From: Candidatus Woesebacteria bacterium
GTDB taxonomy: Bacteria; Patescibacteriota; Microgenomatia; UBA8517
Direction of reading: 5' to 3'
DNA length: 24,000 nucleotides
Assembly (NCBI GenBank): GCA_016432525.1
Contig: CP066693.1
Coordinates: forward strand, 689,773 to 713,772
Shown: positions 1 through 24,000 of the stretch, piece after piece
Position numbering within the stretch: position 1 is the stretch's first letter
Layout of the letters: each line of letters opens with the position of its first letter
Notes under the pieces: model-generated
What the model was told of the DNA's origin: nothing
What the model saw: only the letters and a program-made list of their open reading frames with translations
Databases searched by the model: none
Made by a program: the position numbers and the translations under genes

Positions 1-54
1 TGCTCTTGTAGAAATTATGAAGTCAATCTTTCTTAAAAAGTTTAGTCTCTAAGT

Positions 55-351
55 CTACTCATCAATATCATTATGCTCATCCTCAACATGGAATCCGCTT
101 GGTAGATCATCTTCTTCCTCCTCGTTTTCAACTTCTTCCTCTTCTTCATCATGAGCAAGAGCCTTTTCATCTTCATCGATTTTGCGAGCTAAATCAGCAG
201 ACTCGTTCAATCTTGGTTCTTCGCCAGTTACCTTCTTTCTAGTCTCATCTATATCTGAGTAAGATTCATCTTCACCGACAATCTCCTCACCATATATTTC
301 ATCTTGTTTTTCTAATTCTTTTTGAATTTCATCCGCCTTTGGTCTTGCCAT
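55..351 (-). CDS. hypothetical small, extremely acidic protein (98 aa)
   Basis: Uninterrupted ORF just downstream (minus strand) of the tRNA-Leu/Pro/Gly array. D/E-rich low-complexity C-terminal half. No domain recognised and no obvious SD. Confidence 0.4.
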   Translation of the reverse strand: MARPKADEIQKELEKQDEIYGEEIVGEDESYSDIDETRKKVTGEEPRLNESADLARKIDEDEKALAHDEEEEEVENEEEEDDLPSGFHVEDEHNDIDE

Positions 352-399
352 AGATTAAATTTTACGAAAGATTAAGGATATTGCAAGAAGTAAAATCTG

Positions 400-470
400 A
401 GCGGGTAGCGGGAATCGAACCCGCACAAACAGATTGGAAATCTGTTGTTCTACCATTAAACCATACCCGC
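400..470 (-). tRNA. tRNA-Gly (anticodon UCC)
   Basis: Hand-folded cloverleaf: acceptor GCGGGTA/TACCCGC, anticodon loop TT-TCC-AA, T-arm GCGGG-TTCGATT-CCCGC. CCA not encoded. Confidence 0.9.
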
Positions 471-475
471 TTGTG

Positions 476-549
476 TCGGGGTAGGAGGACTCGAACCTCC
501 GGCCTCCGCTTCCCAAAAGCGGCGCTCTAGCCAACTGAGCCATACCCCG
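476..549 (-). tRNA. tRNA-Pro (anticodon UGG)
   Basis: Acceptor CGGGGTA/TACCCCG, anticodon loop TT-TGG-GA, T-arm GGAGG-TTCGAGT-CCTCC. 5 nt from tRNA-Gly. Confidence 0.9.
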
Positions 550-553
550 TTTG

Positions 554-637
554 TGCCGAAGGCGGGACTCGAACCCACATCTCGCTAAGCGGGACACGCT
601 CTTAAGGCGTGCGTGTATACCATTCCACCACTTCGGC
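554..637 (-). tRNA. tRNA-Leu (anticodon UAA), type II with long variable arm
   Basis: Acceptor GCCGAAG/CTTCGGC, anticodon loop CT-TAA-GA, 84 nt. A TATAAT box (minus strand; plus-strand attata at 650..655) lies about 12 nt upstream. Confidence 0.9.
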
Positions 638-684
638 TATTGAACATCATATTATACCCCACTTTGCCTCATATTTTCTAACTC

Positions 685-693
685 TGGTATAAT
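685..693 (+). promoter_or_regulatory. extended -10 promoter TGGTATAAT for the 738..1514 gene
   Basis: tggtataat lies 45 nt upstream of the GTG start. The same TGnTATAAT box recurs before many genes and tRNAs in this window. Confidence 0.4.
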
Positions 694-737
694 ACAGCTC
701 AAAGTCTAAACTGAGCTCTTTAAAAAAGGAGTTTGAA

Positions 738-1514
738 GTGGCAAACATTCATGTTGCGCTACTAAGTATTTTGGATCAAAAATCCTTATTCACAAAACCT
801 TTTTCGTATTTCGTTAAATTAGCTGTAGGAATGGGTTACAACGGTTTTGAGGTCCAACCGCCCAGATCAATCTTTCCAATTGGTTTTCAACTGAGATTTT
901 CATTACCAAATCCAGAAAAATATTTCATCAAATCACTACATCAAAGTTTCAGAAGTGAACGCTGGCCTTGGCAATGGATCACTCACCAAAGAAAAAAGGA
1001 TGCTTTAAAGGCATATATTCTTTTCAACTACCGCCCGGACTCACCAAAAGATCTTCGGCGAATAATGAAAAATCTAGGCCACGAAATTCCGGTTGTTCTT
1101 TATCCGAGTCATCCAGGAGAAAAACCAGTCACAAGATTTGATTTTCAAGAAATGCTCATTCAACCTTCACTGGGTTGGATGCAAACACATTGGATATCAA
1201 ATCCTAAAGATTACATTGAGGCTATAAGACGACATGGATTCCATGGATTGGCAATAGACACAGCCCATGTCCAATCTTGTCAGAAATACATGCATGTACC
1301 AACCGAATTTCTTATAAAGAGTTGGTTTTCCTACATTTACGAAGTGCATATTTCACTCTCAAGAGAAGTGGGTGACGATCAAGAAACTCATCGTATTCTG
1401 GAAATACTTAAGGATTATGGCTATTATGGTCTGTATGTTGTTGAAACAGCGCCAAATCCAAATCCAAATTTTCACAAAAAAATCGTAGACGATCTTCAAA
1501 GGATCTTAAGTTAG
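738..1514 (+). CDS. xylose-isomerase-like TIM-barrel protein (sugar phosphate isomerase/epimerase or AP-endonuclease-2 fold), tentative
   Basis: GTG start with AGGAG at 727..731. Motifs GLAIDTAHV and YEVHISL resemble the metal-binding xxDTxH and HxxD/S strands of that fold. Assignment by eye only. Confidence 0.45.
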   Translation: MANIHVALLSILDQKSLFTKPFSYFVKLAVGMGYNGFEVQPPRSIFPIGFQLRFSLPNPEKYFIKSLHQSFRSERWPWQWITHQRKKDALKAYILFNYRPDSPKDLRRIMKNLGHEIPVVLYPSHPGEKPVTRFDFQEMLIQPSLGWMQTHWISNPKDYIEAIRRHGFHGLAIDTAHVQSCQKYMHVPTEFLIKSWFSYIYEVHISLSREVGDDQETHRILEILKDYGYYGLYVVETAPNPNPNFHKKIVDDLQRILS

Positions 1515-3182
1515 CATAGCTTTAAGATATGCTACAAACACAGGATGGGGAGTTAGTGGACGGCTAATGTATTCAGGATGAAACTGAGTACCTACGAAAA
1601 AAGGATGATCCTTTAATTCGATTGCCTCCACTAGCTTTCCATCTGGACTTGTTCCAGAAATCACAAACCCCGCCTTCTCAAACTCCTTTTTATATTTATT
1701 GTTAAATTCGTATCTATGTCTATGTCTTTCACAAATCATATTCTTAACCTTCTTCCCATTTCTATCCTGATACCAGGGAGCATTCTCTAAATTTCCATAT
1801 TCTTTATAAGCATTAGAAAGAACCGTGCCAGTTTTTAAAACACATGGCCAAGCCCCCAATCGTATTGTTCCTCCATATTGCTTTTTAGATAAGTATTCTT
1901 TTTGTTTAGGCATTATATGAATTACAGGAAAGGGAGTTACAGGATCCGCCTCGGTTGTGTTTGCTTTTTTCATCTTCAAAACGCTACGGCTAAATTCAAT
2001 TGTTGCCATTTGCATCCCAAAACACAGCCCTAAATATGGAATTTTATTCTCTCGTGCATATTTTACAGCCTCAATTTTACCCTCAGTCCCTCTAGATCCC
2101 CATCCTTGAGGAACAACAATTCCATCAAATCTCTTAAGTAAACCAATTCCTTTCTTTTCAATTTCTTCGCTATCTATCCATGAAAGGTCAGGACAAACTC
2201 CCCAAAACCAACAAGCATGCCTAATTGCTTCAACTACAGAAACATATGAGTCAACTAAAGAATAATCCCCAGTTACAAAATATTTTCCAACCATTGCAAT
2301 CTTTATTTTTTTACCCCATTTACGAGTAGCTCTTTTAGTCATTGTTTGCCAATCCTTCAAATCTTTGTGCTTTCTGGATCTTAAACTCAACAAATTAAGA
2401 CAAGCTGTTGCTAAATGATGGTTCTGCTTATGAAATAGTAAGGGAACACCATAAATCGTATTCAAATCAGGAGCACTAAACACGCGCTCGGGAAGCATGT
2501 TACAAAATAGTGCTAATTTATCCGCTCTTTTCTTGTCGATAGGGACCTCACTTCGAGCAATCAAAATATCGGGCTGAATCCCAAGTCCATTTAAAATATG
2601 AACACTTGTTTGAGCAGGTTTAGATTTCAATTCTCCCACATTGGCTAAATAGGGAAGGTAGGTTACATGAACATGAATTACGTCTTTTGGATTTTTAAGC
2701 CTAAGTATTCTTGATGCTTCAAAAAAGATTCCATTTTTATATTCCCCAACAGTCCCACCGTATTCAATAATAACAACCTCTGCTTTGTTAACATCTCCAG
2801 CAAGCTTTATTCGCCTTATAATCTCATCAGTTACATGAGGAATAACATCCACTGTATCCCCGCTATATTCAAAAGCTCGCTCTCGCTTTATTACTTCACT
2901 ATAAACTTGTCCCGCTGTAATGTAATTCTCTTTTTTTAAATTTCCATGAACAAAACGCTCATAGTGCCCCAAGTCCTCGTCTGTTTCCATTCCATCATGG
3001 GTCACAAATACTTCACCATGCTCTTGTGGACGAAGTGTTCCTGCGTCAACATTAAAATACATATCTGCTTTAACTGGAGTAACTCGAAAACCACGCGATT
3101 TGAGAAGAAAAGATAAGGATGCTGTAACAATCCCTTTGCCAAGCCCACTAACTACTCCCCCTGAAACAAAAATATATTTCAC
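1506..3182 (-). CDS. pyrG: CTP synthase
   Basis: 558 aa. N-terminal MKYIFVSGGVVSGLGKG synthetase motif. C-terminal class I glutamine amidotransferase with GLCFGMQ (nucleophile Cys) and the HRHRYEFN / FHPEY motifs. Confidence 0.95.
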   Translation of the reverse strand: MKYIFVSGGVVSGLGKGIVTASLSFLLKSRGFRVTPVKADMYFNVDAGTLRPQEHGEVFVTHDGMETDEDLGHYERFVHGNLKKENYITAGQVYSEVIKRERAFEYSGDTVDVIPHVTDEIIRRIKLAGDVNKAEVVIIEYGGTVGEYKNGIFFEASRILRLKNPKDVIHVHVTYLPYLANVGELKSKPAQTSVHILNGLGIQPDILIARSEVPIDKKRADKLALFCNMLPERVFSAPDLNTIYGVPLLFHKQNHHLATACLNLLSLRSRKHKDLKDWQTMTKRATRKWGKKIKIAMVGKYFVTGDYSLVDSYVSVVEAIRHACWFWGVCPDLSWIDSEEIEKKGIGLLKRFDGIVVPQGWGSRGTEGKIEAVKYARENKIPYLGLCFGMQMATIEFSRSVLKMKKANTTEADPVTPFPVIHIMPKQKEYLSKKQYGGTIRLGAWPCVLKTGTVLSNAYKEYGNLENAPWYQDRNGKKVKNMICERHRHRYEFNNKYKKEFEKAGFVISGTSPDGKLVEAIELKDHPFFVGTQFHPEYISRPLTPHPVFVAYLKAMLT

Positions 3183-3276
3183 TTTATCCAGCTTTTAAAA
3201 TAACCAAATTAACACACAATTGTCAATAGTGGTATAATCACTCAAATTTTAGACACAAGGCCAGAAGGAGATTAAA

Positions 3277-3492
3277 ATGTCTCAAATCAAAGAAGGCTCA
3301 AGAGTTCAAGTTGACAACCTAAAAGCAAATACAGACAGTTTTTTGGTAACAAAAAGTGATCTGGCAAACCGTCAAGTCGGAATTACAGGGAAAGTAGTTT
3401 CAAGAGTTCCTGGAAATAAAAACGTTTGGTGGTTGAAAATCGGATACAAATTCGCACCTTTCCATAGTAGCGAGCTAGTCAATCTTGAATAA
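3277..3492 (+). CDS. hypothetical small protein (71 aa)
   Basis: Strong SD (aaggag) 8 nt before the ATG. TGGTATAAT box at about 3226..3234. No domain recognised. Confidence 0.6.
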   Translation: MSQIKEGSRVQVDNLKANTDSFLVTKSDLANRQVGITGKVVSRVPGNKNVWWLKIGYKFAPFHSSELVNLE

Positions 3493-3502
3493 AAAGGCCT
3501 AG

Positions 3503-3574
3503 TGCACCCAGAAGGAATCGAACCCTCATTCCTTGTTCCGAAGACAAGTGCTCTATCCGTTGAGCTATGGGTGC
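3503..3574 (-). tRNA. tRNA-Arg (anticodon UCG)
   Basis: Acceptor GCACCCA/TGGGTGC, anticodon loop CT-TCG-GA, T-arm GAGGG-TTCGATT-CCTTC. Minus-strand TGATATAAT box at 3587..3595 upstream. Confidence 0.9.
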
Positions 3575-3597
3575 TAATTTCTCTAAATTATATCATT

Positions 3598-3631
3598 GCC
3601 GTTTCGGTAAAAAATTACTCACCGAAACGGC
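3598..3631. other. perfect 11-bp stem hairpin (gccgtttcggt / accgaaacggc)
   Basis: Lies between the stop of the minus-strand ORF at 3638 and the tRNA-Arg promoter. The T-run is in the loop or 5' flank, not 3' of the stem, so it is not a canonical intrinsic terminator. Confidence 0.35.
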
Positions 3632-3637
3632 AAAAAA

Positions 3638-3900
3638 TTAACGTGCTACTAAAAACTTAACCCACCTCCTTTCAAAGCGTAAAAGACCACTACTGTCTCT
3701 ATCTGCCCCAAATTCCCATTGTTTTTCCTTTAATGATAGAGAATCAATAAAATCTTCAAGTCTTTTATGTCTTCCAAGATAGGTTGTTGTTGTAAATCTT
3801 CTTTGTGATACCTTACAAAATATCCTTCCCAAGGATACTCATCCTTTGGTAAAACCCAAAAAGCAACTAGATTAAAAAACCAAGCGAAAGGATTAAACAT
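3638..3900 (-). pseudogene. hypothetical gene split over two frames (possible frameshift at a CAA repeat)
   Basis: ATG at 3900 with a GGGGG SD. The frame ends at 3730. An overlapping frame (3638..3832) continues without a credible start of its own. The switch point coincides with caacaacaacc (about 3781..3792). Confidence 0.3.
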
Positions 3901-3976
3901 TTGACCCCCAAGGCTAAATAGGTGCGAAATATAGGTCAATTTTACTCTAAATCATTTAACATGTAAAATTATAGGT

Positions 3977-5053
3977 ATGGGCGACATTCAGGAACAAATA
4001 AAAGATATTGAGGATGTACTTGCAAAAACCCCTCATCATAAAGCCACAGACCATTTCATAGGTCGTATGAGAGCTCGTATTGCAAGGCTCAAGGATCAAC
4101 AAATTGAAACCACTCTTAAAAAAGGTGGCGGTGGGGGAGGAGGCTATGCCGTTAAAAAACACGGTGATGCAACAATCGTTCTAGTCGGCCCACCATCTGT
4201 TGGCAAATCAACTTTAATTAACAATCTCACCAATGCTCAATCTAAAGTTGCTGAATACTCATTTACAACAGTTTCAGTCATTCCAGGAATGCTTGAATAT
4301 AAAGGGGCTCGTTTCCAAATTTTAGATGTTCCAGGCCTTATTGAAGGGGCAAAAGAAGGCAAAGGTAAAGGTCGCGAAGTTTTATCAATTGTCCGAAATG
4401 CAGACCTAATAATTCTAATGACTGATATTTACAAAGTTGATATTATAAAAATTCTTGAGAGGGAACTCTACGAGGCAGGTCTAAGGATAAATAAAGAAAA
4501 ACCAGATGTAAAAGTCGATAAAAAAATTGATGGAGGTCTGCACGTTTTCTCAAACATAAAACAGGAGTTTGATAAAGAAACAATAAAAGAAGTAGCTCGC
4601 GAGATTGGCATTAAAAATGCAGATATTACAATAAAAGAAAAACTAAGTTTAGAAAGATTGATAGACGCATTTAATAAAAATAGAATTTATATTCCAGCTT
4701 TATATGTTATAAATAAAGCTGACCTTGCTCGCCGAAGTCTTAAAGGCAGGACAAACTATTTATACATTAGTGCCAATAAAAATACTGGGATAGAAATTCT
4801 TAAAGAAAAAATTTGGGAAGCTCTAAATTTTGCAACAGTCTATTTAGTCGAGCCAAACGAGGAGCCATCTTTCAATCATCCGATTATTACCAAAAAGGGA
4901 GTCACATTAAAGCAGTTGGCAGAAAAAATAGGAACTAATTTTGCAGAAGGCAAAAAGAAAGCAAAGATTTGGGGAACTGGCGCTAAATTTGCTTCACAAG
5001 AAGTAAGCCTAAAAACTCAAATTCAGGATGGAATGCAAGTAAGATTTGTTTAA
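3977..5053 (+). CDS. DRG/Rbg-type OBG-family GTPase with C-terminal TGS domain
   Basis: N-terminal MGxxExIxxIExxxxxTxxxKAT plus a Gly-run (KKGGGGGGG). G1 GPPSVGKS, G3 DVPGLIEGA, G4 NKAD. The layout matches eukaryotic/archaeal DRG rather than bacterial Obg (no Obg-fold N-domain). Confidence 0.8.
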   Translation: MGDIQEQIKDIEDVLAKTPHHKATDHFIGRMRARIARLKDQQIETTLKKGGGGGGGYAVKKHGDATIVLVGPPSVGKSTLINNLTNAQSKVAEYSFTTVSVIPGMLEYKGARFQILDVPGLIEGAKEGKGKGREVLSIVRNADLIILMTDIYKVDIIKILERELYEAGLRINKEKPDVKVDKKIDGGLHVFSNIKQEFDKETIKEVAREIGIKNADITIKEKLSLERLIDAFNKNRIYIPALYVINKADLARRSLKGRTNYLYISANKNTGIEILKEKIWEALNFATVYLVEPNEEPSFNHPIITKKGVTLKQLAEKIGTNFAEGKKKAKIWGTGAKFASQEVSLKTQIQDGMQVRFV

Positions 5054-5373
5054 CTATTTCCGTAACCTTTGCCCCAAGCTTCTGTCCTTGGCCCTTTTCC
5101 AATTCCAGCATTCGGATTCTGTACAGTATCTGGGGTGATGCTACTAAGTCCTGGATCTTGAGCCACTCTTTGGCTTACTTTAGGCTTGGCTTCACTTCTC
5201 ACTCCAGCAGATTGACTTACTGGCTGGCCTCCTCTTCCCTCCTTTGCAACTTTTTTCAAAACCTCGCTTTGTCCCCATAAACTTCCTTCTTCACTCTCTG
5301 AACTCTCCTCTTTCATTGGAGCATTCATATCATTATTAAGCTTTTGAAGTTTTGGACTTACTGGATCTGCCAT
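5050..5373 (-). CDS. hypothetical low-complexity (S/P/G/K/E-rich) protein
   Basis: ORF in track (TTG at 5388 or ATG at 5373). No SD and no domain. Overlaps the GTPase stop by 4 nt. Confidence 0.3.
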   Translation of the reverse strand: MADPVSPKLQKLNNDMNAPMKEESSESEEGSLWGQSEVLKKVAKEGRGGQPVSQSAGVRSEAKPKVSQRVAQDPGLSSITPDTVQNPNAGIGKGPRTEAWGKGYGNS

Positions 5374-5410
5374 ATAACCATTATGCAATTATTGATCTAA
5401 TCTGTCAATC

Positions 5411-5441
5411 TGAGCGGCGGATCCCGCCTTGGCGGGACGAC
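5411..5441 (-). repeat. duplicated, degenerate 3' portion of tRNA-Gly(GCC)
   Basis: tgagcggcgga (5411..5421) is identical to 5686..5696, the 3' acceptor strand plus flank of tRNA-Gly(GCC). The adjoining cccgc-cttg-gcggg hairpin occupies the place of the T-arm. Confidence 0.7.
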
Positions 5442-5442
5442 T

Positions 5443-5683
5443 TCATTCTTGAATCAGCTTCTTAAACTCATTTCCCTTTTGTAAGATTTTATTTCTAATT
5501 CTCTGTCAACCGCCTGGTTTCTAAAATCAAATTTTCACTATAAACAATTTCGTAAGGACCTTTATTCCTAGTATATTTACTTCCTCCTTTATTGTGTCTC
5601 AATAATCTTTTTTCTAAATTGCAAGTTGAACCAATATAATGTTTTCCAGTAGTAAGACTTCGAAGAATATATACGTAATACAC
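5443..5683 (-). pseudogene. GIY-YIG nuclease family gene (UPF0213-like), apparently frameshifted twice
   Basis: VYYVYILRSLTTGKHYIGSTCNLEKRLLRHN is the GIY-YIG core. After ...IVYSENLILET the expected C-terminus is found in the other two frames (QAVDRELEIKSYK, then GNEFKKLIQE-stop). The track ORF's N-terminal extension overlaps tRNA-Gly. Confidence 0.6.
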
Positions 5684-5687
5684 CTTG

Positions 5688-5759
5688 AGCGGCGGACCGG
5701 GTTTGAACCGGCGACCTCTTCCTTGGCAAGGAAGCATTCTACCACTGAACTACCGCCGC
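5688..5759 (-). tRNA. tRNA-Gly (anticodon GCC)
   Basis: Acceptor GCGGCGG/CCGCCGC, anticodon loop TT-GCC-AA, T-arm GCCGG-TTCAAAC-CCGGT. Confidence 0.9.
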
Positions 5760-5764
5760 TTAAG

Positions 5765-5837
5765 TGCTGAGACTGTGAGTCGAACACAGATCTGACGCTC
5801 TTCAGGCGCCCGCCGTGACCACCTTGGCTATCTCAGC
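5765..5837 (-). tRNA. tRNA-Phe (anticodon GAA)
   Basis: Acceptor GCTGAGA/TCTCAGC, anticodon loop CT-GAA-GA, T-arm CTGTG-TTCGACT-CACAG. Confidence 0.9.
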
Positions 5838-5846
5838 ATGAGTCTT

Positions 5847-5876
5847 TAAAACCGAGACAAACTTGTTTATCTCGGC
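5847..5876 (-). terminator. terminator-like hairpin (ccgaga N12 tctcgg + TTTT) upstream of tRNA-Phe
   Basis: On the minus strand a 6-bp stem is followed by TTTT, ending 10 nt before the tRNA-Phe 5' end. It lies downstream of a TGGTATAAT box (5926..5934). Confidence 0.3.
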
Positions 5877-5940
5877 AAAATTCTGACTTTGGCAAGACGA
5901 GCTATGCTCATCTTGGCTCAATGCAATTATACCAAACTTG

Positions 5941-6012
5941 TGGACGCTGAGGGATTCGAACCCCCGACTTTTTCGATGTAAACGAAACACTCTACCGCTG
6001 AGTTAAGCGTCC
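5941..6012 (-). tRNA. tRNA-Val (anticodon UAC)
   Basis: Acceptor GGACGCT/AGCGTCC, anticodon loop TT-TAC-AT, T-arm with TTCGAAT loop. Confidence 0.9.
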
Positions 6013-6050
6013 AAAGCGACGCTTGGCTCCCTTCGGGTAGTAAGCGTCCT

Positions 6051-6148
6051 CTGTGCTCTACATATTATACCATTCGAACTTACTTTCAGTCTCAATGCGG
6101 AGTGGCGGCTTGAACGCCACCAAGCCGCCACGTTATTTCTACCACTCG
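6051..6148 (+). repeat. left junction: core + arm Y (98 bp), perfect inverted copy at 11749..11846
   Basis: 98/98 identity to the reverse complement of 11749..11846, checked base by base. Contains a minus-strand TGGTATAAT box (6064..6072) and an 11-bp-stem hairpin (6102..6131). Confidence 0.95.
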
Positions 6149-6510
6149 GCGCTCATCGCCTCGTGGGTAAGATTCTCTTTTGCGCGCGTACAGTCGCTTT
6201 GCGACTGATTTATAAATTTACCCCTTACAAGGAAAGTGCGGGGTTGCCTAAAGCAACTGCCTTGCAGAACAAGCGGCAAAGAAATGCCTCAAAGTTTTGC
6301 TTCGCAAAAGTACCAAGCTAACGCAAGGCACAGAAGTTCCCCGCCAGTTTGGCGGGGAAGAGGCTAAGTTCCTGCTTCCAGCAGGAAGCCGCTTTCATCC
6401 GCCTTCGGCGGTTGCGCTCCTGCGAGGAAATTGACTACGCAATTTAGTGCGGCTCGCGCCGCACTCAAACAGAACCACACCGTAAAACTAAACCCGTGCA
6501 GATGCCGTGC
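6149..6510. other. ORF-free GC-rich region with at least 7 perfect short stem-loops (candidate structured RNA or protein-binding/origin region)
   Basis: Hairpins at 6191..6207, 6243..6257, 6295..6309, 6337..6359 (9 bp), 6369..6387, 6399..6411 and 6446..6465 (8 bp). No ORF of 60 aa or more on any frame. Strand undetermined. Confidence 0.4.
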
Positions 6511-6512
6511 TT

Positions 6513-6541
6513 TTGCCTCAAGTTAATGATATAAATATATA
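6513..6541 (+). promoter_or_regulatory. candidate sigma70-type promoter TTGCCT-N17-TATATA for the Fic-ART operon
   Basis: Hexamers and spacing read directly. Located 38 nt upstream of the 47-aa ORF. Confidence 0.35.
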
Positions 6542-6578
6542 TGAACCTAATTGTTCGGTAACTCTTATTTAATTAACC

Positions 6579-6722
6579 ATGCACGATATCCCTGAAAAAC
6601 AAGCAAAGAAAGATTTAGAATTGATGCTCCAAAATTTAAAAATTACTGAAGAGAAGATGCAAAGGTCGCTGCCTACAAACAAAGAGCAAAAGAAACGACC
6701 GATTATCCCAAAAACAAACTAA
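6579..6722 (+). CDS. possible 47-aa basic/charged ORF immediately upstream of the Fic-ART gene
   Basis: ATG..TAA with the stop 3 nt before the Fic-ART ATG (possible coupling). No SD. Lacks the FicA antitoxin motif (S/T)xxxE(G/N). Confidence 0.3.
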   Translation: MHDIPEKQAKKDLELMLQNLKITEEKMQRSLPTNKEQKKRPIIPKTN

Positions 6723-6725
6723 ACC

Positions 6726-9137
6726 ATGGAAGACAACATCGCAGGATCCGAGACACTTACAGCAGAGCGAATTTTGAACGATGAAGAAACAGAAAACAGG
6801 CGTACGCTCTTAACAATTATTTCCTCTCAAAGAGAAGCTATTACCTCCCGCCTTTCATCTTTTCAAGAACGAGTGGTACTATCCTTAAATGATGAAAAGG
6901 CTTTAAGACACGAGTGCCGAGAATTAGAGCAACAACTTGGGATTGAGACAGAGGAACAACGCATACTTGAAGCAAGTCTGTTTATAGACATGCCCTTTTT
7001 GGAAGTATCTGCTTTGAGGAAAGACAAACACCCAGAAGAGCTGTTTGGGATTGAAGCGTGGAAGGGCTGGTTGTCTGCCAGAATTACGGCACGACAAATG
7101 GACGAGCTTTCAGTTGAGGGAATTGTTGAGCTACATACAAAATTAGCAGAAGGGATGGATATTACGGGCGGACAACTTAGAAGTAAAAGTGCAATTGGAG
7201 CAGATTACACAAATACTGGTTCTCCTATTACTTTTACAAAGAGCCAAGCCACAGCAACTGAACAAAATCCACTTTTAGGCGTTCGCTATACCGATGAAGA
7301 AAAAAAAGAGGGTTTTATTGTATATCCCACAATTGATGACCCGAAAAGTTTTGAGAAGGTGATGAGTCAATTAACCTCACTTCAGCGAACAGGTTTACGG
7401 TATGGCGCAACAAATGAAAAACTTGTAAATGTGCTACTTCAAAGCACTATTGAGTGGCACAAGGAACAAAACAATAATTTAGCGGAGGGAGATTCAAATG
7501 CCCAAACTGAACTTGCCGCAGAGCTACAACGAAGAATAGTTTCCATACACGCATTTGATGATGGCAACGGCAGATTATCAAGGCTTCTTATGATTAGAGA
7601 GCTTGAAAAACACAATGAACCACCAACCATTTTAAGGCGTGGAGAAGATGATTTATTTTTTACTCCACAAGAATGGGTGCAGGAAGTGCGAGAAGGGCAA
7701 TCAAGGTACGAACAAATGCAAGAACGAATGACAGGTTCTCGGTACGCAAAAGCCGAGGACTTTTTAGTTGGCTTACAAAAACAAGCATATTTTGACACTG
7801 TGTACCAATCTGTTTATCCACCTCCCACTTCTGATGCACCCATGAGGCACACTGAATATCGAGCTTATCTAGAGCAACTTAACGAAATATATTCGCACTT
7901 TGCAGAATACACAGAAGGGAAAACTTGGTTACGTTGGAATAACACACAAGAAATACACATGGGAGGGCTTGTTTCTCCTGATTATTCTCGAGTATGGTGC
8001 GATACTCGACCAGAAGTGCAACAGAGGTCAAGAGAACGATATTTTGACCAAGAACTCAAAGTTTTTCGAGGTGGAGCTTGTGAAGGAATAACTGACACAA
8101 AACAACTTTTATCTGTTTTTACAGAGCCAACCGGTTTCTGCGCAGGTTACCACGCTCTTTTGGAAGAAGGAGTTTCTCCAATTAGTCTTAATTCGTTACC
8201 AATTGAGCGAATACAAAGTGAACTTAACGCGTACAATACAACAGTTCTTCGTGATACTGAGGTTAACCAAGGAGAGACTCTTGTTTCAGATGAGGTTTTA
8301 AATCAAGCAATGATAAGGGAGAGTCAGGATCAGCAAATTGCGAGAAGACTGAAATTCACATCAGAAGATGAAGAAAGAAGAGCTAGTGAATTTGCAAGTG
8401 GGGGACATATGCTTTACTTATTAAAAGTGCATACAGAGGGAAAAGCTCCTGGGTTGTGGCTTTCACCTGGAGTGAGCACCTCAATAGATGAAACCGAAGC
8501 TAGAAAATTCCTTACTACTCTAAAAGACGCCGGAGCTGAAAAACGAGTTGCATTGTTTATCTCAAGTAAATTGCCCAAACAAGGTATTTTTTACTCTCCA
8601 TCTAATCGGAGTCTGCCAATTACACGAGATTTTTACCCCAATATACCGTATCAAACAATAGTTGATGAGCAAGAAGTTGTGATAATGGGTGGAATTGACA
8701 GAAGTAGCTTACAAGCAATCGCCCATCGAAATGAAAATAATCATATAGTTTTAGTTGATTTTTCTACCAAAGAAAAAAGTATTTATAGATTTAATAAAAA
8801 AGGTGAATTAAGACTCCTTAAAAATAGAGCTTTAACAGAAGATGAGATTTCTGTTTTGAAAAAGACAAACAGACAATTGGGATCAGATAGCTATGATAAC
8901 AACAATAATTACGAAGATGAGGAGAACGAACCAAGTACGACTTATGACGATGAGCCGATTGACGATAATGAAGCGGAAGAGAAATTCCTACCGGCTTATT
9001 TGTCGGCCTCAACATTAGCAAAACTACATGACTCGCACTTATTTGATGAGGATGATGATGAAGACGAAAGTGTTTATTTAGGCTCTAGTACTCTTGCTAA
9101 TCTGAAGCAGAATCTGCAAATTGTTAATAAAGAATGA
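6726..9137 (+). CDS. two-domain Fic (AMPylase-type Fido) + R-S-E ADP-ribosyltransferase protein with acidic repeat tail (803 aa)
   Basis: Fic motif HAFDDGNGRLSR at codons 275-286 (7548..7583). Candidate auto-inhibitory TKLAEG at codons 138-143. ART triad: VFRGG (R448, 8067), GVSTSIDETEARKF (S584-T-S, 8475), DEQEVVIMGG (E648-x-E650, 8667), plus a KLPKQGIFYS strand resembling VIP2/C3-type toxins. Confidence 0.75.
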   Translation: MEDNIAGSETLTAERILNDEETENRRTLLTIISSQREAITSRLSSFQERVVLSLNDEKALRHECRELEQQLGIETEEQRILEASLFIDMPFLEVSALRKDKHPEELFGIEAWKGWLSARITARQMDELSVEGIVELHTKLAEGMDITGGQLRSKSAIGADYTNTGSPITFTKSQATATEQNPLLGVRYTDEEKKEGFIVYPTIDDPKSFEKVMSQLTSLQRTGLRYGATNEKLVNVLLQSTIEWHKEQNNNLAEGDSNAQTELAAELQRRIVSIHAFDDGNGRLSRLLMIRELEKHNEPPTILRRGEDDLFFTPQEWVQEVREGQSRYEQMQERMTGSRYAKAEDFLVGLQKQAYFDTVYQSVYPPPTSDAPMRHTEYRAYLEQLNEIYSHFAEYTEGKTWLRWNNTQEIHMGGLVSPDYSRVWCDTRPEVQQRSRERYFDQELKVFRGGACEGITDTKQLLSVFTEPTGFCAGYHALLEEGVSPISLNSLPIERIQSELNAYNTTVLRDTEVNQGETLVSDEVLNQAMIRESQDQQIARRLKFTSEDEERRASEFASGGHMLYLLKVHTEGKAPGLWLSPGVSTSIDETEARKFLTTLKDAGAEKRVALFISSKLPKQGIFYSPSNRSLPITRDFYPNIPYQTIVDEQEVVIMGGIDRSSLQAIAHRNENNHIVLVDFSTKEKSIYRFNKKGELRLLKNRALTEDEISVLKKTNRQLGSDSYDNNNNYEDEENEPSTTYDDEPIDDNEAEEKFLPAYLSASTLAKLHDSHLFDEDDDEDESVYLGSSTLANLKQNLQIVNKE

Positions 9138-9155
9138 AATTTTTTAGTAAAATAA

Positions 9156-9202
9156 AACCCTCTGTTTGTGTCGATATAAAATCGTTCACTACTAAGAGGG
9201 TT
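9156..9202 (-). terminator. hairpin (aaccctct / agagggtt, 31-nt loop) between the convergent Fic-ART and 64-aa genes
   Basis: 8-bp stem. On the minus strand it is followed by the T-rich ttattttact. The loop is long, so this is weak as an intrinsic terminator. Confidence 0.3.
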
Positions 9203-9208
9203 ACGTCC

Positions 9209-9403
9209 TTAAGGAAGTGGTTTGGCTAGACCTTCGTGCTCTCGACGCATTGCCAAATTGTATTCTGCTTGCTCTTCGTGGGTGAGCTGTTCACTACGTT
9301 CTCGCTTCCCGCGAGTAAATCGAACAAAAATATCATGGTGGGTTTGACGGGTTTTTCTGACGAACTCAAGCCACTCTTCAGCAGTCTCCGGCTCTGTATT
9401 CAT
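9209..9403 (-). CDS. hypothetical small charged protein (64 aa); candidate regulator or recombination directionality factor (speculative)
   Basis: Good SD (aaggag, 8-nt spacing). Minus-strand TGATATACT box at 9441..9449. No domain recognised. Confidence 0.55.
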   Translation of the reverse strand: MNTEPETAEEWLEFVRKTRQTHHDIFVRFTRGKRERSEQLTHEEQAEYNLAMRREHEGLAKPLP

Positions 9404-9620
9404 GATAGTAACTCCTTGTTAGTGTTGGACGACTAAAAGAAGTATATCAAATTGAGGCAATAAACAAGTTTGTTTTTACGAAATAAAAATCCCCCCAGTG
9501 ATATTTGATTGTCCGTAGACGTACAAACCCTTGGAGGGATATAGAAGACAAGAGCAAGTGTGATACCGAGAAAGGCATCAATGTAAAACTGATTAACTCA
9601 GCTCACACTTGCAAAAAGAC

Positions 9621-10664
9621 CTAGTCGTCGTTCTCGTCAAACAGATGAGCATCGCGCAGCTTCTTCAGCGTGCTGGCTCCGAGGAGTGACTCGTCATCGT
9701 CTTCTTCCTTGAAAAGAAGCTCTCCCAGCTTACGCATAGGCGTGTAGCCATCAGGCTGCAAGTCCTCTGGTGAGAGGGCATACCAAGCACTTTCTTTCCC
9801 GTCAGAACGGAACGTCTTGTGCTCAGTGCCGAGACCAAAGGCTTTGTAAATCGCGGCCTTAATTGACTCAGGCAGGTTGACGTTGGAACGCCAATTCTTT
9901 TTTGCCCAAGCGAGAGCCTGCTCAGCCGTCCAGACGACGTCTTCTTCGTTCAGCCCACGATTGTAAATCGGGGTTGGACTTTGCATTCCTGCTGCACGTT
10001 CCCACGTAAAACGGGCGCCACCAGCATGGAAGCAAAAGCTAATGTTGAGACTCGTAGGAACTGAACCTTCTGCCCGATACCGCAGATTGCTGGCAATGAT
10101 TGCCGCACTCTCAGGCGAACGAGCAAAGTTATGCCCAGAGTATTCGTCCGTGCATAAAGCAGACCCGCGCGGGAAACTGTGCCAACGCTTGGCGTAGGCA
10201 ATAATCTCCACATGGGGATGCTGTTCCGCAATGCGAGTACCGATAGCCGCGAGCCAGTTCATGAACTCATGGTTCATGTCTGTACCCTCAACAACGACAC
10301 TAACAATGCGCCACTGGTCCCAATCTGTAAGGGACGCAAAAAACTCAACCACTTCGGCTGGTGTAAGCTTGACGTTTGTACTCATTTTGATTCTCACTTT
10401 CATGGATAGTCCCTTATCCAGAGCTTTCAGCTCAGGAACGGGAATCTTCAGGATAAAGCCACCATAGACCACCTCCAAAACTGCGAGGTGATTATCCCAA
10501 TCGTGGGGACGATTAGGTGCAAACTGCACTTGTACCTGATTAAGGTACTCACGCAAGATTTGCAAAATGGTGTCGTTCAGCTCACCAAAGTTCTTGGTAA
10601 GCCTTGCTGCCTGCTGAAGAATTTCAGCATTTTTTAGCAGCTGCCCCAAACTTTTCTTAGCCAT
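9621..10664 (-). CDS. hypothetical protein (347 aa) ending in the ESLLGASTLKKLRDAHLFDENDD motif
   Basis: Start chosen at ATG 10664, preceded by GGAGG (cagggaggaaataaaATG). The 94-codon upstream extension in the track has no signal. About 53% GC in spot counts. No domain recognised. Confidence 0.7.
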   Translation of the reverse strand: MAKKSLGQLLKNAEILQQAARLTKNFGELNDTILQILREYLNQVQVQFAPNRPHDWDNHLAVLEVVYGGFILKIPVPELKALDKGLSMKVRIKMSTNVKLTPAEVVEFFASLTDWDQWRIVSVVVEGTDMNHEFMNWLAAIGTRIAEQHPHVEIIAYAKRWHSFPRGSALCTDEYSGHNFARSPESAAIIASNLRYRAEGSVPTSLNISFCFHAGGARFTWERAAGMQSPTPIYNRGLNEEDVVWTAEQALAWAKKNWRSNVNLPESIKAAIYKAFGLGTEHKTFRSDGKESAWYALSPEDLQPDGYTPMRKLGELLFKEEDDDESLLGASTLKKLRDAHLFDENDD

Positions 10665-10897
10665 TTTATTTCCTCCCTGAGGTATAAGGCTAAAGTTGAA
10701 CGATTCAACACAAAACCCTGTTCTGTGTGAGCCACTCCATAGTGACTTTTTGCGCACCAAAACTGATGCCCAAAGTGCCACCATGGAATAAATGAGAATT
10801 TCTAGGTCTTTATTTTGAATGTGCAAATTTATACTTTCGTCTTGCCAAAAGCTAACTTTCGGAAGACTCATCAGTCCAGCTAAGCTGGAGAGTACGT

Positions 10898-10964
10898 GCA
10901 GGTGGAGTTGAGTTGAAAGGCAATGATGAAATCGTGATGATTTCAAAACTCAACTCGCACCTGC
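10898..10964 (-). other. long imperfect hairpin (17-bp arms, one bulge) 7 nt downstream of the 167-aa gene stop
   Basis: gcaggtggagttgagtt (10898..10914) pairs with aactcaactcgcacctgc (10947..10964). No U-tract, so function as a terminator is unproven. Confidence 0.3.
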
Positions 10965-10971
10965 GAAACGC

Positions 10972-11475
10972 CTATCGGTAGAGGTCAATCGGATACCGTT
11001 TGTAAAAAATCGGTGTACCGATTTTCCAGCCACCGATGTTGAAACCGGCCTCAGCCAATCTCGCTAAGGCTTCTCCCAGCAGAGACTTGTTGTCCCCGCT
11101 GATGACCATTTTAAACCCTTTGTTCCCGTATTCTTCATACGAGAGGGTTAGGTCATTCGAGACCGCCTCAACGATTGAGGTGATCTCGTTCCAGTTAGCC
11201 ATTCTGCGGCTAAGGCCTTCGTGAACCAGTCCTGGATTTTCAGCGCTCAGCGCTTCAAACCCTTTCAAGGTTAGGCCGTAAAACCAGCCAGCGCCGACTA
11301 CAGCAAATCCTTGGTCGACAAGCACGGTGGCTTGTTGCACCTTCTCAGGTGGCCACCAAGCAGGCAACGGCTTGTTTGCATCATGCAGACGATTGAGCAT
11401 ATTGCTCGACGCCTGAAACGCAACCGCCGTACCTGTGGTGCGGCCCAACAATTCTAACCCAAATTTGTTAGCCAT
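10972..11475 (-). CDS. hypothetical protein (167 aa)
   Basis: Strong SD (taaggaggattaaaATG). GC-rich codon usage like the 347-aa neighbour. No domain recognised. Confidence 0.7.
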   Translation of the reverse strand: MANKFGLELLGRTTGTAVAFQASSNMLNRLHDANKPLPAWWPPEKVQQATVLVDQGFAVVGAGWFYGLTLKGFEALSAENPGLVHEGLSRRMANWNEITSIVEAVSNDLTLSYEEYGNKGFKMVISGDNKSLLGEALARLAEAGFNIGGWKIGTPIFYKRYPIDLYR

Positions 11476-11632
11476 TTTAATCCTCCTTAAGGACTCAGGG
11501 CTGGCAGCCCGCTGATGGTCATTCTAAATGAATGCCAGTTTAGCCTCAAACTCTAATTAAAGCTAAATTAGCATCCACTAGCTTTATTAGGTCTTTGTTT
11601 AAATGTGCAGATAGAAGGTAATTTATGGTGCT

Positions 11633-11661
11633 ATAGTAGCATGAATGAAGCTAAAAGTCAA
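11633..11661 (-). promoter_or_regulatory. sigma70-type promoter TTGACT-N17-TACTAT for the 167-aa gene, leaving a ~150-nt leader
   Basis: Hexamers and 17-nt spacer read directly on the minus strand. Confidence 0.5.
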
Positions 11662-11748
11662 GAACTATAGGGAATATGACGAATAATTTTTGCTTTTTTC
11701 TTTTTAGGGAACGAGCCAACTTTTTTGACCCACTTCAGCGCTTCGCGT

Positions 11749-11934
11749 CGAGTGGTAGAAATAACGTGGCGGCTTGGTGGCGTTCAAGCCGCCACTCCGC
11801 ATTGAGACTGAAAGTAAGTTCGAATGGTATAATATGTAGAGCACAGCAAGGGAGCCGAGGGCTCATCGCAGGCTGCGATTGGCCGCGCAGCCAGCGAAAT
11901 ATGTGGATTGTTTGGGGAAAAGTGGATACGTTTA
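11749..11934 (-). repeat. internal inverted copy of the predicted excision junction (arm X + core + arm Y), 186 bp
   Basis: 11749..11846 is the exact reverse complement of 6051..6148 (98/98). 11841..11934 is the exact reverse complement of 13427..13520 (94/94). The two share the core gcacag at 11841..11846. Confidence 0.95.
11825..11833 (+). promoter_or_regulatory. TGGTATAAT extended -10 box within the inverted Y arm, oriented toward the recombinase gene
   Basis: Same box as 6064..6072 (there on the minus strand, facing tRNA-Val). Matches the host tRNA promoter style TATAATATG. Confidence 0.45.
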
Positions 11935-11996
11935 GGATAAGGATAGAAAAAAGAAAATCGCAAAAATTATATGTTTCAGAAATGTTATTCTGAAAC

Positions 11997-13661
11997 ATGA
12001 GCAAAACTTCAGTTGCTTCTGTAATAAAGCCTAAATACCTCGGTTATTGTCGCAAGTCCACAGACGAGAAAGAAAAACAGATTTTGTCTATAGATCAGCA
12101 GATTGATGAGTTAAAAACTTTCGCTTCAAGGGAAAATCTAGAAATAGTAGAGTTCTTTGTTGAAAAAAAGACTGCTAAAGAACCTGGTCGCTCAGTTTTT
12201 AACAATCTGCTGAAATTGGTAGAAAAAGGATTGGCAGATGGAATTGTTGCATGGCACCCTGATCGATTAGCCCGAAACAGTGTGGATGGTGGAAAGATTA
12301 TCTACCTTTTGGATACAGGCCAACTTCAAGATTTGAAGTTCCCAACTTTCTGGTTTCAAAACACACCTCAAGGCAAGTTCATGCTAAACATCGCGTTTGG
12401 CCAGAGCAAATATTATGTAGATAATCTTTCAGAAAATGTAAAGCGTGGATTGCATTTCAAAGCCAGACGTGGAGAGTGGCCTTCCTTTGCCCCCTTCGGC
12501 TATAAAAATGACCGTAATACAAGAAATATTGTTGTCGTGCCACAGCAAACAGAACTTGTTAAATATGTATTTACTCATTTCGCCTCAGGGGAACTATCTT
12601 CAACACGAGATGTCAGAAGTTACCTTTTTAAGAAGGGTGTAAAGCGAAAAAATGGAAGGCCACTTCACTACAATCAAATTCGTGCAATTCTTACTCGCAG
12701 TTTATATTACGGTGTCTTTATATATGGTGGTGAAACTTACGAAAGTAAACTTCCACCTTTAATATCCCAAGAGCTGTTTGACAAGGTTCAGGTGCGTCTA
12801 AAGAGACTTCAGCCAACTAATCTCAAAAAGCACGAATTTAATTTCACAGGGCTTATGAAATGCATAGAATGTGGAAGTTTTATTACGGCTGAGAGTCACA
12901 CCAAGCATTACAAATGTGCAAAACGAACCGCAGTTTATATTTATTATCGTTGTGTGAAGAAAAAAGGTGTTTGCTCTCAGCCTTATGTAACAGAAGCTGA
13001 AGTTGAAACTCAGTTGAGAGAAATTGTGAAAAAGTGCTCGCTTTCACCAATATGGGAAAAAGGTTTTATGGAGCTTCTTCTAAAAGATGAATTGGAAGCA
13101 AGAGCTCGCACTTCAGTTGAGCTTTGCTCAATCACAACTTCTCTTGAAGCAGTTGAAAAGAAACTTAGCCGTCTGTTAGAACTATACCTTGAAGAAAGTA
13201 TTGAAGCTGAGGATTATCAGTTAAAGAAAAATCAACTGCTTCACAAGAAACTTGATTTAAAATCCCAGATTGAGAGGGTAAAAGCTGACGGAGTAAGTTG
13301 GCTCGAACCTTTGAGGAACTTTATTATTGAGTCCGCAAATGCGGACAAAATCGCGCGCGCAAAAGAGAATCGCAGTGATTTGGCAATCACTGCCAAAAAA
13401 GTCGGCTCGAACTACTTGCTATTTGATAAACGTATCCACTTTTCCCCAAACAATCCACATATTTCGCTGGCTGCGCGGCCAATCGCAGCCTGCGATGAGC
13501 CCTCGGCTCCCTTGCTGTGCGGGAGACAGGACTTGAACCTGCACGGATTTCTCCATACGCACCTCAAGCGTACGTGTATACCAGTTTCACCACTCCCGCA
13601 AATCTCAAAGTGCCGAAGGAGAGATTTGAACTCTCACGCTCAAAAGAGCACACGCTCCTGA
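11997..13661 (+). CDS. large serine recombinase (integrase)
   Basis: N-terminal resolvase domain (YCRKS21TDEK, HPDRLARN), recombinase domain, zinc-ribbon cysteines (CIECGS...YYRCVKKKGVC) and a coiled-coil region. The last 47 codon positions (46 sense codons plus stop) read through the right junction into antisense tRNA-Leu genes. Confidence 0.9.
   Translation: MSKTSVASVIKPKYLGYCRKSTDEKEKQILSIDQQIDELKTFASRENLEIVEFFVEKKTAKEPGRSVFNNLLKLVEKGLADGIVAWHPDRLARNSVDGGKIIYLLDTGQLQDLKFPTFWFQNTPQGKFMLNIAFGQSKYYVDNLSENVKRGLHFKARRGEWPSFAPFGYKNDRNTRNIVVVPQQTELVKYVFTHFASGELSSTRDVRSYLFKKGVKRKNGRPLHYNQIRAILTRSLYYGVFIYGGETYESKLPPLISQELFDKVQVRLKRLQPTNLKKHEFNFTGLMKCIECGSFITAESHTKHYKCAKRTAVYIYYRCVKKKGVCSQPYVTEAEVETQLREIVKKCSLSPIWEKGFMELLLKDELEARARTSVELCSITTSLEAVEKKLSRLLELYLEESIEAEDYQLKKNQLLHKKLDLKSQIERVKADGVSWLEPLRNFIIESANADKIARAKENRSDLAITAKKVGSNYLLFDKRIHFSPNNPHISLAARPIAACDEPSAPLLCGRQDLNLHGFLHTHLKRTCIPVSPLPQISKCRRRDLNSHAQKSTRS
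13427..13520 (+). repeat. right junction: arm X + core (94 bp), perfect inverted copy at 11841..11934
   Basis: 94/94 identity, checked base by base. Overlaps recombinase codons 478-508. Confidence 0.95.
13518..13599 (-). tRNA. tRNA-Leu (anticodon GAG), type II; integration target
   Basis: Acceptor GCGGGAG/CTCCCGC, anticodon loop TT-GAG-GT, T-arm CAGG-TTCAAGT-CCTG, 82 nt. Confidence 0.9.
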
Positions 13662-13693
13662 AGCGTGCCTGTCTACCATTTCAGCACTTCGGC
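13611..13693 (-). tRNA. tRNA-Leu (anticodon CAG), type II
   Basis: Acceptor GCCGAAG/CTTCGGC, anticodon loop TT-CAG-GA. Minus-strand TATAAT box at 13703..13708 upstream. Confidence 0.9.
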
Positions 13694-13756
13694 TTGAAGC
13701 ATATTATAGCAAAAACTAGAATCAAAGCTAGATAATTGCTAAAATACATCAGTTAT

Positions 13757-13829
13757 GACCCAGTAGCTCAACGGATAGAGCAATTCCCTTCTAAGGAAGA
13801 GGTTGTGCGTTCGATTCGCACCTGGGTCA
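13757..13829 (+). tRNA. tRNA-Arg (anticodon UCU)
   Basis: Acceptor GACCCAG/CTGGGTC, anticodon loop CT-TCT-AA, T-arm GTGCG-TTCGATT-CGCAC. Confidence 0.9.
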
Positions 13830-13892
13830 CAAAAAACTAGGGGTCGGCAATTCTTCGAAGAAACTTCAAAGATGCTTTCCCCTAGTAAGGGC

Positions 13893-14060
13893 TTATTTAT
13901 ATCTGTATTTTGGTGCAATCTCAATCACCCCAATACATATTAGCCCTATAAATAGGGTCGCTACTTCTACTGCAACAAAAAACCAAATCGGATATTTTGT
14001 CGAAGCAAGAGCGACAATGAGCATGCAAACAATCAGTAGCAAAAATTTAAGCCGACGCAT
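13893..14060 (-). CDS. small membrane protein (55 aa from ATG 14060; the track ORF uses TTG 14096)
   Basis: GAGGAG SD 6 nt before ATG 14060. Two hydrophobic helices. Confidence 0.5.
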   Translation of the reverse strand: MRRLKFLLLIVCMLIVALASTKYPIWFFVAVEVATLFIGLICIGVIEIAPKYRYK

Positions 14061-14079
14061 TTCTGGCTCCTCTGCTACA

Positions 14080-15525
14080 ATGTTTACGATGACCAATTAT
14101 ACCATAAAAAACAAAATCTTCCAACATTATAGGGTTAAACTCACAACCATTTTAATCACCTTTTTCTTTCTTTTCATTCTACCTTCACACTCAAATAACG
14201 TATTTGCCATTTACGATCCTTTAATAGTCCTTAACAATAAATTCGGGATCCATATTATTGATGAAAGTGATCTTGATGACGCCAAAAATCTTGTAAACGA
14301 AAATGGTGATTGGGGCTATGTAACTTTAGTAATTCAAAAAGAAGATAGAAATACAGTAAAGTGGCAAAAGGTTTTTGACAAGTTAAGAGAAGATCACTTA
14401 ATCCCAATTGTTCGCATTGCAACTCGCCCTCAAGGTTCAAATTGGGAAAAGCCAAATCCCGACGAAATCGATGGCTGGGTTTCTTTTCTAAACTCCCTAA
14501 ATTGGGTAATCGAAAACCGTTACGTAATAATTGGAAATGAACCAAATCACGCAAAAGAATGGGGTGGAGAAATAGATCCCGTTTCCTATGCAAATTATTT
14601 AAAAGTTTTCTCTCAAAAACTGAAATCAAGATCAAACGATTTTTTTATTCTTGAGGGAGCACTGGATGCCTCAGCAAAAAATACAAAAGGCACTATGGAT
14701 GAACAGGAGTTTTTAACTAAAATGGTTACATCCGTTCCAGATGTGTTTGAAAATGTTGATGGTTGGGCTTCTCACTCATATCCAAATCCTGATTTTAGCT
14801 CTCCTCCAACAGATGAAGGTAGGGAAAGTCTTAAAACTTACCAATGGGAGCTTGATCTTTTAAAAACTTTAAGTATTAAAAAAGATTTTCCAATTTTCAT
14901 TACTGAAACAGGTTGGTCTCAAAAAAATCTAACTGAAGATAAGATAGGGGAATATTATCAGTACGCATTCTCAAATGTTTGGTCTGATCCAAGGATTGTT
15001 GCAGTCACTCCATTTATCCTAAATTATATTGATGATCCTTTTAAGGATTTTTCCTGGAAAAAACAAGATGGATCATTTTATAAATTCTACGACATAGTCA
15101 AAAATTTCCCAAAAGTTAAAGGGTCACCAACCCAAATAGATAAAGCTCAAATTTTAATAGGGATAATTCCACATGATGAGATAGCTGACAAATTTTTTCC
15201 ATTTACTTTAGCAGTTGTAAATCAAGGTCAAGCAATTTGGGATACCAGAAAGATAAACATAACAGGAAATGGGATAGAGGCAGTTCCAATTAAAGCATCA
15301 GCCCCAGAAACAGTGACCCCAGGTCACATAGCTTTATTTGCAGGTATCGGAAAAGTTCAAAACTTTGCAAAATATATAAATAATTTTCTAAGTATCGAAA
15401 ATAACAAAAAAATTATTTCGAATAAATATTATTTCAATATCTTAAACCCAGAAGTTTCCCCATCCCCATTAAACCAATTTATAAATAATATTATTTGGGT
15501 ACTCACAACACATTTAAAAAATTAA
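14080..15525 (+). CDS. secreted clan GH-A-like (TIM-barrel) glycoside hydrolase, tentative
   Basis: N-terminal signal/anchor (LTTILITFFFLFILPSHSNNVFA). IIGNEPN (acid/base-like NEP) and FITETGW (nucleophile-like) motifs. Start ambiguous (14017, 14080 or 14089). 14017 would overlap the divergent small gene. Confidence 0.5.
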   Translation: MFTMTNYTIKNKIFQHYRVKLTTILITFFFLFILPSHSNNVFAIYDPLIVLNNKFGIHIIDESDLDDAKNLVNENGDWGYVTLVIQKEDRNTVKWQKVFDKLREDHLIPIVRIATRPQGSNWEKPNPDEIDGWVSFLNSLNWVIENRYVIIGNEPNHAKEWGGEIDPVSYANYLKVFSQKLKSRSNDFFILEGALDASAKNTKGTMDEQEFLTKMVTSVPDVFENVDGWASHSYPNPDFSSPPTDEGRESLKTYQWELDLLKTLSIKKDFPIFITETGWSQKNLTEDKIGEYYQYAFSNVWSDPRIVAVTPFILNYIDDPFKDFSWKKQDGSFYKFYDIVKNFPKVKGSPTQIDKAQILIGIIPHDEIADKFFPFTLAVVNQGQAIWDTRKINITGNGIEAVPIKASAPETVTPGHIALFAGIGKVQNFAKYINNFLSIENNKKIISNKYYFNILNPEVSPSPLNQFINNIIWVLTTHLKN

Positions 15526-15550
15526 ATGTTTGGCTTTCCCCAAAATGTAA

Positions 15551-15793
15551 CTAGTTAACCTTCTGATCTTTTGAATCTTTACTCACTAGGTTCCACGCTG
15601 AACCAATTTGAACAACCATCCATATCCATATACAACTAAAAAAGATTATCACCAAAGATATTACAGTGGCGATCGAAAAAATAGAACCGCTTGGGTAGGG
15701 CATTGGAAAAGTCGTTGTTATTATATGCGTCGCGTAAATGCTAATTAAAACTGAAGCAACAAAGGAACCAATCAAAGAAACTATGACCGACAC
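15551..15793 (-). CDS. small membrane protein (80 aa, GTG start)
   Basis: Two to three hydrophobic helices. No domain recognised. Confidence 0.45.
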   Translation of the reverse strand: MSVIVSLIGSFVASVLISIYATHIITTTFPMPYPSGSIFSIATVISLVIIFFSCIWIWMVVQIGSAWNLVSKDSKDQKVN

Positions 15794-15880
15794 AACTTAT
15801 TTATGTGCATGCACAAAATTGTGCCTTAACTATGATATAATATTATCAGAATTTGAAGCTGAAATCAAATTCTAATGCTT

Positions 15881-15952
15881 GGGTCTGTAGCTCAGTGGTA
15901 GAGCAACTCCCTCTTAAGGAGATGGTCATGGGTTCGAATCCCTTCAGACCCA
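15881..15952 (+). tRNA. tRNA-Lys (anticodon CUU)
   Basis: Acceptor GGGTCTG/CAGACCC, anticodon loop CT-CTT-AA, TTCGAAT T-loop. TGATATAAT box (15833..15841) upstream. Confidence 0.9.
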
Positions 15953-15956
15953 CTAA

Positions 15957-16616
15957 TTATTTCTTAGCAGTACTTAATACTGTATCAACTGCAGCTTTTA
16001 AACTCTGGTAATCAGGAGTTCCTTCAAACTTAACTCCATTTATAAAAAAAGTAGGTGTTGCACTTACCCCCAAAACAATTCCATCTTTTTTATCTTGGTT
16101 AATTCTTTCCTCTCCTTTTTTATCATCAATAAATTTCCTAAATTTGTCGCGATCCATCCTTATTTCATCAGCATATTTTAAGAAAAACTGCATCGGATCA
16201 GAGCTCTCGCTCCATTCAGTCTGCTTTTGATATAAAATTCTATACATCATAAAAAACTTTCCCTCTTGCTCAGCTGATTCAGCAGCCTCAGATGCAATCA
16301 TTGCATTTTTGTGCTGATCAAGAGGAAAATGTCTGAAAATTAGCTTAACTTTTCCATCGTAATCACTTAAAATTTTTTCAACAGCAGGGAATGCATATCC
16401 ACAAGCAGGGCACTGAAAATCCCCAAACTCAACAATAGTTACAGGAGTAGCTGTTTTCGCACTTTCTCTGGCATCTGCTCTTATTAGTATTGACGTATCC
16501 ACCGGTTTTGGAGTAGATACATCTTTTTTTTGCGGCCTTGACACCAAAAATATTCCACCCAAAACTATCAAAACAGTTACAACCCCAACTCCAATAATTA
16601 ATTTAAAATCTTCCAT
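15957..16616 (-). CDS. membrane-anchored DsbA-family thiol:disulfide oxidoreductase
   Basis: N-terminal TM helix and a thioredoxin-fold CPAC active site (FGDFQCPACGY). Confidence 0.8.
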   Translation of the reverse strand: MEDFKLIIGVGVVTVLIVLGGIFLVSRPQKKDVSTPKPVDTSILIRADARESAKTATPVTIVEFGDFQCPACGYAFPAVEKILSDYDGKVKLIFRHFPLDQHKNAMIASEAAESAEQEGKFFMMYRILYQKQTEWSESSDPMQFFLKYADEIRMDRDKFRKFIDDKKGEERINQDKKDGIVLGVSATPTFFINGVKFEGTPDYQSLKAAVDTVLSTAKK

Positions 16617-17040
16617 TTTTTTTCTTTGTTGATTTTAAATAAAGCTTCATACAAATTGCAATAACCAGAAAGGAACAGAAAGACAAAAAGGGGATTGTCA
16701 CAAAACCAAACCATTCAATAAATCTTGTCGTGCACGAAATCCCAGCAGCACAAGGAGTGTACGCTTCAGGAATTATATTCCAATATAAAAGATTGTGATA
16801 AATTGCAATCAAACCTCCAATTATAGTCAAAGGAAGCACATAGTAAGGGAGATTTTTATCTTTTTTGAGTATTCCTACAGGAATCAAGATTGCAAGTGGG
16901 TACATAAATATTCTTTGATACCAACAAAGAATACATGGGGGAAAGTGGGCAATTTCACTAAAATAAAGGCTTCCCAAGACAGAGACAATTGCAAAAATCC
17001 AAGCAACATAAAGGAAAGTTTTAGGCTTAATTTTGATCAT
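16603..17040 (-). CDS. DsbB/BdbC-family disulfide bond formation protein
   Basis: Four TM helices. PPCILCWYQR motif plus a second Cys pair (CAAGISC). Overlaps the DsbA-like gene by 14 nt (operon). Confidence 0.8.
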   Translation of the reverse strand: MIKIKPKTFLYVAWIFAIVSVLGSLYFSEIAHFPPCILCWYQRIFMYPLAILIPVGILKKDKNLPYYVLPLTIIGGLIAIYHNLLYWNIIPEAYTPCAAGISCTTRFIEWFGFVTIPFLSFCSFLVIAICMKLYLKSTKKKNGRF

Positions 17041-18343
17041 TTAACTTCTTCAGTTTTTTAATGAGGTCAGCAACTGTTATTCTTTCCTGTTTTTTGCTAT
17101 CTCGCTCACGAATTGTCACAGTCTCATCCTCCAAACTTTGATAATCAATTGTCACGCAGTAAGGTGTTCCAATTTCGTCCTGCGCAAAATATCTTTTACC
17201 AATGTTTCCACGATCATCCCAAGCCGTCATGAAATTTGGTTTCAGCTTTTCATAAATCCCGCGCGCTTTTTTAGTTAATTCAGGCTTATTCCCCAGAAGC
17301 GGAAAAACAGCAACTTTATAAGGTGCAATCTTGGGATCCAGTTTTAAATAGATTCTTTCTTTTTCTTCAGTATACGAATCAATTAACAAAAAGAGTAACG
17401 ATCTATCAACTCCGGCCGAAGTTTCAATATCCCAAGGAATAAAACTTTCATTGGTCGCCTGATCTTTGTAACTCATATCCTCTCCTGAATATTCACTATG
17501 GCGTTTCAAATCCCAATCACCTCTGTGATGAATCCCCATAAATTCGCTCCACCCCCACGGAGCTTTATATTCAATATCGGTCGCCATTTTTGCATAATGT
17601 GCTCTTTCGTTATCCTCATGATCCCTAAATCTCAAGTTTTCTTTTTTCATTCCAATAGACAAATACCAATCCATTCTGTTTTTCTTCCAATAGGTAAACC
17701 ACTTTTTCCCTTCAGACTCCTCAGGTTTTATATAAAATTGCACTTCCATCTGCTCAAATTCACGAGAACGGAAAGTAAAATTCCCCGGAGTTATTTCGTT
17801 TCGAAATGCTTTCCCAATTTGTGCAATTCCAAAGGGAATTTTAATCCTCGTCGAATCGACTACATTTTTAAAATTTACATGTACCCCTGCAGTAATCTCA
17901 CCACGAAGATAAACTGGTTTTTTTTGATCTTCAATCACCCCAAGATATGTTTTAACTAAAATATTAAATTGTTTCGGCTGCGTCCACTCGACTTTCTTTC
18001 CTTTGTGACTTTCCTCATGTTCTTTAATACTATCGGGTTTATCAGCACTGAATCGCTCGTGACAAATCTTACATTCAACTAAGGGTTCAGCAAATGATTT
18101 TACATGTCCAGAAGCTTCCCATGTTGTTGGGTTCATCAAAATTGCCGCGTCAACTCCCACAATATCATCACGCAATTGCACCATCTCTTTCCACCACAAA
18201 TCTTTCAAATTCTTTTTAAGAAGTGCGCCTGTTGGCCCATAATCCCAAGTCCCCCCGAGTCCTCCATAAATTTCAGACCCAGGAAATACAAAACCACGTC
18301 TTTTACAAAGTGAAATAACTTTCTGCATCAAATCATCTGCCAT
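17027..18343 (-). CDS. glyQS: glycine--tRNA ligase (class II, dimeric GlyQS type)
   Basis: 438 aa. N-terminal RRGFVFPGSEIYGGLGGTWDYGPTG, class II motifs and a C-terminal anticodon-binding domain. Confidence 0.9.
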   Translation of the reverse strand: MADDLMQKVISLCKRRGFVFPGSEIYGGLGGTWDYGPTGALLKKNLKDLWWKEMVQLRDDIVGVDAAILMNPTTWEASGHVKSFAEPLVECKICHERFSADKPDSIKEHEESHKGKKVEWTQPKQFNILVKTYLGVIEDQKKPVYLRGEITAGVHVNFKNVVDSTRIKIPFGIAQIGKAFRNEITPGNFTFRSREFEQMEVQFYIKPEESEGKKWFTYWKKNRMDWYLSIGMKKENLRFRDHEDNERAHYAKMATDIEYKAPWGWSEFMGIHHRGDWDLKRHSEYSGEDMSYKDQATNESFIPWDIETSAGVDRSLLFLLIDSYTEEKERIYLKLDPKIAPYKVAVFPLLGNKPELTKKARGIYEKLKPNFMTAWDDRGNIGKRYFAQDEIGTPYCVTIDYQSLEDETVTIRERDSKKQERITVADLIKKLKKLNDQN

Positions 18344-18408
18344 GTGCTCATTTTACCACGCTTAACTTGACTTTTCATCCAACATTGTGGCATCCTTTGA
18401 TCTGAAAT

Positions 18409-18978
18409 ATGGGAAATCTTAAGTTCGTGGTATTCTTTATCTTTGCCCCAATAACTATAGCTCTGTCAATCGCCAGTCTCACAAATATCAATAAAAATAT
18501 AGAAAACTATGGTAAAGTTACGGCGAAAACAGGAGTACGCCTCTTTGCCTCCCGTCCTAAATCAGTTCCCACCATAGAAGCCGATCCTATAACGGCCGAC
18601 GCCAGAGAAGAAATTCTAAAGCAATATTTTACAAAATTTGATTCACCCTTATTAAGTTACACTCATTTGATAATCGAAGAAGCAGATAGACTTGGCCTAG
18701 ATTTCCGACTACTGCCAGCAATAGCCCGTCAGGAATCAGGTCTTTGTAAAATAATTCCCGAAAATTCACACAATTGTTGGGGTTGGGGGATTACAAGTGT
18801 GGCAACTTTATATTTTGACTCTTACGACCAGGCCATAAAGGTTGTTTCTCAGGGAATTAAAAATAATTATATAGATGAAGGCCTGACTACCCCTCAACAG
18901 ATTATGGCAAAATACACACCTCAATCAAATGGCTCCTGGGCCAACGGAGTTACTGATTTCATGAAAGATCTACAGTAG
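18409..18978 (+). CDS. membrane-anchored peptidoglycan hydrolase-like protein (GH73 glucosaminidase / SLT-like), tentative
   Basis: N-terminal TM helix. AIARQESGLC ... NCWGWG resembles the ExSG / NxxG pattern of muramidase or glucosaminidase domains. Assignment by eye only. Confidence 0.45.
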   Translation: MGNLKFVVFFIFAPITIALSIASLTNINKNIENYGKVTAKTGVRLFASRPKSVPTIEADPITADAREEILKQYFTKFDSPLLSYTHLIIEEADRLGLDFRLLPAIARQESGLCKIIPENSHNCWGWGITSVATLYFDSYDQAIKVVSQGIKNNYIDEGLTTPQQIMAKYTPQSNGSWANGVTDFMKDLQ

Positions 18979-18983
18979 AAAAA

Positions 18984-19763
18984 ATGTCAAGTGCCTACGA
19001 TAAATACGACTACCAATCTTACTGGAAAGGTCGTGAGTACGAACACGAAAGCGAAGTTTTGGCAATCAAAAGCTTCTTAAAAAAAATCAAAAAAATCAAA
19101 AAAACCTTAGAAATTGGTGGAGGATTTGGCAGAACTACTCCATACTATGCTTACAGAACTAAAAAAATAGTTTTTACTGATCCATCAGCCAAAAACATAA
19201 AAGATGCCAAGTTCCATCTTCTCAAAAAGCATACTCTTCCAGAAAGCAAAATAGAATTTAAACAATCAAGCCTTGAAAATCTAAAAAAAACTTTTAGAAA
19301 GTCAAAATTTGACTTGGTTGTCATGGTTAGAGTAATGCACCATCTACTTTCTCCAGAAAAAGCAGTTGCAACAATTGAAAGTTTGACTGAAGATGGAGGG
19401 TATTTGATTTTAGAATTTGCCAACAAAATTCACTTTAAAGAAGTCTTCAAGAATCTCACTAAAGGTAATTTTAACTTTTTGAGAGACCAAACCCCAATCG
19501 ATAGAAGAAGCCAAAAAAACATTAAAAACAAAACTCTTCCTTTTATAAATTATCACCCTAAAACCATAATGAATCTTCTCAAAAAACATAACTTTAAAAT
19601 CCTGTCCATCTATTCAGTCTCAAATATAAGAAGTCCATTCATCAAAAAGAGGGTGCCTGAAGAATTATTATTAAACCTAGAAAGTACTTTACAATTTCCT
19701 ATGGGTAAAATATTCTTCGGTCCCTCAATCTTCATCCTGGCTCAAAAAGAGGTCAAAAAATAA
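18984..19763 (+). CDS. class I SAM-dependent methyltransferase
   Basis: Motif I LEIGGGFGR, followed by the acidic post-I residue (FTD) and a DLVVMVRVMHH motif. Confidence 0.75.
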   Translation: MSSAYDKYDYQSYWKGREYEHESEVLAIKSFLKKIKKIKKTLEIGGGFGRTTPYYAYRTKKIVFTDPSAKNIKDAKFHLLKKHTLPESKIEFKQSSLENLKKTFRKSKFDLVVMVRVMHHLLSPEKAVATIESLTEDGGYLILEFANKIHFKEVFKNLTKGNFNFLRDQTPIDRRSQKNIKNKTLPFINYHPKTIMNLLKKHNFKILSIYSVSNIRSPFIKKRVPEELLLNLESTLQFPMGKIFFGPSIFILAQKEVKK

Positions 19764-19769
19764 AAATAT

Positions 19770-19798
19770 TTGACAACCCCATAGAGTTATGTTATAGT
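19770..19798 (+). promoter_or_regulatory. near-consensus promoter TTGACA-N17-TATAGT
   Basis: Read directly. Begins 7 nt after the methyltransferase stop. Confidence 0.6.
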
Positions 19799-19804
19799 AC
19801 ACAA

Positions 19805-19885
19805 TTACGTTCTGAGGCAACCCCGATTTATCGTGGGAAGCGTTAGAATTCTCTGGAAAAGCCCCGAGTTTTACTCGGGGTTTTT
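19805..19885 (+). ncRNA. candidate ~80-nt small RNA of unknown class
   Basis: Bounded by the promoter at 19770..19798 and an intrinsic terminator. No start codon or ORF. Internal pairings are possible (acgttc/gaagcgt, ccccga/tcgtggg). Confidence 0.45.
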
Positions 19886-19891
19886 CTTTTT
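19861..19891 (+). terminator. intrinsic terminator (ccccgag-tttta-ctcgggg + TTTTTCTTTTT)
   Basis: Perfect 7-bp GC-rich stem followed by a T-tract. Confidence 0.7.
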
Positions 19892-19951
19892 CTATAGTAT
19901 AATATACTACATAAAAGATTAACATGTAATCTTAATTTTTTATCTTTCTTT

Positions 19952-20035
19952 GCCGAAGTGTTGAAATTGGCAGACAAGCAGGTTTTAGGAACCTGTGCGA
20001 GCAATCGCGTGTGGGTTCAAGTCCCACCTTCGGCA
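19952..20035 (+). tRNA. tRNA-Leu (anticodon UAG), type II
   Basis: Acceptor GCCGAAG/CTTCGGC, anticodon loop TT-TAG-GA, T-arm GTGGG-TTCAAGT-CCCAC. TAGTATAAT box upstream (about 19895..19903). Confidence 0.9.
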
Positions 20036-20075
20036 CCTAGAAACTTTTGTCTTAAGGTTATATACTTTTATAGAG

Positions 20076-20462
20076 ATGAATATTACACTGCCTTCAAATA
20101 TCCAATTATCATCCTCAAATATACCTATTATTGTAATTGGAGCAGGAGTTTTCCTCCTCTTCGTTATCTTAGCTCAAATGAGTAGAGGATTTATAAGCTG
20201 GTCGCTCTCAGGCGCTGGTGTCGGATTTTTTGGAGGGATTATCGCAACAGTCGCAATTTTAGCTTTGGTTATTTATTTTGGTCGGGGAGCAATAAAGGCA
20301 GTTCTAACTTGGGATAAAGCTCCAGCTCCCATTAAAAATATCAGTAGTGTCCTGGGCGCTAAAACAGAAAAAGTAACTAATGAAACTGTCAAAATTGACT
20401 ACAATTCTCTCCCAAGTGAAGAAAAGGATAACGTTAAGAGTTACATTTGTCCATCCAAATAA
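20076..20462 (+). CDS. membrane protein (128 aa from ATG 20076)
   Basis: The track ORF (19995) begins inside tRNA-Leu, so the first Met after the tRNA was taken. Three hydrophobic segments. Confidence 0.55.
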   Translation: MNITLPSNIQLSSSNIPIIVIGAGVFLLFVILAQMSRGFISWSLSGAGVGFFGGIIATVAILALVIYFGRGAIKAVLTWDKAPAPIKNISSVLGAKTEKVTNETVKIDYNSLPSEEKDNVKSYICPSK

Positions 20463-20481
20463 AAAGTGTTAACCTAAACAA

Positions 20482-20628
20482 ATGAACGCAAAATCCATTA
20501 AAAACTTTAATTATCTTGCCCTAATTTGTGCAACAATTATATTGGCAGGCTTTATCATTATATTCGCAAATAGTGTTCCCAGAGTTGAAAATAGCTTCGC
20601 TAAGAACCAGATACAGCGTTCAAGATGA
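20482..20628 (+). CDS. possible 48-aa single-TM peptide
   Basis: ATG..TGA with an ATGA overlap to the next small ORF. Central hydrophobic helix. Below the track's size cut-off. Confidence 0.3.
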   Translation: MNAKSIKNFNYLALICATIILAGFIIIFANSVPRVENSFAKNQIQRSR

Positions 20629-20756
20629 AAAAAACTGCGACAATAGTCCATATTTCAAACCAATTTACCAACTACAAACCAATAGAATATTTGTTACTTG
20701 TGCCTTCAATATTATTTACCTTAAGCCTTCTTCTCTTCACTCAACTACTTAAATGA
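20625..20756 (+). CDS. possible 43-aa single-TM peptide
   Basis: ATGA overlaps at both ends (with 20482..20628 and with the DUF192 gene at 20753), suggesting translational coupling. Confidence 0.3.
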   Translation: MKKTATIVHISNQFTNYKPIEYLLLVPSILFTLSLLLFTQLLK

Positions 20757-21208
20757 AAAAGGTATTAATATTCTTCATAATCCTAGTTCTTTTTCTCCTA
20801 GGGCTTAGCTTTTTACTTCCCAAGTCTTCTCTTAAAACAATTAAAGTTAAAGATAAAAATGTTAAAGTAAGTCTTGCTAATACAAACGAACTTCGTACAA
20901 AAGGCTTGGGAGGTGTTAAATCTTTACCACAAGATCAAGGTATGCTTTTTAATTTTGATCAAAAAAATATAATACCTTCTTTTTGGATGAAAGATATGTT
21001 AATTGGCCTTGATATGATTTGGATTAGAGATGGAAAAATTATTCAGATAGACAAAAATATACCAGCTCCAAATCCAACCACCCTCGATTCATCTCTTCCT
21101 CTTTATACTCCAAAAGAAGTGATTGACCACGTTCTTGAAGTAAACGCCAACTGGTCAGACAAAAACAATGTAAAAGTTGGGGATTCAGTCGATTTAGGAA
21201 ACCTCTGA
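20753..21208 (+). CDS. DUF192 (COG1430) family protein with signal/anchor
   Basis: GLGGVKSLPQDQGMLF ... FWMKDMLIGLDMIWI ... DGKIIQI matches the DUF192 pattern as remembered. Confidence 0.65.
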   Translation: MKKVLIFFIILVLFLLGLSFLLPKSSLKTIKVKDKNVKVSLANTNELRTKGLGGVKSLPQDQGMLFNFDQKNIIPSFWMKDMLIGLDMIWIRDGKIIQIDKNIPAPNPTTLDSSLPLYTPKEVIDHVLEVNANWSDKNNVKVGDSVDLGNL

Positions 21209-22414
21209 GCTCCCAAAAGCAATTCTATCCAAAACGTGCCCTTCTGTCTTCGCCATTCGAGCAGAACATATACTAAATTCGCCATACTTTCTATTTATTA
21301 AATTAAAGGCCGTATTCAATTTCTTCTTTTTAATCTGCTCTTCAAAAACCATAAGCTGGCTCTCGTCATCCGCAACTAATTCAAAACTAGAAACTGCCAC
21401 TTGTTTAACTTTGTCTTTAAAAAAACAATACTCTACAAGCTTCAAGATCTCTCTATACACATCTCGAAAATCATAAAGAGGACAATTAAGTTTTTTTCCT
21501 TTATGCCAAAACTGATGGCTAGAAAATACCAAAGAAACATGGACTCCGGAAATTTTATAACCACTTCTTTGTGCTCTTCCTGTCATCTTTTGAGTTAGTT
21601 TCATAATGATTGGATAAGTTTGAGCAATTTCAAGAGCTTCTGGCAAAACATAAGAATTTCCAAAACTTTTCCTTCTTACAACCAAATTATCAACCTCATA
21701 TCCACGAAGCCTCAAATACCAATATCTTCCAACAATTCCACCAAAAGCTCCTCTCAAATTTTGAATACTGGATTCATAAAACTGACAAACATTATATATA
21801 CCAGCTCTATTAAGCCTTATTTTATTTCTTCTGTTTATTCCACATAAATCAACTAGCTCCAAAGAAGAATAAATCTTCCAGAAATTTTCTTTATTTATCT
21901 CAGACAATCCATCAGGCTTTTTAAGCCCAGCTGCAAGTTTAGCCAAGAATCTACTTACACCAATGCCAATAGATACCGTTACCCACTCACCAATTTCATC
22001 TTTGATATTCCTTTTAATTTGTTCTGAAACTTCACTCATTGAAAGTTCTCTCAAAATTGGAAAGCCAGAAAAGTTCAGAACAAACTCATCAATAGATCTC
22101 GGAGAAAAATCATTGGTATATCTTGAAACTATGCCTCGCAAGAGCTTGTGCACTGTTCTATATTTAGCAGGATCAGGGGGAAGTACAAAAAGATTTGGAT
22201 AAATGCGTCTTGCCTCTCTTACTCTCATTCCAGTTTTAATTCCCAGTTTTTTGGCCTCATGTGAAGAAGCCAAAATACAACCGTAATTTTCTGCGTAAGC
22301 CGCAACAACAGTAGGTTTTCCTCGCAAAAATGGGTTAGCCTGTTGCTCGATTGTTGCAAAACAGGAATTTATATCAATATGCATGATAAACGGCTCATTG
22401 AAGTTAAATTCCAT
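21194..22414 (-). CDS. dinB: Y-family DNA polymerase (DinB/Pol IV-like)
   Basis: N-terminal HIDINSCFATIEQQANPFLRGKPTVVA (catalytic D, F/Y steric gate region), followed by palm, thumb and little-finger length. Confidence 0.85.
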   Translation of the reverse strand: MEFNFNEPFIMHIDINSCFATIEQQANPFLRGKPTVVAAYAENYGCILASSHEAKKLGIKTGMRVREARRIYPNLFVLPPDPAKYRTVHKLLRGIVSRYTNDFSPRSIDEFVLNFSGFPILRELSMSEVSEQIKRNIKDEIGEWVTVSIGIGVSRFLAKLAAGLKKPDGLSEINKENFWKIYSSLELVDLCGINRRNKIRLNRAGIYNVCQFYESSIQNLRGAFGGIVGRYWYLRLRGYEVDNLVVRRKSFGNSYVLPEALEIAQTYPIIMKLTQKMTGRAQRSGYKISGVHVSLVFSSHQFWHKGKKLNCPLYDFRDVYREILKLVEYCFFKDKVKQVAVSSFELVADDESQLMVFEEQIKKKKLNTAFNLINRKYGEFSICSARMAKTEGHVLDRIAFGSSEVS

Positions 22415-22506
22415 TTCCTATTTATATACCCAAAAATAACCCAAAATCAAGAAGGGTATGATATAATACCTCATCGGAAATCTTTCAGCTCTTTGAGGAG
22501 TCAAAT

Positions 22507-22761
22507 ATGTTTGTCCAAACAGGCCGTCTCAAAAGAGAAAACAAAGCATGGGTTGTTCACCCTGACTCGTTTGAGACAATACCCCTAGCATTCGATCCTA
22601 ATCGAAACCGCATGCCAGCAAAAGTGGTTGACGAAAGGCGCATCGTCTTTTATCTTGAGCCTTTTTTCTTCCGACAACTCTCAAAACAAGAGCCACAAAT
22701 CGGTTCCCGAGTAATTTTTGAAAGGACTGGCCCACAAATCACAGCCTGGAATTATTGCTAG
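22507..22761 (+). CDS. hypothetical protein (84 aa)
   Basis: TGATATAAT box at 22459..22467, GAGGAG SD 7 nt before the ATG, and a hairpin terminator downstream. Confidence 0.6.
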   Translation: MFVQTGRLKRENKAWVVHPDSFETIPLAFDPNRNRMPAKVVDERRIVFYLEPFFFRQLSKQEPQIGSRVIFERTGPQITAWNYC

Positions 22762-22768
22762 TCCTCAT

Positions 22769-22814
22769 CCGAGGGATATCACATGACAAGTGAAATTCCC
22801 TCGGAAATTTTTTT
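22769..22814 (+). terminator. hairpin (ccgaggga / tccctcgg) followed by a T7 run
   Basis: 8-bp stem, 20-nt loop, and the T-run 22808..22814 three nt after the stem. Confidence 0.45.
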
Positions 22815-23067
22815 AGTTTACATCACAAACTTCCTCAAGCTTCCAATGAAGGTTTTCAGTATCCAATACTAGTCTTAAAAATAGAGTAGGGGTTGCAACC
22901 GAAAAAACATGATACAGATTCATACCCTTTCTATAAGTATGATGAAGTCCAATTTTAACAATAGGGTGAAGTCTTCCATTCCAAATAACCCCTTTTGGTG
23001 AGACTTTTTTCTTAACACTATCAAAAGAAAAAGAGACTGAAACAGGTTCATTAATTTTGGTTACCAT
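22813..23067 (-). CDS. hypothetical protein (84 aa)
   Basis: Intact ORF. No domain recognised. Confidence 0.45.
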   Translation of the reverse strand: MVTKINEPVSVSFSFDSVKKKVSPKGVIWNGRLHPIVKIGLHHTYRKGMNLYHVFSVATPTLFLRLVLDTENLHWKLEEVCDVN

Positions 23068-23142
23068 AAATACAAATTAACCCTTAAAAAACCCGAAGTC
23101 AACTGTATCTTTTAGTAGCTTTTATTTGCTAAACTAAGTCAA

Positions 23143-24000
23143 ATGAAAAAATATCTTATCTTTATCTTTGTTGCAACTCTCTCAAGCTTGATTGGCCTTT
23201 TTGTTGGACTCAAACTCGTGTCAAAATCAGAAGTAAAAGAAACCCCCAAGCCAGCAGAAAGAACAATGGATAAATACTCAATTGAAAATCTTGCAAAAAT
23301 TCAAATTCCAAAAGGTGAAATTAAAGTAGAAAAAACTCTACAAGAAAATCCCACCTACACCTCATATCTTTTTACTCACAATTTTGATCCAACTTTAGAA
23401 AACAAAAACGAAGCTTCTATCTCAGGCCAATTAAATGTCCCAAAAGAAAGCTCAAACTTTCCAGTTATAGTAATGGTAAGAGGCTATGTCGACAAAGAAA
23501 TTTATCAAACTGGAGTGGGAACTCAGCACGCCGGAGAATTTTTTGCACAAAACGGATTCATAACAATTGCCCCAGATTTTCTGGGGTATGGCACGTCCAG
23601 TCCTGAATCAAAAGATGTTTTAGAATCCCGCTTCCAAACCTATACAACAGTTTTAAGTATTCTTGAATCGTTAAGTTCAGTTCAAAAATGGGATCAGAAA
23701 AACGTATTTATTTGGGCTCACTCAAATGGGGGACAAATCGCTCTAACTACCCTAACAATTACAGGGAAGTCTTACCCAACTGTTCTTTGGGCACCGGTTT
23801 CCAAACCTTTTCCTTATTCAATTCTTTACTACACAGACGAACTTCCAGATGAAGGTAAATATTTAAGAGCTCAAATTGCAAAGTTTGAAAATCTCTATAA
23901 TGTAAATTTGTATTCTTTTGATAAATATCTGGATAGAATTAAAGCTCCAATTCAGGTAGAACAGGGGACTACCGACGACGCTGTCCCGGTCAAATGGACA
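23143..24000 (+). CDS. membrane-anchored alpha/beta-hydrolase (S9 peptidase / dienelactone-hydrolase-like), 3' truncated by the window edge
   Basis: ATG at 23143 and open to the window end (286 codons). N-terminal TM helix. Nucleophile-elbow-like WAHSNGG. Not in the track because no stop is reached. Confidence 0.6.
   Translation, partial: MKKYLIFIFVATLSSLIGLFVGLKLVSKSEVKETPKPAERTMDKYSIENLAKIQIPKGEIKVEKTLQENPTYTSYLFTHNFDPTLENKNEASISGQLNVPKESSNFPVIVMVRGYVDKEIYQTGVGTQHAGEFFAQNGFITIAPDFLGYGTSSPESKDVLESRFQTYTTVLSILESLSSVQKWDQKNVFIWAHSNGGQIALTTLTITGKSYPTVLWAPVSKPFPYSILYYTDELPDEGKYLRAQIAKFENLYNVNLYSFDKYLDRIKAPIQVEQGTTDDAVPVKWT

What the first reader, a model, noticed from the sequence alone, without database searches (positions are those of the whole stretch)
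6051..13520. 7.47 kb serine-recombinase island splitting a tRNA array at the 3' end of tRNA-Leu(GAG)
Seen: the left junction reads Z-CTGTGC-Y (6013..6148) and the right junction reads X-CTGTGC-tRNA (13427..13599). The core overlaps the last two acceptor-stem bases, the discriminator and 3 nt downstream of tRNA-Leu(GAG). Deleting 6057..13520 gives, on the minus strand, tRNA-Leu(CAG), tRNA-Leu(GAG), a 38-nt hairpin spacer and tRNA-Val. That is a compact array like the others in this window.

The island carries a large serine recombinase at one end and five or six cargo ORFs. None of the cargo looks like phage structural or conjugation genes.

Spot GC counts of single 60-nt lines: host ~32%, recombinase ~38%, Fic-ART ~40%, minus-strand cargo ~53%. 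The element therefore looks mosaic. A short 6-bp shared core fits serine-recombinase chemistry (inference).
Basis: partly seen in the sequence, partly recalled or inferred. Interest (0 to 1): 0.65.

Follow-up and report, generated by a model that had tools for sequence, protein, structure and literature searches.

The report
Serine-recombinase island in a tRNA array
A 7.5-kb mobile island carrying a large serine recombinase sits at the 3' end of a tRNA-Leu gene. It belongs to a very large family, for which I found no published description, that targets tRNA genes in general and always keeps a spare, inverted copy of its own attachment site in front of the recombinase gene.

Summary
CTGTGC occurs at 6051-6056 and 13515-13520. 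The right copy covers the last two acceptor bases, the discriminator and 3 nt downstream of tRNA-Leu(GAG). Deleting 6057-13520 restores a Leu(CAG)-Leu(GAG)-Val-Phe-Gly array.

The 6-mer alone means nothing. The boundaries are fixed by a third site the finding does not mention. This is a complete inverted X-core-Y copy at 11738-11934, called attPi here. Its arms match the left end (102 nt, 99%) and the right end (94 nt, 100%).

The 554-aa ORF is a large serine recombinase whose last ~31 codons are the X arm. It reads through the junction into antisense tRNA.

Syntenic relatives have Leu(GAG) and Val adjacent. Across 105 informative homologous loci, 98 share the inverted X' copy. In 78 of those 98, X ends at the 3' end of a convergent tRNA (33 tRNA species). 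Of 71 loci with enough upstream sequence, 38 show the full attL-cargo-attPi-rec-attR layout.

A TCGAAC-like motif lies 4-5 bp farther from the crossover on the element side than on the tRNA side, the published attP/attB signature.

Near-identical recombinases sit in different tRNAs, so the family is mobile. The role of attPi is unresolved; self-regulation is favoured. The "ART" label is unsupported. No exact empty site was found.

The parts
5940..6012 (-). tRNA-Val(TAC). It is the host gene left of the island, downstream in the tRNA array.
   Evidence: ARAGORN; Rfam 69.9 bits.
6013..6050 (.). Z, the host-side (attB-type) left arm of attL. It is a 38-nt hairpin spacer whose right end (6041-6049) repeats the first 9 nt of tRNA-Val.
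   Evidence: Sequence reading; fold z = -3.3.
6051..6056 (+). Left copy of the core CTGTGC (attL crossover region).
6057..6159 (+). Y arm, the element-side (attP-type) right half-site of attL. It contains ATTCGAAC 17-23 nt from the core and an 11-bp hairpin at 6102-6131.
   Evidence: 99% identical over 6051-6152 to the reverse complement of 11745-11846 (109 nt at 96% over 6051-6159). The hairpin is terminator-like, has z = -4.3, and 7 of its 9 pairs covary across the family.
6171..6188 (+). a', an 18-nt perfect antisense copy of recombinase coding sequence 13354-13371.
   Evidence: Each of the related elements L006 and L010 carries its own matching a/a' pair, 89% and 100% complementary.
6190..6500 (+). 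GC-rich, hairpin-rich non-coding stretch with UUCG-type loops on the + strand. It may be a structured RNA.
   Evidence: GC 0.52 in the 6001-6500 window. Fold of 6165-6520: z = -4.3. Partly homologous to L006 and L092, with 14 of 55 predicted pairs compensated. No Rfam match.
6579..6722 (+). 47-aa ORF of uncertain status.
   Evidence: no family match.
6726..9137 (+). 803-aa cargo protein with a Fic domain (HAFDDGNGRLSR). Its C-terminal half is an orphan.
   Evidence: Pfam Fic E = 1.6e-08; FICD-like PDB hits; no support for an ART domain.
9209..9403 (-). 64-aa ORF of unknown function.
   Evidence: no matches.
9621..10946 (-). Cargo ORF of 441 aa from a TTG start. The likely true start is about 10664, giving 347 aa. 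GC is 51%. It shares a C-terminal motif with the Fic protein.
   Evidence: No family match at E <= 0.01; at E <= 10 only one weak Pfam hit, Polyketide_cyc2, E = 0.046, 14.5 bits, below the curated cut-off of 27.4.
10829..10897 (-). Sub-threshold hammerhead type III-like motif between two cargo genes.
   Evidence: RF00008, 28.6 bits against a gathering score of 48.5; E = 0.007 and 4.5e-4. The core CUGAUGA, GAAA and CUC are present.
10972..11475 (-). 167-aa cargo ORF of unknown function, GC 52%.
   Evidence: no family match.
11683..11727 (+). IRL (11683-11705), the left member of the inverted pair that brackets attPi, and b' (11712-11727), an antisense copy of recombinase coding sequence 13394-13409.
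   Evidence: I3, I21. The same features occur in L006, L009 and L010. The motif is conserved family-wide.
11738..11934 (-). attPi, a complete inverted attP-type site: X arm (11934 down to 11847), core (11846 down to 11841) and Y arm (11840 down to 11738).
   Evidence: The X' arm is present in 98 of 105 informative family loci and the full three-site layout in 38 of 71.
11948..11999 (+). IRR motif AAAAAGAAAATCGCAAAAATT (11948-11970) and a 12-bp hairpin that buries the recombinase ATG. A promoter-like site on the minus strand (11994..11966) points into attPi.
   Evidence: hairpin z = -5.2.
11997..13661 (+). Large serine recombinase ORF. It is 554 aa as integrated. 508 codons lie before the end of the core and the tail is encoded by antisense tRNA. 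In the X-core-Y form the ORF would be 526 aa.
   Evidence: Pfam PF00239, PF07508 and PF13408; PHROG integrase E = 2.4e-75; SPbeta integrase in PDB E = 1.5e-10; ORF listings.
13354..13409 (+). a (13354-13371), a conserved hairpin (13372-13393) and b (13394-13409), all inside the recombinase coding region.
13427..13514 (+). X arm, the element-side (attP-type) left half-site of attR. It also encodes the last ~31 residues of the recombinase.
   Evidence: 13427-13520 is 100% identical to the reverse complement of 11841-11934.
13515..13520 (+). Right copy of the core CTGTGC (attR crossover region). The crossover is most likely at GC, 13519-13520.
   Evidence: Relatives with only 2-nt cores place the crossover at the last two acceptor bases.
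13517..13599 (-). tRNA-Leu(GAG), intact. It is the attB-type right half-site.
   Evidence: ARAGORN; Rfam 52.5 bits.
13610..13693 (-). tRNA-Leu(CAG), the upstream member of the split array.

Best explanation
Window 6057-13520 is an integrated mobile island. A large serine recombinase (LSR), encoded at its right end, placed it between tRNA-Leu(GAG) and tRNA-Val.

How the insertion happened. Recombination joined an element site X-core-Y (attP) to a host site Z-core-tRNA (attB). It most likely crossed over at the GC that forms the last two acceptor-stem bases. The tRNA therefore stays intact. The junctions left behind are attL (Z|Y, at 6051) and attR (X|tRNA, at 13515).

What the recombinase reads. 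On the host side it reads generic tRNA features: the ...GC-A 3' end and the T-arm GGACTTGAACC. This is why family members occupy at least 33 different tRNA species.

The ORF crosses the site. The X arm is also the last ~31 codons of the recombinase gene. The protein's C-terminus therefore changes between the integrated form (554 aa) and the X-core-Y form (526 aa, followed by a hairpin in Y).

The internal copy. The island belongs to a very large family found mainly in candidate-phyla-radiation (Microgenomates-type) bacteria. Its standard layout is attL - variable cargo (0.56-8.7 kb) - internal inverted attP copy (attPi) - recombinase - attR.

Inferred role of attPi (about 35-40% confidence). 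attPi is chiefly a cis-regulatory module for the recombinase gene. It would act as an operator that the recombinase itself binds. It may also carry convergent promoter and antisense elements. Only rarely would it recombine with a second tRNA gene, producing chromosomal inversions.

Cargo. Here the cargo is a Fic-domain protein and orphan genes of foreign GC content.
For: Shown for this window:
- Junction anatomy and exact arm duplications.
- LSR domains and the YCRKST catalytic motif.
- In-silico deletion restores the tRNA array.
- GC differs from the host.
- The occupied junctions recur in Logan contigs from two further samples of the same study: attL in SRR12113414 and attR in SRR12113415. 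Both contigs break inside the repeats.

Shown by comparison with relatives:
- Syntenic relatives L005/L006/L007 and L010/L094 have Leu(GAG) and Val 1-4 nt apart. Their own homologous elements sit at tRNA-Arg(TCG) and tRNA-Arg(TCT).
- Related elements occupy the same tRNA-Leu(GAG) 3' end with different or unsequenced cargo. L046 (63% recombinase identity, 973-nt cargo) also has tRNA-Val(TAC) immediately left of its attL. In L092 (71%) the contig starts inside Y, so its left neighbour and cargo are unknown.

Family survey:
- 98 of 105 informative loci have the inverted X' copy (median 90 nt; 79 are at least 97% identical).
- In 78 of those 98, X ends within 12 nt of the 3' end of a convergent tRNA (33 tRNA species).
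- 38 of 71 loci with enough upstream sequence have the full three-site layout, including a chromosome-level assembly (L018).
- Arm overlaps are 1-9 nt. Two-nucleotide cores fall at the last two acceptor bases.

Site geometry. A TCGAAC-like motif lies 4-5 nt farther from the crossover in Y than on the tRNA side in 36 of 37 elements. This matches the 5-bp ZD-motif shift between attP and attB reported for serine integrases (PMC3783163).

Mobility. Recombinases 99.6% identical sit in tRNA-Tyr and tRNA-Ser; others 94.5% identical sit in Arg(TCG) and Leu(CAG).

For the regulatory reading of attPi:
- It always lies directly upstream of rec, in one orientation.
- It is bracketed by a conserved inverted motif.
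- A promoter-like site on the minus strand points into it, and the Y hairpin scores as terminator-like.
- A hairpin covers the ATG, and the Y hairpin covaries.

For occasional recombination of attPi: L072 has tRNA-Glu genes joined to X on both sides of rec.
Against: - No empty site or free circle was found for this species. The exact-pattern scans of GTDB genomes and JGI metagenomes gave nothing. The relatives that lack the island are distant: the neighbouring GTPase is 55-58% identical.
- No directionality factor was identified, so excision competence is unknown.
- The left (host-side) half-site Z shows no clear recombinase motif.
- Nothing tests the regulatory role of attPi directly. The promoter and terminator calls are consensus matches at about the density expected by chance across the region.
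- The extended -10 seen in Y' of this element is not conserved across the family.
- Arm identity over ~100 nt exceeds what protein binding needs and is not explained.
- Seven informative loci lack the inverted X' copy. Six of them have intact recombinases and one (L148) is a pseudogene. attPi is therefore not strictly required.
Confidence: 0.8

Rival explanations
1. The internal inverted attP is primarily a working second recombination site. Excised circles would then carry two attP sites. The integrated element would keep a live attP that recombines with other tRNA genes. This would allow cassette-exchange-type insertion of the recombinase module between two inverted tRNAs, and inversions that reshuffle tRNA arrays. 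Regulation would be secondary.
For: - L072 has rec flanked by X|tRNA-Glu junctions on both sides, with diverged arms, so an assembly switch is unlikely.
- L091 shows tRNA-Leu(TAA) joined to X' of the same recombinase as L006.
- The orientation of tRNA blocks differs among syntenic relatives.
- attPi is indistinguishable from the reconstructed end-joint over about 200 nt.
Against: - If both attP copies were used equally, about half of insertions would have rec reading away from the tRNA. Apart from L072 (a tRNA on both sides) and the ambiguous L091, none of the 98 loci with the inverted X' copy does.
- Cargo orientation relative to a' and IRL/b' is invariant in all 13 elements inspected.
- L091 can also be an assembly switch through the inverted repeat, because its left flank is only 75-78% identical to L006.
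- LSRs are not known to recombine attP with attL or attR (PMC3783163 abstract).
Confidence: 0.25
2. The three sites form a site-specific inversion switch of the Hin/Gin or shufflon kind. The recombinase would flip the cargo segment (between Y and Y') or its own gene (between X' and X) to switch expression.
For: Both segments are bounded by long, near-perfect inverted repeats that meet at recombinase cores. Many assemblies break exactly at X'.
Against: - Only one orientation of rec and of the cargo-end markers is seen in about 100 independent loci.
- The protein is a 500-aa integrase-type LSR, not a small invertase.
- The outer sites are hybrid element/host junctions at many different tRNAs.
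- Contig breaks are what any inverted repeat longer than the assembly k-mer produces.
Confidence: 0.05
3. The island is a fixed or decaying remnant in this lineage. It was once inserted by the recombinase but is now immobile, and the repeats are only historical.
For: No empty site or circle was found. No directionality factor was recognised. In the related element L006 the left Y arm has decayed, showing that such decay occurs.
Against: - The recombinase ORF is intact.
- The arms are 99-100% identical over 94-102 nt.
- Both half-sites retain the family motifs.
- Close family members have recently changed tRNA targets.
Confidence: 0.15
4. The layout is an assembly artefact caused by the inverted repeats, or a chimera of two organisms.
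For: Logan contigs of the same study break inside X and Y. At least one public contig (L091) may switch paths inside X.
Against: The same order of sites recurs in 38 independent assemblies made with different assemblers, including a chromosome-level record (L018, OZ246414.1). The host flanks on both sides of the window are syntenic with relatives.
Confidence: 0.02

Closest known systems
Phage and prophage-like large serine integrases (phiC31, Bxb1, A118/LI, SPbeta SprA)
   Same: - Same domain set: Resolvase, Recombinase and zinc ribbon.
- Hybrid attL and attR with only a few shared bases.
- The element-side half-site carries the distal motif 4-5 bp farther out than the host-side half-site, as described for LI integrase (PMC3783163).
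   Different: - At most 27.5% identity to phage integrases; E = 1.5e-10 to SPbeta integrase.
- No phage genes, and only one hit in 2.9 million viral contigs.
- The target is the 3' end of tRNA genes in general rather than one protein-coding gene.
- attP overlaps the integrase's own 3' coding end.
- A second, inverted attP sits upstream of the gene.
Tn4451/Tn4453 and Tn5397 (TnpX/TndX large-resolvase mobilisable transposons)
   Same: Small, non-viral, non-conjugative elements whose only mobility gene is an LSR at one end. From my own knowledge, in Tn4451 the circle joint forms a promoter for tnpX. This links the joined-end sequence to recombinase expression, much as a copy of the joint sits in front of rec here. 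According to the IME review, the recombinase of Tn4451 (which the review calls TndX) needs no directionality factor (PMC5704250).
   Different: - Those elements insert at GA-dinucleotide sites and within genes, not at tRNA 3' ends.
- I know of no permanent internal copy of the joint in them.
- Sequence relationship to TnpX/TndX was not tested here.
tRNA-targeting genomic islands and prophages with tyrosine integrases (P4-like)
   Same: Insertion at the 3' end of a tRNA gene that leaves the tRNA intact, with variable cargo. This is the typical behaviour stated for tyrosine-recombinase IMEs (PMC5704250).
   Different: The enzyme here is a serine recombinase. The shared core is 2-9 nt rather than a long duplicated tRNA 3' segment. 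The same review states that serine-recombinase IMEs typically integrate within genes.
Tn3/gamma-delta resolvase with its res site; Hin/Gin invertases
   Same: From my own knowledge, a serine recombinase binds a recombination site that overlaps its own promoter region and so represses itself (res). Recombination accessory sequences can also lie inside the recombinase coding region (the Hin enhancer). These are analogies for attPi and for the a and b elements.
   Different: Those are small serine recombinases acting on resolution or inversion sites. Here no inversion polymorphism is seen, and the site is a full attP-type integration site.

Membership tests
Large serine recombinase (serine integrase) integrative element | N-terminal resolvase catalytic domain with the nucleophile serine | tested here: met
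   PF00239 E = 2.5e-22 over residues 15-161. The motif YCRKSTDE is in the translation and is conserved in the alignment.
Large serine recombinase (serine integrase) integrative element | C-terminal Recombinase domain plus zinc ribbon domain | tested here: met
   PF07508 E = 6.8e-13 and PF13408 E = 4.2e-08; PHROG 95 integrase E = 2.4e-75.
Large serine recombinase (serine integrase) integrative element | Coiled-coil motif inserted in the zinc ribbon domain, which controls directionality | not tested
   No coiled-coil prediction or structure model was made for the recombinase.
Large serine recombinase (serine integrase) integrative element | Hybrid attL and attR sharing only a very short core around a 2-bp crossover | tested here: met
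   The core is 6 bp here. In 39 related elements the overlap is 1-9 nt, and 2-nt cases are GC or GG.
Large serine recombinase (serine integrase) integrative element | attP-type half-sites carry the distal (ZD) motif about 5 bp farther from the centre than attB-type half-sites | tested here: met
   The TCGAAC-like motif sits at +17/18 in Y and at +13 on the tRNA side. The difference is 4-5 nt in 36 of 37 elements. The rule is quoted from PMC3783163. It was met for the right half-sites only; the left half-sites are unclear.
Large serine recombinase (serine integrase) integrative element | Evidence of integration and excision: an empty site and/or a circular form | tested here: inconclusive
   No exact empty site in GTDB genomes or JGI metagenomes. 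Orthologous arrays are uninterrupted in distant relatives. Near-identical recombinases occupy different tRNAs. A circle joint cannot be told from attPi with short reads.
Temperate phage (prophage) | Virion structural, packaging or lysis genes | tested here: not met
   No structural or packaging PHROG category for any cargo ORF. The only cargo matches are three unknown-function PHROGs that overlap the Fic domain of the 803-aa protein. The family has one hit in 2.9 million viral contigs.
Integrative conjugative or mobilisable element (ICE/IME) | Relaxase, type IV secretion genes or oriT | tested here: not met
   No such Pfam or PHROG match in the island. An unrecognised oriT cannot be excluded.
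Serine invertase switch (Hin/Gin/shufflon-like) | Both orientations of the segment between inverted sites occur in populations or relatives | tested here: not met
   Only one orientation of rec (rec reading towards a tRNA) was seen among the 98 loci with the inverted X' copy. The sole oddity is L072, which has a tRNA on both sides. The cargo-end markers are invariant in the 13 elements inspected.
tRNA-targeting island with tyrosine integrase | Tyrosine recombinase (phage integrase fold) | tested here: not met
   No tyrosine recombinase domain is present. The only recombinase is of the serine type.
Fic/DOC AMP-transferase family (cargo, 6726-9137) | Fic motif HxFx(D/E)GNGRxxR | tested here: met
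   HAFDDGNGRLSR is in the translation. PF02661 E = 1.6e-08. FICD PDB hits reach 4.3e-05.
   FRG, STS and EQE strings are visible by eye. There is no Pfam hit even at E <= 10, no relevant PDB sequence hit and no homologue in the word-indexed protein search. The AlphaFold model is unusable (pLDDT 34).
Hammerhead ribozyme type III (10829-10897, minus strand) | Score at or above the Rfam gathering threshold, with the catalytic core | tested here: inconclusive
   28.6 bits against 48.5. The core CUGAUGA, GAAA and CUC are present and stem III has 4 bp.

The most novel reading that the evidence does not exclude
This would be the founding example of an undescribed class of serine-integrase elements, abundant in candidate-phyla-radiation bacteria. 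Three properties would define the class.

1. The elements read generic tRNA features (the acceptor end plus the T-arm) and can therefore enter almost any tRNA gene.
2. They encode their attP inside the integrase's own 3' end.
3. They carry a built-in second, inverted attP with two roles. It would be a self-binding control region for the integrase. It would also be a live site whose occasional recombination with other tRNA genes inverts and reshuffles tRNA arrays in these small genomes.
Probability: 0.3. Interest if true: 0.8.

Novelty: new variant of a known kind. Interest (0 to 1): 0.68.

Why it matters
- Target choice. Serine integrases are usually described as inserting within specific genes, while tRNA 3' ends are the domain of tyrosine integrases (PMC5704250). 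This family breaks that rule. It is present in at least 587 GTDB species representatives and occupies 33 tRNA species. It may be a main route of gene gain in candidate-phyla-radiation genomes, where few mobile elements are characterised.
- Possible tool use. An integrase that recognises a universal tRNA feature, and needs only a matching dinucleotide, could be useful for integration into organisms without pre-installed sites.
- A new design feature. The conserved internal attP copy, and the integrase ORF that crosses its own attachment site, are not covered by current models of integrase control. They give concrete, testable questions on autoregulation, antisense control and genome inversions.
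- Assembly quality. These repeats systematically break short-read assemblies of these genomes at tRNA genes.

Tried and rejected
1. Exact empty-site search. The pattern was tRNA-Val 5' end, N{20,50}, tRNA-Leu(GAG) 3' end. It gave 0 hits in genome contigs and in metagenome contigs.
2. Palindromic crossover. I considered that a palindromic dinucleotide (GC) might let sites recombine in either orientation. Rejected: the dinucleotide next to the crossover is GA, TG, AG, GG or AC in most relatives.
3. Inversion switch. Rejected because the orientation is invariant.
4. Folded single-stranded 'dumbbell' attP, by analogy with CTXphi. The two attP copies would pair perfectly in a single strand. However, there are no rolling-circle or ssDNA genes, and the a'/b' copies do not fit the geometry. 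No support.
5. A conserved outward promoter in Y'. TGGTATAAT lies 8-16 nt from the core in this element, but it is not conserved across the family. I do not rely on it.
6. ART domain in the 803-aa protein. Pfam, PDB, homologue search and AlphaFold all gave nothing.
7. Rfam. No family matches the GC-rich region or the pseudoknot-like motif of other members.
8. L091 as proof of an attPi-by-tRNA inversion. Left ambiguous, because its left flank is only 75-78% identical to L006 and the contig may switch paths within the inverted repeat.
9. Literature. Six searches found no description of this family or of an internal inverted attP.

Full report
**1. The observation**

ARAGORN and Rfam place tRNA-Val(TAC) at 5940-6012, tRNA-Leu(GAG) at 13517/13518-13599 and tRNA-Leu(CAG) at 13610-13693, all on the minus strand. 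CTGTGC is present at 6051-6056 and 13515-13520. At the right copy it covers the last two acceptor-stem bases, the discriminator and three trailer bases of tRNA-Leu(GAG).

Deleting 6057-13520 in silico yields Leu(CAG), Leu(GAG), a 41-nt gap, Val, Phe and Gly on the minus strand, and all are still called as tRNAs. The 38-nt spacer Z folds into a hairpin (z = -3.3).

Host flanks are 36-39%, the recombinase 40%, the Fic gene 39.7% and the minus-strand cargo 48-52%. The left non-coding stretch is 49% over 6057-6560 and 52% in the 6001-6500 window.

**2. What fixes the boundaries**

A 6-bp repeat is not significant by itself. The repeat search shows a third site that the finding does not mention. 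6051-6152 is 99% identical to the reverse complement of 11745-11846 (the Y arm). 13427-13520 is 100% identical to the reverse complement of 11841-11934 (the X arm). The two matches overlap on GCACAG at 11841-11846.

So 11738-11934 is a complete X-core-Y site in inverted orientation. I call it attPi. The island reads Z|Y - cargo - Y'|X' - recombinase - X|tRNA. The left junction is therefore half host and half element, and so is the right junction. The points where identity to attPi stops define the crossover region to within six bases.

**3. The recombinase**

ORF 11997-13661 (554 aa) carries the Resolvase, Recombinase and Zn_ribbon_recom domains. It contains the YCRKST catalytic motif. It matches PHROG integrases (E = 2.4e-75) and, distantly, the SPbeta integrase (E = 1.5e-10). 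Identity to phage integrases is at most 27.5%.

The ORF does not stop inside the element. The X arm encodes its last ~31 element-derived residues, and the frame then runs on through antisense tRNA-Leu(GAG) into antisense tRNA-Leu(CAG). In the X-core-Y configuration, as preserved at attPi, the frame would end after 18 more codons. It would end inside an 11-bp hairpin that scores as terminator-like in both copies of Y. Homologues P0004 and P0006 also end in antisense-tRNA-encoded tails.

**4. Is it an insertion?**

The exact empty site was not found in the GTDB representative genomes or in the JGI metagenomes. Logan contigs from two further samples of the same study carry the occupied junctions: attL in SRR12113414 and attR in SRR12113415. 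They break inside the repeats.

Syntenic relatives supply the comparison. They share CTP synthase, tRNA-Arg, a DRG-type GTPase, the tRNA array, a methyltransferase, DUF192 and DinB, and their GTPase is 55-58% identical.
- In L005/L006/L007, Leu(GAG) and Val are 1 nt apart. A 70%-identical recombinase sits at tRNA-Arg(TCG).
- In L010/L094, Leu(GAG) and Val are 4 nt apart. A 66%-identical recombinase sits at tRNA-Arg(TCT).

Two other metagenomic elements occupy the same tRNA-Leu(GAG) 3' end. L046 (63% identity) has only 973 nt of cargo and has tRNA-Val immediately to its left. L092 (71%) starts inside Y, so its left neighbour and cargo are not known.

**5. The family**

An alignment-based scan of GTDB species representatives found at least 587 loci, of which 80 were fetched. 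A metagenome scan added 61 more. After removing duplicates, 105 loci had enough flanking sequence. The results were:
- 98 carry an inverted copy of the recombinase 3' end upstream of the gene. The median length is 90 nt. 79 are at least 97% identical and 35 are 100% identical.
- In 78 of those 98, the X arm ends within 12 nt of the 3' end of a convergent tRNA. These represent 33 tRNA species.
- Of 71 loci with at least 1.5 kb upstream, 38 show the full three-site layout. Cargo ranges from 0.56 to 8.7 kb. One of these is a chromosome-level assembly (L018).
- Many contigs begin exactly at X'.
- The recombinase gene is never found reading away from a tRNA.
- The markers at the two ends of the cargo segment (a' next to the left Y; IRL and b' next to attPi) keep the same positions in all 13 elements inspected.

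Recombinases 99.6% identical sit in tRNA-Tyr (L106) and tRNA-Ser (L107/L141). Others 94.5% identical sit in Arg(TCG) and Leu(CAG). The family has therefore moved recently, and its target choice is relaxed. Only one relative occurs in 2.9 million viral contigs, and the cargo has no phage or conjugation genes.

**6. Site anatomy and mechanism**

Aligning attL, attPi and attR of 39 elements shows arm overlaps of 1-9 nt. Where the overlap is only 2 nt, it is the pair of bases that forms the end of the acceptor stem: GC in L033 and L049, GG in L060. Across the family the two bases before the boundary are GC (13), GA (7), TG (7), AG (4) and GG (3), among others. The crossover dinucleotide is therefore not generally palindromic, and attPi is truly inverted relative to attL and attR.

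On the tRNA side the T-arm supplies a TCGAAC-like motif, usually 13 nt from the boundary. On the Y side the same motif lies at 17-18 nt. The difference is 4-5 nt in 36 of 37 elements. Rutherford et al. report that the zinc-ribbon-domain motif of an LSR is shifted 5 bp toward the centre in attB relative to attP (PMC3783163). This independently labels Y as attP-type and the tRNA as attB-type.

The host-side left arm (Z) is not conserved. That fits recognition mainly through the tRNA half, and it explains the wide target range. These steps are inferred from sequence; no recombination was observed.

**7. What is attPi for?**

This is unresolved. The facts are as follows.
- attPi always lies upstream of rec, in one orientation: within about 150 nt of the recombinase match in most members and about 300-380 nt in the distant clade. 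It is almost identical to the element ends over about 100 nt per arm.
- It is bracketed by an inverted pair of a conserved motif, AAAAACGCAAAAATT (window 11683-11705 and 11948-11970).
- A promoter-like site on the minus strand (TTCAGA-17-TATAAT, 11994..11966) points into it, toward the Y hairpin.
- A 12-bp hairpin buries the recombinase start codon (z = -5.2).
- 7 of the 9 pairs of the Y hairpin show compensatory changes across 14 elements.
- Two short antisense copies of recombinase coding sequence flank the Y arms: a' (6171-6188) and b' (11712-11727). In each of the related elements inspected (L006, L010, and L009 for b), the copy matches that element's own recombinase sequence.

I favour a cis-regulatory role, at about 35-40% confidence. 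The recombinase would bind a copy of its own site placed over its control region, by analogy with resolvase and res. Convergent transcription or antisense pairing may add to this.

A second, non-exclusive role is occasional recombination with other tRNA genes. In L072 the recombinase gene is flanked on both sides by X|tRNA-Glu junctions. That is the product expected from attPi recombining with a second attB. The orientation of tRNA blocks also differs among the syntenic relatives.

An inversion switch is rejected because orientation is invariant. Seven informative loci lack the inverted copy, and six of them have intact recombinases.

**8. Cargo**

The 803-aa protein has a Fic domain with the motif HAFDDGNGRLSR. 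The 'ART' label rests only on FRG, STS and EQE strings. Pfam at E <= 10, PDB sequences, a homologue search and an AlphaFold model (pLDDT 34) gave no support.

The 347/441-aa and 167-aa minus-strand genes are orphans with 51-52% GC. The Fic protein and the 441-aa protein share a C-terminal motif, L(S/G)ASTLxKLxDxHLFDExDD (15 of 20 identities).

**9. Comparison with known systems and novelty**

The element works like a serine-integrase island and passes the tests that could be run for that family. It differs from described members in three ways:
- It targets the 3' ends of tRNA genes in general. The IME review assigns that habit to tyrosine recombinases and within-gene insertion to serine recombinases (PMC5704250).
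- Its attP overlaps the integrase's own coding end.
- It carries a conserved internal inverted attP.

Six literature searches found no description of this. I rate it a new variant of a known kind.

Noticed in passing
window 10829-10897 (-): Sub-threshold hammerhead type III match (28.6 bits against a gathering score of 48.5; E = 0.007 over 7.8 kb). CUGAUGA, GAAA and a CUC cleavage triplet are intact. It lies between two minus-strand cargo genes.
   Followed up: partly
window 6190-6500 (+); L006 3058-3330; L092 88-345: GC-rich stretch of stacked hairpins with UUCG-type loops next to the left Y arm. It folds better than shuffled sequence (z = -4.3 for 6165-6520). It is partly conserved in two related elements through a long-range helix AAGCGGC...GCCGCTT. 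No Rfam match. It may be a new structured RNA.
   Followed up: partly
L055, L047, L033, L038, L030, L036: about 120 nt left of their internal attP: A conserved pseudoknot-like motif preceded by a promoter-like site: GTACTCAGAAATAACCTTCGGG...ATGGCCGTC...CCCGAAAGGTTTCTGAGTAC...GGCGGCCAT. It has no Rfam match and is absent from the window's element.
   Followed up: no
window 9000-9059 and 9624-9683: The 803-aa Fic protein and the 441-aa orphan protein share an acidic C-terminal motif, L(S/G)ASTLxKLxDxHLFDExDD (15 of 20 identical). It is partly repeated twice in the Fic protein. It could be a shared targeting or partner-binding tag.
   Followed up: partly
window 6004-6050: The 38-nt spacer Z ends with a 9-nt copy (TAAGCGTCC, 6041-6049) of the 5' end of tRNA-Val (6004-6012). 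The ancestral Val-Leu junction, with a spacer of about 4 nt as in relatives, therefore seems preserved, and 29 nt lie between the repeats. The insert also contains GGCTCCCTT, which recurs at the end of the X arm (13505-13513). Origin unknown.
   Followed up: no
L072 9796-11582: The recombinase gene is flanked by X|tRNA junctions on both sides: tRNA-Glu(TTC) on the + strand upstream and tRNA-Glu(CTC) on the - strand downstream. This is the product expected if the internal attP recombined with a second tRNA gene.
   Followed up: partly
L005 7296-8544; L010 2086-2820 and 11488-12005; window 5687-13830: The same set of tRNA genes is arranged in different orientations in syntenic relatives. The whole Gly-Phe-Val-Leu-Leu block is flipped in L005. 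The Leu(CAG)/Arg(TCT) pair is flipped in L010.
   Followed up: no
L106, L107, L141, L111 (junctions): In a distant clade the attP carries a 7-nt copy of the target tRNA's 3' end: TCGGGCG for tRNA-Ser and CCGTGTC for tRNA-Tyr. L106 sits in tRNA-Tyr but still has the tRNA-Ser-type 7-mer in its internal attP. This hints at how target preference shifts.
   Followed up: partly
L137/L138 (contig Ga0210053_1001916): One 18.4-kb metagenome contig carries recombinase copies at both ends in inverted orientation. It may be an assembly palindrome or a real inverted pair.
   Followed up: no
proteins P0002, P0005, P0007, P0010: Relatives of 865-883 aa (47-49% identity) are much longer than the ~510-aa norm. 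This suggests a fused extra domain.
   Followed up: no
window 13372-13393 and the equivalent positions in L006 and L010: A 9-10-bp hairpin lies inside the recombinase coding region between elements a and b. It is kept by compensatory changes in three elements. The region also encodes invariant residues (VGSN), so the constraint may act on the nucleic acid.
   Followed up: no

What the first reader, a model, noticed from the sequence alone, without database searches (positions are those of the whole stretch)
6726..9137. Single 803-aa protein combining a canonical Fic AMPylase motif with a VIP2/C3-like ADP-ribosyltransferase
Seen in translation: HAFDDGNGRLSR (codons 275-286) is a full HxFx(D/E)GNGRxxR Fic motif. 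About 135 residues upstream, TKLAEG fits the (S/T)xxxE(G/N) auto-inhibition helix of class II Fic proteins.

The C-terminal half carries an R-S-E ART signature in the right order and context:
- LKVFRGG (R448).
- PGVSTSIDETEARKF (STS followed by A..F).
- RVALFISSKLPKQGIFYS.
- DEQEVVIMGG (ExE followed by hydrophobics and G).

Spacing is longer than in the classical toxins I recall (R to STS 136 aa, STS to ExE 64 aa), implying insertions.

Two different nucleotide-transfer toxin chemistries in one polypeptide, on a mobile island in a tiny-genome bacterium, suggests an effector or an abortive-infection-type killer. No obvious immunity gene (no macro domain or ARH, by eye) is adjacent. The neighbours are unrecognisable.
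Basis: partly seen in the sequence, partly recalled or inferred. Interest (0 to 1): 0.8.

Follow-up and report, generated by a model that had tools for sequence, protein, structure and literature searches.

The report
Fused Fic and pertussis-like ART toxin
One 803-residue protein of a tiny-genome Woesebacteria bacterium joins a Fic (AMP-transferase type) domain to a divergent pertussis/cholera-type ADP-ribosyltransferase domain. This is a conserved, undescribed two-enzyme toxin architecture found in bacteria that live on or prey on other bacteria.

Summary

**Fic half.** It is a true Fic domain: Pfam gives 35.7 bits against a cutoff of 24, the motif is HAFDDGNGRLSR, and the AF2 model (pLDDT 87) matches AnkX and FICD.

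**C-terminal half (aa 397-720).** No Pfam model hits it, but it is a real R-S-E ART.
- Its family profile finds about 129 relatives, including a Pfam-verified Pertussis_S1 protein.
- hhalign against that family gives 92-96% probability (E 5e-7 to 7e-9), aligning R448, H569, S584-T-S and E650.
- 17 of the 18 best PDB profile hits are ARTs, and Foldseek finds EcPltA.
- The catalytic residues are nearly invariant family-wide.

- The ART is pertussis/cholera/Tre-like, not VIP2/C3-like, and carries a roughly 100-aa helical insert.
- TKLAEG sits in a Fic core helix and is not conserved, so it is not the inhibitory helix.
- A conserved, translationally coupled 47-aa upstream ORF is a candidate inhibitor.

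**Context.** The gene lies in a serine-recombinase island inside a tRNA cluster. Relatives occur in other CPR bacteria, in Bacteriovoracaceae, and as modules of giant proteins.

**Most likely reading.** A two-enzyme toxin or effector. I found no published description.

The parts
6579..6722 (+). 47-aa ORF (MHDIPEKQAKKDLELMLQNLK...) ending 3 nt before the toxin start. Candidate antitoxin, immunity protein or inhibitor.
   Evidence: Similar small ORFs (consensus xDIIEKQ..(D/E)L..(I/L)L.NL) lie immediately upstream and co-oriented in 5 distinct loci: window, L001/2, L003-5, L006 and L007. In L003, L006 and L007 they abut or overlap the toxin start. tblastn to L001 gives E = 1.2e-5. No Pfam, NCBIfam, PADLOC or PHROG hit. 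No (S/T)xxxE(G/N) motif.
6726..9137 (+). 803-aa Fic plus ART fusion protein gene.
6951..6983 (+). Helix aa 76-86 (EEQRILEASLF) with family-invariant E82-A83. It is roughly where a class II inhibitory helix would be, but the motif is non-canonical.
   Evidence: E82, A83, L85, I87 and D88 are invariant in alignment A1. AF2 predicts helix 76-86. The positional estimate comes from the FICD/FIC-1 alignments. Contact with the Fic arginine was not testable because no coordinates are available.
7020..7625 (+). Fic (Fido) core, aa 99-300, with a roughly 70-aa insertion (about aa 157-230) between the flap region and the helix that carries the motif.
   Evidence: Pfam PF02661 E = 1.6e-8. Family profile against FICD homologues E = 7e-16. 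Foldseek: AnkX 4e-5, 3cuc, FICD, SoFic, all with probability 1.0.
7137..7154 (+). TKLAEG (aa 138-143). A chance match to (S/T)xxxE(G/N), located in the Fic core 'lHxxL...GxxR' helix.
   Evidence: Aligned to FIC-1 'ILEMHRRVLGNADPVEAGRIR' and FICD '[21 protein letters not shown]'. Not conserved in A1.
7548..7583 (+). Fic signature HAFDDGNGRLSR (H275 to R286).
   Evidence: H275, N281, G282 and R283 are invariant in A1.
7626..7913 (+). Helical linker (aa 301-396) packing the two domains together.
   Evidence: AF2 pLDDT above 90 through the linker and pTM 0.85 for the whole chain.
7914..8885 (+). Divergent pertussis/cholera-type R-S-E ADP-ribosyltransferase domain (aa 397-720), including a C-terminal three-strand plus helix extension (aa 665-720).
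8061..8075 (+). VFRGG, the catalytic-Arg strand (R448).
   Evidence: R448 and G449 are invariant in 77 sequences. It aligns to 'VYRGT' of the Pertussis_S1-family proteins once the insert is removed.
8094..8405 (+). Helical insertion of about 100 aa between the Arg strand and the His/STS strand. It contains invariant N504.
   Evidence: AF2 helices 458-466, 475-481, 493-515, 522-541 and 546-557. Most distant relatives match the profile in two stretches that skip part of this region. The role of N504 is unknown.
8430..8432 (+). H569, the equivalent of pertussis toxin H35.
   Evidence: Aligned to H of 'VLEHLTGR' in pertussis toxin S1 and to H in the A5 family. It is H in 115 of 120 aligned relatives.
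8475..8483 (+). S584-T-S586 (STS) strand.
   Evidence: S584 is kept in 119 of 119 aligned relatives. It aligns to FVSTS of pertussis toxin S1 and TreX.
8667..8675 (+). E648-Q-E650 (ExE).
   Evidence: E650 is kept in 122 of 124 relatives. E648 is E in 90, Q in 25 and D in 5. It aligns to the catalytic Glu of pertussis toxin S1 and TreX.
8886..9134 (+). Disordered acidic tail (aa 721-803) with two copies of an amphipathic motif: LSASTLAKLHDSHLFDEDDD (nt 9000-9068) and LGSSTLANLKQNLQI (nt 9078-9122).
   Evidence: pLDDT below 50 with short helices. The motif is shared with the C-terminus of the 347-aa neighbour, with P0044, and more weakly with P0003.
9621..10664 (-). 347-aa neighbour ending in LLGASTLKKLRDAHLFDENDD (nt 9624-9686). 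Its N-terminal 93 aa form a conserved module on proteins with unrelated C-termini.
   Evidence: No Pfam, PADLOC or PHROG hit. Not found next to homologues of the toxin.
11997..13661 (+). Large serine recombinase of the island. The ORF reads on into the repeat and the antisense of tRNA-Leu.
   Evidence: Pfam Resolvase 2.5e-22, Recombinase 6.8e-13 and Zn_ribbon_recom 4.2e-8. PHROG integrase 3e-75.
6051..6159 (.). Left arm of inverted repeat I1 (partner 11738-11846, 96% complementary). It holds an outward TATAAT promoter-like site facing tRNA-Val and an inward terminator hairpin.
11738..11934 (.). Central composite site: the I1 right arm (11738-11846) joined through the core GCACAG to the I2 left arm (11841-11934). 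It lies just upstream of the recombinase gene.
13427..13520 (.). Right arm of inverted repeat I2 (100% complementary), abutting the 3' end of tRNA-Leu(gag).

Best explanation
The gene encodes a two-enzyme nucleotide-transfer toxin.

**Domain layout**
- The N-terminal Fic domain has the canonical HxFx(D/E)GNGRxxR motif. By default that predicts AMP transfer from ATP to a target hydroxyl, but the nucleotide is not established.
- A helical linker packs it rigidly against the C-terminal domain.
- The C-terminal domain is a divergent pertussis/cholera/Tre-type mono-ADP-ribosyltransferase. Its catalytic set is R448, H569, S584-T-S and E648-x-E650. The ExE form predicts arginine as the acceptor.
- A helical insert of about 100 aa between the Arg strand and the His/STS strand, and a C-terminal beta extension, are candidate target-recognition parts.

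**Proposed action**
- The protein is made from a two-gene operon together with a 47-aa helical protein. I propose this protein keeps the toxin inactive in the producer, as a FicA/VbhA-like or TriX-like helix blocking an active site.
- The toxin most likely acts in another cell: the bacterial host of this epibiont, or a competitor.
- The acidic C-terminal tail motif, shared with a neighbouring island protein, would then be a common recognition or translocation signal.

**Shown here:** domain identities, conservation of the catalytic residues, the conserved fusion, the conserved upstream ORF, and the island context.

**Inferred:** both activities, the arginine specificity, the inhibitor role, the export route and the targets.
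For: **Fic domain**
- Pfam above cutoff; family profile against FICD 7e-16.
- AF2 model pLDDT 87.1, pTM 0.85.
- Foldseek matches AnkX, FICD, 3cuc and SoFic with probability 1.0.

**ART domain**
- The profile of 14 C-terminal domains finds 129 proteins among 1.84e9, including P0122 (E = 1.5e-4). P0122 is Pertussis_S1 (7.6e-11) and Scabin-like (31 bits against a cutoff of 27).
- hhalign of 34 diverse domains (P0122 excluded) against the P0122 family gives 92.3% probability, E = 5.5e-7. With the insert cut out it gives 95.8%, E = 7.2e-9, and all four catalytic positions align.
- 17 of the 18 best PDB profile hits are R-S-E ARTs, aligned on H, STS and E.
- Foldseek finds EcPltA with probability 0.99.
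- Scabin-like is the only Pfam family hit weakly by more than one member.
- The catalytic residues are nearly invariant.

**Toxin or effector reading**
- The same Fic plus ART module sits at the C-terminal end of giant (1.5 to over 7 kaa) proteins of Gammaproteobacteria MAGs, alongside other enzyme modules.
- It also occurs in Bacteriovoracaceae and Halobacteriovorax genomes.
- Many distant members begin with hydrophobic, signal-peptide-like N-termini. This was judged by eye.

**Upstream partner**
-.
- Helix-in-active-site immunity is established for Tre1/Tri1 and TreX/TriX (PMC11606950) and for FicA/VbhA (PMC5033356).

**Shared C-terminal signal**
- The analogy is the BID domain of VbhT, shared with the plasmid's relaxase (PMC5675462).
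Against: - No curated ART model reaches threshold on this protein.
- The window protein has no signal peptide, and no secretion system is encoded in the window.
- The 47-aa ORF has no known inhibitory motif and is missing upstream of at least two more distant relatives (L008, L043).
- The tail motif occurs in only a few family members.
- An upstream small gene is the layout of an intracellular toxin-antitoxin pair. Immunity genes to secreted toxins are more often downstream (general knowledge).
- No activity has been measured.
Confidence: 0.55

Rival explanations
1. An intracellular toxin-antitoxin or abortive-infection module. orf47 is the antitoxin of a FicTA-like pair. The fusion protein stays in the producer, stabilises the recombinase island, or kills the cell on phage attack by modifying its own essential proteins with two chemistries.
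For: The antitoxin-first, translationally coupled layout. No signal peptide on the protein. Location on an integrative island, and next to transposase, primase-helicase and phage-type genes in relatives. The Fic part resembles PADLOC Fic defence candidates PDC-S04 (7.5e-8) and SoFic (1.7e-6).
Against: The PADLOC hits cover only the generic Fic motif region. The module occurs at the end of giant multi-enzyme proteins and in relatives that look signal-peptide-bearing, which is typical of exported toxins. The disordered tail motif shared with a second island protein has no role in a simple TA pair.
Confidence: 0.25
2. Only one domain is the effector and the other is regulatory or a scaffold. For example, the Fic domain could auto-modify or gate the ART, or the ART-like domain could merely dock the target for the Fic enzyme.
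For: The two domains are predicted to pack into one rigid body (pTM 0.85), and the fusion is conserved over very divergent sequences. In 12 of about 70 Fic-bearing relatives the first arginine of GNGR is replaced (T/A/G/S) while the ART residues stay intact. Loss of that arginine is taken to abolish adenylylation (PMC5033356).
Against: In the window protein and 58 relatives both active sites are fully canonical. That level of conservation argues for catalysis by both domains in this lineage.
Confidence: 0.13
3. The C-terminal half is not an ADP-ribosyltransferase. The R, STS and ExE strings are coincidental within some other alpha/beta fold.
For: No Pfam or NCBIfam ART hit. Individual PDB profile E-values are 0.07-0.9. 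The spacing is unusual (136 aa from R to STS).
Against: hhalign E = 5.5e-7 to 7.2e-9 against a Pfam-verified Pertussis_S1 family, with the catalytic positions aligned. 17 of 18 top PDB hits are ARTs. Foldseek finds EcPltA. H, S and E are near-invariant across about 120 relatives.
Confidence: 0.05

Closest known systems
Pertussis toxin S1, EcPltA, cholera toxin A1 and Scabin (the CT/PT group of R-S-E mono-ADP-ribosyltransferases; Pfam PF02917, PF22596, PF01375)
   Same: An Arg strand ((V/I)(Y/F)RG). A His 15-17 residues before the STS strand. A catalytic Glu followed by hydrophobic residues and Gly. Profile-profile homology and a Foldseek match to EcPltA.
   Different: A helical insertion of about 100 aa between Arg and His. 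An extra N-terminal 'GGL(I/V)S..YI..WGDTRP' segment and a C-terminal beta extension. ExE rather than pertussis toxin's QxE. No B subunits. Fused behind a Fic domain. Below threshold for every Pfam ART model.
Tre1 and TreX, type VI-delivered interbacterial R-S-ExE ARTs that ADP-ribosylate FtsZ arginines (PMC11606950)
   Same: TreX was the best PDB profile hit (8s2m, E = 0.07), aligned on H, STS and ExE. ExE is typical of arginine-modifying toxins. They are neutralised by an immunity-protein helix inserted into the active site. TreX has a functional C-terminal extension.
   Different: No Rhs or T6SS context here. No homologue of Tri1 (an ARH) or TriX nearby. The target is unknown. Similarity is only sub-significant at the single-sequence level.
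VbhT/VbhA and FicTA modules (class I Fic toxins with a small upstream antitoxin; VbhT carries a C-terminal BID secretion signal) (PMC5675462, PMC5033356)
   Same: A small upstream gene followed by a Fic toxin with a C-terminal extension, carried on a mobile element. The C-terminal signal is shared with another protein of the same element.
   Different: The upstream 47-aa protein lacks the [S/T]xxxE[G/N] motif. The C-terminal extension here is a second enzyme plus an acidic tail, not a BID domain. The Fic domain is closer in sequence and fold to the FICD, 3cuc and AnkX type than to FicT.
FICD/HYPE, BT_2513 (3cuc) and AnkX Fic domains
   Same: These are the best sequence and fold matches for aa 99-310. 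The core 'lHxxL...GxxR' helix, the flap and the motif loop are all present.
   Different: No TPR or ankyrin parts. A roughly 70-aa insertion in the Fic core. The canonical TxxxEG inhibitory motif is replaced by an invariant '(Q/D)RxxEA' helix of unknown function.
   Same: The R-S-E triad with STS and ExE strings.
   Different: No sequence, profile or fold link was found. The conserved His before STS and all homology links point to the CT/PT group instead.

Membership tests
Fic/Fido (PF02661) | Score above the Pfam gathering threshold | tested here: met
   35.7 bits against a cutoff of 24, E = 1.6e-8, aa 242-291.
Fic/Fido (PF02661) | Signature HxFx(D/E)GNGRxxR | tested here: met
   HAFDDGNGRLSR, aa 275-286. 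H, N, G and R are invariant in the family.
Fic/Fido (PF02661) | The motif lies within a Fido fold | tested here: met
   AF2 pLDDT above 90 across aa 50-330. Foldseek matches AnkX, 3cuc, FICD and SoFic at E = 4e-5 to 1e-3, probability 1.0.
Fic/Fido (PF02661) | AMP (or other NMP or phospho-group) transfer to a target | not testable with these tools
   Needs an enzyme assay. AnkX, the top fold match, uses CDP-choline, so the donor cannot be read from the fold.
Class II auto-inhibited Fic | [S/T]xxxE[G/N] helix N-terminal to the core, with its Glu pairing with the last Arg of the motif (PMC5033356) | tested here: not met
   TKLAEG fits the regular expression but aligns to the core helix of FICD/FIC-1 and is not conserved. 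The helix at the expected place (aa 76-86) has invariant E82-A83 preceded by Q/D-R, which is non-canonical. The Glu-Arg contact could not be measured.
Class I Fic (FicTA/VbhTA) | A small, separately encoded protein immediately upstream | tested here: met
   47-aa ORF ending 3 nt upstream, conserved in 5 loci.
Class I Fic (FicTA/VbhTA) | The antitoxin carries [S/T]xxxE[G/N] | tested here: not met
   None of the five small ORFs has it. The only conserved acidic residue is E/D at position 5-6, in 'DIIEKQ'.
R-S-E ADP-ribosyltransferases | Arg on strand 1, an S-T-S strand and a catalytic Glu (ExE/QxE), in that order and conserved | tested here: met
   R448, S584-T-S586 and E648-Q-E650. All are invariant in the close family. 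S584 is kept in 119/119 and E650 in 122/124 of the wide family.
R-S-E ADP-ribosyltransferases | Detectable homology to a curated ART family | tested here: met
   hhalign against the Pfam Pertussis_S1-positive family: 92.3% / 5.5e-7 and 95.8% / 7.2e-9. The HMMER link to P0122 has E = 1.5e-4 in 1.84e9 proteins.
R-S-E ADP-ribosyltransferases | Reaches the gathering score of a Pfam or NCBIfam ART model | tested here: not met
   No ART family at E <= 10 on aa 411-710 or on the full protein. Scabin-like appears only weakly, in 5 of 34 relatives.
R-S-E ADP-ribosyltransferases | ART split-sheet fold with an NAD cleft | tested here: inconclusive
CT/PT subgroup of ARTs | A conserved His about 15-17 residues before STS (pertussis toxin H35) | tested here: met
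   H569 aligns to pertussis toxin H35 and to the His of the A5 family. It is H in 115/120 relatives.
VIP2/C3-like (PF03496 ADPrib_exo_Tox) | Sequence or profile match to the family | tested here: not met
   No hit. No C3, VIP2 or iota chain among the PDB profile hits.
Large-serine-recombinase integrative element | Resolvase + Recombinase + Zn_ribbon_recom protein | tested here: met
   PHROG integrase 3e-75.
Large-serine-recombinase integrative element | attL/attR junctions with a common core at the island ends | tested here: inconclusive
   Three sites share the core GCACAG. The middle one is a left-of-site-3 plus right-of-site-1 hybrid. It is inverted relative to the other two, which a single integration does not explain.

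The most novel reading that the evidence does not exclude
The Fic plus ART fusion is a dedicated host-manipulation weapon of bacteria that live on other bacteria (CPR epibionts and Bacteriovoracaceae predators). The two nucleotide-transfer domains would work as a coupled unit on one target or pathway. The toxin would be held in check by a new kind of 40-50-aa trans-inhibitor lacking the classical Fic inhibitory motif. It would be exported through a new C-terminal acidic 'STLxKLxDxHLFDE' signal shared by co-encoded island effectors. If so, this would give the first tractable effector-plus-signal pair for CPR-host interaction.
Probability: 0.15. Interest if true: 0.85.

Novelty: new variant of a known kind. 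Interest (0 to 1): 0.6.

Why it matters
Both chemistries are classic, but a conserved single-chain combination of them is absent from the literature I could search, and public annotation calls the protein only 'Fic family protein'.

The ART half belongs to a family of more than 100 sequence clusters that no Pfam model detects. ART toxins of this type are therefore being missed in CPR and predatory bacteria.

Almost nothing is known about effectors of ultra-small epibiotic bacteria. A toxin with two mutable active sites, a candidate inhibitor gene and a candidate targeting tail gives directly testable hypotheses about how these organisms act on their hosts.

Tried and rejected
- A single-sequence AF2 run was useless (pLDDT 34). 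It was replaced by a 77-sequence alignment.
- Pfam on the C-terminal half alone found nothing.
- The 14-sequence profile against PDB found nothing significant. The wider 34-sequence profile was needed.
- The BFVD search found only Fic proteins.
- TKLAEG as the inhibitory helix was rejected.
- VIP2/C3 kinship was rejected.
- The 64-, 167- and 347-aa neighbours were tested as conserved partners or immunity proteins. They have no family hits and do not occur next to homologues.
- No macro or ARH domain was recorded next to relatives.
The scan with the full alignment returned mostly Fic-only relatives.
- Rfam found nothing credible in the structured 6.0-6.6 kb spacer.
- Literature searches for a Fic-ART fusion returned nothing relevant.
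- A simple one-step integration model for the island was considered. It does not fit the inverted middle site.
Full report
**1. Observation**

The ORF 6726-9137 (+) is real and intact: 803 aa with an ATG start.
- HAFDDGNGRLSR at aa 275-286
- TKLAEG at aa 138-143
- VFRGG with R448
- STS at aa 584-586
- EQE at aa 648-650

An identical protein is on record as 'Fic family protein [Candidatus Woesebacteria bacterium]' on a 916,571-bp contig. That fits a tiny-genome CPR/Patescibacteria organism. Fourteen full-length relatives (25-41% identity) align end to end.

**2. Fic half**

Sequence and fold evidence agree:
- Pfam Fic scores 35.7 bits against a cutoff of 24, E = 1.6e-8.
- The family profile hits FICD and its homologues at 7e-16 to 2e-14.
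- An AF2 model built on a 77-sequence alignment has mean pLDDT 87.1 and pTM 0.85. It is confident from aa 18 to 720.
- Foldseek against PDB returns AnkX, BT_2513 (3cuc), FICD, SoFic and AvrB, all with probability 1.0.

So the motif lies in a genuine Fido fold.

In the HMMER alignments, aa 102-161 pair with FIC-1 'NEVIGMDAALRFLN...ILEMHRRVLGNADPVEAGRIRTTQV' and the matching FICD segment. That is the core 'lHxxL...GxxR' helix plus flap. T138 and E142 both vary freely among homologues.

Counting back from that alignment, the expected place for a class II inhibitory helix is about aa 75-85. AF2 predicts a helix at aa 76-86 there, and E82-A83 are invariant in the close family. The sequence context '(S/T)xx(Q/D)RxxEA' does not match [S/T]xxxE[G/N] as defined in PMC5033356. 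I could not measure a Glu-Arg contact because model coordinates are not exposed. The regulatory class is therefore undetermined.

The Fic core also carries an insertion of about 70 aa (roughly aa 157-230). AnkX, a phosphocholine transferase, is the best fold match. AMP transfer is therefore the default reading, not a proven one.

**3. C-terminal half**

No curated model sees this region. Pfam and NCBIfam find nothing on the full protein or on aa 411-710. A 14-sequence profile against PDB sequences also found nothing.

Six independent lines nevertheless identify it as an R-S-E ART of the pertussis/cholera group.

a. *Transitive sequence link.* The 14-sequence domain profile, searched against 1.84 billion representatives, finds 129 proteins at E <= 1e-3. 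One of them, P0122 (E = 1.5e-4), is a bona fide Pertussis_S1 protein (7.6e-11) and Scabin-like protein (31 bits against a cutoff of 27).

b. *Profile-profile homology.* I aligned 34 diverse domains, excluding P0122, and compared them with the six-member P0122 family, all of which are Pfam Pertussis_S1. hhalign gives 92.3% probability, E = 5.5e-7. It aligns H569, S584-T-S and E650.

c. *Insert test.* When the helical insert (aa 471-559) is removed in silico, the alignment extends to the Arg strand (KVFRGG against FVYRGT). It then reaches 95.8% probability and E = 7.2e-9 over 144 columns.

d. *PDB profile hits.* The same 34-sequence profile against PDB gives only sub-significant E-values (0.07-0.9). 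However, 17 of the 18 listed chains are ARTs: TreX, pertussis toxin S1, an 'ADP-ribosyltransferase' chain (5zj4), cholera toxin A and mosquitocidal toxin. They are aligned on the catalytic His, STS and Glu.

e. *Fold.* Foldseek with the full-length model lists EcPltA (4z9d) at probability 0.99, E = 0.03.

f. *Recurrent weak Pfam hit.* Scabin-like is the only Pfam family hit, weakly, by more than one of the 34 members: 5 members, best E = 2.5e-4.

Conservation across about 120-130 aligned relatives:

| Position | Conservation |
|---|---|
| H569 | H in 115 of 120 |
| S584 | S in 119 of 119 |
| E650 | E in 122 of 124 |
| E648 | E in 90, Q in 25, D in 5 |
| R448 | R in 63 of 65 where aligned |

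The conserved His 15 residues before STS corresponds to pertussis toxin H35. Together with all the homology links, it places the domain with the pertussis/cholera/Scabin/Tre toxins, not with VIP2/C3.

This insertion carries an invariant Asn (N504) of unknown role. ExE is the form typical of arginine-modifying toxins (PMC11606950).

**4. The fusion is conserved**

Most of the 129 relatives are 600-850-aa proteins with a Fic motif 130-200 residues upstream of the ART domain. In my alignment of relatives that carry the full domain:
- 58 have a strict Fic motif.
- 12 have the first Arg of GNGR replaced, while their ART residues remain intact.

Some relatives are stand-alone ART-like proteins of 200-360 aa with hydrophobic N-termini that look like signal peptides. 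This was judged by eye.

Others place the module at the C-terminal end of giant proteins of 1.5 to over 7 kaa. One of these also carries adenosine deaminase and PGDYG domains.

In species-representative genomes the distribution is as follows:
- Full-length relatives: Saccharibacteria, WWE3 and Levybacteria.
- The C-terminal domain alone is also detected in Bacteriovoracaceae and Halobacteriovorax loci, and in giant ORFs of Gammaproteobacteria MAGs.

These organisms live on or prey on other cells. Toxin modules at the ends of giant proteins are typical of exported toxins.

**5. Neighbours**

The 64-, 167- and 347-aa neighbours have no family hits and are not found beside homologues.

The 47-aa ORF at 6579-6722 is different. 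It ends 3 nt before the toxin start. Similar ORFs occupy the same position in five distinct loci, with consensus xDIIEKQ..(D/E)L..(I/L)L.NL. In three of those loci the ORF abuts or overlaps the toxin start codon. tblastn to L001 gives E = 1.2e-5.

This is the layout of class I Fic toxin-antitoxin pairs (PMC5033356). However, the peptide lacks the [S/T]xxxE[G/N] motif. Immunity by a helix inserted into the ART active site is established for Tre1/Tri1 and TreX/TriX (PMC11606950). I therefore propose orf47 as an inhibitor of one of the two sites. This is inference only.

The disordered acidic tail of the toxin (aa 721-803) holds two copies of a motif, LSASTLAKLHDSHLFDEDDD and LGSSTLANLKQNLQI. The motif recurs at the extreme C-terminus of the 347-aa neighbour (LLGASTLKKLRDAHLFDENDD) and of relative P0044.

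A C-terminal signal shared between a Fic toxin and another protein of the same mobile element has a precedent in the BID domain of VbhT (PMC5675462). CPR bacteria are reported to carry type IV secretion systems (PMC12102498, PMC10633639). None is encoded in this window.

**6. Island**

The gene lies in a segment richer in G+C (0.42-0.47 against 0.33-0.40 in the flanks). The segment sits between tRNA-Val (5940-6012) and tRNA-Leu(gag) (13517-13599). Housekeeping genes flank it: CTP synthase, a GTPase, DsbA/DsbB, an aminoacyl-tRNA-synthetase-like protein with an HGTP_anticodon domain, and a Y-family polymerase.

The island encodes a large serine recombinase and two pairs of inverted repeats: 109 nt at 96% and 94 nt at 100% complementarity.

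Three sites share the core GCACAG. The middle site (11738-11934) equals the left half of the tRNA-Val-side site joined to the right half of the tRNA-Leu-side site. That is the relationship expected among attP, attL and attR. However, the middle site is inverted relative to the other two, so a single integration does not explain the arrangement.

The 109-nt repeat holds an outward TATAAT promoter-like site. One copy faces tRNA-Val-Phe-Gly and the other faces the recombinase gene. It also holds an inward terminator-like hairpin.

**7. Mechanism and verdict**

The best-supported reading is a two-enzyme toxin or effector: Fic plus a pertussis-type, probably arginine-specific ART. It would be held inactive by the small upstream protein and most likely act in another bacterial cell.

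The main rival is an intracellular toxin-antitoxin or abortive-infection module of the island. A further rival is that one domain is regulatory.

- The two domain identities are well supported (about 0.9).
- The activities, targets, inhibitor role and export are inferred.
- I found no paper describing a Fic-ART fusion.

I rate it a new variant of known kinds: an unmodelled ART family and a new conserved architecture.

Noticed in passing
window 6013-6159, 11738-11934, 13427-13520: Three recombination-type sites share the core GCACAG. The middle site is a hybrid of the other two, as attP is to attL and attR, but it is inverted. As a result both the cargo (6.05-11.85 kb) and the recombinase gene (11.84-13.52 kb) are bracketed by inverted repeats. 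Possible explanations are two invertible segments or a rearranged integration. The implied empty site would be an unbroken tRNA Leu-Leu-Val-Phe-Gly operon.
   Followed up: partly
window 6051-6159 and 11738-11846: Each arm of the 109-nt inverted repeat carries an outward-facing TATAAT promoter-like site. One copy reads into tRNA-Val-Phe-Gly and the other into the recombinase gene. Each arm also carries an inward-facing GC-rich terminator-like hairpin. The element may supply a promoter for the tRNAs it cut off.
   Followed up: partly
window 6160-6520: A non-coding, GC-rich stretch upstream of the orf47-toxin operon folds far better than shuffled controls: -135 kcal/mol, z = -4.1, with 0 of 100 shuffles as good. 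It has several perfect hairpins and no credible Rfam match.
   Followed up: partly
window 9621-10664 (-): The first 93 residues of the 347-aa neighbour are 60-84% identical to the N-termini of nine proteins whose remaining sequence is unrelated. A shared N-terminal module on variable C-termini is a polymorphic-effector-like design. It matches no known family.
   Followed up: partly
window 9000-9122 (+) and 9624-9686 (-): An acidic stretch followed by '(G/S)(A/S)STL(A/K)(K/N)L.D.HLFDE(D/N)DD' is shared by the C-termini of two convergent island genes and by relative P0044. Function unknown; it may be a common recognition or secretion signal.
   Followed up: partly
window 11997-13661 (+): The serine recombinase ORF continues past its recognisable domains (PHROG match ends near aa 431). 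It runs through the 94-nt repeat and the antisense of both tRNA-Leu genes, so its last roughly 75 codons are probably read-through and not a real C-terminus.
   Followed up: no
P0023, P0025, P0029, P0032, P0034, P0035, P0041, P0042, P0043, P0048, P0051, P0055: Twelve relatives lack a canonical Fic signature; eleven have lost the first arginine of GNGR (replaced by T/A/G/S) and P0048 has FSGR in place of GNGR, yet all keep a complete ART catalytic set where that region is present. In part of the family the Fic domain may have become non-adenylylating or purely structural.
   Followed up: partly
P0049, P0056, P0057, P0064, P0088, P0090; loci L009-L012, L046, L047: The Fic plus ART module occurs near the C-terminus of giant proteins (1.5 to over 7 kaa). 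Examples are the giant ORFs in loci L009-L012 from Gammaproteobacteria MAGs and P0090, which also carries adenosine deaminase and PGDYG domains (its organism is not on record).
   Followed up: partly
window 8235-8237 (N504): An Asn inside the helical insertion of the ART domain ('YN' motif) is invariant in 77 sequences. It has no counterpart that I could assign in known ART toxins.
   Followed up: no
window 5495-5737 (-): A small ORF whose product reads '...YYVYILRS..GKHYIGST.NLEKRL..HN.G', which by eye looks like a GIY-YIG-type nuclease domain. It lies directly next to, and partly overlaps, tRNA-Gly(gcc). Not tested with any tool.
   Followed up: no
L003 4785-5843 (-): In the locus of relative P0012, a second, stand-alone 352-aa Fic protein is encoded two genes upstream of the Fic-ART gene, next to a DnaB helicase and a radical-SAM gene.
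   Followed up: no

Follow-up and report, generated by a model that had tools for sequence, protein, structure and literature searches.

The window analysed here is a 24,000-nt stretch of a Candidatus Woesebacteria bacterium (GCA_016432525.1, contig CP066693.1, positions 689,773-713,772, forward strand). It contains an integrated island whose left end, on the attL side, starts with the core CTGTG (arm A, 6051..6159), and whose right end, on the attR side, ends with CTGTG at the 3′-end of a tRNA-Leu(GAG) gene (arm B′, 13427..13520). An inverted copy of the joined ends (A′B, 11738..11934), resembling an inverted attP site, lies within the island. Arm A forms a 109-nt inverted repeat with 11738-11846 that is 96% complementary, arm B′ forms a 94-nt inverted repeat with 11841-11934 that is 100% complementary, and the 5-nt core CTGTG is found at both island ends and in the internal copy. 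The island also encodes a large serine recombinase (11997..13661, forward strand) with the Pfam domains Resolvase, Recombinase and Zn_ribbon_recom. Together with a brief core common to the ends and lying beside a tRNA gene, these domains identify the island as a large serine recombinase integrative element. The recombinase ORF runs through attR into the tRNA-Leu gene.

The island has a G+C content of 40-50%, against 33-38% in its flanks, as would be expected if it were foreign to the Woesebacteria chromosome and had been joined to it in assembly, being in truth an Anaerolineae element acting in an Anaerolineae cell. Also in keeping with a chimera, the public draft contig stops inside the right-hand repeat, an independent Logan contig has the A/A′ repeats as its limits, and relatives of a 347-aa island protein described below are found on contigs atypical for Patescibacteria (GH10/CBM60/PA14, sugar-binding proteins). 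The left junction, however, lies inside a 70.9-kb contig with ordinary Patescibacteria-like genes, and the window extends the 100% repeat 26 nt past the end of the draft contig. Moreover, true site-specific integration would be expected to leave what is seen here, namely one CTGTG core repeated at each end and in the internal copy, and a right end that abuts the 3′-end of tRNA-Leu. We therefore regard an assembly chimera as improbable.

Near the left end of the island, an 803-aa protein (6726..9137, forward strand) was labelled a fusion of Fic and ADP-ribosyltransferase (ART) domains in the preliminary description, and this putative assignment stands. The protein belongs to the Fic/Doc family (PF02661; Pfam E 1.6e-8, 35.7 bits, cut-off 24), matches FICD in a PDB profile search (E 7e-16) and contains the active-site motif HxFx(D/E)GNGRxxR as HAFDDGNGRLSR (residues 275-286; 7548-7583, forward strand). 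Its ART half matched no sequence family, and its assignment draws on motifs and modelling. The arginine of VFRGG (8061-8075), an STS motif (8472-8483) and an ExE motif (8664-8681) are all present on the forward strand; across 14 homologues, R448 and E648/E650 never change, and S584/S586 change rarely or not at all. For an AlphaFold2 model of the C-terminal half (pTM 0.72), Foldseek ranked three pertussis-like toxins highest, EcPltA, PtxS1 (pertussis S1) and typhoid PltA, with probabilities of up to 0.99, yet with an E-value of only 2.5e-3 and low TM scores. Fic-ART is thus a predicted R-S-ExE ADP-ribosyltransferase of the cholera/pertussis-toxin-like class. A 47-aa ORF (6579..6722, forward strand) lies directly upstream, and a small ORF that is 42% identical to it occupies the same place upstream of a Fic-ART homologue found in L006/L007. 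It is possible that this ORF encodes a small partner or antitoxin.

Convergent to the Fic-ART gene is the gene of the 347-aa protein (9621..10664, reverse strand). No family could be assigned to it in Pfam, PHROG, PADLOC or NCBIfam, and its structure model was poor (pLDDT 59). Its N-terminal module of ~94 aa (10383-10664) recurs on proteins with unrelated C-terminal domains.

These two proteins share a C-terminal tag, L[GS]ASTL[AK]KL[RH]D[SA]HLFDE, with acidic flanks. Fic-ART ends with AYLSASTLAKLHDSHLFDEDDDEDESVYLGSSTLANLKQNLQIVNKE, in which copy 1 with its flanks (residues 757-781, AYLSASTLAKLHDSHLFDEDDDEDE; 8994..9068, forward strand) is followed by a degenerate copy 2 (SVYLGSSTLANLKQNLQIVNKE; 9069..9134, forward strand). 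The 347-aa protein ends with EEDDDESLLGASTLKKLRDAHLFDENDD and a stop codon (residues 320-347; 9624..9707, reverse strand). A shared C-terminal peptide on otherwise unrelated proteins had been proposed from the sequence, and the proposal is confirmed: in a BLASTP comparison of the two proteins, the tag was the sole aligned segment, with copy 1 giving 15 identities over 20 residues (E 4e-6) and copy 2 a second alignment (E 0.018). The back-translated core L[GS][AS]STL[AK][KN]L has three matches in the window, where shuffled sequence would give 0.02. Both of the tandem copies described on Fic-ART are present, but the second is a degenerate half-copy that retains the acidic run and YLGSSTLANL without the LF-acidic end. 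The 17-residue cores of the two genes are 76% identical in protein but 51% identical in DNA, and only 3 of the 13 identical residues use the same codon. As had been claimed from the codons, the tag is therefore conserved at the peptide level, with its residues under selection.

In the 347-aa protein, 20 residues lie between the start of the tag and the stop codon; in Fic-ART, copy 1 begins 45 residues before the stop codon, and copy 2 is terminal. After LF, the window tags continue with DENDD or DEDDD.... In the last 90 residues, acidic residues (D+E) number 25 in Fic-ART and 19 in the 347-aa protein, against 5 and 12 basic residues (K+R), respectively. Copy 1 is modelled by AlphaFold2 as a short helix within a region of pLDDT <50, and a helix is predicted at residues 331-339 of the low-confidence tail of the 347-aa protein. 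On these models, the window tags lie in tails that are probably disordered, in which the motif itself is predicted as a short helix. In both carrier families, most homologues do not have the helix motif, and several end instead with an aromatic residue and an acidic run (WWDEDEDED, FDPDED, LFWESD), which makes the tails exchangeable modules.

A weaker relative of the tag had also been suggested in a 167-aa protein (SLLGEALARLAEAGF, residues 131-145 of 167; 11041..11085, reverse strand). This does not hold: a profile of uS2-type tails, described below, gives no match to SLLGEALARLAEAGF even with all filters off, and the peptide is internal and has no acidic flanks.

We scanned a degenerate DNA pattern of the tag over 185,579 species genomes (GTDB) and JGI metagenomes. 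The pattern also matches all three window tags. Of 51 matches, 50 are the tail at the very C-terminus of ribosomal protein uS2 in the class Anaerolineae of the Chloroflexota. The species genomes contributed 36 matches, 35 of them uS2 tails from Anaerolineae-type genomes and the other a chance 28-aa ORF, and all 15 matches in the JGI metagenomes were uS2 tails. There were no matches among the Patescibacteria in the GTDB species genomes, though the window is from a Woesebacteria. The matched uS2 proteins score 325-344 bits with TIGR01011 (rpsB_bact) and have tsf directly downstream. The preliminary description had tied the tag to toxins and mobile cargo, with chance frequency, a missing C-terminal bias and a missing association with mobile islands or toxins as grounds for dropping the idea. 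A special tie to such cargo is not supported, since the dominant carrier is a housekeeping protein, and the last of these grounds applies in part; the tag does, however, keep strictly to the C-terminus.

The uS2 tails take the form ...DDEA[YL]LGASTLAKLR[DN]xKLF[DE]E.... In 46 unique tails, G-A-S-T-L-A-K-L and L-F are invariant, even where the pattern permitted alternatives. The motif is preceded by a linker of 54-60 residues that is 49% acidic, and LF is followed by a further 2-56 residues of variable length. Judged by sequence, this anatomy resembles that of a short linear motif (SLiM). A profile was built from 44 unique tails (42 from uS2 and the tags of P0026 and P0030, two proteins introduced below), with the window sequences left out. 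With this profile, Fic copy 1 scored 33.4 bits and the tag of the 347-aa protein 43.5, while copy 2, which aligns to profile positions 1-19 only, scored 18.0. The window tags, copy 2 in part, conform to the core [YL][LF]GASTLAKL[RK][DN]xxLF[DE][DE] of the uS2 tails and share their acidic runs before and after the motif and their location near the stop codon, taken as about 20-35 residues from it. Over 22-33 residues, identity between the 347-aa tag and uS2 tails is 60-77%. At positions that do not vary in uS2, the window tags differ, with K in place of A, H in place of R, S in place of G and, as a change they share, H in place of K before LF; because of these deviations they might bind something slightly different. 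Neither window protein matches the S2 core domain (TIGR01011/PF00318) in Pfam or NCBIfam, and since only the tail is carried, they are not uS2 paralogues.

In the reciprocal search, a profile made from the three window tags was run on 1.84 billion representative proteins and returned 11 matches at E <= 1e-3. The real ones are Fic-ART itself, P0026, P0030, P0031 and uS2 fragments, one of which (P0032) carries PF00318. P0026 and P0030 are two further unrelated accessory proteins with the tag at the extreme C-terminus, and P0031 is a 30-aa fragment. Known non-uS2 carriers thus number only five, namely four proteins and the fragment P0031. We found no description of the motif or of the uS2 tail in the literature and no NCBIfam or Pfam model covering it, and a tag-profile search of the PDB returned no similar peptide.

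Taken together, it is fairly likely that the tag either was transplanted from the Anaerolineae uS2 tail or imitates it, and that it docks its cargo onto the receptor of that tail. In uS2, this lineage-specific short linear motif runs from an about half-acidic disordered linker through GASTLAKL[RK][DN]xxLF to a short acidic end, and the tag repeats its parts: an acidic stretch, a short amphipathic helix, LF as an anchor and a C-terminus that is again acidic. The peptide would serve as a docking handle on Fic-ART and the 347-aa protein, as well as on two or more further unrelated accessory proteins. A single common partner, as previously suggested, is indeed what conservation at the peptide level on unrelated proteins points to. 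From sequence comparison, the handle may bind this partner, the partner may be the receptor of the uS2 tail, and it may belong to the translation apparatus. Docking could bring the cargo near the small ribosomal subunit, or the cargo could compete with uS2 for the shared receptor.

The same tails could also have arisen by capture of an rpsB 3′-end through recombination and been kept as harmless acidic, disordered passengers with no specific partner, acting as a solubility aid or entropic bristle. The tail is highly acidic and predicted to be disordered, the DNA of the 347-aa tag reaches 78% identity with some uS2 tails, and the carrier homologues do well with plain acidic tails. We find this rather unlikely, given that the tag occurs on four unrelated proteins, and twice on one of them, that the window copies share 76% of residues but 3 of 13 codons, and that conservation falls on the non-acidic helix and LF instead of the acidic filler. 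A second alternative is a degron or chaperone handle, by which a protease, adaptor or chaperone would recognise the island proteins as well as free uS2 and so govern how stable they are, with a toxin, for instance, being kept short-lived or inactive. Unassembled ribosomal proteins are commonly degraded, the peptide is C-terminal and predicted to be exposed and disordered, and a toxin would benefit from controlled turnover. Known C-terminal degrons, however, consist of the very last residues and are non-polar, whereas here a run of 2-56 acidic residues, variable in length, comes after LF, and the island contains no protease or adaptor gene. This alternative, too, seems to us unlikely.

Recognition by an export or injection machine, or packaging, had also been put forward: a type IV-like system or capsid would read the tag, and the cargo would leave the cell. 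The acidic composition of the tag recalls the E-block of Dot/Icm substrates, its C-terminal position is like that of type IV secretion signals, and the cargo includes a predicted toxin. Export would also fit the widespread chromosomal type IV secretion systems (T4SS) without relaxase in Patescibacteria, for which co-option for non-conjugation functions has been suggested (PMC12102498). No secretion, pilus or capsid genes were found within the island, however, and none of 2.9 million viral contigs (IMG/VR) carries the tag. Neither carrier family was found in viral contigs, INPHARED phages or PLSDB plasmids. With a cytoplasmic ribosomal protein as its main natural carrier, a secretion, injection or packaging signal is very unlikely, and the near-identity to the uS2 tail suggests that the tag probably docks proteins rather than exports them.

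Several known C-terminal signals were compared with the tag and rejected. VirB/D4-type T4SS signals need a net positive or Arg-rich tail, and the window tails are acidic. The encapsulin cargo peptide LGIGSLK loosely resembles LGASTLK of the tag, but a family 1 cargo peptide (C-terminal ...LxxGSLK...) goes with a neighbouring HK97-fold shell gene, the island contains neither a shell nor a capsid gene, and there was no PDB match. The beta-clamp-binding motif (QL[SD]LF or QLxLxL) has a Gln that the tag, [KR]L[RH]D[AS]HLF, does not have. The single-stranded DNA-binding protein (SSB) tip ends in DDDIPF-COOH, whereas further residues follow LF in the tag.

The docking reading has partial parallels in other systems. 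Caulobacter SocB is a toxin with a beta-clamp-binding motif and, putatively like Fic-ART, uses a short peptide copied from a hub's own partners for delivery to that hub, although the tag does not have the Gln of QL[SD]LF. The archaeal and eukaryotic P-stalk tail (an acidic linker with ...GLFD or ...LSALFG) recruits translational GTPases, and ricin-type toxins bind it. It shares the anatomy of the uS2 tail, with a long acidic flexible linker and a short conserved hydrophobic L..LF end, but it differs in ribosomal protein, subunit and sequence, and toxins bind the P-stalk tail whereas the island toxins carry a uS2-type tail. In Bartonella Bep effectors, a Fic domain is followed by a C-terminal BID domain and a charged tail that form a T4SS signal. 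Like Fic-ART, Bep effectors are Fic enzymes with a C-terminal add-on, which in Bep sets the destination, but BID has ~100 residues and a positive tail, while the add-on of Fic-ART is a 20-residue acidic peptide that a ribosomal protein also has, with no linked T4SS.

The best-known targets of both the Fic and ART families are GTPases: Doc acts on EF-Tu, VopS and IbpA on Rho GTPases, and pertussis toxin on G-alpha. By this analogy, a translational GTPase, a ribosome-assembly GTPase or bS1 are plausible guesses for the receptor, and nothing more. It is also conceivable, though we think it doubtful, that this Woesebacteria has an Anaerolineae host and lives with it as an episymbiont or parasite. 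The island effectors, Fic-ART and the 347-aa protein, would then be delivered into that host, where the uS2-tail copy would direct them to the host translation machinery. If so, mimicry of a host-protein tail would be a new principle of effector targeting in parasitism between bacteria, and could allow Patescibacteria hosts to be predicted from sequence.

Lineage-specific C-terminal additions to uS2 have been recognised by curators in NF051451 ('30S ribosomal protein S2, sunset domain variant'). The window tags have no match in NCBIfam, NF051451 included, and Anaerolineae uS2 proteins align to this model over the S2 core only (positions 3-253 of 382), scoring 269-297 bits against a cut-off of 710.

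The Fic-ART protein, an 803-aa fusion of Fic and ADP-ribosyltransferase (6726-9137, +), ends in ...AYLSASTLAKLHDSHLFDEDDDEDESVYLGSSTLANLKQNLQIVNKE, and the 347-aa protein (9621-10664, -) ends in ...EEDDDESLLGASTLKKLRDAHLFDENDD (tag at 9624-9707, -). These tails are the sole segment that BLASTP aligned between the two proteins (15/20 identities, E 4e-6), and the back-translated tag core matches the window three times, where 0.02 matches are expected. Between the two best copies, identity is 76% at the protein level vs 51% in DNA, and the same codon is used at only 3 of 13 identical residues. The preliminary description of a common C-terminal peptide on unrelated proteins, conserved at the peptide level, therefore stands, and the codon comparison indicates that the tag is maintained by selection on its residues. 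Of the two tandem copies reported in the Fic protein (8994-9068 and 9069-9134, +), the second is present but is a half-copy that lacks the LF-acidic end. A further relative proposed in the 167-aa protein was not supported by a profile of ribosomal protein S2 (uS2) tails. Full-length searches showed that the tag is not characteristic of either carrier family. Thirteen homologues of the Fic protein lack the motif, and close homologues of the 347-aa C-terminal domain have plain aromatic-plus-acidic ends (HDEDED, WWDEDEDED, LFWESD). Homologues in both carrier families (P0002-P0004, P0012 and P0020) often end in an aromatic residue and an acidic run, such as WWDEDEDED, AWANVSHDEDED, LFWESD, VFDPDED and TFDPVDDEE. 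Such ends could be variant tails that fit partners of other lineages.

We searched 1.84 billion representative proteins with a profile of the window's three tags. This profile placed the tag at the extreme C-terminus of two more unrelated proteins, P0026 (..DEEDDDESYLGSSTLAKLRDSKLFDEDDEE) and P0030, and on the 30-aa fragment P0031. False positives were P0025, a 3,721-aa beta-helix repeat protein with DDNAVVLGASTLSNL repeats, and the repeat artefacts P0027 and P0029. The other matches were fragments of the C-terminal end of uS2, among them P0032, which carries PF00318. The tail of P0013 (EDEILLASSLLAKKISS) looks related by eye and was set aside at a uS2-tail profile score of just 0.6 bits. A word-indexed search of 5.8 billion sequences with the tag alignment returned eight candidates, none of which scored, probably because the query was too short for a database of this size.

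We also scanned one genome from each of 185,579 species with a degenerate DNA pattern (L[GS][AS]STL[AK][KN]L[RHK..][DNQ..]xxLF[DE][DE]). There were 36 matches, 35 of which are the last 19-73 residues of uS2, the remaining one being a chance 28-aa ORF. The genomes with uS2 matches are labelled Anaerolineae, Anaerolineaceae, Aggregatilineales, Phototrophicales, Ca. Flexifilum or Chloroflexota. In JGI metagenomes, all 15 pattern matches were likewise uS2 tails. The preliminary description suggested a scan of Patescibacteria for C-terminal occurrences. The tag does keep to the extreme C-terminus, but the carriers are mainly uS2 of Anaerolineae, and no Patescibacteria genome in the 185,579-species scan had a match. 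IMG/VR contains neither the tag nor the Fic-ART family nor the N-terminal module of the 347-aa protein, and INPHARED and PLSDB hold no relatives of the carrier families; a viral origin was therefore rejected.

In a subset of Anaerolineae, uS2 ends in a short, strictly conserved peptide preceded by a long acidic leash. Four pattern-matched uS2 proteins score 325-344 bits against TIGR01011 (rpsB_bact), with the tail outside the model, and tsf directly follows the uS2 gene rpsB in 45 loci. Across 46 unique uS2 tails, the residues G-A-S-T-L-A-K-L and L-F are invariant even where the search pattern allowed alternatives. Between the S2 core motif PGNDDA and the tag lie 54-60 residues, and this linker is 49% acidic. 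As read from these sequences, the tail is built like a short linear motif on a flexible linker and looks like a handle by which the small subunit recruits a partner. Its closest counterpart in anatomy, comparable in design, is the tail of the archaeal and eukaryotic P-stalk. A uS2-tail profile built without window sequences scored the window tags at 43.5, 33.4 and 18 bits, and the sequence relationship between window tag and uS2 tail is close to certain.

The motif itself appears to be undescribed: the literature held no description of the uS2 tail motif or its motif strings, no curated family includes it, and nothing similar turned up among PDB chains. The NCBIfam model NF051451 ('sunset domain variant') describes a different uS2 C-terminal addition, and its match to Anaerolineae uS2 (loci L014-L064) is restricted to the S2 core of the model; the literature had nothing on the 'sunset domain'. 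Extensions at the C-terminus of uS2 seem to be a recurrent feature. The N-terminal helix of EF-Ts (..ITAQMVKDLREATGAG..), whose gene tsf starts directly after rpsB (L014-L063), is faintly like the tag core (..GASTLAKLRDAKLF..). With 4/13 identities, the likeness of the tag (ASTLAKLRDA) to this helix (ITAQMVKDLREA) is too weak to claim and is probably chance. It is kept as a lead to the partner because EF-Tu binds this N-terminal domain of EF-Ts.

The same C-terminal, acid-flanked peptide is carried by uS2 of one bacterial class and by four unrelated accessory proteins. That it is a passively captured 3′-end of rpsB is contradicted by its repeated, independent occurrence and by codons that diverged while the residues were conserved. 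We propose instead that the peptide would be a docking handle, through which tagged accessory proteins could reach the receptor of the uS2 tail or compete for it. As uS2 sits on the 30S solvent side, this receptor would be expected to belong to the translation apparatus or to associate with it. GTPases are the best-known targets of Fic/Doc enzymes and of pertussis-like ADP-ribosyltransferases, which makes a GTPase of translation or assembly, or bS1, a reasonable guess. Taken as a whole, a docking mimic of the uS2 tail is moderately probable. The closest concept is SocB and the beta-clamp, in which a copied short motif brings a toxin to a hub, and we class the finding as short-motif mimicry on a new, lineage-restricted ribosomal tail motif.

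The preliminary description had listed an export or injection machine, a chaperone or adaptor, a protease degron and packaging as candidates for what recognises the tag. A role in secretion, injection or packaging fits poorly with a main carrier that is a cytoplasmic ribosomal protein, with an island that has no machine genes and with viral contigs that lack the tag, and these candidates are disfavoured. A degron or chaperone handle is a possible role. Encapsulin cargo peptides, the beta-clamp motif, the SSB tip and T4SS signals were each rejected because the tag lacks a defining feature. With a docking mimic, the tag on island proteins that include a Fic and pertussis-like ADP-ribosyltransferase toxin would exemplify short-motif mimicry of a ribosomal protein, here by bacterial accessory or toxin genes. 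The defined 20-residue peptide now allows the partner of the uS2 tail to be sought.

The label 'Fic-ART' is a fair one. The Fic protein contains the Fic motif HAFDDGNGRLSR, with matches to the Pfam Fic family and to FICD structures. In its C-terminal half, the Arg, S-T-S and ExE residues are invariant or nearly so, and this half gave a confident model (pTM 0.72), with pertussis-like toxin A subunits as the best structural matches (probability 0.99, E 2.5e-3, low TM-scores). Residues 717-803, which contain both tags, have pLDDT < 50, and the motifs were modelled as short helices. Directly upstream of the Fic-ART gene, an ORF of ~47-50 aa (6579-6722, +) is kept in homologue loci (L006 9761-9913 and L007 966-1118), with 42% identity over 36 residues. 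The 47-aa ORF lacks the classical Fic-inhibitory motif [ST]xxxE[GN], and TKLAEG is found at residues 138-143 of the Fic protein itself. The small ORF may be a candidate small inhibitor or antitoxin.

The N-terminal module of the 347-aa protein (~94 residues; 10383-10664, -) recurs, at 64-85% identity, at the start of proteins from other contigs (among them L001 6811-7953, L008 7132-8301 and L008 6075-6887). At least four unrelated C-terminal domains follow it in these proteins, a polymorphic architecture; in L008, a second, diverged paralogue adjoins. The structure model of the 347-aa protein (pLDDT 59) gave only meaningless fold matches (rmsd ~17 Å). Its relatives sit in islands of unknown genes of ~50% G+C. 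Such islands recur within contigs of ~41% G+C (L008, L009, L010 and L065), directly downstream of a divergently oriented TrmB-family regulator and a 600-650-aa methyltransferase, and several of the relatives lie there. The tag carrier P0030 is found at the same site, which looks like an integration or variability hotspot. The contigs of these relatives also encode GH10/CBM60/PA14, sugar-binding proteins and VanW, which are unusual for Patescibacteria.

The carrier genome belongs to Patescibacteria and the motif to Chloroflexota, so the case bears on gene flow or host relations between the two phyla. One option is that the cargo moved in from Chloroflexota mobile elements, as the segment encoding the 347-aa and 167-aa proteins has the G+C of the islands at the hotspot. 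Other options are a receptor conserved across phyla, or effectors aimed at an Anaerolineae host. Patescibacteria have a chromosomal T4SS of unknown use (PMC12102498), and no documented association of Woesebacteria with Anaerolineae was found in the literature.

The island spans ~7.5 kb (roughly 6051-13520) between tRNA-Val and tRNA-Leu, with 40-50% G+C vs 33-38% in the flanks. It encodes the 47-aa ORF, the Fic protein, a 64-aa ORF, the 347-aa and 167-aa proteins and a large serine recombinase. The left end (arm A, 109 nt, 6051-6159) and right end (arm B′, 94 nt, 13427-13520) each have one inverted copy, and these copies adjoin as A′B (11738-11934) just upstream of the recombinase gene, an unusual arrangement. 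As A′B is the reverse complement of the joined ends, it would form an inverted second attP-like site. Breaks of public assemblies fall in these end and internal repeats. An assembly chimera, which would change the host and not the nature of the tag, could be suspected from a public draft contig that stops 26 nt before the right-hand repeat ends. It is unlikely, however, because the left junction lies inside a 70.9-kb contig, the 5-nt core CTGTG is common to both ends and the internal copy, and the right end directly adjoins tRNA-Leu(GAG) at its 3′-end. No record matched the recombinase ORF in its window form, which therefore gave no independent confirmation of the right junction. At the left end of the island, a non-coding, G+C-rich region (6160-6500, ~48%) contains many hairpins and has a minimum free energy of -131.7 kcal/mol (z = -4.2 vs shuffles). 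It matches no Rfam family, even at E <= 1, and may encode a structured RNA belonging to the element. The tRNA cluster to the immediate left of the island contains a short GIY-YIG ORF (62-80 aa; 5495-5759, -), assigned to PF01541 in the public gene call, that overlaps tRNA-Gly(GCC).

Follow-up and report, generated by a model that had tools for sequence, protein, structure and literature searches.

The window analysed here, a stretch of 24 kb from a Candidatus Woesebacteria host (CPR), contains a tRNA cluster that is interrupted by an island, in the order Leu-Leu, island, Val-Phe-Gly. The left end of the island lies 39 nt from tRNA-Val(tac), and in parts of the island the G+C content is above the host background of ~37%. 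An Rfam scan matched only tRNAs. The features are as follows, with X and Y standing for the arms of the element, Z and W for those of the host and int for the recombinase gene:

5940..6012, minus strand: tRNA-Val(tac), host, the next cluster gene downstream of the insertion point (ARAGORN, Rfam)
6013..6050, no strand: Z, host-side left flank, B arm of attL, unconserved in related loci (site alignment, 27 loci)
6051..6056, plus strand: core ctgtgc, attL copy (three-way identity)
6057..6148, plus strand: arm Y, left copy, P' arm of attL (inverted repeat)
6073-6079: TTCGAAC in left arm Y (motif offset)
6102-6131: terminator-like hairpin in left arm Y (hairpin scan)
6149..11748, no strand: cargo (ORFs; Pfam, PADLOC)
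about 6150-6500: GC-rich non-coding cargo stretch full of hairpins
6726-9137, plus strand: Fic-domain protein (cargo)
9209-9403, minus strand: cargo ORF, 64 aa
9621-10946, minus strand: cargo ORF, 441 aa
10972-11475, minus strand: cargo ORF, 167 aa
11749..11840, minus strand: arm Y, internal inverted copy (inverted repeat)
11766-11795: mirrored hairpin in internal arm Y
11818-11824, minus strand: TTCGAAC in internal arm Y
11841..11846, minus strand: core of the internal site (gcacag, reverse complement of ctgtgc)
11847..11934, minus strand: internal inverted copy of arm X, reverse-complementary to the final ~29 recombinase codons ahead of the core
11935..11996, plus strand: recombinase leader, 62 nt, with a palindrome (gtttcagaa...ttctgaaac) overlapping the ATG (sequence, scan)
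11997..13661, plus strand: large serine recombinase ORF (int), 554 aa as read (Pfam, alignment)
13427..13514, plus strand: arm X, right copy, P arm of attR, within the 3' end of the recombinase ORF
13515..13520, plus strand: core ctgtgc, attR copy, overlapping the last 4 nt of tRNA-Leu(gag)
13517..13599, minus strand: tRNA-Leu(gag), the target gene; W, B' arm
13532-13538: T-loop motif CTTGAAC of tRNA-Leu(gag), 11 nt from the core

A repeat search of the full 24 kb found only two long repeats, both inverted. The first pairs 6051-6159 with 11738-11846 (109 nt, 96%); it is 100% identical over 6051-6148 and 11749-11846, and its outermost 11 nt match at only 7 of 11 positions. The second pairs 11841-11934 with 13427-13520 (94 nt, 100%). 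Perfect matches of 94 and 98 nt are far beyond chance. The two pairs overlap at 11841-11846 (gcacag), the reverse complement of ctgtgc at 6051-6056 and 13515-13520, and the stretch 11749..11934 is the exact reverse complement (rc) of X (13427..13514), core and Y (6057..6148) together. The integrated order is attL (Z-core-Y), cargo, rc(X-core-Y), int and attR (X-core-W). A preliminary description of this DNA had read 11749..11934 as the junction that would form if the right and left ends of the island were joined, had placed the recombinase gene within 94-nt and the cargo within 98-nt perfect inverted repeats, and had counted three core-sharing sites with their arms permuted as Z-Y, rc(X-Y) and X-W; this geometry is borne out in full by the repeat search, the sequence itself and the three-way identity.

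The island had also been assigned to a large serine recombinase (LSR), and its recombinase indeed carries the three LSR domains, Resolvase (PF00239, 2.5e-22), Recombinase (PF07508, 6.8e-13) and Zn_ribbon_recom (PF13408, 4.2e-08), together with the catalytic serine motif YCRKST (S21), which is nearly invariant in an alignment of close homologues. The ORF meets no stop before the core and continues into the antisense of tRNA-Leu; among relatives, the core is crossed by the int ORF in 122 of 124, in all three frames relative to the tRNA. Homologues number in the thousands (7,833 scored matches), and the closest public protein comes from a Candidatus Woesebacteria MAG. A protein lookup found no exact match to the full 554-aa ORF; the public version is truncated to 526 aa, as its NCBI contig ends inside tRNA-Leu. 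Two ideas concerning the recombinase were dropped, namely that the C-terminal peptide read in from the tRNA is a built-in directionality signal, as subfamilies use all three frames, and that the family is of phage origin, as only 4 relatives were found in IMG/VR.

The architecture is not peculiar to this genome. From the homologue alignment we collected 80 loci from GTDB genomes and 80 from JGI metagenomes, with 166 recombinase genes, and compared each locus with itself for inverted repeats. The gene is bracketed by an inverted repeat of ~95 nt (X), whose right arm lies over the gene's 3' end, in 132 of the 166; a contig end cuts 21 of the 34 without it, and the repeat is kept in ~90% of untruncated genes, in recombinases that are only 40-60% identical and in many host lineages. 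A second inverted pair (Y) abuts the first in 63 of the 100 loci with >600 nt upstream, where the core common to both pairs measures 2-21 nt (usually 4-9) and the Y pair encloses 0.5-9.4 kb of variable cargo. The leader between the internal site and int is 24-130 nt in most loci. In 88 cases the right arm overlaps the 3' end of a minus-strand tRNA, usually by 3-9 nt, and at least 15 tRNA types are targeted. Both repeat pairs of L008, a chromosome-level MAG assembly, and the X pair of the complete genome L073 are found at 98-99% identity, while the complete genome L002 has only a 44-nt X pair at 93%. Three loci (L002, L010 and L037) at first seemed to carry cargo downstream of int, but these repeats were merely inverted tRNA-Leu paralogues. 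The island therefore appears to belong to a very large and apparently undescribed family of elements, mostly in CPR/Patescibacteria, that insert at the extreme 3' ends of tRNA genes.

These comparisons bear on several suggestions of the preliminary description. Its reading of the internal copy was to fall if homologues uniformly lacked that copy, and they do not: the X repeat is present in 132 of 166 genes, and most of the others are cut by a contig end. The recent duplication that it had named as one of three possible reasons for the 100% identity gives way to family-wide maintenance, as 75 of 133 X pairs and 41 of 64 Y pairs are perfect. Integration in either orientation, or free inversion, is not seen either; int reads into the tRNA, and the opposite orientation of int occurs in none of the 166 genes of the assembled loci, for which no read-level data on minority forms are available.

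It had been suggested, too, that the internal copy might be an assembly artefact mixing integrated and excised forms, and some observations could be taken that way. JACOTY010000007.1, an NCBI contig of the same organism, lacks 6313..6386 (74 nt) and, exactly at the internal site, 11839..11918 (80 nt), and it ends at 13575, 55 nt past attR; a run of 10 Ns interrupts the internal site in a sister scaffold from a related element; and the contigs of many relatives break at these repeats. An independent check was provided by Logan unitigs, a raw-read assembly of run SRR12113415 with an overlap (k-1) of 30 nt. One unitig matches 6119..11778 of the window at 100% and stops exactly 30 nt inside both Y arms, in inverted orientation, and a second begins at 13491, 30 nt inside X and core. 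These breaks are as expected if Y and X are true repeats and X plus core has two continuations, W and Y, and a simple mixture of integrated and excised forms cannot produce a cargo both of whose ends run into Y. The same architecture recurs in >130 related loci that come from varied samples and assemblers, some of them in complete genomes and one in a chromosome-level assembly, and some repeat pairs differ by a few bases and must therefore be distinct physical copies. The artefact is thus effectively refuted, and we are nearly certain that the internal inverted site is real and conserved. The 74- and 80-nt differences in JACOTY010000007.1 were considered as natural deletions and rejected; they are probably collapsed gaps at a locus that is hard to assemble and not true sequence, since 6313..6386 is present in the Logan unitig and since the relative with the N-gap is complete in two other assemblies.

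The nature of the sites was inferred from an alignment of 27 loci on the core. The host-side arm Z is unconserved and W consists of the acceptor and T arm of the tRNA; arm Y carries a conserved TTCGAAC...ATTTC motif, and arm X, which lies in the final ~30 codons of int, carries a GC-rich hairpin. The TTCGAAC of Y is placed farther outward than its T-loop counterpart in W, by 5 bp in 13 loci, by 4 bp in 13 and by 3 bp in one. In serine integrase sites, attB half-sites have their DBD2 motif closer to the centre than attP half-sites do, by 5 bp or, in SPbeta, by 4 bp (PMC11722253). As the offset between Y and W equals this published attP/attB offset, X-core-Y is by this comparison a true attP and Z-core-W the attB, with Y as an attP-type half-site, and the internal site is a complete inverted attP. 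The preliminary description, which had called it attP-like and noted its position directly upstream of the recombinase, can in this respect be made more precise. The offset rule is met by the right half-sites only, X and Z having no such motif, and X-core-Y has a weak dyad symmetry centred on the last two bases of the core.

The hairpin of Y is terminator-like in the direction from the core outward, and a T-tract follows it on the outward side in 15 of 43 loci, against one of 43 on the other side. Promoter scans gave only weak predictions; a candidate sigma-70 promoter in Y directed toward the core, TGGTATAAT at 11826-11834, was set aside because it was not conserved by eye and was not called by the scanner. 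A UUCG/GNRA tetraloop strand bias was also looked for in the arm hairpins and not found, the dominant loops being of 8 nt and G-rich or C-rich.

The way in which the arms diverge limits what the internal copy can be. They have a median length of 95 nt per side, with identity of ~98% inside and ~33% just outside; lengths vary by subfamily (X 44-178 nt, Y 29-370 nt) but the ends are sharp, and the mean divergence of 1-2% is spread evenly along the arms without a gradient from the core. No LTR-like clock is apparent, as X and Y divergences are uncorrelated within loci (Spearman -0.08). One could read the low and uniform divergence, the absence of a core gradient and the lack of correlation as the mark of a functionless relic, an ancestral inverted attP duplication that is harmless and kept identical by gene conversion, all the more so because homologous recombination can act on arms of ~95 nt. 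However, retention in ~90% of untruncated genes across recombinases and hosts so diverse, together with sharp ends and subfamily-specific arm lengths, fits poorly with the decay of a single duplication, and crossovers between the arms should also flip the modules, which is not seen. We regard a relic as distinctly unlikely. As far as comparison alone can establish, the internal site is a genuine and selectively maintained second attP.

Known LSR attP sites need only ~50 bp, and complementarity that is conserved over the full ~190 bp with sharp ends exceeds the footprint of a recombinase. This raises the idea of a fold-back attP, in which a single strand would pair X-core-Y with its inverted copy into a duplex of ~190 bp, with cargo and int as loops, during a single-stranded stage after DNA uptake or rolling-circle transfer, comparable to the attP of CTX phage or the attC of integrons. 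CPR bacteria widely encode competence machinery, which would suit such a stage. But serine recombinases cut both strands of both partners, reasoning on paper leads to a hairpin-capped linear chromosome from which further steps would be needed, no orientation bias is predicted, and there is no evidence of a single-stranded form. A fold-back attP is accordingly the reading to which we give very little credence.

Several loci reveal which unit inserts. The recombinase gene of another element is interrupted in L040 by a complete Y-cargo-rc(Y)-rc(X)-int-X block, which separates the codons for ...MLSI from those for AFGQSKYY; GTCGAAA is present in this target at attB spacing, and reconstruction of the target leaves no duplicated bases. 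About 19 of the 120 best homologues are fusion ORFs of ~720-930 aa, and the three whose sequences were read (P0002, P0004 and P0013) have an L040-type join. At the same Leu(gag)/Val(tac) junction as in the window, a related element (L029) carries only 972 nt of different cargo. Tandem arrays of the form int_a-X_a-core-Y_b were found in L105, L122 and probably L082, with fresher repeats in the tRNA-proximal element, which indicates, within the limits of such comparison, that the attP of a newcomer recombined with an occupied site. Comparison, not experiment, thus identifies the whole block, internal attP included, as the inserting unit, and we consider it probable, with good confidence, that the island moves as one unit through an attP-type site. 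Insertion would consist of a crossover between attP and attB inside the shared core, and the excised circle is inferred to carry two attPs in inverted orientation. We discarded an origin of the two-attP circle by fusion of two palindromic circles, because many cores (GTGA, TGTTG, TGGTGG) have no palindromic dinucleotide.

Given two attPs on the predicted circle, the internal one might be a second integration site, so that the circle could use either or both, in either orientation, or take part in a natural cassette exchange in which the cargo or the int arc would be swapped between two inverted tRNA sites. The attP copies are identical over ~190 bp, cargo is highly variable among elements with similar Y arms, and in L086 the int module lies between convergent tRNAs, tRNA-Leu(taa) on the plus strand abutting the left X arm and tRNA-Arg(tcg) on the minus strand at the right. 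Nevertheless, the orientation is invariant and the attP downstream of int is the one that is split in every locus; the left flank of L086 is only 68-74% identical to that of a relative that is otherwise 99.5% identical, so the contig may be chimeric, and L086 is alone in having a plus-strand tRNA at the left arm. A role in integration seems to us quite unlikely.

What lies on either side of the internal site would fit a role in the control of int. The cargo is wholly different among related elements, and the smallest cargos, down to 556 nt, hold only an XRE HTH gene or one unrelated gene; a directionality-factor gene is not evident in these smallest elements. The XRE HTH gene is the only family that recurs in >3 of 31 compared cargos. 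Such a gene is found no more than 1.5 kb upstream of the internal site in 29 of 97 loci (~30%); 28 of the 29 are divergent from int, and 27 of these 28 have their start ~400 nt or less from the internal site, so that in 27 loci the internal attP is placed between the divergent XRE gene and int.

We propose that the internal copy acts in cis to control and insulate int, as a module that integration leaves intact. The working attP is split by integration, and the internal copy would keep an intact recombinase-binding site, binding being inferred, so that the recombinase could still bind an intact attP beside its own gene. The hairpin terminators of the arms would stand between int and the cargo, with its often divergent XRE gene. 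Transcripts reading through from the host tRNA may enter via attR and cross int in antisense until the internal site terminates them, so that int would stay silent in the integrated element. An inverted duplicate would also be the only recombinationally safe arrangement, since with the copies in direct orientation int or the cargo could be lost through the recombinase or RecA; the inverted copy can only invert, and together with attR it may form a potentially invertible int cassette. The control or insulator function is an inference without experimental or read-level data, and we hold it to be possible but doubtful. Blended over the reality of the site, its movement and this function, the account is the best overall explanation we can offer, and our confidence in the whole stays somewhat on the doubtful side of balance.

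Some properties of the family sit uneasily with control or insulation. An operator or terminator needs less than ~95 nt of identity per side with sharp ends and a uniform divergence of 1-2%. The start of int is ~150 nt from the internal core, a distance that simple promoter occlusion would not span. A divergent HTH gene is present in only ~30% of the elements and a T-tract at only about a third of the Y hairpins, and the promoter predictions are weak. The tandem arrays, which suggest attP x attR recombination, tell against a role in binding only, as the internal site should then recombine actively.

The main rival to the control and insulation module is an invertible int cassette, in which the recombinase, or RecA acting through the perfect arms of ~95 nt, would flip 11935..13426 between the internal attP and attR. 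The flipped int would be co-directional with the host tRNA operon and hence on, and a rare, self-limiting burst might trigger excision without a separate directionality factor. The layout is suggestive in that inverted sites bracket int and the ORF's 3' end is part of the repeat, which leaves the frame open both ways. The tandem arrays in L105, L122 and probably L082 lend chemical plausibility to such a pairing: they would represent an attP-type site joined to an occupied one, the same pairing as internal attP and attR, which here are inverted, but they could come from attP x attL instead, and canonical LSRs do not recombine attP with attR. Many elements, some with one unrelated gene or 556 nt of cargo, leave no room for a directionality-factor gene, and with the left half of attB (Z) unconserved, one half-site seems to set identity. 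Against this, int seems to possess a leader and promoter region of its own, and no flipped isomer was found among 166 genes from many assemblers, which argues that the flipped state is at most transient. The orientation of the cargo is fixed too. We consider an invertible cassette unlikely while keeping it in view.

A related proposal goes further and makes the inverted attP an active recombination partner. One half-site alone would set site identity, by means of the tRNA T-loop motif at attB or attP spacing; the reaction would be bidirectional without a directionality factor, and int would be invertible, set either against the host tRNA promoter or under it, as a self-limiting, host-powered excision switch. 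Such a loose left half-site would explain both the tandem pile-ups and the homing of a subfamily into the recombinase genes of other elements. This, too, strikes us as unlikely, though not to be dismissed.

The enzyme and the attP/attB logic are those of the serine integrases; it is the retained inverted attP that is apparently undescribed. Like phiC31, Bxb1, A118/LI and SPbeta SprA, the island combines a three-domain enzyme with a short shared core and an attP beside the integrase gene, and the outer motifs of attP and attB are offset by 4-5 bp as in those systems. Unlike them, it keeps a second, complete and inverted attP while integrated, so that the single attP per element that characterizes serine integrase elements is exceeded (11749..11934 is retained). 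In the family as a whole, moreover, conservation extends over a site of ~190 bp where ~50 bp would be usual, attB lacks conservation in its left half, insertion is targeted to the last tRNA bases, the int ORF crosses the crossover point, occupied sites are entered and the smallest elements show no evident directionality-factor gene.

Other known systems share single features with the island. In the Hin H segment and the Gin G segment, the recombinase gene likewise lies inside a segment with inverted crossover sites, hin being located between hixL and hixR; however, these small invertases (~190 aa) end in a C-terminal HTH, whereas the island has a 554-aa LSR ORF, their sites are of 26 bp and the arms of the island of ~95 nt, one of its bracketing sites is a chromosome junction at a tRNA, and a switch of this type should be met in both orientations, of which no flipped one was seen among 166 genes of the island family. 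The res site of Tn3, which lies between tnpA and tnpR, doubles as an operator for autoregulation, and it resembles the island in that a serine-recombinase site occupies the divergent region upstream of the recombinase gene (27 loci); res, however, is single and working, whereas integration splits the working site of the island, to which the internal one is a surplus copy in inverted orientation. The 2-micron plasmid, with FLP/FRT and inverted repeats of 599 bp, is like the predicted circle in having two arcs, one of them with the recombinase, but FLP is a tyrosine recombinase and the plasmid replicates and amplifies through inversion, while the islands have no replication genes and no inversion isomers were seen. 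Islander-type islands and tycheposons are also small cargo islands at tRNA genes with tandem accretion; they mostly use tyrosine integrases (a tyrosine recombinase in 910 of 937 tycheposons) and have long direct repeats of tRNA 3' ends and no internal inverted attP. Nor does the unit meet the definition of an insertion sequence or transposon, as its ends (core plus Y, X plus core) are not mutual inverted repeats and the flanking 6-mers are part of the exchange core and not a target duplication made on insertion.

The closest parallels to the paired sites are engineered. In MiMIC and RMCE/DICE a segment likewise lies between two inverted serine-integrase sites, but these constructs are man-made, and the paired sites of the island are of mixed type (attL with attP, attP with attR). 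In the literature we found no natural counterpart of such inverted attP pairs and no description of the layout or of this CPR element family, in agreement with the preliminary description, to which no LSR element with a second inverted attP was known.

Serine integrases are prized in genome engineering for their short sites and one-way reaction. The present family appears to depart from that pattern by keeping a live-looking attP, by placing a half-site on the universal tRNA T-loop, by tolerating occupied sites and arbitrary left half-sites and by an integrase frame that spans the crossover point. Should int prove to be controlled or flipped by the internal site, a mobile element would have a new way to set directionality, or to silence its integrase, by means of host tRNA transcription. 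To our knowledge, few mobile elements are known in the ultra-small CPR bacteria, and the family provides a handle on how these organisms exchange small gene cassettes at tRNA clusters. The elements also offer a very wide range of predicted attP/attB pairs, across at least 15 tRNA types, and the window itself contains one further target, as its tRNA-Arg(tcg) at 3502-3574 is the empty site for a 70%-identical element that is found in L083-L085.

The open reading frame of the large serine recombinase (window 11997-13661, + strand) contains no stop codon upstream of the crossover core, as is the case for 122 of 124 related loci, and therefore the C-terminal tail of the protein differs with the integration state. 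In the integrated element the tail is read from antisense tRNA sequence, and otherwise it is read from attP arm Y. Past the core, all three frames are found among the loci, so that no conserved tail sequence results.

Tandem arrays of elements at a single tRNA gene (L105:205-5408, L122 and probably L082:2777-4634, all related recombinase loci) indicate that an occupied site is still a target. In these arrays, the recombinase gene and X arm of the older element are followed by the core and then by the Y arm of the newer element, which adjoins the tRNA. A different arrangement was observed at another related locus, in which the recombinase module (L086:756-2574) is flanked by two convergent, real tRNA genes:

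Left flank, + strand: tRNA-Leu(taa), abutting the left X arm
Right flank, - strand: tRNA-Arg(tcg), abutting the right X arm

The CTP synthase block of this locus is inverted relative to that of the related locus L084. Because identity is only 68-74% in the left flank and 99.5% in the remainder, the arrangement is due either to inversion of the chromosome through the inverted attP copy inside the element or to a chimeric contig. The window itself carries a tRNA-Arg(tcg) gene near its own CTP synthase gene:

3502-3574: tRNA-Arg(tcg), between the CTP synthase gene and a GTPase gene

This gene is the unoccupied target of a 70%-identical sister element, which occupies that place in three related loci (L083-L085). 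Just to the left of the tRNA cluster in which the island resides, a short GIY-YIG-type reading frame (5495-5737, - strand) overlaps tRNA-Gly(gcc); it encodes 80 aa in the window versus 62 aa in the public annotation.

One subfamily (L040:869-4565, the homologous proteins P0002, P0004 and P0013, and ~16 other homologues of ~720-930 aa) targets the recombinase gene of fellow elements. The insertion point in the victim gene is at the invariant AFGQSKYYVDN codons, where the DNA reads GCAGTCGAAAT and is a mimic of the tRNA T-loop. The invader reading frame is in frame with that of the victim, giving fusion reading frames of ~900 aa. This looks like element-against-element targeting.

Long GC stems occur in the X and Y arms of many loci (for example, the X arms of L004 and L006, and window 6102-6131). 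In the examples read, the stems are about 11-12 bp with loops of 8 nt, and a recurring loop type has RGGGCGGG on one strand and CCCCCACC on the opposite strand. These hairpins might bind a dimeric protein or form a structured nucleic-acid element. In the public NCBI contig JACOTY010000007.1 (L001/L089), from the same organism, window positions 6313-6386 (74 nt) and 11839-11918 (80 nt) are missing and the sequence stops at 13575, and a gap of 10 N lies at the internal site of a related scaffold (L083:3875-3884). The missing stretches and the N gap probably reflect gaps that collapsed during assembly at spots rich in hairpins and repeats, and public copies of such elements may thus frequently be faulty at exactly these places.

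The left end of the cargo (6150-6500) is a non-coding stretch of ~350 nt with a G+C content of about 52%, dense in short hairpins such as ccccgccagtttggcgggg, cctgcttccagcagg, ccgccttcggcgg and gtgcggctcgcgccgcac; an Rfam search of this stretch returned no meaningful match (best E 0.13). Two cargo proteins were also noted:

6726-9137, + strand: Fic-domain protein, 803 aa, carrying the motif HAFDDGNGRLSR
9621-10946, - strand: 441-aa protein without a family match

Both carry, at the C terminus, the acidic motif L(S/G)ASTL(A/K)KL(H/R)D(S/A)HLFDE(D/N)DD, which might act as a tag for sorting or secretion. A small XRE-family HTH gene is absent from the cargo of the window element but recurs in that of 29 of 97 related loci (for example, L004:9348-9701 and L057:9340-9627); it is divergent from the recombinase gene in 28 of the 29, and in 27 of these 28 it starts no more than ~400 nt from the internal attP.
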